Shown here one piece after another: positions 1 to 12,529 of a stretch of DNA of 12,529 nucleotides. The translations under genes were made by a program, and so were the position numbers. Each line of letters opens with the position of its first letter. The stretch's first letter is position 1. The DNA comes from a virus. Its lineage: Duplodnaviria; Heunggongvirae; Uroviricota; Caudoviricetes. The DNA lies in the IMG/VR virus record IMGVR_UViG_2657244940_000007, positions 1-12,529 of that record. The stretch is one strand, 5' to 3'. The notes below the pieces were generated by a model, which saw nothing but the letters and a program-made list of their open reading frames with translations, had not been told where the DNA came from and did no database searches.

Positions 1-419
1 TTTACACGCTCCAGCAGGATGCTTTGCTCATGGTAATAGTCCATAAGAAGAGTAACATCCTCTTTATCAAGCTTACTTAATTCGCTGAAGTAGGATTTAA
101 ACACTTTATCAGTCTGGTTTAATGCAATCTGTAAGCGAGGCCCCCCTAATGATTTGACATTAATGGCAAAAGGCTCGCCAACAAAATGCTCCGAATTTTC
201 GTCAAAGCCAATATATCTCGTTTTATCAAGAAAAGTGAGAGCGCGATGGTTATTAGCGATTTCATATGCAAACATTGTTCTGATACTGTCCCTCTCAGCC
301 TCCATGCTTATATCATCACGATGATTTGTATAAAATATATTTCCAACAAAGAGAACCATGGCAAGAATCACTGAACTTGCCTCCCAGTTAATATTTTTTA
401 ATCGTCGCTTAGTAAACAT
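1..419 (-). CDS. Partial CDS (5' end only; continues beyond window start): hypothetical protein with N-terminal hydrophobic anchor, carried in AT-rich accessory DNA at the P2 Z/fun-equivalent position
   Basis: My own reverse-complement translation from ATG at 419 gives 139 codons with no stop: MFTKRRLKNINWEASSVILAMVLFVGNIFYTNHRDDISMEAERDSIRTMFAYEIANNHRALTFLDKTRYIGFDENSEHFVGEPFAINVKSLGGPRLQIALNQTDKVFKSYFSELSKLDKEDVTLLMDYYHEQSILLERV... AAGGTG Shine-Dalgarno-like motif a few nt upstream of the ATG. One ~17-residue hydrophobic stretch (SSVILAMVLFVGNIFY). An uninterrupted frame this long in AT-rich DNA is unlikely by chance. Not in the supplied ORF track, presumably because it is open at the window edge. 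No family recognised. Confidence 0.6.
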   Translation of the reverse strand, partial: MFTKRRLKNINWEASSVILAMVLFVGNIFYTNHRDDISMEAERDSIRTMFAYEIANNHRALTFLDKTRYIGFDENSEHFVGEPFAINVKSLGGPRLQIALNQTDKVFKSYFSELSKLDKEDVTLLMDYYHEQSILLERV

Positions 420-640
420 ACCGCACCTTAATTATCAAAAATATTCCTTCAGTGTTATCTGGTTAGCCTAAACCAAGTCATTAAAGTCTGCAGGATATCA
501 TATACATAAAATGTATTGATTAGAATTTGCACTAATAAAATAATGCTTTACTAAAATCTACTCCAGACACAGAGCGGCCTGTCAGATTAGGCTTTACTCT
601 GTGCCATAGATATGTTTGCTCACTCCAGAGATCATACAAC

Positions 641-1168
641 TTATTGCGGCATTTCCGGCCATTCAGGATTTGCAGGATCCACACGACTGACCAGAACGCT
701 GTAACGCTCCCATGCATCCAGTCGGCTACGCTCCTCATCTGTTGCCATGTTCAGTCTGACCGCGCGCTCCAGCGGCAAAATCACGGATTCAGCATCTGCA
801 AGAAGTCTGGCTTTCCGGTTTTCTGCCTGCTGCAGCAATTCCTCTGCCGTATAAATGCGTTTAATCACTTTGCCGTCCTTAAACATCCAGCCCCCTGAAA
901 TGTCCGCCCGTCGGTTAGCAGTAATATCCGCCACTTCAACAACACTTAATCCATCCGGTCTGATAGCTGTCACATCCTTTTCCACATAGCGGATAATATT
1001 ATCTTTGTCGTACGCTATTTTTATCGTGTCATCAGCAAAATACTTTTGTTCTTCGTACCAGTTCTTACCATCTTCTGAAAAAAACCAGACAACATCAAAA
1101 CCCTTTGTCAATTGATATTGTTCAACCGTTTTTGGATTACCCGCCGTAATATTTTTTAAATGCTGCAT
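641..1168 (-). CDS. G: Phage tail fibre assembly protein (P2 gpG-like chaperone)
   Basis: 175 aa, same length as P2 gpG. Begins MQHLKNI and ends ...[14 protein letters not shown], as I recall for P2 G / Tfa family. Lies 3 nt downstream of the tail fibre gene on the same strand. Confidence 0.85.
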
Positions 1169-1171
1169 AAA

Positions 1172-3931
1172 TTATACCTGCGCCACGTTATACCATGTCC
1201 CGTTAATGTATTTCTGAACCGGCCTGTAATATACACCACCAATGTTATCGGCAGAGTTTGAGCCGGTATCCTGAACAATAATGCCGGAATATACACACCC
1301 GGACGGTGCCTGATGTGTCCATGTCATGCCATTGTTCGCAGGTTTGTATGTGGCAGCACCACCAAGCCGGATATCCCGGACATAGCGGGAATCAAAGTTA
1401 CCGTAATCCGAGGGATTAACACGCCCCGTAATATTTATGGTTTTATTACTTTGAATACTTCCCGAGACAAAGCGCATAATATGGACGCTATTAGCATAAA
1501 CATCCAGATTACCATCACCATTTTGTTTAAAGCCCGTGTCATTATCACCCAAAACAATCGAATTACCGCCAAGAGCACTGGATGTTCCTATACCCAGAGC
1601 ACCATTCAATTGACCACCAGATAACGGCAGTGCACCGACATCTCCCGCTGTAGGTTTTCGCGTTGTGGTATAAAACTCAGACCAGTCAGCCTCGAATCCG
1701 TAACCGTCACGAGCAGAACGATAAAAAATACCGCCGTTCTTATAATTAACGCGGAACTGGGCGGCGGGACAACTTCCTTCACCGATATTAAAATGAAGAA
1801 TTAACGTTGATGCCCCACCAGTAGTTGCGTTATAGGCTCCGCTACTCCAGTTCCACCCAACGGCTTTATCATTCGCAACGGTGTCTCCTGTTTTTCCTGA
1901 AGCAAATGCACCAATATTTTTCGGCGTCAAGTTAATATCTGATGTTCCATCAAACGAAACGTTATTAATTTTACGGGCTGTTTTCAGCTTTGTTGCTGTC
2001 GCCGCATTGCCGGACAGTTCACCAGAAAGGCCAGCACTGAATGTCTGTTTCGCGCCCCATGTCTGGGCTTCGTCAATGATTGGTACTCGTCTTGCTGTGA
2101 TCGTGCGGCTTCCCGGATTTCCTGAAATACGCACCATAAAAAAGCGGTAGTTCGCTTTACTTACAGTGCTGCGCCATACATGCATTGAGCGCCCCGTACC
2201 GGAATCATCACTCGGACCAACTGCGATGTTTATCAGGTTGCCATCAATGACGCCCCAGTCCATACCGTCGGGAATGTTGGTCATGTTATCAAGCCGCACG
2301 GTTATCAGACTGCCCGGCACAAAATCGTAGGTCTGCCAGTCCAGACTGGATAGTTTTGCCACTGCGCCACCGATGCCCAGATTCAGAGGCAACGAAAAGG
2401 AGTTATATACTTCTCGCCATTCGGTCCATTTGCTCCCGGCGTAGACGCGCTCAAAAGTGCGTCCCTGTGTGGTTTCTGATTTCCCTGTGGTTGTGTAACG
2501 CTGCCAGACAGACACACCATCAAAACGTCTGATTACTTCCAGTATCCCAAGTAGTGTCGCGCCAACGGTGTCCAGCATCGGACCGTTTGTTGCCTTTCCT
2601 GTAACACTGTAAATACCGGGGTCGGTTAGAACATTTAAATCACCTTCGTAATAACGACTCTCTGACTGATGACCGACTCTTAACCACGGTTCCCACTGCG
2701 GATTTGATGCATCCCAGCTTGCCGCAAGACAGCGGACATACATATTTCCACGGCGAGTGGTATAACGTTGCGTTCTTCCATAATTTCCGCCTTCGAGGAT
2801 CTCAAGCATCCCCTGAGCAAAGCCGCCTTCCTCTGGATAATTGCGTTCATATGAAGCTATAGCTGAGCTACTGTTACGCCATAAACCAAGATGCTCGGCG
2901 GCTCCAAGCGTATTCAGGTCTATAGTCGTACTCAAAGGGCGGGTAGCAGATTGAGTGTGACGCCATACGCCCCACGGACCATCAGTGCCATTCCACCTAT
3001 TGGCGAGTTTACGCATGTATACATTGCCGTCTCTCGTGGTAAAGCGTTGCGTACCTGCAAAATTGCCGGCAGCAAAAACCTCAAGCACACCGACAGCATT
3101 ATCTTCCGGGAAATTTTTCTCCAGTGTTGCGTTGGTGGATGTTGCTTTAGACCAGATACCTGAATAAGCCTTAACAGGACCAAACGTATTCAGATCAGCA
3201 TCAAGCGGCATTTCGCCATTGTTTTTCATAAACGTCAGGCTGGTAACGCCAACATTGTCCAGAAAAGCTGATTTATCCTGGATATCTGCACCGTTCTGAT
3301 TTTTCGCCAGACGTGAATTTGCGTTGTCATTCGCAGCCTTGACCGCTTTTGGCGTTGCCGCCAGCTTTTCACTGGTGCTGTTTGTTGCACTGCTTAACTG
3401 AGTAAAACCTTTTTCTGTCAGCGTGGCGTCAGGATGGCGGCGGGACTGCTCATGCTCTGCGATTTTGTCATCGACGTAATCCTGCGTAGCCATCACTGTG
3501 CTGGCATCAATACTCAGCTCAACGGACGCCACGTTGCTGAGAATAATAACCATGCGGCAGGTCTGCGCACGTCCGGAGCCTTCAGCCAGTTCTGGCTTAT
3601 AGCTTTCTGCCATGTTGGATACCGCAATCAGTGTTCCGGCATCGTCATACAGACCAAGCTCACGCATCCAGAAGCCGCCCACTTCTGGCGGAACAACCAG
3701 TTCAGCCACAATATAGTTTTTATTCTTATTATCCACACTGACTTTATTCAGAGCGTGACGCCAGACCTCATGCACCAGTTTCGTCTGACCGGCATCCGGC
3801 ACCGGTAATTTGCCATTACCGTCACCCACGGCCATTGCAGACAGGTTTACTTTTTTCCCGCCGGGGACAGTGGCGGCAGCCAGCTTTGCGGCTCCGGCAG
3901 TAGTGATAACGGTTTTAAATTTCGTGCTCAT
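1172..3931 (-). CDS. H: Phage tail fibre protein; P2 gpH-like N-terminal domain with a divergent, repeat-containing C-terminal receptor-binding region
   Basis: 919 aa. N-terminus (MSTKFKTVITTAGAAKLAAATVPGGKKVNLSAMAVGDGNG...) matches the conserved P2 H baseplate-attachment region as I recall it. Middle has three ~55-aa tandem repeats with a G.LE..(x)G..G.TQR[FY]TTR.GN.Y.R core. C-terminus resembles lambda Stf / T4 gp37-type tips. P2 H is 669 aa by recollection, so this is a longer mosaic. Confidence 0.9.
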   Translation of the reverse strand: MSTKFKTVITTAGAAKLAAATVPGGKKVNLSAMAVGDGNGKLPVPDAGQTKLVHEVWRHALNKVSVDNKNKNYIVAELVVPPEVGGFWMRELGLYDDAGTLIAVSNMAESYKPELAEGSGRAQTCRMVIILSNVASVELSIDASTVMATQDYVDDKIAEHEQSRRHPDATLTEKGFTQLSSATNSTSEKLAATPKAVKAANDNANSRLAKNQNGADIQDKSAFLDNVGVTSLTFMKNNGEMPLDADLNTFGPVKAYSGIWSKATSTNATLEKNFPEDNAVGVLEVFAAGNFAGTQRFTTRDGNVYMRKLANRWNGTDGPWGVWRHTQSATRPLSTTIDLNTLGAAEHLGLWRNSSSAIASYERNYPEEGGFAQGMLEILEGGNYGRTQRYTTRRGNMYVRCLAASWDASNPQWEPWLRVGHQSESRYYEGDLNVLTDPGIYSVTGKATNGPMLDTVGATLLGILEVIRRFDGVSVWQRYTTTGKSETTQGRTFERVYAGSKWTEWREVYNSFSLPLNLGIGGAVAKLSSLDWQTYDFVPGSLITVRLDNMTNIPDGMDWGVIDGNLINIAVGPSDDSGTGRSMHVWRSTVSKANYRFFMVRISGNPGSRTITARRVPIIDEAQTWGAKQTFSAGLSGELSGNAATATKLKTARKINNVSFDGTSDINLTPKNIGAFASGKTGDTVANDKAVGWNWSSGAYNATTGGASTLILHFNIGEGSCPAAQFRVNYKNGGIFYRSARDGYGFEADWSEFYTTTRKPTAGDVGALPLSGGQLNGALGIGTSSALGGNSIVLGDNDTGFKQNGDGNLDVYANSVHIMRFVSGSIQSNKTINITGRVNPSDYGNFDSRYVRDIRLGGAATYKPANNGMTWTHQAPSGCVYSGIIVQDTGSNSADNIGGVYYRPVQKYINGTWYNVAQV

Positions 3932-3941
3932 TGTTTCTCAC

Positions 3942-4472
3942 TTATCCGGGATAAACAGTAATAACATCACCATCACAGACCACACCGCCTGTATACAGAT
4001 AGCCGGGAATGTCCTGGATAATGTTCAGACCGATAAGGTGGCGACTTGCGGGTTTGGCATCGGCAATCAGCCGTTCCATTTCCAGATACATCTCCTCCGT
4101 GATGCCGCTTTCCAGCACACCGATATCAAGGCGAAAGGTGCCGGGCGGGTCGTTTGTCTCCCACCATTCCTTTACGTTAATGAGATAGCCGAGCGGCTCC
4201 ACCACACGCCGGATTGCGCCTATAGTGCCTTTATGACAGTGGATGAAATAGGCATCGCGAATAACGGCGCGTTTTGTCGCTTCCGGCCACTTTTCATCCC
4301 ACCTGTCGACCGAAAACGCCCATGCCAGCCACGGCAGCAAATTTGCCGGGCAGGTGTCCGGGTTCCACTGCTCACGAATCCTGACCGGCGTTTTTTCAAT
4401 TTCCGCACAGGCTTTTGCGGCAGCAACTTCAAGCGGTGATGAGCCGGTCGGCAGCAGTCGCGAATCACTCAT
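3942..4472 (-). CDS. I: Baseplate assembly protein I (P2 gpI-like)
   Basis: 176 aa, same as P2 gpI; begins MSDSRLLPTGSSPLEVAAAKACAEIEKTP..., ends ...DVITVYPG. Synteny J-I-H-G. Confidence 0.9.
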   Translation of the reverse strand: MSDSRLLPTGSSPLEVAAAKACAEIEKTPVRIREQWNPDTCPANLLPWLAWAFSVDRWDEKWPEATKRAVIRDAYFIHCHKGTIGAIRRVVEPLGYLINVKEWWETNDPPGTFRLDIGVLESGITEEMYLEMERLIADAKPASRHLIGLNIIQDIPGYLYTGGVVCDGDVITVYPG

Positions 4473-5372
4473 CCGAGCCTCCGGTCACGACGCGGTATTC
4501 GGTGCAGAAAGACGCCTGCGTACTGTTGAGCACGATGTCGGCCAGTGGTGCGGCCAGTTCGACACGCTGCACGCCTTCCACATGCAAAGCGGCATAAATG
4601 GCAGACAGACGGATGTCGCGCCCCAGCCGGTGCTGTGCCGTGATGTATGCTTCCAGTTTTTTCACGGCGGCCGCGCGGATGGGTTCACTTTCGGGACCAG
4701 GGTAAAGGTAAAGCGTGGCGTTTATCTGGTATTCAACAATGGCGGCAGACTGCACGGTCACGCGGTCGGCCACCGGTCTGACGTCCTCGCCATTCAGGGC
4801 GTTACGCACCACCGCCAGCAGGTCTTCGGATGCGACACCGTTATTCTCACGTGACAGCACAGAGATGGTGACGCAGGCCGGAGACGGACTGGTGACAGAG
4901 ATATCCGCGACACGCCCGTCAGCACTGCGGCCATGATACTGATAGGCACCCACCGACCCGGCGACGCTTAAACCTTCAAACGCCTGCTGAATACGCAGAC
5001 GATAATCGGTATCAGATTCCATCACTGCCGGTGTCGGCGGGATAGTCGAATCATCTGCCGGGGTGATAGTCAGACGCGTGGTGTTGTAATTGGCACCAAT
5101 CACATCAAGGTCATTACCCGCGGCACAGGCCAGCATCACCGCCCGTGCGGCCTCATTCACACGCTGACGCCAGATAAGCTCACGATAAGCATTTTCCTCC
5201 AGCAATTTGACGAGAGGCTCGGATTCCAGCGTCAGGGTACGGCGACCGCCTCCTGCTGGTCTTCCGGGTAAAGGGAAATCAGTGTCGCCTTGCGTTCGGC
5301 GAGAATGGTTTCAAAGTCCAGCTCCTCGACCACATCCGGTGCGGGTAGCTGGTTCAGGTCGATAATCGGCAT
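4465..5372 (-). pseudogene. J: Baseplate assembly protein J (P2 gpJ-like) interrupted by an apparent single-base frameshift near 5238..5244
   Basis: ATG at 5372 translates MPIIDLNQLPAPDVVEELDFETILAERKATLISLYPEDQQEAVAVP then TGA at 5232..5234. The rest of J (RTLTLESEPLVKLLEENAYRELIW... to GGSDE) continues in the adjacent frame and is the 4465..5205 ORF in the track, which begins at TTG. Combined length ~302 aa equals intact P2 gpJ. Read directly from the sequence on the minus strand: ...gcg gtc gcc gta ccc tga; one extra C (gcc cgt acc ctg) would restore ...AVARTLTLE... Confidence 0.65.
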
Positions 5373-5376
5373 GGTT

Positions 5377-5724
5377 TCAACTCACAGGGATGGTTAACGA
5401 AAGTGGCTGGCCGGTGTCGTTGTGCTGGCCGGTTAACGTGACCGTCATTCGCCCGTCAAAACTGCGCTCAGTGGTGACGGATGACAGGGTGACGCGGGGT
5501 TCCCATTTCAGCACCGCCATGTAACAGGCGACCTTAATCTGCAACTCAAGCGCCGGGGTCTGCGGCTGGTCAATCATTGACGCCAGCAACGAGCCGTAAT
5601 CACGACGCATCACCCGCGAGCCGACCGGTGTGCGCAGGATATCGCCGATACTCTGGCTGATATGCTCAAGGTCAGTGACAGTCAGGCCATCACTGCAATT
5701 CATTCCGAGATAACGCGCTGTCAT
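5377..5724 (-). CDS. W: Baseplate assembly protein W (P2 gpW-like)
   Basis: 115 aa, same as P2 gpW; MTARYLGMNCSDGLTVTDLEHISQSIGDILRTPVGSRVMRRDYGS... Four-base ATGA overlap with the V stop. Confidence 0.9.
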   Translation of the reverse strand: MTARYLGMNCSDGLTVTDLEHISQSIGDILRTPVGSRVMRRDYGSLLASMIDQPQTPALELQIKVACYMAVLKWEPRVTLSSVTTERSFDGRMTVTLTGQHNDTGQPLSLTIPVS

Positions 5725-6356
5725 AGAGGGCTCCCGGTTGTGCCGCCGCTGTCGCCGGGGTGTTTATGGGTATGCAGTACCTTACCATTTGATGAGAGTT
5801 CACCGCCGGTGTGTTCAATGTTGCCGCGCATCGTCCCGCCCTTCTGTACTTCCAGCGTGCCGGTAATCAGCCTGTTGGTGCAGACCACCTCCGGTGTGTC
5901 CAGGGTGATGCGAGTTGACGCTTTCACCATGACCACCGGCACCGTGGCGATAACAGAATCAGAAGCCGTCACGCTGGCCGTTTTAATTCCGCTTACCGTC
6001 AGTGCACTGGTTTCAGGTTCATACTCAATCACCGCCCCGTCAGGGAAACGGATGTACAGGGCATCCGCCGACGCAGACGGCGCGGGGTTATCACCGGAAT
6101 AAATCCCCGGCAGAACAAACGCCGTGTCGAGTTCGCCGCCCACGGACAGAATCAGCACCTGCTCCCCCACCGAAGGTGCCCACCATGTGCGTGAACGTCC
6201 GGCACGATGAGTCAGCCACTGAAGCCAGTCGGTGCACATGCCGCCGGTCTGCACACGGCAGCGACCGGCATTAAGGTCGGTTTCGACGATAATGCCGGTG
6301 CGAATCATGTTGCGCAGTGCGCGCGCGAGTTCCTGAATATTTGCGAGAGTGTTCAT
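5721..6356 (-). CDS. V: Baseplate central spike protein V (P2 gpV-like)
   Basis: 211 aa, same as P2 gpV; MNTLANIQELARALRNMIRTGIIVETDLNAGRCRVQTGG..., C-terminal HTHKHPGDSGGTTGSPL. Confidence 0.9.
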   Translation of the reverse strand: MNTLANIQELARALRNMIRTGIIVETDLNAGRCRVQTGGMCTDWLQWLTHRAGRSRTWWAPSVGEQVLILSVGGELDTAFVLPGIYSGDNPAPSASADALYIRFPDGAVIEYEPETSALTVSGIKTASVTASDSVIATVPVVMVKASTRITLDTPEVVCTNRLITGTLEVQKGGTMRGNIEHTGGELSSNGKVLHTHKHPGDSGGTTGSPL

Positions 6357-6422
6357 AACGGGAAGGATGCCGCCGGGTCATACCGTCGGCAATGTGACGA
6401 TGAGGTGTCGGGAATGGCACAA
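6357..6422 (-). promoter_or_regulatory. Probable position of the Ogr-dependent late promoter P_V, assigned by synteny only
   Basis: 66-nt S-V intergenic gap, where P2 has late promoter P_V. The only dyad I see is TGT-N10-ACA at 6405..6420, which does not match the TGT-N12-ACA spacing I recall for Ogr/Delta sites. Element not verified. Confidence 0.25.
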
Positions 6423-6875
6423 CTAACGGTCAAGGTGAGCCTGGATAATCTCTTCAATCATCTGCACATCCTCACCGGTAAAGCCGAGCAGAGGACGCGC
6501 CGGATAATCAATCTTCTTACCGTCTTTCCGGTTTTCTTCCGACAGACCGAACTGATGCACACTGGCGATTTTCGGTGACTTTCCGCCGTAAAACTCCATT
6601 GAGGCCTGTTCAGGGCTGGCGCGGATATGCAAAAAACGACTGGTGATAAGTTTCGCAAACATTTTTCGCTTAACGCGACCGGTCTTTTTTCTGGCGCTCT
6701 GCTGCTGACGTGGCGCGTAGGGTGTGCCGTCCGGGGCTTTCTGTGCCATCACCCGACGCTGCTGACTCTGCCGCAGACGCTTCGCCAGTTCGGCACTCAG
6801 TCGCCGACGCCCTGACGGTGACAGCGATTCAATCAGTCCGGTCAGCCGGTCTTCAAAACGCTTAAACTCATTCAT
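6423..6875 (-). CDS. S: Tail completion protein S (P2 gpS-like)
   Basis: 150 aa, same as P2 gpS; MNEFKRFEDRLTGLIESLSPSGRRRLSAELAKRLRQSQQRRV... Confidence 0.9.
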   Translation of the reverse strand: MNEFKRFEDRLTGLIESLSPSGRRRLSAELAKRLRQSQQRRVMAQKAPDGTPYAPRQQQSARKKTGRVKRKMFAKLITSRFLHIRASPEQASMEFYGGKSPKIASVHQFGLSEENRKDGKKIDYPARPLLGFTGEDVQMIEEIIQAHLDR

Positions 6876-7335
6876 CCCACTTGCTCACCAGTTCGCCATT
6901 GATATACAGCTCCATCGGGCGGGTGACCGGCTCCGGCGGCGGGGGTTCCGGGATATTCTTCACATGCAGTGCGCCGTCCACCTCACTGACCAGCGTGCGC
7001 TCGGTCAGCATCAGGCTGATGCTGATATCAAAGCTGCTGTCATTGTTGATGTCTGCATAAAACGTGAAGCCCTTTTTCTGACCTTCGTCGGTGGTCATGA
7101 TGTCGGGCTGATTTTCCCGCAGCCACGCCAGCACCGGCACGATGAGCAGGTCAAAATCACCGGTAAAGTCGGTCACAATGACATTGAGCGTGTAACGCTT
7201 TTCGAATGACAACGACGCCGCCAGTGTGGAGGCAATACTCCCGTTATCCACGAATATCCGCAGCATATCGGGGTTAGTTTTCAGCACCGTGACGGCATCA
7301 GTCAGCGCCCTGCGCAGGCTGTCGGGTTTGAGCAT
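6868..7335 (-). CDS. R: Tail completion protein R (P2 gpR-like)
   Basis: 155 aa, same as P2 gpR; MLKPDSLRRALTDAVTVLKTNPDMLRIFVDNGS... Overlaps the S start. Confidence 0.9.
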   Translation of the reverse strand: MLKPDSLRRALTDAVTVLKTNPDMLRIFVDNGSIASTLAASLSFEKRYTLNVIVTDFTGDFDLLIVPVLAWLRENQPDIMTTDEGQKKGFTFYADINNDSSFDISISLMLTERTLVSEVDGALHVKNIPEPPPPEPVTRPMELYINGELVSKWDE

Positions 7336-7588
7336 CGTTTTCGTCCTGACAGTGTTTAATCATTTTTACCTGGCTGGCACAGCGCGCCAGCGCGTTCTCA
7401 AGCTGCCGGATATCGGCACTTAAATCACCGTTCGTCTCCGGGTCGCTGCCCGGCATCGGGCAAAGACTCACTTTCGGGCAGGCGTTGTGGACAATCACTG
7501 GCATCGGTGCAGGCGGGGCGCTGGTGCAACCGGCGCACAGCATCAGGCAGGTCAGCGCCGTACCAGCGGCGAAAATCTTCGTTTTCAT
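7298..7588 (-). CDS. lysC: LysC, Rz1-like outer-membrane spanin (lipoprotein), embedded out of frame in the 3' part of lysB and running into the R start
   Basis: 96 aa. Signal-peptide-like N-terminus with Cys-containing lipobox-like segment (MKTKIFAAGTALTCLMLCAGCTSAPPAP...), proline-rich mature part. Embedded arrangement is the established P2 lysB/lysC organisation. Confidence 0.75.
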   Translation of the reverse strand: MKTKIFAAGTALTCLMLCAGCTSAPPAPMPVIVHNACPKVSLCPMPGSDPETNGDLSADIRQLENALARCASQVKMIKHCQDENDAQTRQPAQGAD

Positions 7589-7868
7589 TCAGTAATCTCG
7601 TGATGGTTTTCTCGCGCTGTGCTTCACGCTTCGCGGCGTTCTCCAGTTCCTGACGCAGTACCACCTGCGCCAGCTCGTTTTTGTCTGCTCTGGTGAGGGC
7701 AACATGAAGCTGATTTTTCAGCATGGTGATGGTCGTCTGCTGCCCGCTGGCGACGTTGTTCGCCCTGTCCAGCGAGGCGCGCAGGCTGGCGTTTTCATGC
7801 TTCGCCAGAAACAGCCCCGCCACCGCCAGCGATAACAACACAACCATCACAATCATCAGCCTTGACAT
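7425..7868 (-). CDS. lysB: LysB, Rz-like inner-membrane spanin
   Basis: 147-aa ORF (P2 LysB ~141 aa by recollection, so the true start may be an internal Met). N-terminal TM helix (MIVMVVLLSLAVAGLFLA) followed by a charged coiled-coil-like region. Position between lysA and R. Confidence 0.8.
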   Translation of the reverse strand: MSRLMIVMVVLLSLAVAGLFLAKHENASLRASLDRANNVASGQQTTITMLKNQLHVALTRADKNELAQVVLRQELENAAKREAQREKTITRLLNENEDFRRWYGADLPDAVRRLHQRPACTDASDCPQRLPESESLPDAGQRPGDER

Positions 7869-8281
7869 GGTTCCCGCCCCTCAAGACGCTGACGGCAGGC
7901 CGTGCGTATCAGCCGGAAAAACAGCGACGCCACGAGATAAATCAGCGCGGTAAAAATCCACCCGGCAGCGACCAGCGAGATAAATGTCGCCACCATCACA
8001 ACCAGAGCCGCCGCCCGTCTGCGCCACGGCACCGGCTGCAAAAACAGCGACGTGACAATCTTCACGGCCAGCGATTCCGGCGGCAGCTCCCGCCCGTAGC
8101 GTTCCAGCACATACTCAGTGGCATACACGCCGACACCACCGGCAAACACACAGATAACCATCGCCAGAATCGCCCATGCGGCGACAAAACTGACGGCCAC
8201 GCTCTGCGGGTAAATCAGGGACAGTGCCAGCATCAGCGCCAGCGACACGTTCAGCATCAGTGAAAGGGATAATTTCTTCAT
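7856..8281 (-). CDS. lysA: LysA, multi-pass membrane protein affecting lysis timing (P2 LysA-like)
   Basis: 141 aa, same as P2 LysA. Several hydrophobic segments. Position between K and lysB. Confidence 0.8.
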   Translation of the reverse strand: MKKLSLSLMLNVSLALMLALSLIYPQSVAVSFVAAWAILAMVICVFAGGVGVYATEYVLERYGRELPPESLAVKIVTSLFLQPVPWRRRAAALVVMVATFISLVAAGWIFTALIYLVASLFFRLIRTACRQRLEGREPCQG

Positions 8282-8295
8282 GGTGTTTACTCCGT

Positions 8296-8793
8296 TTAAG
8301 CCGGTACGCCGCCAGCGGTACGCCAGACGGTGACCAGTTTTTCCAGTGAATGCTCACGCTGACCGTAACCGGCACCCGGCAGGGACGCCCAGATATTGCG
8401 ACAGCGTGAAATGGCGCGCTCAATACATCCCGCCCGGATGTCATCCAGCGCACCGCGTTCGCGGATCAACTGAATGGCGAGTCTGTCCTGTGACAACGGA
8501 CTGAAATCCGGCAGGGCAAGCTGTTTGCGGTAATGCGGCCAGAACAGGTAAAGCTGCTGATAGCGACCGGAGGCCGTGGATTTTTCACCGCGACGGTTAA
8601 ACACCTTCGCCGGTCGGCCATGCGCGAACGGGTGGTCACTGTAGTCGGTGAAAATTTCCGGCTTCCCGTCCAGTCCGGTGACTATCACGTCATAGCCCCG
8701 GTTTTTCGTCAGCGGATGATTCGCCGTCCCTTCGGACACGGCCAGCATGTCGAGAAAGGCGGCGATATTCTGATGCGTGTTAATTACCGGCAT
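8296..8793 (-). CDS. K: Endolysin (P2 gpK-like lysozyme)
   Basis: 165 aa, same as P2 gpK; MPVINTHQNIAAFLDMLAVSEGTANHPLTKNRGYDVIVTG... Immediately downstream of the holin with overlapping stop/start. Confidence 0.9.
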   Translation of the reverse strand: MPVINTHQNIAAFLDMLAVSEGTANHPLTKNRGYDVIVTGLDGKPEIFTDYSDHPFAHGRPAKVFNRRGEKSTASGRYQQLYLFWPHYRKQLALPDFSPLSQDRLAIQLIRERGALDDIRAGCIERAISRCRNIWASLPGAGYGQREHSLEKLVTVWRTAGGVPA

Positions 8794-9074
8794 TACGGTT
8801 TCCCCCTGCCCTTAAAACGGCGCTGAATGGCAATCTCAATCACCTGATAACCGGCGATACCCAGCATGGAGCCGATGCCGCACACCGCAGGCAGTGACAG
8901 GTCAGGAAACTGCACCAGAACAACACCGGCAACCATCGAGACAAAACCACCGAGCAACATGCGCCCGATAAACAGACGCGGGGTGATGGGTTCACCACCG
9001 GCAAGCACCTTGCCGACAACAATCAGCACCCCAATCATGAAAAGCGACAGGACGCTTTTTTCTTCTGCTGTCAT
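8793..9074 (-). CDS. Y: Holin (P2 gpY-like)
   Basis: 93 aa, same as P2 gpY. Hydrophobic segments with a charged C-terminal tail (…QRRFKGRGKP). Directly precedes the endolysin. Confidence 0.9.
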   Translation of the reverse strand: MTAEEKSVLSLFMIGVLIVVGKVLAGGEPITPRLFIGRMLLGGFVSMVAGVVLVQFPDLSLPAVCGIGSMLGIAGYQVIEIAIQRRFKGRGKP

Positions 9075-9077
9075 GCG

Positions 9078-9281
9078 TTACTCCCACAGATTGACAGTTT
9101 CAGCCACGGGCGCGGTCTGAACGTCGGGCAGTTCGACGGCGGTGCCGTGCGGCAGCACCGCACCCAGTTCAGCCAGTCCCGGATTTGCGGCGAGCACGGT
9201 CTCAACCACGCCCTCAGTGCGCCCGTAATACCGGACACAAATGGCGTCGAGCGTGTCGCCCTGTAGCGCAAAGGTCTTCAT
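9078..9281 (-). CDS. X: Tail protein X (P2 gpX-like)
   Basis: Taken from the internal Met (MKTFALQGDTLDAICVRYYGRTEGVVETVLAANPGLAELGAVLPHGTAVELPDVQTAPVAETVNLWE, 67 aa = P2 gpX), not the 90-aa track ORF, whose 5' extension overlaps the preceding gene. The ATG at 9281..9279 overlaps the upstream TGA as TGATG. Confidence 0.8.
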   Translation of the reverse strand: MKTFALQGDTLDAICVRYYGRTEGVVETVLAANPGLAELGAVLPHGTAVELPDVQTAPVAETVNLWE

Positions 9282-9532
9282 CAGATTTGACTCACGATGC
9301 AGCGCGGCTTGTCCTGGATACGCGCCACCGCCCAGCGCATATCCCGCCACAGCTCATCAATGGTGCTGTCTATGCTGTCGGCCTTTTTGTCGCCTTTCGC
9401 ACTGGCATCCACGCCGCGATAACGCTCATAAAGCGACGCGGTCGCCATCGCACACACGGCGCGCCCGTAGTAAAAAACTTTGATGCTTTCACCGTCGATG
9501 TCGTCCGCCGGGACGTCCGCCAGACGAATAAC
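9281..9532 (-). pseudogene. L: 3'-terminal remnant (~83 codons) of phage capsid-completion gene L, fused in frame to the truncated treF
   Basis: C-terminal part of the 470-aa track ORF (…[81 protein letters not shown]) matches the end of P2 gpL as I recall it. Position immediately upstream of X fits P2 order L-X. No intact L N-terminus and no M, N, O, P or Q genes follow. Confidence 0.7.
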
Positions 9533-10693
9533 ATCGCGACGGGCACTGGCCTTCTGGCGGAACAGTGCTTCTGTCTCTTTCTCGCCTTTCAGCGCCGAGA
9601 TGTTGGCGATGGCGCTCTCCAGTTTAAACAGGAAGGCATTCAGATCGATGGGGATGAACTGGGTGGTACGAATGCTCGCCAGACGACCAGTATCACGCAG
9701 CCAACGGGAAGAGTAATCCCAACCGGAGGCCGCCCCCGCACGTAAATCGCGGTACACCTCGTTAGGCGGGCGACCAGAATGTTTCGCGGTTTCAACGTCC
9801 TCAAGCCAGGATTCGTCACGCGGCGTGTCGCGATCGTCCCAGTAACGGTTGAGCAGCGAGCCGTCCGGCATCCGCACAACATGGCGATAGGCCTGATTAG
9901 GGATCAACGATTCTGCACCGTCCATCCAGAAGGCATATTCCATTTTCAGGTGGTCGAGATAGCGGCGCGCGCCGCGTACACCATCTTCTTCAAACAACTC
10001 CACCATCAGCGCAAAAACCGGTGGTTGCGAGCGGCTCAAATAATAGGTGCGGTTGCCGTTGGGGATGTGGCCGTAGTTTTCGATCATCCAGGCGAAGTTA
10101 TCGGCCATGCATTTCAGCAAATCTTCCCGACCACTTTCCGCCAGCCCCAGCATGGTGAAATAGGAATCCCAATAGTAGGTTTCGCTAAAACGGCCGCCCG
10201 GGACAATATATGACTGCGGCAGCGCCAGCAGAGAAGACCACGGAATGTGATCCTGTGGTTCACGGGTTAGCACCGGCCACAGCTGGTCGATATGCTCTTT
10301 CAGGGAATTTTGCGGGTCCGATACATACTCGCTGGAGTAGACCTCCGGCAGCCAGAAGTGGTTTTCAACAAACTTGCGCAAGTCAAAATCACGATGACGG
10401 CGCACTTTACGGTAGCGGATTAAAATATCCAGCGGGTCCATTTTGGGTGCGCAGTCGGGAAAGGTTTTACTGTCGGGGAAAATTTTCGCCGACTGAACAT
10501 GCTCGAACAGTTCGAGATAGCGATCGGCAGGCGTCAGCGCATCAGAGGCGGGCAGCCCTTCAATCATCTCGGGTTCCGGTTCTGCCTCGATCATCTCATC
10601 CAGTTTTAATTCATACGGGTCCAGCTCATAGCAGAGATCGACCTCGATCATCAGTTCGTCTGGATTAGGGTTTTGAATTTTCTGATTGAGCAT
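9533..10693 (-). pseudogene. treF: Cytoplasmic trehalase gene treF, 5' portion only (codons 1 to ~387 of ~549), truncated by fusion to prophage DNA
   Basis: N-terminus [70 protein letters not shown]... matches E. coli TreF through ...[13 protein letters not shown], then switches to phage-L sequence instead of the expected AVNRYLWDDENG... GGAGG Shine-Dalgarno ~9 nt upstream of ATG 10693. Divergent from yhjA as in K-12. Confidence 0.85.
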
Positions 10694-10976
10694 AAGGATC
10701 CGACCTCCGAAATTCGTCGCTAATTATCGGGCTTTTCTTTAAGGGTAGTCATTCGCTCCGCCTGGTGGGCGACAAAGCGTGCGGTGGATCACGTTTATTA
10801 ACCTGCCAAAAAATATAACGCACTAATATCAATGGAATTTATAAAAATACGGATTTCGTGTTGTTTTTCATTTTCAGAACATTCAATCCTGCTCTCGCCG
10901 CAATCATGATATGCCATTCCTGATCTGGGTAATAGGCACTGGCTATCTTATTGATAGTTTATATTCATGTAATTGA

Positions 10977-10990
10977 TTGATTCCTATCAA
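10977..10990 (+). promoter_or_regulatory. FNR-type binding site (TTGAT-N4-ATCAA) upstream of yhjA
   Basis: Exact TTGATtcctATCAA palindrome at 10977..10990. Its centre is ~41.5 bp upstream of a TSS predicted from the TATGAT hexamer at 11012..11017, the geometry of a class II FNR-activated promoter. FNR/OxyR control of yhjA is from memory. Confidence 0.6.
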
Positions 10991-11011
10991 AAAGCATATC
11001 TCCCTGTTTTT

Positions 11012-11017
11012 TATGAT
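11012..11017 (+). promoter_or_regulatory. Candidate -10 hexamer (TATGAT) of the yhjA promoter
   Basis: TATGAT lies 22 bp downstream of the FNR palindrome and ~80 bp upstream of the yhjA ATG. No convincing -35, as expected for an activator-dependent promoter. Confidence 0.4.
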
Positions 11018-11097
11018 GGCTTTGTCTCGCAGAGACGTTTGCAGCATTCTGGAAAATTTTCTGGGTCACAATAACTCACCACCGTGAGGGAAGAATA

Positions 11098-12495
11098 ATG
11101 AAAATGGTCTCACGTATTACCGCGATCGGCCTGGCTGGCGTCGCGATTTGCTATTTAGGGTTATCTGGTTATGTGTGGTACCACGATAATAAACGCAGTA
11201 AACAGGCCGATGTTCAGGCATCTGCTGTCAGTGAAAATAATAAGGTTTTAGGCTTTCTCCGCGAAAAAGGATGCGATTATTGCCATACGCCTTCGGCAGA
11301 ATTACCTGCCTATTATTATATTCCCGGCGCGAAACAGTTGATGGATTACGACATAAAGCTTGGATATAAATCTTTTAACCTCGAGGCCGTGCGTGCGGCT
11401 CTGCTGGCTAATAAACCCGTTTCGCAAAGCGATCTGAATAAGATTGAATGGGTGATGCAGTATGAAACTATGCCGCCAACGCGTTATACCGCGCTACACT
11501 GGGCGGGTAAGGTGAGTGATGAAGAGCGGGCGGAAATACTGGCCTGGATTGCAAAACAGCGCGCGGAATATTACGCCAGCAATGATACTGCTCCGGAGCA
11601 TCGCAATGAACCGGTGCAGCCCATCCCGCAAAAACTGCCTACCGATGCGCAAAAAGTGGCGTTGGGTTTTGCGCTGTATCACGATCCCCGTTTATCGGCT
11701 GATAGCACCATTTCATGCGCTCATTGCCATGCGTTGAATGCGGGGGGCGTCGATGGCAGAAAAACATCGATTGGTGTTGGTGGCGCAGTTGGGCCGATTA
11801 ACGCGCCGACGGTATTTAACTCAGTATTTAACGTTGAGCAGTTCTGGGATGGTCGTGCGGCAACATTGCAGGATCAGGCTGGTGGACCGCCGTTGAACCC
11901 GATTGAAATGGCGTCGAAATCCTGGGACGAAATTATTGCTAAGCTGGAAAAAGATCCGCAGCTTAAAGCGCAGTTCCTCGAAGTCTATCCGCAAGGTTTC
12001 AGTGGCGAAAATATTACTGATGCCATTGCTGAATTTGAGAAAACATTAATTACGCCGGATTCCCCATTTGATAGATGGTTGCGTGGAGATGAGAATGCTC
12101 TGACGGCGCAACAGAAAAAAGGCTATCAATTATTTAAAGATAATAAATGTGCAACTTGTCATGGTGGTATTATTCTCGGCGGACGTTCCTTTGAACCGTT
12201 GGGGCTGAAAAAAGACTTTAACTTTGGTGAAATTACGGCGGCGGATATTGGTCGTATGAATGTTACTAAAGAAGAGCGTGATAAATTGCGTCAGAAAGTA
12301 CCCGGTTTACGTAACGTTGCTTTAACGGCACCGTACTTCCATCGCGGTGACGTGCCGACGCTGGACGGGGCGGTGAAACTGATGCTGCGCTATCAGGTAG
12401 GCAAAGAGCTGCCGCAGGAGGATGTGGATGATATCGTCGCTTTCCTGCACAGTCTGAACGGGGTTTACACGCCGTATATGCAGGATAAACAATAA
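11098..12495 (+). CDS. yhjA: Triheme cytochrome c peroxidase (YhjA/Ccp), membrane-anchored
   Basis: 465 aa. Three c-type haem motifs: CDYCH (res 59-63), CAHCH (207-211), CATCH (351-355). N-terminal hydrophobic anchor (ITAIGLAGVAICYLGLSGYVW). GAGGGAAG Shine-Dalgarno 6-9 nt upstream of the ATG. Matches E. coli YhjA from memory. Confidence 0.95.
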   Translation: MKMVSRITAIGLAGVAICYLGLSGYVWYHDNKRSKQADVQASAVSENNKVLGFLREKGCDYCHTPSAELPAYYYIPGAKQLMDYDIKLGYKSFNLEAVRAALLANKPVSQSDLNKIEWVMQYETMPPTRYTALHWAGKVSDEERAEILAWIAKQRAEYYASNDTAPEHRNEPVQPIPQKLPTDAQKVALGFALYHDPRLSADSTISCAHCHALNAGGVDGRKTSIGVGGAVGPINAPTVFNSVFNVEQFWDGRAATLQDQAGGPPLNPIEMASKSWDEIIAKLEKDPQLKAQFLEVYPQGFSGENITDAIAEFEKTLITPDSPFDRWLRGDENALTAQQKKGYQLFKDNKCATCHGGIILGGRSFEPLGLKKDFNFGEITAADIGRMNVTKEERDKLRQKVPGLRNVALTAPYFHRGDVPTLDGAVKLMLRYQVGKELPQEDVDDIVAFLHSLNGVYTPYMQDKQ

Positions 12496-12506
12496 TTAAT
12501 TTGATC

Positions 12507-12528
12507 GCCCGAACAGGAGTGTTTGGGC
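12507..12528 (+). terminator. Possible intrinsic terminator hairpin after yhjA (stem only; the U-tract would lie beyond the window)
   Basis: GCCCGAACA / GGAG loop / TGTTTGGGC: 9-bp stem including one G-U pair, starting 12 nt after the yhjA stop codon. Confidence 0.35.
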
Positions 12529-12529
12529 G

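What the first reader, a model, noticed from the sequence alone, without database searches (positions are those of the whole stretch)
1..640. AT-rich accessory island at the P2 Z/fun-equivalent hotspot with an unrecognised membrane-anchored ORF running off the window
Left of the tail-fibre assembly gene the composition switches from GC-rich phage DNA to clearly AT-rich DNA. A 220-bp AT-rich spacer (420..640) precedes an ORF that starts at 419 on the minus strand and stays open for at least 139 codons to the window edge. This is the slot between G and FI where P2-like phages exchange accessory cargo, described in the literature as an anti-phage defence hotspot. The visible N-terminus has one hydrophobic anchor and no motif I recognise. 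The gene, and any partners further left, is the best candidate for a novel system in this window.
Basis: partly seen in the sequence, partly recalled or inferred. Interest (0 to 1): 0.75.

Follow-up and report, generated by a model that had tools for sequence, protein, structure and literature searches.

The report
Uncharacterised membrane-anchored cargo gene in P2 hotspot
The AT-rich stretch at the left edge of the window is a real, single-gene accessory cassette in the known variable slot between the tail-fibre assembly gene and the sheath gene of a P2-like prophage; it encodes a conserved 197-residue membrane-anchored protein of unknown function, and its best-fitting but untested role is to block incoming phages at the cell envelope.

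Summary
Window 1-567 is 35% GC against 53% for the rest. An ORF starts at 419 (minus strand) with a good ribosome-binding site and is open for 139 codons to the window edge. Relatives that are 100% identical over window 1-1200 (Peduovirus P24E6b, E. coli 118UI prophage) show the whole gene: 197 aa, alone in an ~850-bp cassette between G and FI, with no partner genes.

It is not homologous to P2 Fun(Z). It matches nothing in Pfam, NCBIfam or PADLOC; its only hit is PHROG 3829 (unknown function). NCBI's name, "lysogenic conversion protein", has no experimental support that I could find.

The gene is real: dN/dS is 0.08-0.17, and the cassette is in 203 of 5,426 complete E. coli genomes. The family is tiny (29 representatives among 1.84 billion) and always solo. 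It sits in accessory slots of P2-like, lambdoid and siphovirus-type (long-tailed) prophages, P4-like satellites, plasmids, a conjugative element and islands.

The predicted protein has a basic cytoplasmic N-terminus, one transmembrane helix, and a ~165-residue helical bundle facing the periplasm.

My best guess is an envelope-level exclusion protein, with low confidence (0.35). It is a legitimate but modest candidate.

Separately, the prophage in this window is truncated in gpL and joined to treF.

The parts
1..419 (-). N-terminal 139 codons of the cargo gene. The full gene is 197 codons plus stop and ends 175 nt left of the window edge, as seen in 100%-identical relatives (L001 5826-6419).
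   Evidence: dN/dS 0.08-0.17; open-frame shuffle test
327..383 (-). Codons 13-31, the single transmembrane helix (WEASSVILAMVLFVGNIFY). It follows a basic N-terminus (KRRLK), which predicts an N-in/C-out signal anchor.
   Evidence: Kyte-Doolittle maximum 1.54 at residues 13-31; the N-terminal flank is net positive (+1 to +7) in all members except P0048, which lacks the N-terminal segment; AlphaFold2 helix 12-66
249..281 (-). Codons 47-57, the most conserved motif of the family (IRTMfAYEIxxN). R47 and N57 are invariant and A51/E53/I54 nearly so. The motif lies on the stalk helix just outside the membrane.
   Evidence: alignment A3 of 27 sequences down to 19% identity
424..429 (-). Shine-Dalgarno sequence AAGGTG, 4 nt upstream of the ATG.
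   Evidence: sequence read directly
420..565 (-). Cassette-specific AT-rich leader. It holds only weak sigma-70-like matches. The best-scoring one ends 12 nt before the ATG and would remove the SD, so no promoter is established.
   Evidence: similarity to copies in other elements stops 22 nt upstream of the ATG
566..605 (-). Conserved backbone hairpin GGCACAGAG...CTCTGTGTC (RNA dG -20 kcal/mol, no U tract) directly downstream of G. Three P2-like phages with three different cargos diverge immediately after it, so it marks the G-side cassette junction.
641..1168 (-). Tail-fibre assembly gene G, the conserved flank of the slot.

Best explanation
The feature is a one-gene accessory cassette (~850 bp, 35% GC) in the G-FI (Z/fun) slot of a P2-like prophage. 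Its product is a 197-residue bitopic inner-membrane protein. It has a short basic cytoplasmic N-terminus and one transmembrane helix. That helix runs on as a long stalk into a ~165-residue all-helical bundle predicted to face the periplasm.

I propose that it is an envelope-level exclusion factor, of the superinfection-exclusion type. Sitting in the inner membrane with its bundle in the periplasm, it would bind or mask a component that incoming phages need to pass their genome across the periplasm and inner membrane. That component could be a host inner-membrane protein or the phage's own ejection or tape-measure proteins. This would protect the cell, and with it the mobile element that carries the gene.

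Shown: the gene is real, its boundaries, that it occurs solo, purifying selection, its spread across mobile elements, and the absence of homology to known families.
Predicted: topology and fold.
Inferred only: expression in the lysogen, the anti-phage role, and the step that is blocked.
For: - The slot is an experimentally supported defence locus: fun(Z) plus three validated PD systems (PMC9519451). P2 fun(Z) at the same place blocks T5 (record annotation).
- The gene is always a solo module, and its neighbours differ in every context. These contexts are a P2-like phage, the end of a Salmonella lambdoid prophage next to a DNA methylase and DUF4928, and two P4-like satellites directly after the alpha primase. 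The primase-att position is named a minor defence hotspot in bioRxiv 10.64898/2026.02.27.708500. Further contexts are a Dickeya island next to SIR2 + DUF87, a Pectobacterium siphovirus-type (long-tailed) prophage tail module, where it lies antisense, IncFII and other plasmid-like replicons, and a conjugative element.
- Purifying selection: dN/dS 0.08-0.17.
- Topology: the N-terminal flank is net positive in all members except P0048, which lacks the N-terminal segment. It is strongly positive in distant members (+6, +7). Distant subfamilies carry a paired-Cys motif in the C-terminal tail, which fits a periplasmic disulfide.
- The architecture is the same as lactococcal Sie2009: basic N-terminus, one TM helix, ~140-residue external domain.
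- No nuclease, ATPase, NTP-binding or nucleic-acid-binding domain is detectable. This argues against a cytoplasmic sensing or effector system.
Against: - There is no experimental datum for this family. I found none in the searchable literature.
- There is no sequence similarity to any known exclusion protein: Sie2009, P22 SieA and Fun(Z) were all negative.
- The fold matches are generic helical bundles. De novo designed bundles score highest, so the fold says nothing about function.
- No convincing promoter was found for expression in the lysogen. The gene is co-oriented with the late operon and no intrinsic terminator lies between it and G, so it may be expressed mainly late in lytic growth.
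- The hotspot is described as mixed-purpose (10.1101/2024.10.15.618418).
- Its presence on plasmids and a conjugative element fits other envelope functions equally well.
- The topology is a prediction.
Confidence: 0.35

Rival explanations
1. It is an abortive-infection or membrane effector. The protein sits idle in the inner membrane and, when triggered by infection, oligomerises and depolarises or permeabilises the membrane. The cell dies before the phage completes its cycle. This is still anti-phage, but by suicide rather than exclusion.
For: The hotspot and defence-island contexts are the same as for the main explanation (PMC9519451). Single-pass membrane effectors are common in defence systems (own knowledge). 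The long continuous helix 12-66 could support oligomerisation.
Against: There is only one moderately hydrophobic TM segment (H 1.54), and most of the mass is a soluble bundle predicted to lie outside the cytoplasm, where it could not sense cytoplasmic phage products. No sensor partner is present in any context. PADLOC gives no hit.
Confidence: 0.17
2. It is a host-fitness (lysogenic conversion) factor unrelated to phages. Examples would be an orphan immunity protein against a periplasm-acting toxin (colicin, T6SS effector or tailocin), or an envelope-stress or colonisation factor carried by mobile elements.
For: NCBI names it 'lysogenic conversion protein', but this is only a name. It has a periplasm-facing domain. 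It occurs on plasmids, a conjugative element and an island that also holds Rhs toxin and immunity genes. The hotspot is described as mixed-purpose (10.1101/2024.10.15.618418).
Against: No cognate toxin gene is linked to it in any context. In the Pantoea island the Rhs module is 4 kb away and has its own SUKH/SMI1 immunity genes. About half of the contexts I looked at are defence-associated positions. There is no similarity to known immunity families.
Confidence: 0.2
3. It is a late lytic-cycle accessory of the phage itself, transcribed by read-through from the V-W-J-I-H-G operon. It might mask an entry component during late infection to prevent superinfection or loss of progeny on lysed cells (the logic of T5 Llp), or it might modulate lysis timing.
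For: It is on the same strand as G, 221 nt downstream. No intrinsic terminator lies between them, and a strong conserved terminator comes only after the cargo, just before the pF promoter (L001 5620-5590). The shared mobile unit has no common promoter, because 5' similarity stops 22 nt before the ATG.
Against: Most P2-like phages lack it: the cassette is in 203 of the ~1,059 complete E. coli genomes that match window 1-1200, mostly through G. It also occurs in satellites, plasmids and islands that have no late operon. In the Pectobacterium prophage it is antisense to the tail genes. The phage already has holin, endolysin and LysB/LysC.
Confidence: 0.1
4. It is a chance ORF or a decaying pseudogene in AT-rich junk DNA.
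For: The DNA is AT-rich, the protein has no known domain, and some truncated alleles of 95-181 aa exist in the cluster.
Against: Only 2 of 5,000 shuffles give an open run this long. dN/dS is 0.08-0.17 at saturating dS. It is full length in 201 of 203 genomes. The model is confident, and homologues down to 19% identity keep the same architecture.
Confidence: 0.02

Closest known systems
P2 fun(Z) (Z/fun locus; blocks T5)
   Same: It occupies the same slot between G and FI, and it is likewise non-essential, AT-rich, horizontally exchanged cargo. The backbone junctions are the same: a conserved hairpin after G and a conserved terminator and pF region before FI.
   Different: There is no sequence relationship (hhalign probability 0.07%). 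It is 197 aa against 528 aa. It is on the same strand as the late genes, whereas fun(Z) is antisense. Fun(Z) shares none of this family's conserved motifs, and no phenotype is known here.
Lactococcal phage Tuc2009 Sie2009-type superinfection exclusion proteins
   Same: The size class and architecture match: a lysine/arginine-rich N-terminus, a single TM helix, and an extracytoplasmic C-terminal domain of ~140-165 residues. Both are single prophage genes.
   Different: There is no homology. The external domain of Sie2009 starts with a Ser/Thr/Gly-rich linker and is not a helical bundle by sequence character. The host is Gram-positive. The function of the present protein is untested.
HK97 gp15 moron (superinfection exclusion, inner membrane)
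   Same: Both are small morons placed among tail genes, co-oriented with them, followed by their own terminator, and encode membrane proteins (the function is from my own knowledge of Cumby et al. 2012).
   Different: gp15 is 62 aa, against 197 aa here. I did not run an alignment because the sizes are incompatible. gp15 has no large periplasmic domain.
P22 SieA
   Same: Both are prophage-encoded inner-membrane proteins of similar length (164 aa) that act alone (PMC10883804 abstract).
   Different: There is no homology beyond a hydrophobic stretch (hhalign probability 0.8%). From my own knowledge, SieA is polytopic.
Periplasmic four-helix-bundle sensor domains (4HB_MCP: Tsr, Tar, PcaY)
   Different: The present protein has no second TM helix and no cytoplasmic signalling module. 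There is no Pfam 4HB_MCP hit. Similarity is at the level of generic bundles, and designed proteins score higher.

Membership tests
P2 Fun(Z) | Sequence homology to P2 Fun(Z) (NP_046777, 528 aa) | tested here: not met
   hhalign of family profile A3 against Fun(Z): probability 0.07%, E 0.67
P2 Fun(Z) | Location between G and FI | tested here: met
P2 Fun(Z) | Exclusion of phage T5 / FUdR sensitivity | not testable with these tools
   Needs a plating assay
P2 orf30 | Located between S and V | tested here: not met
   orf30 lies between V and S (PMC6823313). In the window the S-V gap is 66 bp (6357-6422) and empty. The cargo is in the G-FI slot.
Defence systems in PADLOC-DB v2 (includes PD-T4, PD-lambda and PD-T7 systems found in P2 hotspots) | HMM match to a component | tested here: not met
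   0 families at E <= 10
Sie2009-type superinfection exclusion | Basic N-terminus + single TM + extracytoplasmic C-terminal domain, single prophage gene | tested here: met
   (predicted topology only)
Sie2009-type superinfection exclusion | Sequence homology to Sie2009 | tested here: not met
   hhalign probability 0.08%
Sie2009-type superinfection exclusion | Blocks DNA injection without affecting adsorption | not testable with these tools
   Needs adsorption and DNA-entry assays
P22 SieA | Sequence homology | tested here: not met
   hhalign probability 0.8%, over the hydrophobic segment only
i-spanin (Rz/LysB-like) | N-in/C-out bitopic protein with a helical periplasmic domain | tested here: met
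   (prediction)
i-spanin (Rz/LysB-like) | Paired with an o-spanin lipoprotein gene inside a lysis cassette | tested here: not met
   The phage has its own LysB/LysC in the lysis cassette. The cargo is solo in all 11 contexts examined.
4HB_MCP periplasmic sensor domain | Pfam 4HB_MCP profile match or a specific fold match | tested here: inconclusive
PHROG 3829 | Full-length profile match | tested here: met
   E 2e-137, residues 1-197 on profile 1-197; the family is annotated 'unknown function'

The most novel reading that the evidence does not exclude
The protein founds a new single-gene anti-phage family that acts from the periplasmic face of the inner membrane. It would be a portable, promoter-less RBS + CDS + 3'UTR module that hops between the accessory slots of phages, satellites, plasmids and conjugative elements, and blocks genome entry of a defined phage group. 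It would do this through its conserved membrane-proximal R47/E53/N57 stripe and helical bundle, with no homology to any described exclusion or defence protein.
Probability: 0.3. Interest if true: 0.6.

Novelty: new member of a known kind. Interest (0 to 1): 0.4.

Why it matters
The P2 G-FI slot has already yielded validated defence genes. This cargo is one of its commonest occupants in E. coli: 203 of 5,426 complete genomes carry the cassette, and the exact protein is on 744 contigs. Even so, it has no assigned function and no detectable relative among known systems.

If it is an exclusion protein, it would add a new family to the small and poorly understood set of Gram-negative envelope-level entry blockers. 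It would also give a handle on which inner-membrane or periplasmic step some phages depend on, and it would affect phage susceptibility in about 4% of E. coli strains, which bears on phage therapy host range.

If it is not anti-phage, it is still a widely mobile envelope protein worth a name. In either case the claim is one small gene, not a new multi-component system.

Tried and rejected
- Pfam, NCBIfam and PADLOC scans of the full protein gave nothing. The only marginal hit, YydG rSAM at E 0.03 and 13.8 bits against a cut-off of 300, I rejected as noise.
- A PDB sequence profile search gave one hit at E 0.075, which I rejected.
- The first AlphaFold2 run, on the shallow alignment A2, gave pLDDT 52.6 and was discarded. 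The deeper alignment A3 gave 83.4.
- hhalign against Fun(Z), Sie2009 and SieA was negative in each case.
- Rfam and tRNA scans of the cassette and its flanks found nothing above noise.
- Promoter search: the only match from the consensus scan on the coding strand (ATAACA-16-GATAAT) ends 12 nt before the ATG and would delete the SD, so I rejected it. Relaxed scans gave only weak 8-9/12 matches.
- The 9-bp direct repeat GCCTGTCAG near both cassette ends is about what chance gives in 1.2 kb. I do not claim it as a recombination site.
- Literature searches for the accession and for any tested phenotype of this protein found none.
- The full 197-aa sequence could not be submitted to the structure or representative searches because its end lies outside the window. 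I used the 94%-identical cluster representative P0001 instead.
- A 40-nt probe across the gpL::treF junction found nothing in genome contigs.

Full report
**1. What the window is**

All large ORFs from 641 to about 9500 lie on the minus strand. They are the late genes of a P2-like phage: G, H, I, J, W, V, S, R, lysis genes and X. Window 1-1200 is 100% identical to Peduovirus P24E6b (NC_049389; locus L001, where L001 position = window position + 6000) and to a prophage of E. coli 118UI (locus L002). Window 1-9526 is 99.8% identical to the 118UI prophage.

**2. Check of the observation**

- Composition. GC is 0.34-0.41 across 1-700 and 0.525 at 601-900. The cassette is 34.6% GC, against 53.1% for window 641-12529.
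- ORF. It starts at 419 (ATG) on the minus strand, with AAGGTG 4 nt upstream, and is open for 139 codons to the edge. An open run of this length is reached in 2 of 5,000 shuffles of window 1-567.
- Hydrophobic segment. There is a single one, at residues 13-31.
- Verdict. The G-proximal 75 nt of the 'spacer' are conserved backbone. There are no partner genes to the left.

**3. The complete unit, from identical relatives**

The gene is 594 bp and encodes 197 aa (L001 5826-6419, minus strand; WP_000494502.1, 'hypothetical protein'). It ends 175 nt beyond the window edge. FI starts 330 nt further on. The last 58 codons are therefore inferred from relatives that are 100% identical over window 1-1200. 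They are not seen in the window itself.

I compared three P2-like phages that carry three different cargos: this one, P2 with fun(Z), and P22H4 with a 251-aa antisense ORF.
- The shared backbone runs through a conserved hairpin just after G (window 605-566, dG -20 kcal/mol, no U tract).
- It resumes at 'AAATGTCCGCTTCT' (L001 ~5714).
- The cassette is therefore about 850 bp here, against about 2.1 kb in P2.
- A strong intrinsic terminator (AGGCGGGCGAATTGCCCGCC-TTTTCTTT, L001 5620-5590) lies in the conserved backbone just upstream of the pF activator site.
- No intrinsic terminator lies between G and the cargo.

Unlike fun(Z), which is antisense, this gene is co-oriented with the late operon.

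**4. Is it a real gene?**

Yes.
- Pairwise dN/dS between copies from E. coli, Salmonella and two Pantoea contexts is 0.08-0.17, with dS near or at saturation.
- The cassette is present at >=95% identity in 203 of 5,426 complete E. coli genomes and is full length in 201 of them.
- The exact protein is on 744 contigs.

**5. What it resembles by sequence**

- Pfam, NCBIfam and PADLOC give nothing. PHROG 3829 ('unknown function') matches end to end.
- NCBI sometimes names it 'lysogenic conversion protein'. I found no paper that tests it. I treat the name as positional inheritance from the fun(Z) locus, which is an inference.
- The family is very small. It has 38 clusters at 90% identity among 5.8 billion proteins, and those that carry an organism name are all Enterobacterales. 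It has 29 representatives at E <= 1e-3 among 1.84 billion.
- Members down to 19% identity keep the same plan: a basic N-terminus, a TM helix, the motif IRTMxAYEIxxN, and the motif YF..L..LD..E...M.YY. R47, N57 and L117 are invariant.

**6. Structure and topology (predicted)**

- With the deeper alignment, AlphaFold2 gives pLDDT 83.4 and pTM 0.72. Helix 12-66 forms the TM segment plus a stalk. A loop spans 67-91. Helices follow at 92-100, 105-116, 119-148 and 154-178.
- The N-terminal flank is net positive in all members except P0048, which lacks the N-terminal segment. It reaches +6 and +7 in distant members. The C-flank is about neutral.
- Three divergent subfamilies carry a Cys pair in the C-terminal tail.
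- I read this as an N-in/C-out signal anchor with a periplasmic helical bundle.

**7. Genomic contexts of homologues**

The gene is always solo, and its neighbours are never conserved.

| Context | Host |
|---|---|
| G-FI slot of P2-like phages | E. coli |
| Accessory end of a lambdoid prophage, next to a DNA methylase + DUF4928 | Salmonella |
| Directly after the alpha primase of two independent P4-like satellites | Pantoea, Kosakonia |
| Island next to SIR2 + DUF87 and IS110 | Dickeya |
| Antisense within a siphovirus-type (long-tailed) prophage tail module | Pectobacterium |
| IncFII plasmid | Enterobacter |
| ParB/TraM plasmid-like contig near an AbiJ-N domain gene | Pantoea |
| Between tra genes of a conjugative element | Salmonella |
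| AlpA-type island | Pantoea |

The primase-att position in P4-like satellites is named as a minor defence hotspot in bioRxiv 10.64898/2026.02.27.708500.

About 140 nt of 3' flank travels with the gene in three of these contexts. The 5' similarity ends 22 nt before the ATG. The mobile unit therefore looks like RBS + CDS + 3'UTR, without a shared promoter.

**8. Literature on the slot**

- P2-like phages have three moron regions: orf30 between S and V, fun(Z) between G and FI, and tin/old (PMC6823313).
- Vassallo et al. found three newly validated defence systems plus fun at this second locus (PMC9519451).
- iLund4u describes the locus as mixed-purpose: tail-fibre swaps, invertases and defence-like cargo (10.1101/2024.10.15.618418).
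Its comparison with orf30 is misplaced.

**9. Mechanism**

The best-supported reading is an envelope-level exclusion protein. It would be anchored in the inner membrane, with the bundle in the periplasm interfering with genome delivery by incoming phages. This fits the hotspot, the defence-associated neighbourhoods, the spread as a solo gene across mobile elements, the Sie2009-like architecture and the lack of any enzymatic or nucleic-acid-binding domain.

It remains an inference. There is no homology to Sie2009, SieA or Fun(Z). No promoter for lysogenic expression was identified. The fold is uninformative.

| Reading | Confidence |
|---|---|
| Envelope-level exclusion protein | 0.35 |
| Abortive-infection membrane effector | 0.17 |
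| Host-fitness or orphan immunity factor unrelated to phages | 0.20 |
| Late-expressed phage accessory | 0.10 |
| Chance ORF or pseudogene | 0.02 |

**10. Novelty and verdict**

This is a catalogued but functionally uncharacterised gene family occupying a known hotspot. It is not a member of any known defence or exclusion family that I could test. It is one small gene, not a system. It is a reasonable, inexpensive candidate for a plating assay, and I score its interest as moderate (0.4). The most novel reading not excluded is a new portable family of periplasm-facing entry blockers (probability about 0.3).

**11. Seen in passing**

The phage DNA stops at window 9526, inside gpL, and joins E. 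coli treF, which lacks its last 488 bp. ccp/yhjA follows. ORF 9281-10693 is an in-frame TreF::GpL fusion. None of 5,426 complete E. coli genomes carries this junction, and a junction probe is absent from genome contigs. The element that hosts the cargo in this window is therefore either a head-less prophage remnant or an assembly chimera. This bears on whether the cargo here can still be mobilised, but not on what it encodes.

Noticed in passing
window 9281-10693 (-), junction at 9526-9532: The P2-like DNA ends inside gpL and is joined to the E. coli core gene treF, which lacks its last 488 bp. This creates an in-frame TreF(N-terminal ~387 aa)::GpL(C-terminal 91 aa) ORF of 470 aa. The head genes M, N, O, P and Q are absent on this side. 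No complete E. coli genome (0 of 5,426) and no genome contigs record has this junction. The prophage here is either a truncated remnant or an assembly chimera.
   Followed up: partly
window 11098-12495 (+): A 465-aa di-haem cytochrome c peroxidase (ccp/yhjA), the normal chromosomal neighbour of treF. This is host DNA, not phage DNA.
   Followed up: yes
window 566-605; L001 5590-5714 (outside the window): The cassette junctions are the same in three P2-like phages that carry three different cargos. One is a conserved hairpin right after G. The other is a conserved block starting at AAATGTCCGCTTCT, followed by a strong terminator just before the pF promoter. In P2 and P22H4 the G-side junction carries AAAAGCGGAC / AAAACGGGC, roughly the inverted complement of the FI-side GTCCGCTT, as if cargos sit in the loop of an ancestral terminator-like hairpin.
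   Followed up: partly
L001 5683-5825; L010 6595-6738; L009 6598-6629: About 140 nt of 3' flank co-travels with the cargo gene in a Pantoea island and, in part, in an Enterobacter IncFII plasmid. It includes some 30 nt that are P2 backbone in E. coli. The 5' similarity stops 22 nt before the ATG. This suggests that those copies came from a P2-like context and that the unit moves without a promoter.
   Followed up: partly
window 6357-6422: The other late-region moron slot of P2 (orf30, between S and V) is empty here, with a 66-bp gap.
   Followed up: yes
window ~1000-1300: The 5' part of G and the 3' end of the tail-fibre gene H are also AT-rich (36-41% GC). H is 919 aa, against 669 aa in P2. 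This fits the receptor-binding module being exchanged together with, or next to, the cargo slot.
   Followed up: no
L001 5516-5632 (+), outside the window: RefSeq annotates a 38-aa 'hypothetical protein' that overlaps the conserved terminator and the pF promoter region between the cargo and FI. It is probably a spurious call.
   Followed up: no
proteins P0045, P0050, P0053 (distant homologues): Three divergent subfamilies end in a paired-cysteine motif (C-x4-C or C-x3-C) that the E. coli protein lacks. This fits a periplasmic disulfide loop but has not been tested.
   Followed up: no

Follow-up and report, generated by a model that had tools for sequence, protein, structure and literature searches.

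Complete P2-like phages express their late genes from two operons that are activated by Ogr, P_O (O N M L X Y K lysA lysB lysC R S) and P_V (V W J I H G). In P2, the proteins Y, K and LysB/LysC bring about cell lysis, while V, W, J and I make up the baseplate bearing the H fibres, which are folded by G. What true decay of a P2 prophage leaves behind is illustrated by PR-X in K-12 (ogrK and yegZ, i.e. D'), an element of the P2 family of about 630 bp in which only ogr and a fragment of D persist.

Gene sets of this kind are also known from R-type phage-tail-like bacteriocins, or tailocins (R-pyocins, the Dickeya dadantii tailocin), the baseplate, fibre and lysis genes of which are homologous to those described here. 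P2-related tailocins do exist in Enterobacterales, as exemplified by that of Dickeya dadantii, which is described as resembling the tail of Peduovirus P2 (PMC10719855). The label has been used as well for a 'tailocin' of ST131 that came from a pangenome analysis and is a P2-like E. coli prophage with tail genes that map onto pyocin R2 (PMC9205054). In the passages of that study concerned with it, the label is derived from sequence homology alone, the prophage of the region is scored as intact, and neither particles nor killing are reported (PMC9205054). We regard that case, as far as these passages go, as the same over-reading as the one discussed below and not as a precedent.

Gene content of the window

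The DNA analysed here (hereafter the window) is the entire 12,529-bp contig CDRA01000063.1 of the draft assembly GCA_000947375.1 (locus L012). Comparison of the two sequences found them equal except for three N-to-A replacements, all at one join. A literature search returned no mention of the assembly accessions. The features are as follows.

1-419, minus strand: slot ORF, 5' part of a 181/197-aa ORF, function unassigned (phrog_3829 2e-137); the contig ends inside it
641-1168, minus strand: G, tail fibre assembly protein, 175 aa, intact (PF02413 Caudo_TAP 3e-34)
1172-3931, minus strand: H, tail fibre, 919 aa, intact (PF12571 3e-57, PF03406 1e-20, PF12604 5e-5)
3942-4472, minus strand: I, baseplate/tail protein, 176 aa, intact (PF09684 Tail_P2_I 1e-54)
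4465-5372, minus strand: J, baseplate assembly protein, disrupted (PF04865 Baseplate_J 1e-23 on the C-terminal part)
5377-5724, minus strand: W, gp25-like baseplate wedge protein, 115 aa, intact (PF04965 1.5e-14)
5721-6356, minus strand: V, baseplate spike, 211 aa, intact (PF18715 2e-28, PF04717 6e-21)
6423-6875, minus strand: S, tail completion/virion morphogenesis protein, 150 aa, intact (PF05069 5e-44)
6868-7335, minus strand: R, tail completion protein, 155 aa, intact (PF06891 1e-45)
7298-7543, minus strand: lysC, Rz1-like outer-membrane spanin (PF23793 LysC 6e-17; RefSeq annotation of the 118UI counterpart)
7425-7868, minus strand: lysB, Rz-like inner-membrane spanin, 147 aa (phrog_89 2e-61; RefSeq annotation of the 118UI counterpart)
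7856-8281, minus strand: lysA, membrane protein, lysis timing modulator, 141 aa (phrog_162 2e-67)
8296-8793, minus strand: K, endolysin, 165 aa (phrog_90 1e-69; RefSeq 'glycoside hydrolase family 24')
8793-9074, minus strand: Y, holin, 93 aa (PF04550 Phage_holin_3_2 3e-42)
9078-9281, minus strand: X, tail protein X, 67 aa (PF05489 4e-32)
9281-9526, minus strand: 3' end of L, head completion protein, last 81 of 169 codons (PF05926 Phage_GPL 49-139 of 139, 1e-29)
9527-9531: join; AATAA in the window, NNTAN in the public record
9532-10693, minus strand: 5' part of treF, cytoplasmic trehalase, codons 1-387 of 549 (PF01204 1-348 of 512, 5e-105)
11098-12495, plus strand: ccp (yhjA), cytochrome c peroxidase (PF03150 3e-57; RefSeq annotation)

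The preliminary description had reported a P2-type block of lysis, baseplate and fibre genes, and the ORF map together with Pfam and PHROG searches bears this out, since all the genes that it named are present on the minus strand where it had placed them, with E-values from 1e-14 to 1e-112. The order X-Y-K-lysA-lysB/lysC-R-S-V-W-J-I-H-G is the collinear P2 late order and is identical in the annotated prophage of strain 118UI; G has the same length as in the intact prophage. The block has its own intact lysis cassette, composed of holin Y, endolysin K, LysA and the spanins LysB/LysC, in which lysC overlaps both lysB and R. For lysA, the Pfam family PF28015 LysA was matched on a gene of equal length and position in sister loci. 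No complete capsid or packaging gene occurs in the window, where the sole head-gene piece is the 3' fragment of L, nor does it contain an att site, int or a regulator gene. The perfect Ogr-box pattern TGT-N12-ACA has no match in the window; the sequence upstream of V contains just an imperfect TGT-N12-ACC, and any claim for a promoter there is limited to the identity of the region with that of viable phages. The phage block is bounded on the left by the contig end, inside the AT-rich slot left of G, and on the right by the join, which leads from inside gene L to inside treF.

Related phages and sister assemblies

The exact H protein is indexed in 43 collection blocks, and 24 contigs were examined among its carriers. 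Over window positions 1-9526, the intact prophage of strain 118UI is 99.8% identical (9,526 bp), as are, at the nucleotide level, the isolated Peduovirus phages P24E6b (NC_049389.1 / LR595885.1), D8 (OM475426.1) and 12W (OM475434.1), which have the same gene order from the slot ORF through G...X into L. A record labelled Peduovirus P2 is 96.6% identical over 100% of this interval. Alignments with the three phages score the same as that with 118UI, in which J is intact, whereas J in the window lacks one C; unlike the three phages, moreover, the window leaves L at 9526 for treF. Compared with intact prophages, the phage block differs by two SNPs and one indel in 9.5 kb. Judged by these identities, positions 1-9526 represent the late genes of a P2-like (Peduovirus) prophage of the ordinary type.

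A fuller view of this prophage is offered by CDRO01000014.1 (GCA_001373195.1), which is 100% identical to window positions 1-9526, J deletion included. On one side it continues through L, M, N, O, P and Q and on the other through the slot ORF, FI, FII, E, T, U, D and ogr, the head, packaging and tail genes being of normal length, so that it carries head, terminase, sheath, tube and tape-measure genes. The sheath and tube genes and ogr had been expected to the left of the window, and this is where they are found in the sister assembly. The ogr end adjoins trhP/cyaR, the K-12 cryptic-P2 site, and the prophage therefore occupies the same chromosomal position as PR-X; its int end was on none of the contigs examined. 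In contrast to the scant remains of PR-X, the window has over 9.5 kb of late genes in an almost undamaged state. The prophage in CDRO01000014.1 is complete and has no treF join, whereas in the window contig the phage ends mid-L at treF. In another sister contig, CDQY01000068.1, the same prophage is joined to rcsC, this time in X, 387 bp away from the join point of the window, with one N exactly at the join. Read literally, the rcsC join implies a deletion of about 140 kb, a region that holds the essential genes metG and folE.

A single-base deletion in J

Alignment with the 118UI prophage and three-frame translation revealed a 1-bp deletion in J near position 5240 (GCCCGT to GCCGT), by which one C is lost from a CCC run. 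The deletion falls at codon 45 and translation stops after 46 codons, leaving, in place of the 302 aa of intact J, a 46-codon N-terminal ORF (5232-5372) and a 246-codon C-terminal ORF that starts from TTG (4465-5205). The frameshift had been noted in the preliminary description, and the same deletion is reproduced in several independent assemblies: it is present in GCA_001373195.1, GCA_000941535.1, GCA_000947375.1, GCA_000936775.1 and the Logan assembly of SRR30543652 (n = 5 samples), the loci that share it with the window being L009, L010, L013 and L014. Because it is common to five different samples, it is a real lineage allele. Its recurrence in these samples also led to the rejection of a sequencing error. 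It was found in none of the 1,420 complete-genome records matching the 71-bp J segment. The metagenome locus L011, which belongs to a diverged phage, was considered as a second case of a J frameshift and rejected, as its J is split due to an N gap. SRR30543652, the source of the Logan assembly, is apparently a run of its own.

What the analysis firmly adds to the biology is modest: a clade of E. coli has a P2-like prophage in which the loss of one base has very recently broken J, presumably knocking the prophage out. With J truncated at codon 45, the baseplate wedge should not assemble; the function of J is predicted to be lost, the deletion would inactivate the prophage in this lineage, and neither infectious virions nor tail-only particles would be expected. 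The preliminary description had leaned to decay over a working tailocin, and the reproducible lesion in J agrees with that leaning.

The join between L and treF

Phage homology ends at 9526, mid-L, and treF starts at 9532; from there onward the window is 99.9% identical to treF of B2 E. coli. In between, bases 9527, 9528 and 9531, shown as A in the window, are N in the deposit and are the only non-ACGT bases of the contig. The 3' end of L is fused in frame to treF codons 1-387, which results in a 470-codon ORF (9281-10693). The NNTAN pattern may mark a scaffold-type join.

Among 5,426 complete E. coli genomes, not one has the treF-L join, and an N-tolerant gapped pattern had 0 matches in species-representative genomes and 0 in JGI metagenomes. 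The exact junction string of the window had no match in genome_contigs or metagenome_contigs, but this string is flawed since three of its bases are really N. Similarly, exact look-up of the 470-aa fusion protein returned no record, an absence explained by its N-derived residues. With a 189-aa junction piece as query, no protein combining trehalase and gpL domains was found in a collection of 5.8 billion clusters.

With the prophage placed at 2.17 Mb and treF, in the opposite orientation, at 3.67 Mb, the treF join would need a 1.5-Mb inversion. A nearby attachment site followed by a simple deletion was rejected, given that trhP, where the sister prophage sits, is separated from treF by 1.5 Mb and that the two are in opposite orientation. 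The two breakpoints showed neither repeats nor IS ends, and no k-mer was common to them. A de Bruijn misjoin at a shared k-mer was also rejected, the breakpoints having no common sequence. It is unusual for a scaffolder to join two unique sequences unless several read pairs link them, which counts against a scaffold join, and breakpoints free of repeats, IS ends and shared k-mers would allow for a real rearrangement, clonal or in a subpopulation.

Probable origin of the headless appearance

In our estimation the window probably shows a very recently inactivated but otherwise ordinary P2-like prophage, seen via an unverified scaffold join and a contig end, and not a tailocin. The contig would have been stitched from mid-L to mid-treF across N bases, while on the left it would have stopped in the AT-rich slot. 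The absence of head and packaging genes would then most likely be an effect of the draft contig rather than a genomic truncation, and the missing genes (the 5' half of L and M, N, O, P and Q; FI, FII, E, T, U, D and ogr) would most likely be on other contigs of GCA_000947375.1. On the basis of the sister assemblies, the remaining prophage genes are expected to be present in this isolate. The N-marked join, the contig end and the complete identical sister prophage make it likely that head genes are lacking from the contig and not from the genome. The preliminary description of a remnant keeping only lysis and tail genes took this N-marked join and the contig end at face value and is not secure, given the complete sister prophage; its statement that capsid and packaging genes are lacking holds for complete genes within the window, but it missed the last 81 codons of L and the lack is probably that of the contig. 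The case also calls for caution in that the block is bounded by ambiguous bases, which the window shows as A without any mark, while the identical prophage is complete elsewhere.

It is possible, if doubtful, that the join is real and arose by illegitimate recombination between mid-L and mid-treF, producing an in-frame TreF(1-387)-gpL(89-169) fusion in a decaying remnant. Both breakpoints fall in unique sequence, where no repeat could lead an assembler astray; the treF and L parts are co-oriented in an open 470-codon ORF; the minus strand has no terminator-like site from the treF start to X; and a promoter-like match is found upstream of treF (10752-10723). With a real join, X-Y-K-lysABC-R-S would be cut off from P_O, their Ogr-dependent promoter, and be transcribed as a continuation of treF, and the prophage would be doubly defective, in L and in J. 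If the prophage were at trhP, the event would have been an inversion of about 1.5 Mb splitting it in two, whereas if it were elsewhere it would be truncated. An inversion of 1.5 Mb within one replichore is expected to be costly. Moreover, three of the five join bases are N in the deposit, whereas a clonal junction would normally assemble straight through, CDQY01000068.1 has the same N hallmark at an rcsC join implying a deletion of about 140 kb, and the treF-L junction is in no other genome or protein set searched. Were both N-marked joins real, a J-defective prophage would have been broken independently in two sister isolates, each time no further than about 390 bp from the L/X boundary, fusing its tail-plus-lysis block to treF in one and rcsC in the other, which we consider very improbable. 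Such a pair would suggest that illegitimate recombination has a hot spot here at which headless tail/lysis modules come under host promoters, a first step of tailocin birth, and would show tail modules cut loose from heads, a notion that the present data do not support. On this reading, some residual J might still be supplied through rare -1 slippage at the AGGAGG-N11-A-CCC-TGA sequence that the deletion created.

That the locus could be a functional or nascent R-type tailocin, i.e. a headless P2 tail module kept with its own lysis cassette for killing competitors, can be given next to no credence. The idea stems from the tailocin-like gene content noted earlier, which is correct within the contig, where lysis, baseplate and fibre genes stand without head genes, but the same J allele is found in the identical sister prophage, which still has its head and terminase genes. 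When one draft contig has lysis and tail genes but lacks head genes, this is no evidence for a tailocin. Tailocin loci are fixed in the chromosome, are regulated on their own and comprise the whole tail module; here, the lysis cassette corresponds, but J is truncated at codon 45, the genes for sheath, tube and tape measure would be found past the contig end, no dedicated regulator is found in the window, and the chromosomal position is conserved nowhere, being shared by none of the 5,426 genomes. If the join were real, the lysis genes, R and S would be without a late promoter. In addition, a divergence of two SNPs and one indel in 9.5 kb from intact prophages, or 0.2% from viable phages, leaves no time for domestication, so that even with a real join the locus is far too young for an evolved tailocin. 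The window locus is almost certainly no tailocin.

Flanking genes

The chromosomal and cargo genes at the two ends of the contig deserve a brief comment. On the right, ccp is an ordinary chromosomal gene and the contig ends 34 nt past it; the exact Ccp protein is present in 10,188 collection blocks and is uninformative as a marker. On the left, the slot ORF, which has neither a Pfam nor a PADLOC match, lies in a region with a GC content of 0.38, within the AT-rich slot for cargo that separates G from FI and corresponds to Z/fun in P2, its counterpart being a hypothetical protein at 11826-12419 of locus L001.

The late gene block and the lesion in J

The open reading frame (ORF) map and family matches show that the minus strand of the window, between 641 and 9281, holds a block of late genes collinear with those of P2-type phages.

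Late genes of the window, with the family match and its value where applicable
G: 641-1168, minus strand, Caudo_TAP, 3e-34
H: 1172-3931, minus strand, tail-collar fibre, 3e-57
I: 3942-4472, minus strand, Tail_P2_I, 1e-54
J: 4465-5372, minus strand, broken
W: 5377-5724, minus strand, gp25-like, 1.5e-14
V: 5721-6356, minus strand, spike, 2e-28
S: 6423-6875, minus strand, 5e-44
R: 6868-7335, minus strand, 1e-45
lysC: 7298-7543, minus strand, PF23793, 6e-17
lysB: 7425-7868, minus strand, Rz-like spanin, 2e-61
lysA: 7856-8281, minus strand, phrog_162, 2e-67
K: 8296-8793, minus strand, endolysin, 1e-69
Y: 8793-9074, minus strand, holin, 3e-42
X: 9078-9281, minus strand, 4e-32

No tRNA genes were found in the window. 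Over positions 1-9526, identity to three isolated phages, Peduovirus P24E6b, Escherichia phage D8 and 12W, is 99.8%, and the intact, fully annotated prophage of E. coli 118UI is as close as these isolates. The gene names and coordinates of the preliminary description are therefore correct, the agreement being far beyond chance, and on gene order and identity to isolates the block is assigned to the genus Peduovirus. The substitutions that distinguish the window from the 118UI prophage fall in clusters, with seven in a 31-bp patch of H (2066-2096), 12 in X and the truncated L (9147-9512) and almost none elsewhere, as is usual for the recombinational mosaics of P2-like phages. H (1172-3931, minus strand) encodes 919 aa, with a gp37_C-like segment at residues 679-754, and since classical P2 H has ~669 aa, the receptor-binding part of the window's H is of another type.

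The sole indel in 9.5 kb relative to the 118UI prophage is the loss of one base near 5240, in J, where the coding strand reads GTC GCC GT instead of GTC GCC CGT. The broken gene reads 44 native codons followed by Val-Pro and a stop, being thus cut at codon 45, and the other 246 codons sit in a different frame behind a TTG. The deletion occurs in none of the 1,420 complete-genome records containing the 71-bp segment. An exact look-up of the 246-aa product matched 14 contigs, among which the DNA is identical through the deletion in five samples (GCA_001373195.1, GCA_000941535.1, GCA_000947375.1, GCA_000936775.1 and the Logan assembly of SRR30543652, apparently a run of its own and counted as a separate sample). 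Whether this frameshift was real had been left undecided; because it recurs in five samples, the sequences identify it as a real allele of a small clade rather than a random read error. The metagenome scaffold L011 was rejected as a further carrier, J being split there by a 10-N gap. The lesion is very recent, since only two substitutions and this indel separate window 1-9526 from the nearest prophage whose J is intact. gpJ belongs to the baseplate wedge and resembles gp6, and mutants of P2 in J form no tails; the truncated J would thus be predicted to have lost its function. The deletion also leaves AGGAGG-N11-CCC-TGA-C on the coding strand (5225-5260, minus strand of the window), where a -1 slip at A-CCC-TGA would bring the J frame back, but this arrangement is probably a coincidence because the Shine-Dalgarno-like hexamer occurs in the wild-type sequence too, and any slippage there would be expected to stay at background.

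Contig edges and sister assemblies

The window is the whole of the 12,529-bp contig CDRA01000063.1 from the draft assembly GCA_000947375.1. On the left, the contig ends at position 1 inside a 181/197-aa ORF in the AT-rich slot that separates G from FI, so that the flank in which the sheath and tube genes were to be sought is absent from the record. On the right, phage homology stops at 9526 within L, and homology to treF, the cytoplasmic trehalase gene, picks up at 9532, in the interior of that gene. The two gene fragments form one in-frame ORF of 470 codons, matching positions 1-348 of 512 of the Trehalase profile and then positions 49-139 of 139 of Phage_GPL. Compared base by base with the public record, the window shows only three differences, at 9527, 9528 and 9531, which are N in CDRA01000063.1 (ccagacgNNtaNcatcgcg) and A in the window. 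Since the contig has no other ambiguous bases, the phage-chromosome junction coincides exactly with an unresolved point of the assembly. The AATAA of the window at this join is partly placeholder, N having evidently been replaced by A; both this junction sequence and the Val-Ile that it gives the fusion ORF are thus spurious. The right end of the contig (12496-12529) lies 34 nt past the cytochrome c peroxidase gene ccp and ~177 nt short of the gadA start of complete genomes. Several other draft contigs stop within gadA, presumably owing to the near-identical gadA and gadB repeats.

The genes said to decide between tailocin and decaying prophage lie outside this contig but are intact in an identical prophage. 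CDRO01000014.1 (GCA_001373195.1) shows 100% identity to window 1-9526 and extends beyond it at both ends, with L (169 aa), M, N, O, P and Q at one and the slot ORF, FI, FII, E, T, U, D and ogr at the other, each as long as its counterpart in the 118UI prophage; head and terminase genes are likewise intact. It terminates next to trhP(yegQ)/cyaR, where the cryptic P2 remnant of K-12 sits. A second contig, CDQY01000068.1 (GCA_000941535.1), holds this prophage too, J deletion included, but its phage part begins 387 bp further in, within X, and is preceded by atoD-atoC-atoS and an rcsC interrupted at K-12 coordinate 2,318,029. A single N stands precisely at the rcsC-X join, with no other in the 14.7-kb stretch. 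At 4219-6135 of this locus (L010), rcsC codons 1 to ~616 meet the 3' end of X out of frame.

Is the treF join real?

In favour of a real rearrangement at treF, both breakpoints fall within unique sequence, where no repeat, IS end or shared k-mer was found that could explain a misjoin, and a scaffolder join requires several concordant read pairs. However, the join passes through N bases, and the different join of the sister assembly bears the same hallmark; read literally, with the prophage at trhP, the rcsC-X join implies a deletion of ~140 kb, a stretch that includes the essential genes metG and folE. The prophage late genes lie at 2.17 Mb (minus strand) and treF at 3.67 Mb (plus strand), and the join would mean a 1.5-Mb inversion within one replichore. 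Moreover, a clonal junction of unique sequences would normally assemble without ambiguity, and the contig ends on both sides suggest that the sample also has reads into intact L and intact treF. A genuine rearrangement is thus a tentative reading, and the join probably does not faithfully depict a clonal truncation. That real, recurrent breakage at the L/X boundary makes headless modules is highly improbable. The treF-L junction was found in none of 5,426 complete E. coli genomes, nor in species-representative genomes or JGI metagenomes, and the treF-L fusion was not found in the protein cluster collection.

Expression and the tailocin question

In complete phages of the P2 family, late promoters are activated by Ogr. 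There, the transcript from P_O (O N M L X Y K lysA lysB lysC R S) encodes the capsid, lysis and tail-completion proteins, and that from P_V (V W J I H G) encodes the baseplate, the fibre and its chaperone. SOS induction is generally not seen in P2-type prophages. Window 5241-8876, from upstream J to Y, is identical to the 118UI prophage, so any promoter in the S-V intergenic region is unchanged. This region holds an imperfect TGT-N12-ACC element, and the perfect consensus TGT-N12-ACA has no match anywhere in the window. If the treF join were real, X to S would be without P_O and could be transcribed only by read-through from treF; between treF and these genes, the minus strand showed no terminator-like site. 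Given the truncation of J at codon 45, a derepressed prophage may still lyse its host while making no tails, so that neither phage nor tailocin yield would be expected.

The locus had been described as tailocin-like in gene content, with the evidence leaning to decay. The genes are as named, but their tailocin-like selection is most probably a by-product of contig structure, namely an N-marked join and a contig end. The locus has a defective tail module and no conservation at this chromosomal position, and the block shows none of the divergence from active phages expected of a tailocin; among the features tested, only the lysis cassette is shared with tailocins. The element belongs to a known, ordinary kind and has recently acquired a single mutation that is predicted to inactivate it. 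The element published as a 'tailocin' of E. coli ST131 is a P2-like prophage too and owes that name to its homology to pyocin R2 (PMC9205054), while genuine P2-like tailocins are described in other Enterobacterales (PMC10719855).

The slot ORF (window 1-419, minus strand; whole gene at 13513-14106 of L004; GC 0.38) matches phrog_3829, of unknown function, and gave no Pfam or PADLOC match. Such slots in P2-like phages often hold anti-phage or moron genes. In another strain with the same prophage type (L007, GCA_028481585.1), an IS200/IS605-type transposase gene (Y1_Tnp) lies at 9497-9955, separating the slot ORF from FI, the sheath gene.

What the first reader, a model, noticed from the sequence alone, without database searches (positions are those of the whole stretch)
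1172..3124. Mosaic tail fibre: P2-type anchor, three tandem ~55-aa repeats, and a non-P2 receptor-binding tip with matched chaperone
H is 919 aa against 669 for P2 H. Residues ~270-510 (nt 2402..3124) hold three tandem repeats: NFPEDNAVGVLEVFAAGNFAGTQRFTTRDGNVYMRKL..., NYPEEGGFAQGMLEILEGGNYGRTQRYTTRRGNMYVRCL..., and GATLLGILEVIRRFDGVSVWQRYTTTGKSETTQGRTFERVY... The C-terminal ~250 residues look like a lambda Stf / T4 gp37-type tip. This points to horizontal exchange of the host-range determinant together with its assembly chaperone G.
Basis: partly seen in the sequence, partly recalled or inferred. Interest (0 to 1): 0.4.

Follow-up and report, generated by a model that had tools for sequence, protein, structure and literature searches.

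The report
Known L-413C-type P2 phage tail fibre
This is an ordinary tail-fibre gene of a P2-like E. coli prophage, already present almost letter for letter in sequenced phages; its internal repeats are ~90-residue "knob" domains like those of Pseudomonas R-type pyocin fibres.

Summary
H (1172..3931, minus strand) is 919 aa and does contain tandem repeats. The unit is ~90 aa (period 92 aa = 276 nt), not ~55 aa. Copies A (240-328) and B (332-421) are clearly related. Copy C (425-511) is a distant copy that only profile comparison detects. A fourth domain, D (522-617), shares the predicted fold but has no sequence similarity to the others.

The mosaic reading is right and already published for this type of H: Garcia et al. 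2008 on L-413C gpH, as summarised in PMC7460101. H is 99.9% identical to H of Peduovirus P24E6b, D8, 12W and PhiR44_1.

"Non-P2 tip" is only partly right. Residues 770-919 align colinearly with P2 H, G is 74% identical to P2 G, and there is no similarity to the lambda Stf C-terminus. Residues ~857-901, however, are a second Peduovirus tip allele. That allele co-varies perfectly with the G allele in 10 phages, which supports the "matched chaperone" idea on a fine scale.

Verdict: low interest, already known.

The parts
1172..3931 (-). Gene H, tail fibre, 919 aa, intact ORF
   Evidence: ORF list. 99.9% identical to H of Peduovirus P24E6b, D8, 12W and PhiR44_1, and 77% identical to L-413C H.
3479..3931 (-). 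H residues 1-151: P2-type tail-collar / baseplate anchor domain
   Evidence: Pfam PF12571, E 3.1e-57. Residues 1-207 are 84% identical to P2 H. DNA similarity to P2 ends at window 3326.
3299..3424 (-). H residues 170-211: Phage_fiber_2 repeat, the site of the proximal recombination boundary
   Evidence: Pfam PF03406, E 1.1e-20. Also matches Mu S residues 110-176.
2948..3214 (-). Knob domain A (H residues 240-328)
2669..2938 (-). Knob domain B (H residues 332-421), a tandem duplicate of A
   Evidence: Distant relatives have A-C-D without B.
2399..2659 (-). Knob domain C (H residues 425-511), a distant copy
   Evidence: hhalign A vs C probability 91%, P = 1.3e-7. Shares the motif DLN..G.LEV..QRYT..R..W.EW.
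2081..2368 (-). Domain D (H residues 522-617): fourth knob-like fold with no sequence similarity to A-C
1628..1918 (-). H residues 672-768: segment shared with Mu S' and P1 S (Pfam gp37_C region)
   Evidence: PDB 8ju3 residues 321-417, domain E 3.6e-48. 78-84% identical to Mu and P1. Pfam gp37_C 23.9 bits.
1385..1624 (-). H residues 770-849: distal shaft, homologous to P2 H and T2-type gp37
   Evidence: Colinear with P2 H from residue 472. DNA 81% identical to P2 over 1488-1577. 43-45% identical to T-even gp37.
1175..1384 (-). H residues 850-919: tip, Peduovirus allele II (variable core about 857-901; conserved end RPVQKYINGTWYNVAQV)
   Evidence: Matches the Mu S tip 5yvq and the phiTE short fibre 9cuy. 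Allele table. The module shared with fiAA91-ss, P22H4 and P2DC1 starts about residue 845.
641..1168 (-). Gene G, tail fibre assembly chaperone (Tfa), allele II
   Evidence: Pfam Caudo_TAP, E 3e-34. 74% identical to P2 G. 92-100% identical to G of phages with the same tip allele. C-terminal half 36% identical to lambda Tfa.

Best explanation
H is the receptor-binding tail fibre of a P2-like (Peduovirus) prophage, of the long L-413C type. From N- to C-terminus it has these parts:
- a P2-type anchor that docks on the baseplate;
- a Phage_fiber_2 linker;
- four globular knob domains in tandem. Three are recognisable by sequence and are homologous to Knob2 of R-type pyocin fibres. A and B are a lineage-specific duplication;
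- a shaft segment shared with Mu S' and P1 S;
- a distal shaft shared with P2 H and T2-type gp37;
- a ~70-residue tip.

The following steps are inferred by analogy with Mu and the pyocins, not shown here. G (a Tfa chaperone) binds the tip through its variable N-terminal domain and trimerises through its conserved C-terminal helices. The homotrimer therefore folds starting from the C-terminal end. The tip, and probably one or more knobs, then bind LPS sugars.

The gene is a patchwork built by recombination at conserved linker motifs. The last ~75 codons of H travel together with G as one cassette within the P2 family.
For: - Gene order V-W-J-I-H-G, with 91% DNA identity to P2 up to H codon ~201.
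- Pfam domains on H and G.
- H is 99.9% identical to H in five phage records. It aligns over its full length with L-413C H: anchor and shaft 97-100% identical, knobs 44-70%, tip 41%.
- Repeat statistics.
- A profile of the repeat unit hits the R1 and R2 pyocin fibres 6cl5, 6cl6 and 6ct8 on Knob2, E 4.8e-9 to 4.7e-7.
- NCBI names many homologues 'pyocin knob domain-containing protein'.
- Tip and G alleles co-vary in 10 of 10 phages. Between the two types, the G N-terminal domain is 68-72% identical and the C-terminal domain 78-89%. This fits the modular Tfa model described in PMC9608196.
- L-413C gpH binds Y. pestis cells, its receptor is the LPS core GlcNAc, and its four-region mosaic structure is published (PMC7460101).
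Against: - The structures are monomer predictions of moderate confidence (pTM 0.43 for the four-domain model). The trimeric knob arrangement was not modelled.
- No experiment shows that these knobs bind a receptor. In pyocins that role is itself inferred from sequence diversity and ligand mimics.
- The ten H/G pairs are phylogenetically related, so the correlation (r = 0.97) overstates the independent evidence.
- In this window the prophage looks defective: J is frameshifted and the head module is cut off. This copy of the fibre may therefore never be assembled into a virion.
Confidence: 0.85

Rival explanations
1. One reading: the C-terminal ~250 residues and G were imported together from outside the P2 family (a lambda Stf or T4 gp37 type), replacing the P2 tip and chaperone.
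For: Marginal Pfam gp37_C hit at 679-754. 43-45% identity of residues 775-882 to T2-type gp37. G DNA is only 77% identical to P2, against 91% for the neighbouring genes. Protein I is 93% identical to P2 I, against 74% for G.
Against: Residues 770-919 are colinear with P2 H, and the last 17 residues differ at one position. G aligns with P2 G over all 175 residues without gaps, at 74% identity. There is no similarity to the lambda Stf C-terminus. The same tip-plus-G allele occurs in other Peduoviruses that have short, P2-like H proteins: fiAA91-ss, P22H4 and P2DC1.
Confidence: 0.1
2. The knob array only lengthens and stiffens the fibre and nucleates trimer folding. Receptor specificity lies entirely in the C-terminal tip.
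For: Buth et al. note that knob-like domains, with their multiple hydrophobic cores, probably help trimer folding. Classical P2-family work places specificity at the C-terminus. Short H proteins without the knob block are functional (P2, fiAA91-ss).
Against: Knobs A and C are the most divergent parts of otherwise near-identical long H proteins: 44-45% identity between this H and L-413C H, against 97-100% in the flanking segments. That is the pattern expected of a surface under host-range selection. In pyocins, Knob2 diversity tracks the killing spectrum.
Confidence: 0.35
3. The 'repeats' are chance or compositional similarity and not real domains.
For: Copy C is not significant in pairwise alignment (z about 2).
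Against: A vs B z = 29.6. Profile-profile P = 1.3e-7 for A vs C. The units have the same predicted strand pattern. They show independent homology to a solved domain.
Confidence: 0.01

Closest known systems
gpH of Yersinia phage L-413C and of Peduovirus P24E6b, D8, 12W and PhiR44_1
   Same: Same length class (913-919 aa), same domain order and same operon position. 99.9% identical to H of the four E. coli phages. 77% identical to L-413C H, with anchor and shaft 97-100%. The four-region mosaic structure of L-413C gpH was described by Garcia et al. 2008, as summarised in PMC7460101.
   Different: Compared with L-413C, knobs A and C are only 44-45% identical, and the tip and G are the other allele (type II rather than the P2-like type I).
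gpH and gpG of phage P2
   Same: Anchor 84% identical. Distal 150 residues colinear. Conserved C-terminal end. G 74% identical. Same gene order.
   Different: P2 H lacks the whole knob block and the Mu S'-like segment. It carries ~68 extra residues in the distal shaft, and it has tip allele I.
R1 and R2 pyocin tail fibres of Pseudomonas aeruginosa (PDB 6CL5, 6CL6, 6CU2)
   Different: Pyocins have two knobs; this protein has four. The pyocin C-terminus is a lectin-like beta-sandwich on an iron-binding shaft, whereas here the distal end is a Mu S / P2 H-type tip.
Phage Mu S/S' fibre with its chaperone U (PDB 8JU3, 5YVQ), and P1 S
   Same: Residues 672-768 are about 80% identical to Mu S'. The tip, residues 836-918, matches the Mu S tip that was crystallised in 5YVQ (the entry from which the TfaMu structure comes). 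G belongs to the same Caudo_TAP family.
   Different: No invertible segment and no alternative S'/U' pair is present in this window. The Mu fibre has a different anchor and no four-knob block.

Membership tests
Peduovirus (P2-family) tail fibre gpH | N-terminal tail-collar fibre domain followed by a Phage_fiber_2 repeat | tested here: met
   PF12571 E 3.1e-57 and PF03406 E 1.1e-20. 84% identical to P2 H residues 1-207.
Peduovirus (P2-family) tail fibre gpH | Position in the V-W-J-I-H-G late operon, directly followed by the chaperone gene | tested here: met
   I is at 3942..4472 (TIGR01634, E 1e-63) and G at 641..1168. DNA is colinear with P2, L-413C and P24E6b.
Peduovirus (P2-family) tail fibre gpH | C-terminal end homologous to P2 H | tested here: met
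   Residues 770-919 against P2 472-669, E 8e-32; the last 17 residues differ at one position. The core, residues 857-901, is a different allele.
Pyocin knob domain (R1/R2 pyocin fibre Knob1/Knob2) | Sequence homology to the solved knob domains | tested here: met
   A profile of units A, B and C hits 6cl5, 6cl6 and 6ct8 at E 4.8e-9, 1.6e-8 and 4.7e-7 across the whole unit. By construct numbering the match falls on Knob2.
Pyocin knob domain (R1/R2 pyocin fibre Knob1/Knob2) | Antiparallel 5-6-stranded beta-sheet fold of ~85 residues | tested here: met
Pyocin knob domain (R1/R2 pyocin fibre Knob1/Knob2) | Trimeric arrangement with the beta-sheets buried on the three-fold axis | not testable with these tools
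   Only monomer predictions were available.
T4 gp37 C-terminal region (Pfam gp37_C, gp37_trimer) | Score above the Pfam gathering threshold | tested here: inconclusive
   gp37_C scores 23.9 bits against a cut-off of 22.5 (just passes). gp37_trimer scores 17.4 against 21.7 (fails). T2-type gp37 is 43-45% identical over residues 775-882.
Lambda Stf side tail fibre tip | Sequence similarity of the C-terminal region to lambda Stf (orf-314) | tested here: not met
   Best BLASTP E-value 1.8.
Tail fibre assembly protein (Tfa, Caudo_TAP: lambda Tfa, Mu U, P2 G) | Caudo_TAP domain, a conserved C-terminal helical part and a variable N-terminal part matched to the fibre tip | tested here: met
   PF02413 E 3e-34. 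36% identical to the lambda Tfa C-terminal half, E 2e-13. The N-terminal domain co-varies with the tip allele. Physical binding was not tested.

The most novel reading that the evidence does not exclude
The four-knob block may be an independent, exchangeable host-range cassette rather than a spacer. It would act as a second, lateral receptor-binding site that works together with the tip, as proposed for pyocin Knob2 plus the lectin domain. Three observations fit this. The block has sharp boundaries of near-identity on both sides. Its outer knobs diverge to 44-45% between otherwise identical fibres. The same block occurs at 58% identity in a protein that its source record names the large distal tail fibre subunit of Shigella phage JK23 (P0061). 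If true, host range in this fibre would be set combinatorially by two cassettes, the knobs and the tip plus G.
Probability: 0.35. Interest if true: 0.35.

Novelty: already known. Interest (0 to 1): 0.12.

Why it matters
The value is practical rather than conceptual. L-413C-type fibres are used for plague diagnostics (PMC7460101), and pyocins are retargeted by exchanging their tail fibres for phage receptor-binding proteins (PMC11464564). Three results from this work help the design of such chimeras:
- the non-P2 middle of H is a row of pyocin-type knob domains, for which Pfam has no model;
- the recombination boundaries lie at about residues 205, 240, 620, 770 and 845;
- tip allele II needs G allele II.

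None of this changes the established picture of mosaic tail-fibre evolution.

Tried and rejected
- BLASTP of H against itself returned only the identity hit. I replaced it with segment-wise Smith-Waterman against shuffles.
- An HMM built from units A and B finds copy C only weakly (1.1 bits). Profile-profile comparison was needed.
- NCBIfam has no model that matches H. Pfam has none that matches the repeat units.
- I tested whether D is a fourth sequence repeat. It is not by sequence and is similar only in fold.
- I tested the lambda Stf comparison and rejected it.
- Full-text searches for the 8JU3 paper found nothing usable. Three literature or paper queries failed because a term was too short.
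- I considered a Mu/P1-style invertible alternative fibre. No second S'/U'-like pair was seen downstream of G among the ORFs of at least 60 aa in window 1-640. The search for inverted repeats that would settle this was not run.

Full report
**What is in the window**

The window carries the late tail region of a P2-like prophage on the minus strand. The genes in order are lysis genes, tail-completion genes, V, W, J, I (3942..4472), H (1172..3931, 919 aa) and G (641..1168, 175 aa). DNA from window 1 to 6430 is 99.86% identical to Peduovirus P24E6b. It is 91% identical to P2 from V up to H codon ~201 (window 3326). There the similarity to P2 stops, and it resumes at 77% over G and the last codons of H.

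**Checking the observation**

H is 919 aa and P2 H is 669 aa.

- Units A (240-328) and B (332-421) align over ~80 residues. The score is 180 against 26.6 +/- 5.2 for shuffled sequence, z = 29.6.
- Profiles built from homologues give P = 4.5e-26 for A against B.
- A 17-nt DNA direct repeat 276 nt apart marks the start of both units.
- Copy C (425-511) is not significant pairwise (z about 2). Profile-profile comparison supports it: A vs C probability 91%, P = 1.3e-7 over 77 columns.
- A joint alignment of the units shows a common motif: DLN..G, xP, G.LEV, QRYT, R, W..W.
- The next segment, D (522-617), has no sequence similarity to A, B or C.

**What the repeats are**

Pfam and NCBIfam have no model for this region. 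Two independent lines identify the units as knob domains.

- A profile of units A, B and C, searched against all PDB sequences, hits only the R1 and R2 pyocin tail fibres (6cl5, 6cl6, 6ct8/6cu2). E-values are 4.8e-9 to 4.7e-7 and the match spans the whole unit. By construct numbering it falls on Knob2, with a weak second match on Knob1.
- An AlphaFold2 model of H 229-640 (26-sequence alignment, mean pLDDT 76.9) shows four compact six-stranded beta domains.
- Phi11 gp45, phage K gp144 and T4 gp34 are among the proteins that Buth et al. 2018 list as knob-like (PMC6116203).
- NCBI already labels many fragments of this protein family "pyocin knob domain-containing protein".
- Distant relatives in Citrobacter and Atlantibacter have the order A-C-D. 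The A/B pair is therefore a later tandem duplication.
- A protein that its source record names the large distal tail fibre subunit of Shigella phage JK23 carries the block A-B-C-D at 58% identity.

**The C-terminal third**

- Residues 672-768 are about 80% identical to Mu S' (PDB 8ju3) and to P1 S. Pfam gp37_C just passes its threshold there (23.9 bits against 22.5). gp37_trimer fails.
- Residues 775-882 are 43-45% identical to T2-type gp37.
- Residues 770-919 align colinearly with P2 H 472-669 (E 8e-32). P2 has ~68 extra residues in this stretch, and the last 17 residues differ at one position.
- The tip also matches the Mu S tip (5yvq) and the short tail fibre of Pectobacterium phage phiTE (9cuy).
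- The lambda Stf C-terminus shows no similarity (best E 1.8).

The distal end is therefore not foreign to the P2 family. Only its core, about residues 857-901, is of another type.

**Is the chaperone matched to the tip?**

G is a Caudo_TAP protein. It is 74% identical to P2 G over its whole length. Its C-terminal half is 36% identical to lambda Tfa.

I compared ten Peduovirus H/G pairs. They fall into two groups:

| Group | Members | Tip allele | G allele | G identity within group |
|---|---|---|---|---|
| 1 | P2, L-413C, pro147, P24B2, YpM22 | I | I | 91-95% |
| 2 | this window, P24E6b, fiAA91-ss, P22H4, P2DC1 | II | II | 92-100% |

- Between the groups the tips are 35-38% identical and G is 72-78% identical. 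The G N-terminal domain is 68-72% and the C-terminal domain 78-89%.
- The pairing is independent of the anchor allele and of whether the knob block is present.
- At DNA level the shared cassette starts near H codon 845, at the conserved DSRYVRD motif, and runs through G.
- This fits the published modular Tfa model: a variable N-terminal domain binds the fibre tip and a conserved C-terminal helical domain trimerises (PMC9608196, citing the Mu study).

It is an allele exchange within the P2 family covering ~75 codons of H plus G, not an import of a 250-residue foreign tip.

**How it most likely works**

- Shown here: the domain order, the homologies and the linkage of the tip with G.
- Inferred from the Mu, P2 and pyocin literature: H forms a homotrimer anchored to the baseplate by residues 1-151. 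G binds and trimerises the C-terminal end so that folding proceeds from the tip. The tip, and probably some of the knobs, bind LPS core sugars.
- Supporting literature: the receptor of L-413C is the LPS outer-core GlcNAc, and its gpH binds Y. pestis cells directly (PMC7460101).
- An indirect argument for receptor contact by the knobs: between this H and L-413C H, the anchor, Mu-like segment and distal shaft are 97-100% identical. Knobs A and C are 44-45% identical, and B and D are 70%. This resembles the pyocin case, where Knob2 diversity tracks killing spectrum.
- The rival view is that the knobs only add length and help folding. It remains open; I put it at about 0.35.

**Comparison with what is known, and novelty**

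- The protein is 99.9% identical to the annotated tail fibres of Peduovirus P24E6b and of Escherichia phages D8, 12W and PhiR44_1.
- The four-region mosaic nature of L-413C-type gpH is already in the literature (Garcia et al. 2008, as summarised in PMC7460101): a P2-like N-terminal 207 residues, a P2-like C-terminal 137 residues, and a mosaic non-P2 middle.
- Related work on P2-like coliphages maps host-range determinants to hypervariable C-terminal regions of H (PMC5285337).
- Domain-level exchange of tail-fibre segments among P2, Mu, P1, lambda and T-even phages is a textbook observation (my own knowledge of the field, not a tool result).

The finding is correct in outline but ordinary. What this analysis adds is modest: the identity of the repeats as pyocin-type knobs, the correct unit length and number, the probable fourth knob, and the precise extent of the tip-plus-G cassette.

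**Caveat on function in this genome**

The prophage here looks defective, or the sequence carries errors.

- Gene J has a 1-nt deletion in a C-run, at window ~5241-5242, relative to P24E6b (908 of 909 nt identical). This shifts the frame at about codon 44.
- At window ~9526 the phage sequence ends inside the head-completion gene L and is joined to the interior of chromosomal treF. The result is a 470-aa hybrid ORF.
- None of 5,426 complete E. coli genomes contains that junction.

H and G are themselves intact.

Noticed in passing
window ~5241-5242 (gene J, about 4465..5373, minus strand): The baseplate gene J has a 1-nt deletion in a C-run (CCC to CC) relative to Peduovirus P24E6b, which is otherwise 908/909 identical. 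The frame shifts at about codon 44, and the ORF list shows only a 246-aa remnant. This is either a pseudogene or a sequencing error.
   Followed up: partly
window ~9526/9527; hybrid ORF 9281..10693 (minus strand): Phage DNA ends inside the head-completion gene (P2 L homologue) and is joined in frame to the interior of chromosomal treF; yhjA follows at 11098..12495. None of 5,426 complete E. coli genomes spans this junction. It is a strain-specific deletion or rearrangement that removed the phage head module, or an assembly chimera.
   Followed up: partly
window 1..640: A low-GC stretch (38-39%) lies downstream of G, in the slot where P2 carries the non-essential gene fun(Z). In P24E6b a hypothetical protein is annotated here, and the window start cuts it.
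   Followed up: no
P0061 (protein named large distal tail fibre subunit of Shigella phage JK23), residues 82-552: This protein carries the same A-B-C-D knob block at 58% identity. The source record's name suggests the block also occurs in a gp37-type distal fibre outside the P2 family; the phage's classification was not checked here.
   Followed up: partly
P0103 and P0105 (Atlantibacter and relatives): Distant homologues with the knob order A-C-D end in a peptidase S74 (intramolecular chaperone) domain (PF13884) instead of a Tfa-dependent tip. The knob block therefore combines with both kinds of fibre-folding system.
   Followed up: no

What the first reader, a model, noticed from the sequence alone, without database searches (positions are those of the whole stretch)
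5232..5244. Single-base frameshift splitting baseplate gene J
The first 44 codons of J (MPIIDLNQ...QQEAVA) are in one frame and terminate at TGA 5232..5234. The remaining ~258 codons continue in the adjacent frame. One missing base in the run acgggcg/acggcg restores a 302-aa P2-like J. Every other tail gene in the block looks intact, so this is either a recent inactivating mutation or a sequencing or assembly error.
Basis: seen in the sequence. Interest (0 to 1): 0.4.

Follow-up and report, generated by a model that had tools for sequence, protein, structure and literature searches.

The report
Frameshifted baseplate gene in P2-like prophage
A P2-like prophage of E. coli has lost one base in its essential baseplate gene J, and because the same loss appears in several other assemblies it is a real inherited knockout, an ordinary early step of prophage decay, not a sequencing error.

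Summary
On the minus strand, J starts at ATG 5372, keeps 44 native codons, reads two wrong ones (V, P) and stops at TGA 5234..5232. The other 257 codons plus stop (5238..4465) lie in the -1 frame. The cause is one missing C in GCC-CGT (codons 44/45), seen on the + strand as GG at 5241-5242 where relatives have GGG. Putting the base back gives a 302-aa J identical to WP_001121497.1 of E. coli 118UI.

No exact match to the 65 nt around the site exists in 1,414 complete-genome E. coli records or 73 phage records. In IMG/VR, at least 120 contigs carry the intact allele and one carries the deletion. That deletion is also present in ten other loci checked at the nucleotide level: four NCBI drafts (one a full-length, otherwise intact prophage), three re-assembled SRA runs, one IMG genome and one metagenome contig. 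These carry two haplotypes of the prophage. A private sequencing or assembly error is therefore very unlikely.

I found no recoding signal. This is an ordinary inactivating frameshift in a defective Peduovirus prophage.

The window is a whole draft contig. Its apparent treF-gpL fusion at 9527-9531 sits on Ns in the public record and should not be trusted.

The parts
5232..5372 (-). 5' fragment of baseplate wedge gene J: 44 native codons, 2 out-of-frame codons (V, P) and TGA
   Evidence: Translation; listed as a 46-aa ORF. The exact 46-aa product is called on 21 contigs elsewhere.
5241..5242 (.). Site of the 1-nt deletion: GG here, GGG in all intact relatives (coding strand GCC-CGT has become GCC-GT)
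   Evidence: Single gap after window position 5240 in the alignment with E. coli 118UI. The 65-nt query around the site has no exact match in 1,414 E. coli records or 73 phage records.
4465..5238 (-). 3' part of J: codons T46..E302 plus stop, in the -1 frame relative to the ATG. It carries the Baseplate_J domain
   Evidence: Translation. Pfam PF04865, E = 1.2e-23. The repaired protein is 302/302 identical to the 118UI J protein.
4465..5205 (-). The ORF that gene callers report for the 3' part (TTG start, 246 aa). No Shine-Dalgarno-like sequence lies upstream
   Evidence: called as a 246-aa product in sister assemblies. Upstream 20 nt shown.
5377..5724 (-). Intact upstream neighbour W (gp25-like sheath initiator, 115 aa)
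   Evidence: ORF. Same length as the annotated GPW/gp25 protein in 118UI.
3942..4472 (-). Intact downstream neighbour I (176 aa, wedge partner of J). Its start overlaps the end of J
   Evidence: ORF. Annotated as 'phage tail protein I' in 118UI.
1..9526 (-). Block of a P2-like (Peduovirus) prophage: cargo gene (5' part only), G, H, I, J*, W, V, S, R, lysC, lysB, lysA, K, Y, X and the 3' part of L
   Evidence: 99.8% identical to Peduovirus P24E6b, phages D8 and 12W and E. coli 118UI. 100% identical to L004.
9527..9531 (.). Unresolved join between the phage and chromosomal treF. The public record reads NNTAN; the window shows AATAA

Best explanation
This is a genuine, heritable one-base deletion. 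One C was lost from the CCC run formed by codons A44 (GCC) and R45 (CGT) of baseplate wedge gene J, in a P2-like (Peduovirus) prophage of E. coli. Translation ends after 46 codons, and the Baseplate_J-containing 257 residues are left in the -1 frame with no credible way to be translated as part of J. [quoted passage not shown] The prophage could then still be repressed, replicate, make heads and lyse the cell, but it could not release infectious particles. Everything else visible is intact and about 99.8% identical to viable phages, so the lesion is evolutionarily recent. It is shared by a small group of isolates and is an early step of prophage decay.
For: The deletion is the only indel against the closest intact prophage over 9.5 kb, and the repaired J is 302/302 identical to a protein seen on at least 1,000 contigs. 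The intact allele is otherwise universal. There is no exact match in 1,414 E. coli records from complete genomes or 73 phage records. IMG/VR has at least 120 intact contigs against 1 deleted. GTDB representative genomes and JGI metagenomes have none deleted. The deleted allele was confirmed at the nucleotide level in ten loci besides the window's own record: NCBI drafts GCA_001373195.1, GCA_000941535.1, GCA_000936775.1 and GCA_000944435.1; Logan re-assemblies of raw runs ERR738821, SRR30543652 and SRR31481462; IMG genome 2693429642; and ENA metagenome ERZ28566114. A further run, ERR738892, encodes the same 46-aa product, but its contig ends at the stop codon. Two haplotypes carry the deletion: C at position 2213 in the window and L004, and T in L005 and L003. 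The deletion therefore predates their split. L004 shows the same allele in a full-length prophage in which all genes from Q to U have the lengths called in intact relatives. For the role of J: PF04865 Baseplate_J; phrog_6 'baseplate wedge subunit'; E = 4.5e-98 over residues 3-302 to PA0618/Tri1a of the R2 pyocin baseplate, PDB 6U5B; and the P2 wedge is 2 gpJ + 1 gpI (bioRxiv 10.64898/2026.09.14.750843).
Against: I could not see raw reads for the window's own assembly. Five of the supporting assemblies have neighbouring ENA-style accession prefixes (CDQU, CDQY, CDRA, CDRO, CCCK), and the ERR738xxx runs probably belong with them. They may all be one project, one platform and one clone, which leaves fewer truly independent confirmations: SRR30543652, IMG 2693429642 and ERZ28566114. 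These drafts are very fragmented (contig numbers up to 1567) and contain doubtful joins, so data quality is modest. The loss of function is inferred from the known role of J and was not tested.
Confidence: 0.86

Rival explanations
1. It is a sequencing or assembly error in this draft contig, and the real genome has an intact J.
For: The window is a complete 12.5-kb contig of a fragmented draft, GCA_000947375.1. That contig also holds an unresolved join with Ns. The change lies in a short homopolymer. Neither the deleted allele nor a full-length match to the window is present among 5,426 complete E. coli genomes.
Against: The identical deletion is found in ten other loci. These include contigs re-assembled from raw reads by a different pipeline (Logan), a run from a much later accession series (SRR30543652), an IMG genome that differs from the window by one SNP, and a metagenome contig. 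A context-driven systematic error should also show up in the more than 1,400 records with an identical local sequence, and it does not. A 3-base run is not a typical indel-error site for short reads (established knowledge).
Confidence: 0.07
2. J is still made, either by programmed -1 ribosomal frameshifting or as two polypeptides (a 46-aa fragment plus a re-initiated C-terminal fragment) that assemble into a working wedge.
For: The downstream frame is open from about codon 21, so a -1 slip anywhere before the TGA would give a full-length product. P2 does use a programmed -1 frameshift elsewhere, in tail genes E/E+E' (established knowledge). The allele persists in several isolates.
Against: There is no X XXY YYZ slippery heptamer in the first 46 codons and no homopolymer of 4 or more near the site. 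A +1 slip at CCC-UGA leads into the wrong frame, which stops about 20 codons later. The two-ORF arrangement is absent from every phage record and every complete genome, so it is not conserved. The first in-frame starts downstream (TTG 5205, GTG 5160, GTG/ATG 5139/5136) have no Shine-Dalgarno-like sequence and would remove at least 55 N-terminal residues. Those residues lie inside the region conserved with the solved pyocin homologue, which aligns from residue 3.
Confidence: 0.04
3. It is a reversible on/off switch: slipped-strand phase variation at the C run controls virion production.
For: The same one-base loss also appears in a J/I background that is 3% divergent (L013) and in a roughly 6% divergent, gap-rich contig (L007). 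That pattern could mean the mutation recurs.
Against: A run of 3 is far below the tract lengths that give useful slippage rates (established knowledge). The deleted allele is extremely rare: 0 of 1,414, and 1 against at least 120. The 5' 170 nt of J is nearly invariant among P2-like phages, so recombination between prophages can equally explain the allele on another background.
Confidence: 0.02

Closest known systems
Bacteriophage P2 gpJ and its Peduovirus orthologues (e.g. Peduovirus P24E6b, Escherichia phages D8 and 12W, E. coli 118UI prophage protein WP_001121497.1)
   Same: Same gene order, W-J-I-H-G. The nucleotide sequence is identical at all 908 positions to P24E6b, D8, 12W and 118UI apart from the missing base. 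The repaired protein is 302/302 identical to the 118UI protein. It has the Baseplate_J domain.
   Different: The reading frame is broken after codon 44. No intact 302-aa product is encoded.
PA0618 (Tri1a/Tri1b), triplex or wedge protein of the Pseudomonas aeruginosa R2 pyocin baseplate (PDB 6U5B, 6U5K, 5CES)
   Same: Clear full-length homology, E = 4.5e-98, J residues 3-302 against 2-295. It plays the same role as the gp6-like wedge subunit of a minimal contractile baseplate.
   Different: It belongs to a different organism and to a domesticated tailocin, and there it is intact and functional.
Decayed P2 remnants in E. coli, such as the widespread remnant that encodes the 48-aa J fragment 'MPII...AVARITI'
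   Same: That J is also destroyed right after codon 45. It shows that P2-like prophages commonly decay in E. coli.
   Different: That remnant has lost most structural genes through large deletions (P'-W-J'-G-cargo-FI'-ogr). Here a single base is missing and everything else visible is intact.
Programmed -1 frameshift in P2 tail chaperone genes E/E+E'
   Same: Two overlapping frames within a tail gene of the same phage family.
   Different: The E/E' site is conserved and has a slippery sequence (established knowledge). The J site has no slippery heptamer and is not conserved.

Membership tests
Baseplate_J / P2 gpJ (T4 gp6-like wedge protein) | Significant match to the Baseplate_J profile | tested here: met
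   PF04865, E = 1.2e-23 on the 3' part. phrog_6 'baseplate wedge subunit', E = 6e-92, on the intact orthologue.
Baseplate_J / P2 gpJ (T4 gp6-like wedge protein) | Position between W (gp25-like) and I, upstream of tail fibre genes H and G | tested here: met
   ORF map compared with the annotated 118UI prophage.
Baseplate_J / P2 gpJ (T4 gp6-like wedge protein) | One uninterrupted ORF of about 302 codons | tested here: not met
   Stop at 5232..5234 after 46 codons, with the rest in the -1 frame. The gene is a pseudogene of this family.
Baseplate_J / P2 gpJ (T4 gp6-like wedge protein) | Protein needed for baseplate and tail assembly | not testable with these tools
   Inferred from the P2 wedge being 2 gpJ + 1 gpI and from the gp6-like assignment.
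Peduovirus (P2-like) prophage | P2 late-gene synteny and high nucleotide identity to sequenced Peduovirus genomes | tested here: met
   99.8% identity over window 1..9526 to P24E6b, D8 and 12W. Gene order X-Y-K-lysA-lysB-lysC-R-S-V-W-J-I-H-G.
Peduovirus (P2-like) prophage | Complete genome (head genes Q-L, tail genes FI-D, and int/C/cox/B/A) | tested here: inconclusive
   The window leaves the phage at 9526 across Ns. Sister contig L004/L014, 100% identical over the shared 9,526 nt, carries genes Q through U. The early region was not seen.
Programmed ribosomal frameshift site | Slippery heptamer X XXY YYZ (or a +1 shift-prone site that leads into the correct frame) in the overlap | tested here: not met
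   No heptamer in codons 1-46. A +1 shift at CCC-UGA enters a frame that stops about 20 codons later.
Programmed ribosomal frameshift site | The two-frame arrangement is conserved among relatives | tested here: not met
   None of 1,414 E. coli records and none of 73 phage records share it.

The most novel reading that the evidence does not exclude
The codon 44-46 region of J may be a recurrent breakpoint at which E. coli disarms P2-like prophages. The same one-base loss occurs on a 3%-divergent background (L013). An unrelated, widespread remnant has its large deletion starting immediately after codon 45. Loss of J might be favoured because the host keeps immunity, lysis genes and cargo genes while the prophage can no longer spread. 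On that reading the frameshift would mark selection for domestication, not neutral decay.
Probability: 0.06. Interest if true: 0.35.

Novelty: already known. Interest (0 to 1): 0.1.

Why it matters
It matters mainly for annotation. J in this contig should be marked as a pseudogene (frameshifted), not as two hypothetical proteins, and the prophage should be scored as defective even though it looks complete. It is a clean example of a very young inactivating lesion: one base, with everything else about 99.8% identical to viable phages. The check also shows that the window's apparent trehalase-gpL fusion protein is built on unresolved bases and should not be treated as a real chimeric gene.

Tried and rejected
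1. For several calls I read the 470-aa TreF(N-terminal)-gpL(C-terminal) ORF at 9281..10693 as evidence that a deletion had removed the head genes. I rejected this. The public record has N at 9527, 9528 and 9531. Two sister drafts join the same prophage to other chromosomal genes, each with an N exactly at the join: rcsC|X in L005 and a pfkB-type kinase|V in L012. L004 continues normally into L-M-N-O-P-Q.

2. An exact look-up of the 470-aa fusion protein found nothing, presumably because the record's Ns give a different called product. A search for the junction sequence in IMG/VR also found nothing.

3. L016 was retrieved through the 246-aa product but has the intact CCC allele. Its J is split by a run of 10 Ns, so I did not count it.

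4. L007 shares the deletion but is a gap-rich contig with many broken genes: 21 gaps in 4.5 kb. I give it little weight.

5. A literature search for run accession ERR738892 found nothing, so the source project and strain remain unidentified.

6. Scans of GTDB representative genomes and JGI metagenomes for the deleted allele returned nothing.

7. I considered recoding (-1, +1, re-initiation) and found no supporting signal.

Full report
**What is in the sequence**

All the genes of interest are on the minus strand. J begins at ATG 5372. It reads MPIIDLNQLPAPDVVEELDFETILAERKATLISLYPEDQQEAVA (44 codons), then V, P and TGA, which is + strand 5232..5234. The rest of the protein, TLTLESEPLVKLLEENAYRE...VVTGGSDE*, is open in the frame that starts at 5370. 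That is the -1 frame relative to the ATG, and it ends at 4465. The ORF list shows the two pieces as a 46-aa ORF (5232..5372) and a 246-aa TTG-started ORF (4465..5205).

**The lesion**

The closest relatives are Peduovirus P24E6b, Escherichia phages D8 and 12W, and prophages in E. coli 118UI, AMSCJX02 and others. They match all 908 bases of the broken gene but span 909 bases. A global alignment of window 1..9526 with the 118UI prophage shows 20 substitutions and a single gap: a G missing after window position 5240. On the + strand the window has GG at 5241-5242 where relatives have GGG. On the coding strand, GCC-CGT (A44-R45) has become GCC-GT. Restoring the C gives a 302-aa protein identical at every residue to the 118UI J protein, WP_001121497.1. 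That exact sequence is recorded on at least 1,000 contigs.

**What J is**

- The 3' part matches Pfam Baseplate_J (PF04865, E = 1.2e-23).
- The intact orthologue matches PHROG 6, 'baseplate wedge subunit'.
- It aligns over residues 3-302 with PA0618/Tri1a of the R2 pyocin baseplate (PDB 6U5B, E = 4.5e-98).
- A recent cryo-EM study of P2 reports that each of the six baseplate wedges is a heterotrimer of two gpJ and one gpI (bioRxiv 10.64898/2026.09.14.750843).
- gpJ is treated as the T4 gp6-like component of the minimal baseplate (PMC4604203).

A stop after codon 46 should therefore prevent wedge, baseplate and tail assembly. This step is inferred and was not tested.

**Real mutation or error?**

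The intact allele is essentially universal:

| Collection | Result |
|---|---|
| E. coli records from 5,426 complete genomes, 65-nt query around the site | 1,414 records match; none exactly (best 98.5%, i.e. the gap) |
| Phage records, same query | 73 records match; none exactly |
| GTDB species-representative genomes | 0 deleted |
| JGI metagenomes | 0 deleted |

The deleted allele is nevertheless not private to this window. An exact look-up of the 46-aa product found 21 contigs. The window itself turned out to be the whole of contig CDRA01000063.1 of draft assembly GCA_000947375.1.

A nucleotide check confirmed the deletion in ten other loci:
- NCBI drafts GCA_001373195.1 (L004), GCA_000941535.1 (L005), GCA_000936775.1 (L011) and GCA_000944435.1 (L012)
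- Logan re-assemblies of raw runs SRR31481462 (L007), SRR30543652 (L009) and ERR738821 (L010)
- ENA metagenome ERZ28566114 (L013)
- IMG genome 2693429642 (L003)

Run ERR738892 (L008) encodes the same 46-aa product, but its contig ends at the stop codon.

Most of these are 100% identical to the window where they overlap. L003 and L005 differ from the window and L004 by one SNP at position 2213. The deletion therefore sits on two haplotypes and predates their split. An assembler artefact is excluded, because the Logan contigs come from a different pipeline. A context-driven systematic error would be expected in some of the more than 1,400 records with the same local sequence, and none shows it.

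I conclude with about 0.86 confidence that this is a true inherited deletion.

There are caveats. The CDQU, CDQY, CDRA, CDRO and CCCK drafts and the ERR738xxx runs look like one project and possibly one clone. That leaves SRR30543652, the IMG genome and the metagenome contig as the clearly separate confirmations. I also could not see the reads of the source isolate.

**How recent, and what else is broken?**

Nothing else is visibly broken. In the window, G (175 aa), H (919), I (176), W (115), V (211), S (150), R (155), lysB (147), lysA (141), K (165), Y (93) and X have the same lengths as in the annotated intact prophage. L004/L014 is 100% identical to the window over 9,526 nt. It carries the same frameshift inside a full set of genes from Q to U (Q, P, O, N, M, L ... 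FI, FII, E, T, U), with the lengths called in intact relatives. Identity to viable phages is 99.8%. The lesion is therefore young: a first hit in prophage decay.

**Recoding**

I considered recoding and found no support for it:
- There is no X XXY YYZ heptamer in the first 46 codons, and no homopolymer of 4 or more near the site.
- A +1 slip at CCC-UGA enters the wrong frame, which stops about 20 codons later.
- The first in-frame restarts (TTG 5205, GTG 5160, GTG/ATG 5139/5136) have no Shine-Dalgarno-like sequence. They would remove at least 55 N-terminal residues that lie within the region conserved with the pyocin homologue.
- The split arrangement is not conserved in any phage or complete genome.

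**A correction about the surroundings**

Window 9532..12529 is core E. coli chromosome: the 5' 1.16 kb of treF, then ccp. It is 99.9% identical to phylogroup-B2-like strains. A 470-aa ORF (9281..10693, minus strand) reads as TreF residues 1 to about 390 fused in frame to the last 90 or so residues of head-completion protein gpL. I first took this as a deletion that had removed the head genes.

The public record, however, has N at 9527, 9528 and 9531 (NNTAN). The window shows A at those positions. Two sister drafts join the same prophage to other chromosomal genes, again with an N exactly at the join: rcsC|X in L005 and a pfkB-type kinase|V in L012. L004 continues normally through L into the head genes. 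These joins look like unresolved scaffolding joins in very fragmented drafts. The fusion protein and the apparent truncation should not be believed without PCR.

**Comparison and verdict**

This is a frameshifted pseudogene of P2 gpJ in a Peduovirus prophage, a well-known kind of lesion. It meets the sequence and synteny criteria of the family and fails only the intact-ORF criterion.

The one mildly curious point is that the same base loss also sits on a 3%-divergent J/I background (L013), and that an unrelated, widespread P2 remnant has its large internal deletion starting right after codon 45. That could hint at a fragile or selected site. Recombination within the nearly invariant 5' end of J, or plain coincidence, explains it equally well.

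Interest is low (0.1). The value is correct annotation: J is a pseudogene, the prophage is defective, and the junction is unreliable.

Noticed in passing
window 9281..10693 (-), join at 9527..9531: A 470-aa in-frame 'fusion' of TreF (N-terminal ~390 aa) with the C-terminal ~90 aa of phage head-completion protein gpL. The five junction bases are NNTAN in the public record (CDRA01000063.1) and appear as AATAA in the window, so the chimeric gene and the apparent loss of the head genes rest on unresolved bases.
   Followed up: yes
L005 6234; L012 737-739: Sister draft assemblies join the same frameshifted prophage to other chromosomal genes (rcsC to mid-X; a pfkB-family kinase to mid-V). Each has an N exactly at the join. 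This points to a recurring scaffolding problem in that batch of drafts, not to three independent deletions.
   Followed up: partly
L017-L019, gene at 4001-4147: A different, widespread P2 remnant (listed in 94 index blocks, including a 5.98-Mb genome) encodes a 48-aa J fragment 'MPII...AVARITI'. A large internal deletion begins immediately after J codon 45, leaving P'-W-J'-G-cargo-FI'-ogr. The breakpoint is within one codon of the frameshift studied here.
   Followed up: partly
L013 (ENA ERZ28566114), whole 1531-nt contig = window 3969..5499: The same one-base deletion occurs in a J/I sequence with 48 mismatches to the window. Almost all of them lie downstream of position 5122. This could be recurrence or recombination of the allele into another P2-like prophage.
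   Followed up: partly
protein cluster of the 46-aa fragment: Many 'partial' J N-terminal products in public drafts end at residues 44-56 at contig ends. Short-read assemblies of E. coli evidently often break at this point in J, perhaps at a boundary between conserved and divergent sequence where a genome holds two P2-like prophages.
   Followed up: no
window 3..371 (-); full gene in L004 15002..15547: The variable cargo slot between G and FI holds a 181-aa gene of unknown function (phrog_3829; no Pfam or PADLOC match), and the window has only its first 123 codons. Other P2-like elements carry defence-type genes at this slot: SduA_C in L007, and AAA_15/AAA_21/DUF4435 in L017.
   Followed up: partly
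window 1172..3931 (-): Tail fibre H is 919 aa, with a phage tail-collar N-terminus, a fibre repeat and a weak gp37_C match. As far as I recall, the classical P2 H is about 669 aa (not checked here). The only SNP separating the two frameshift-bearing haplotypes (position 2213) lies in this gene.
   Followed up: no
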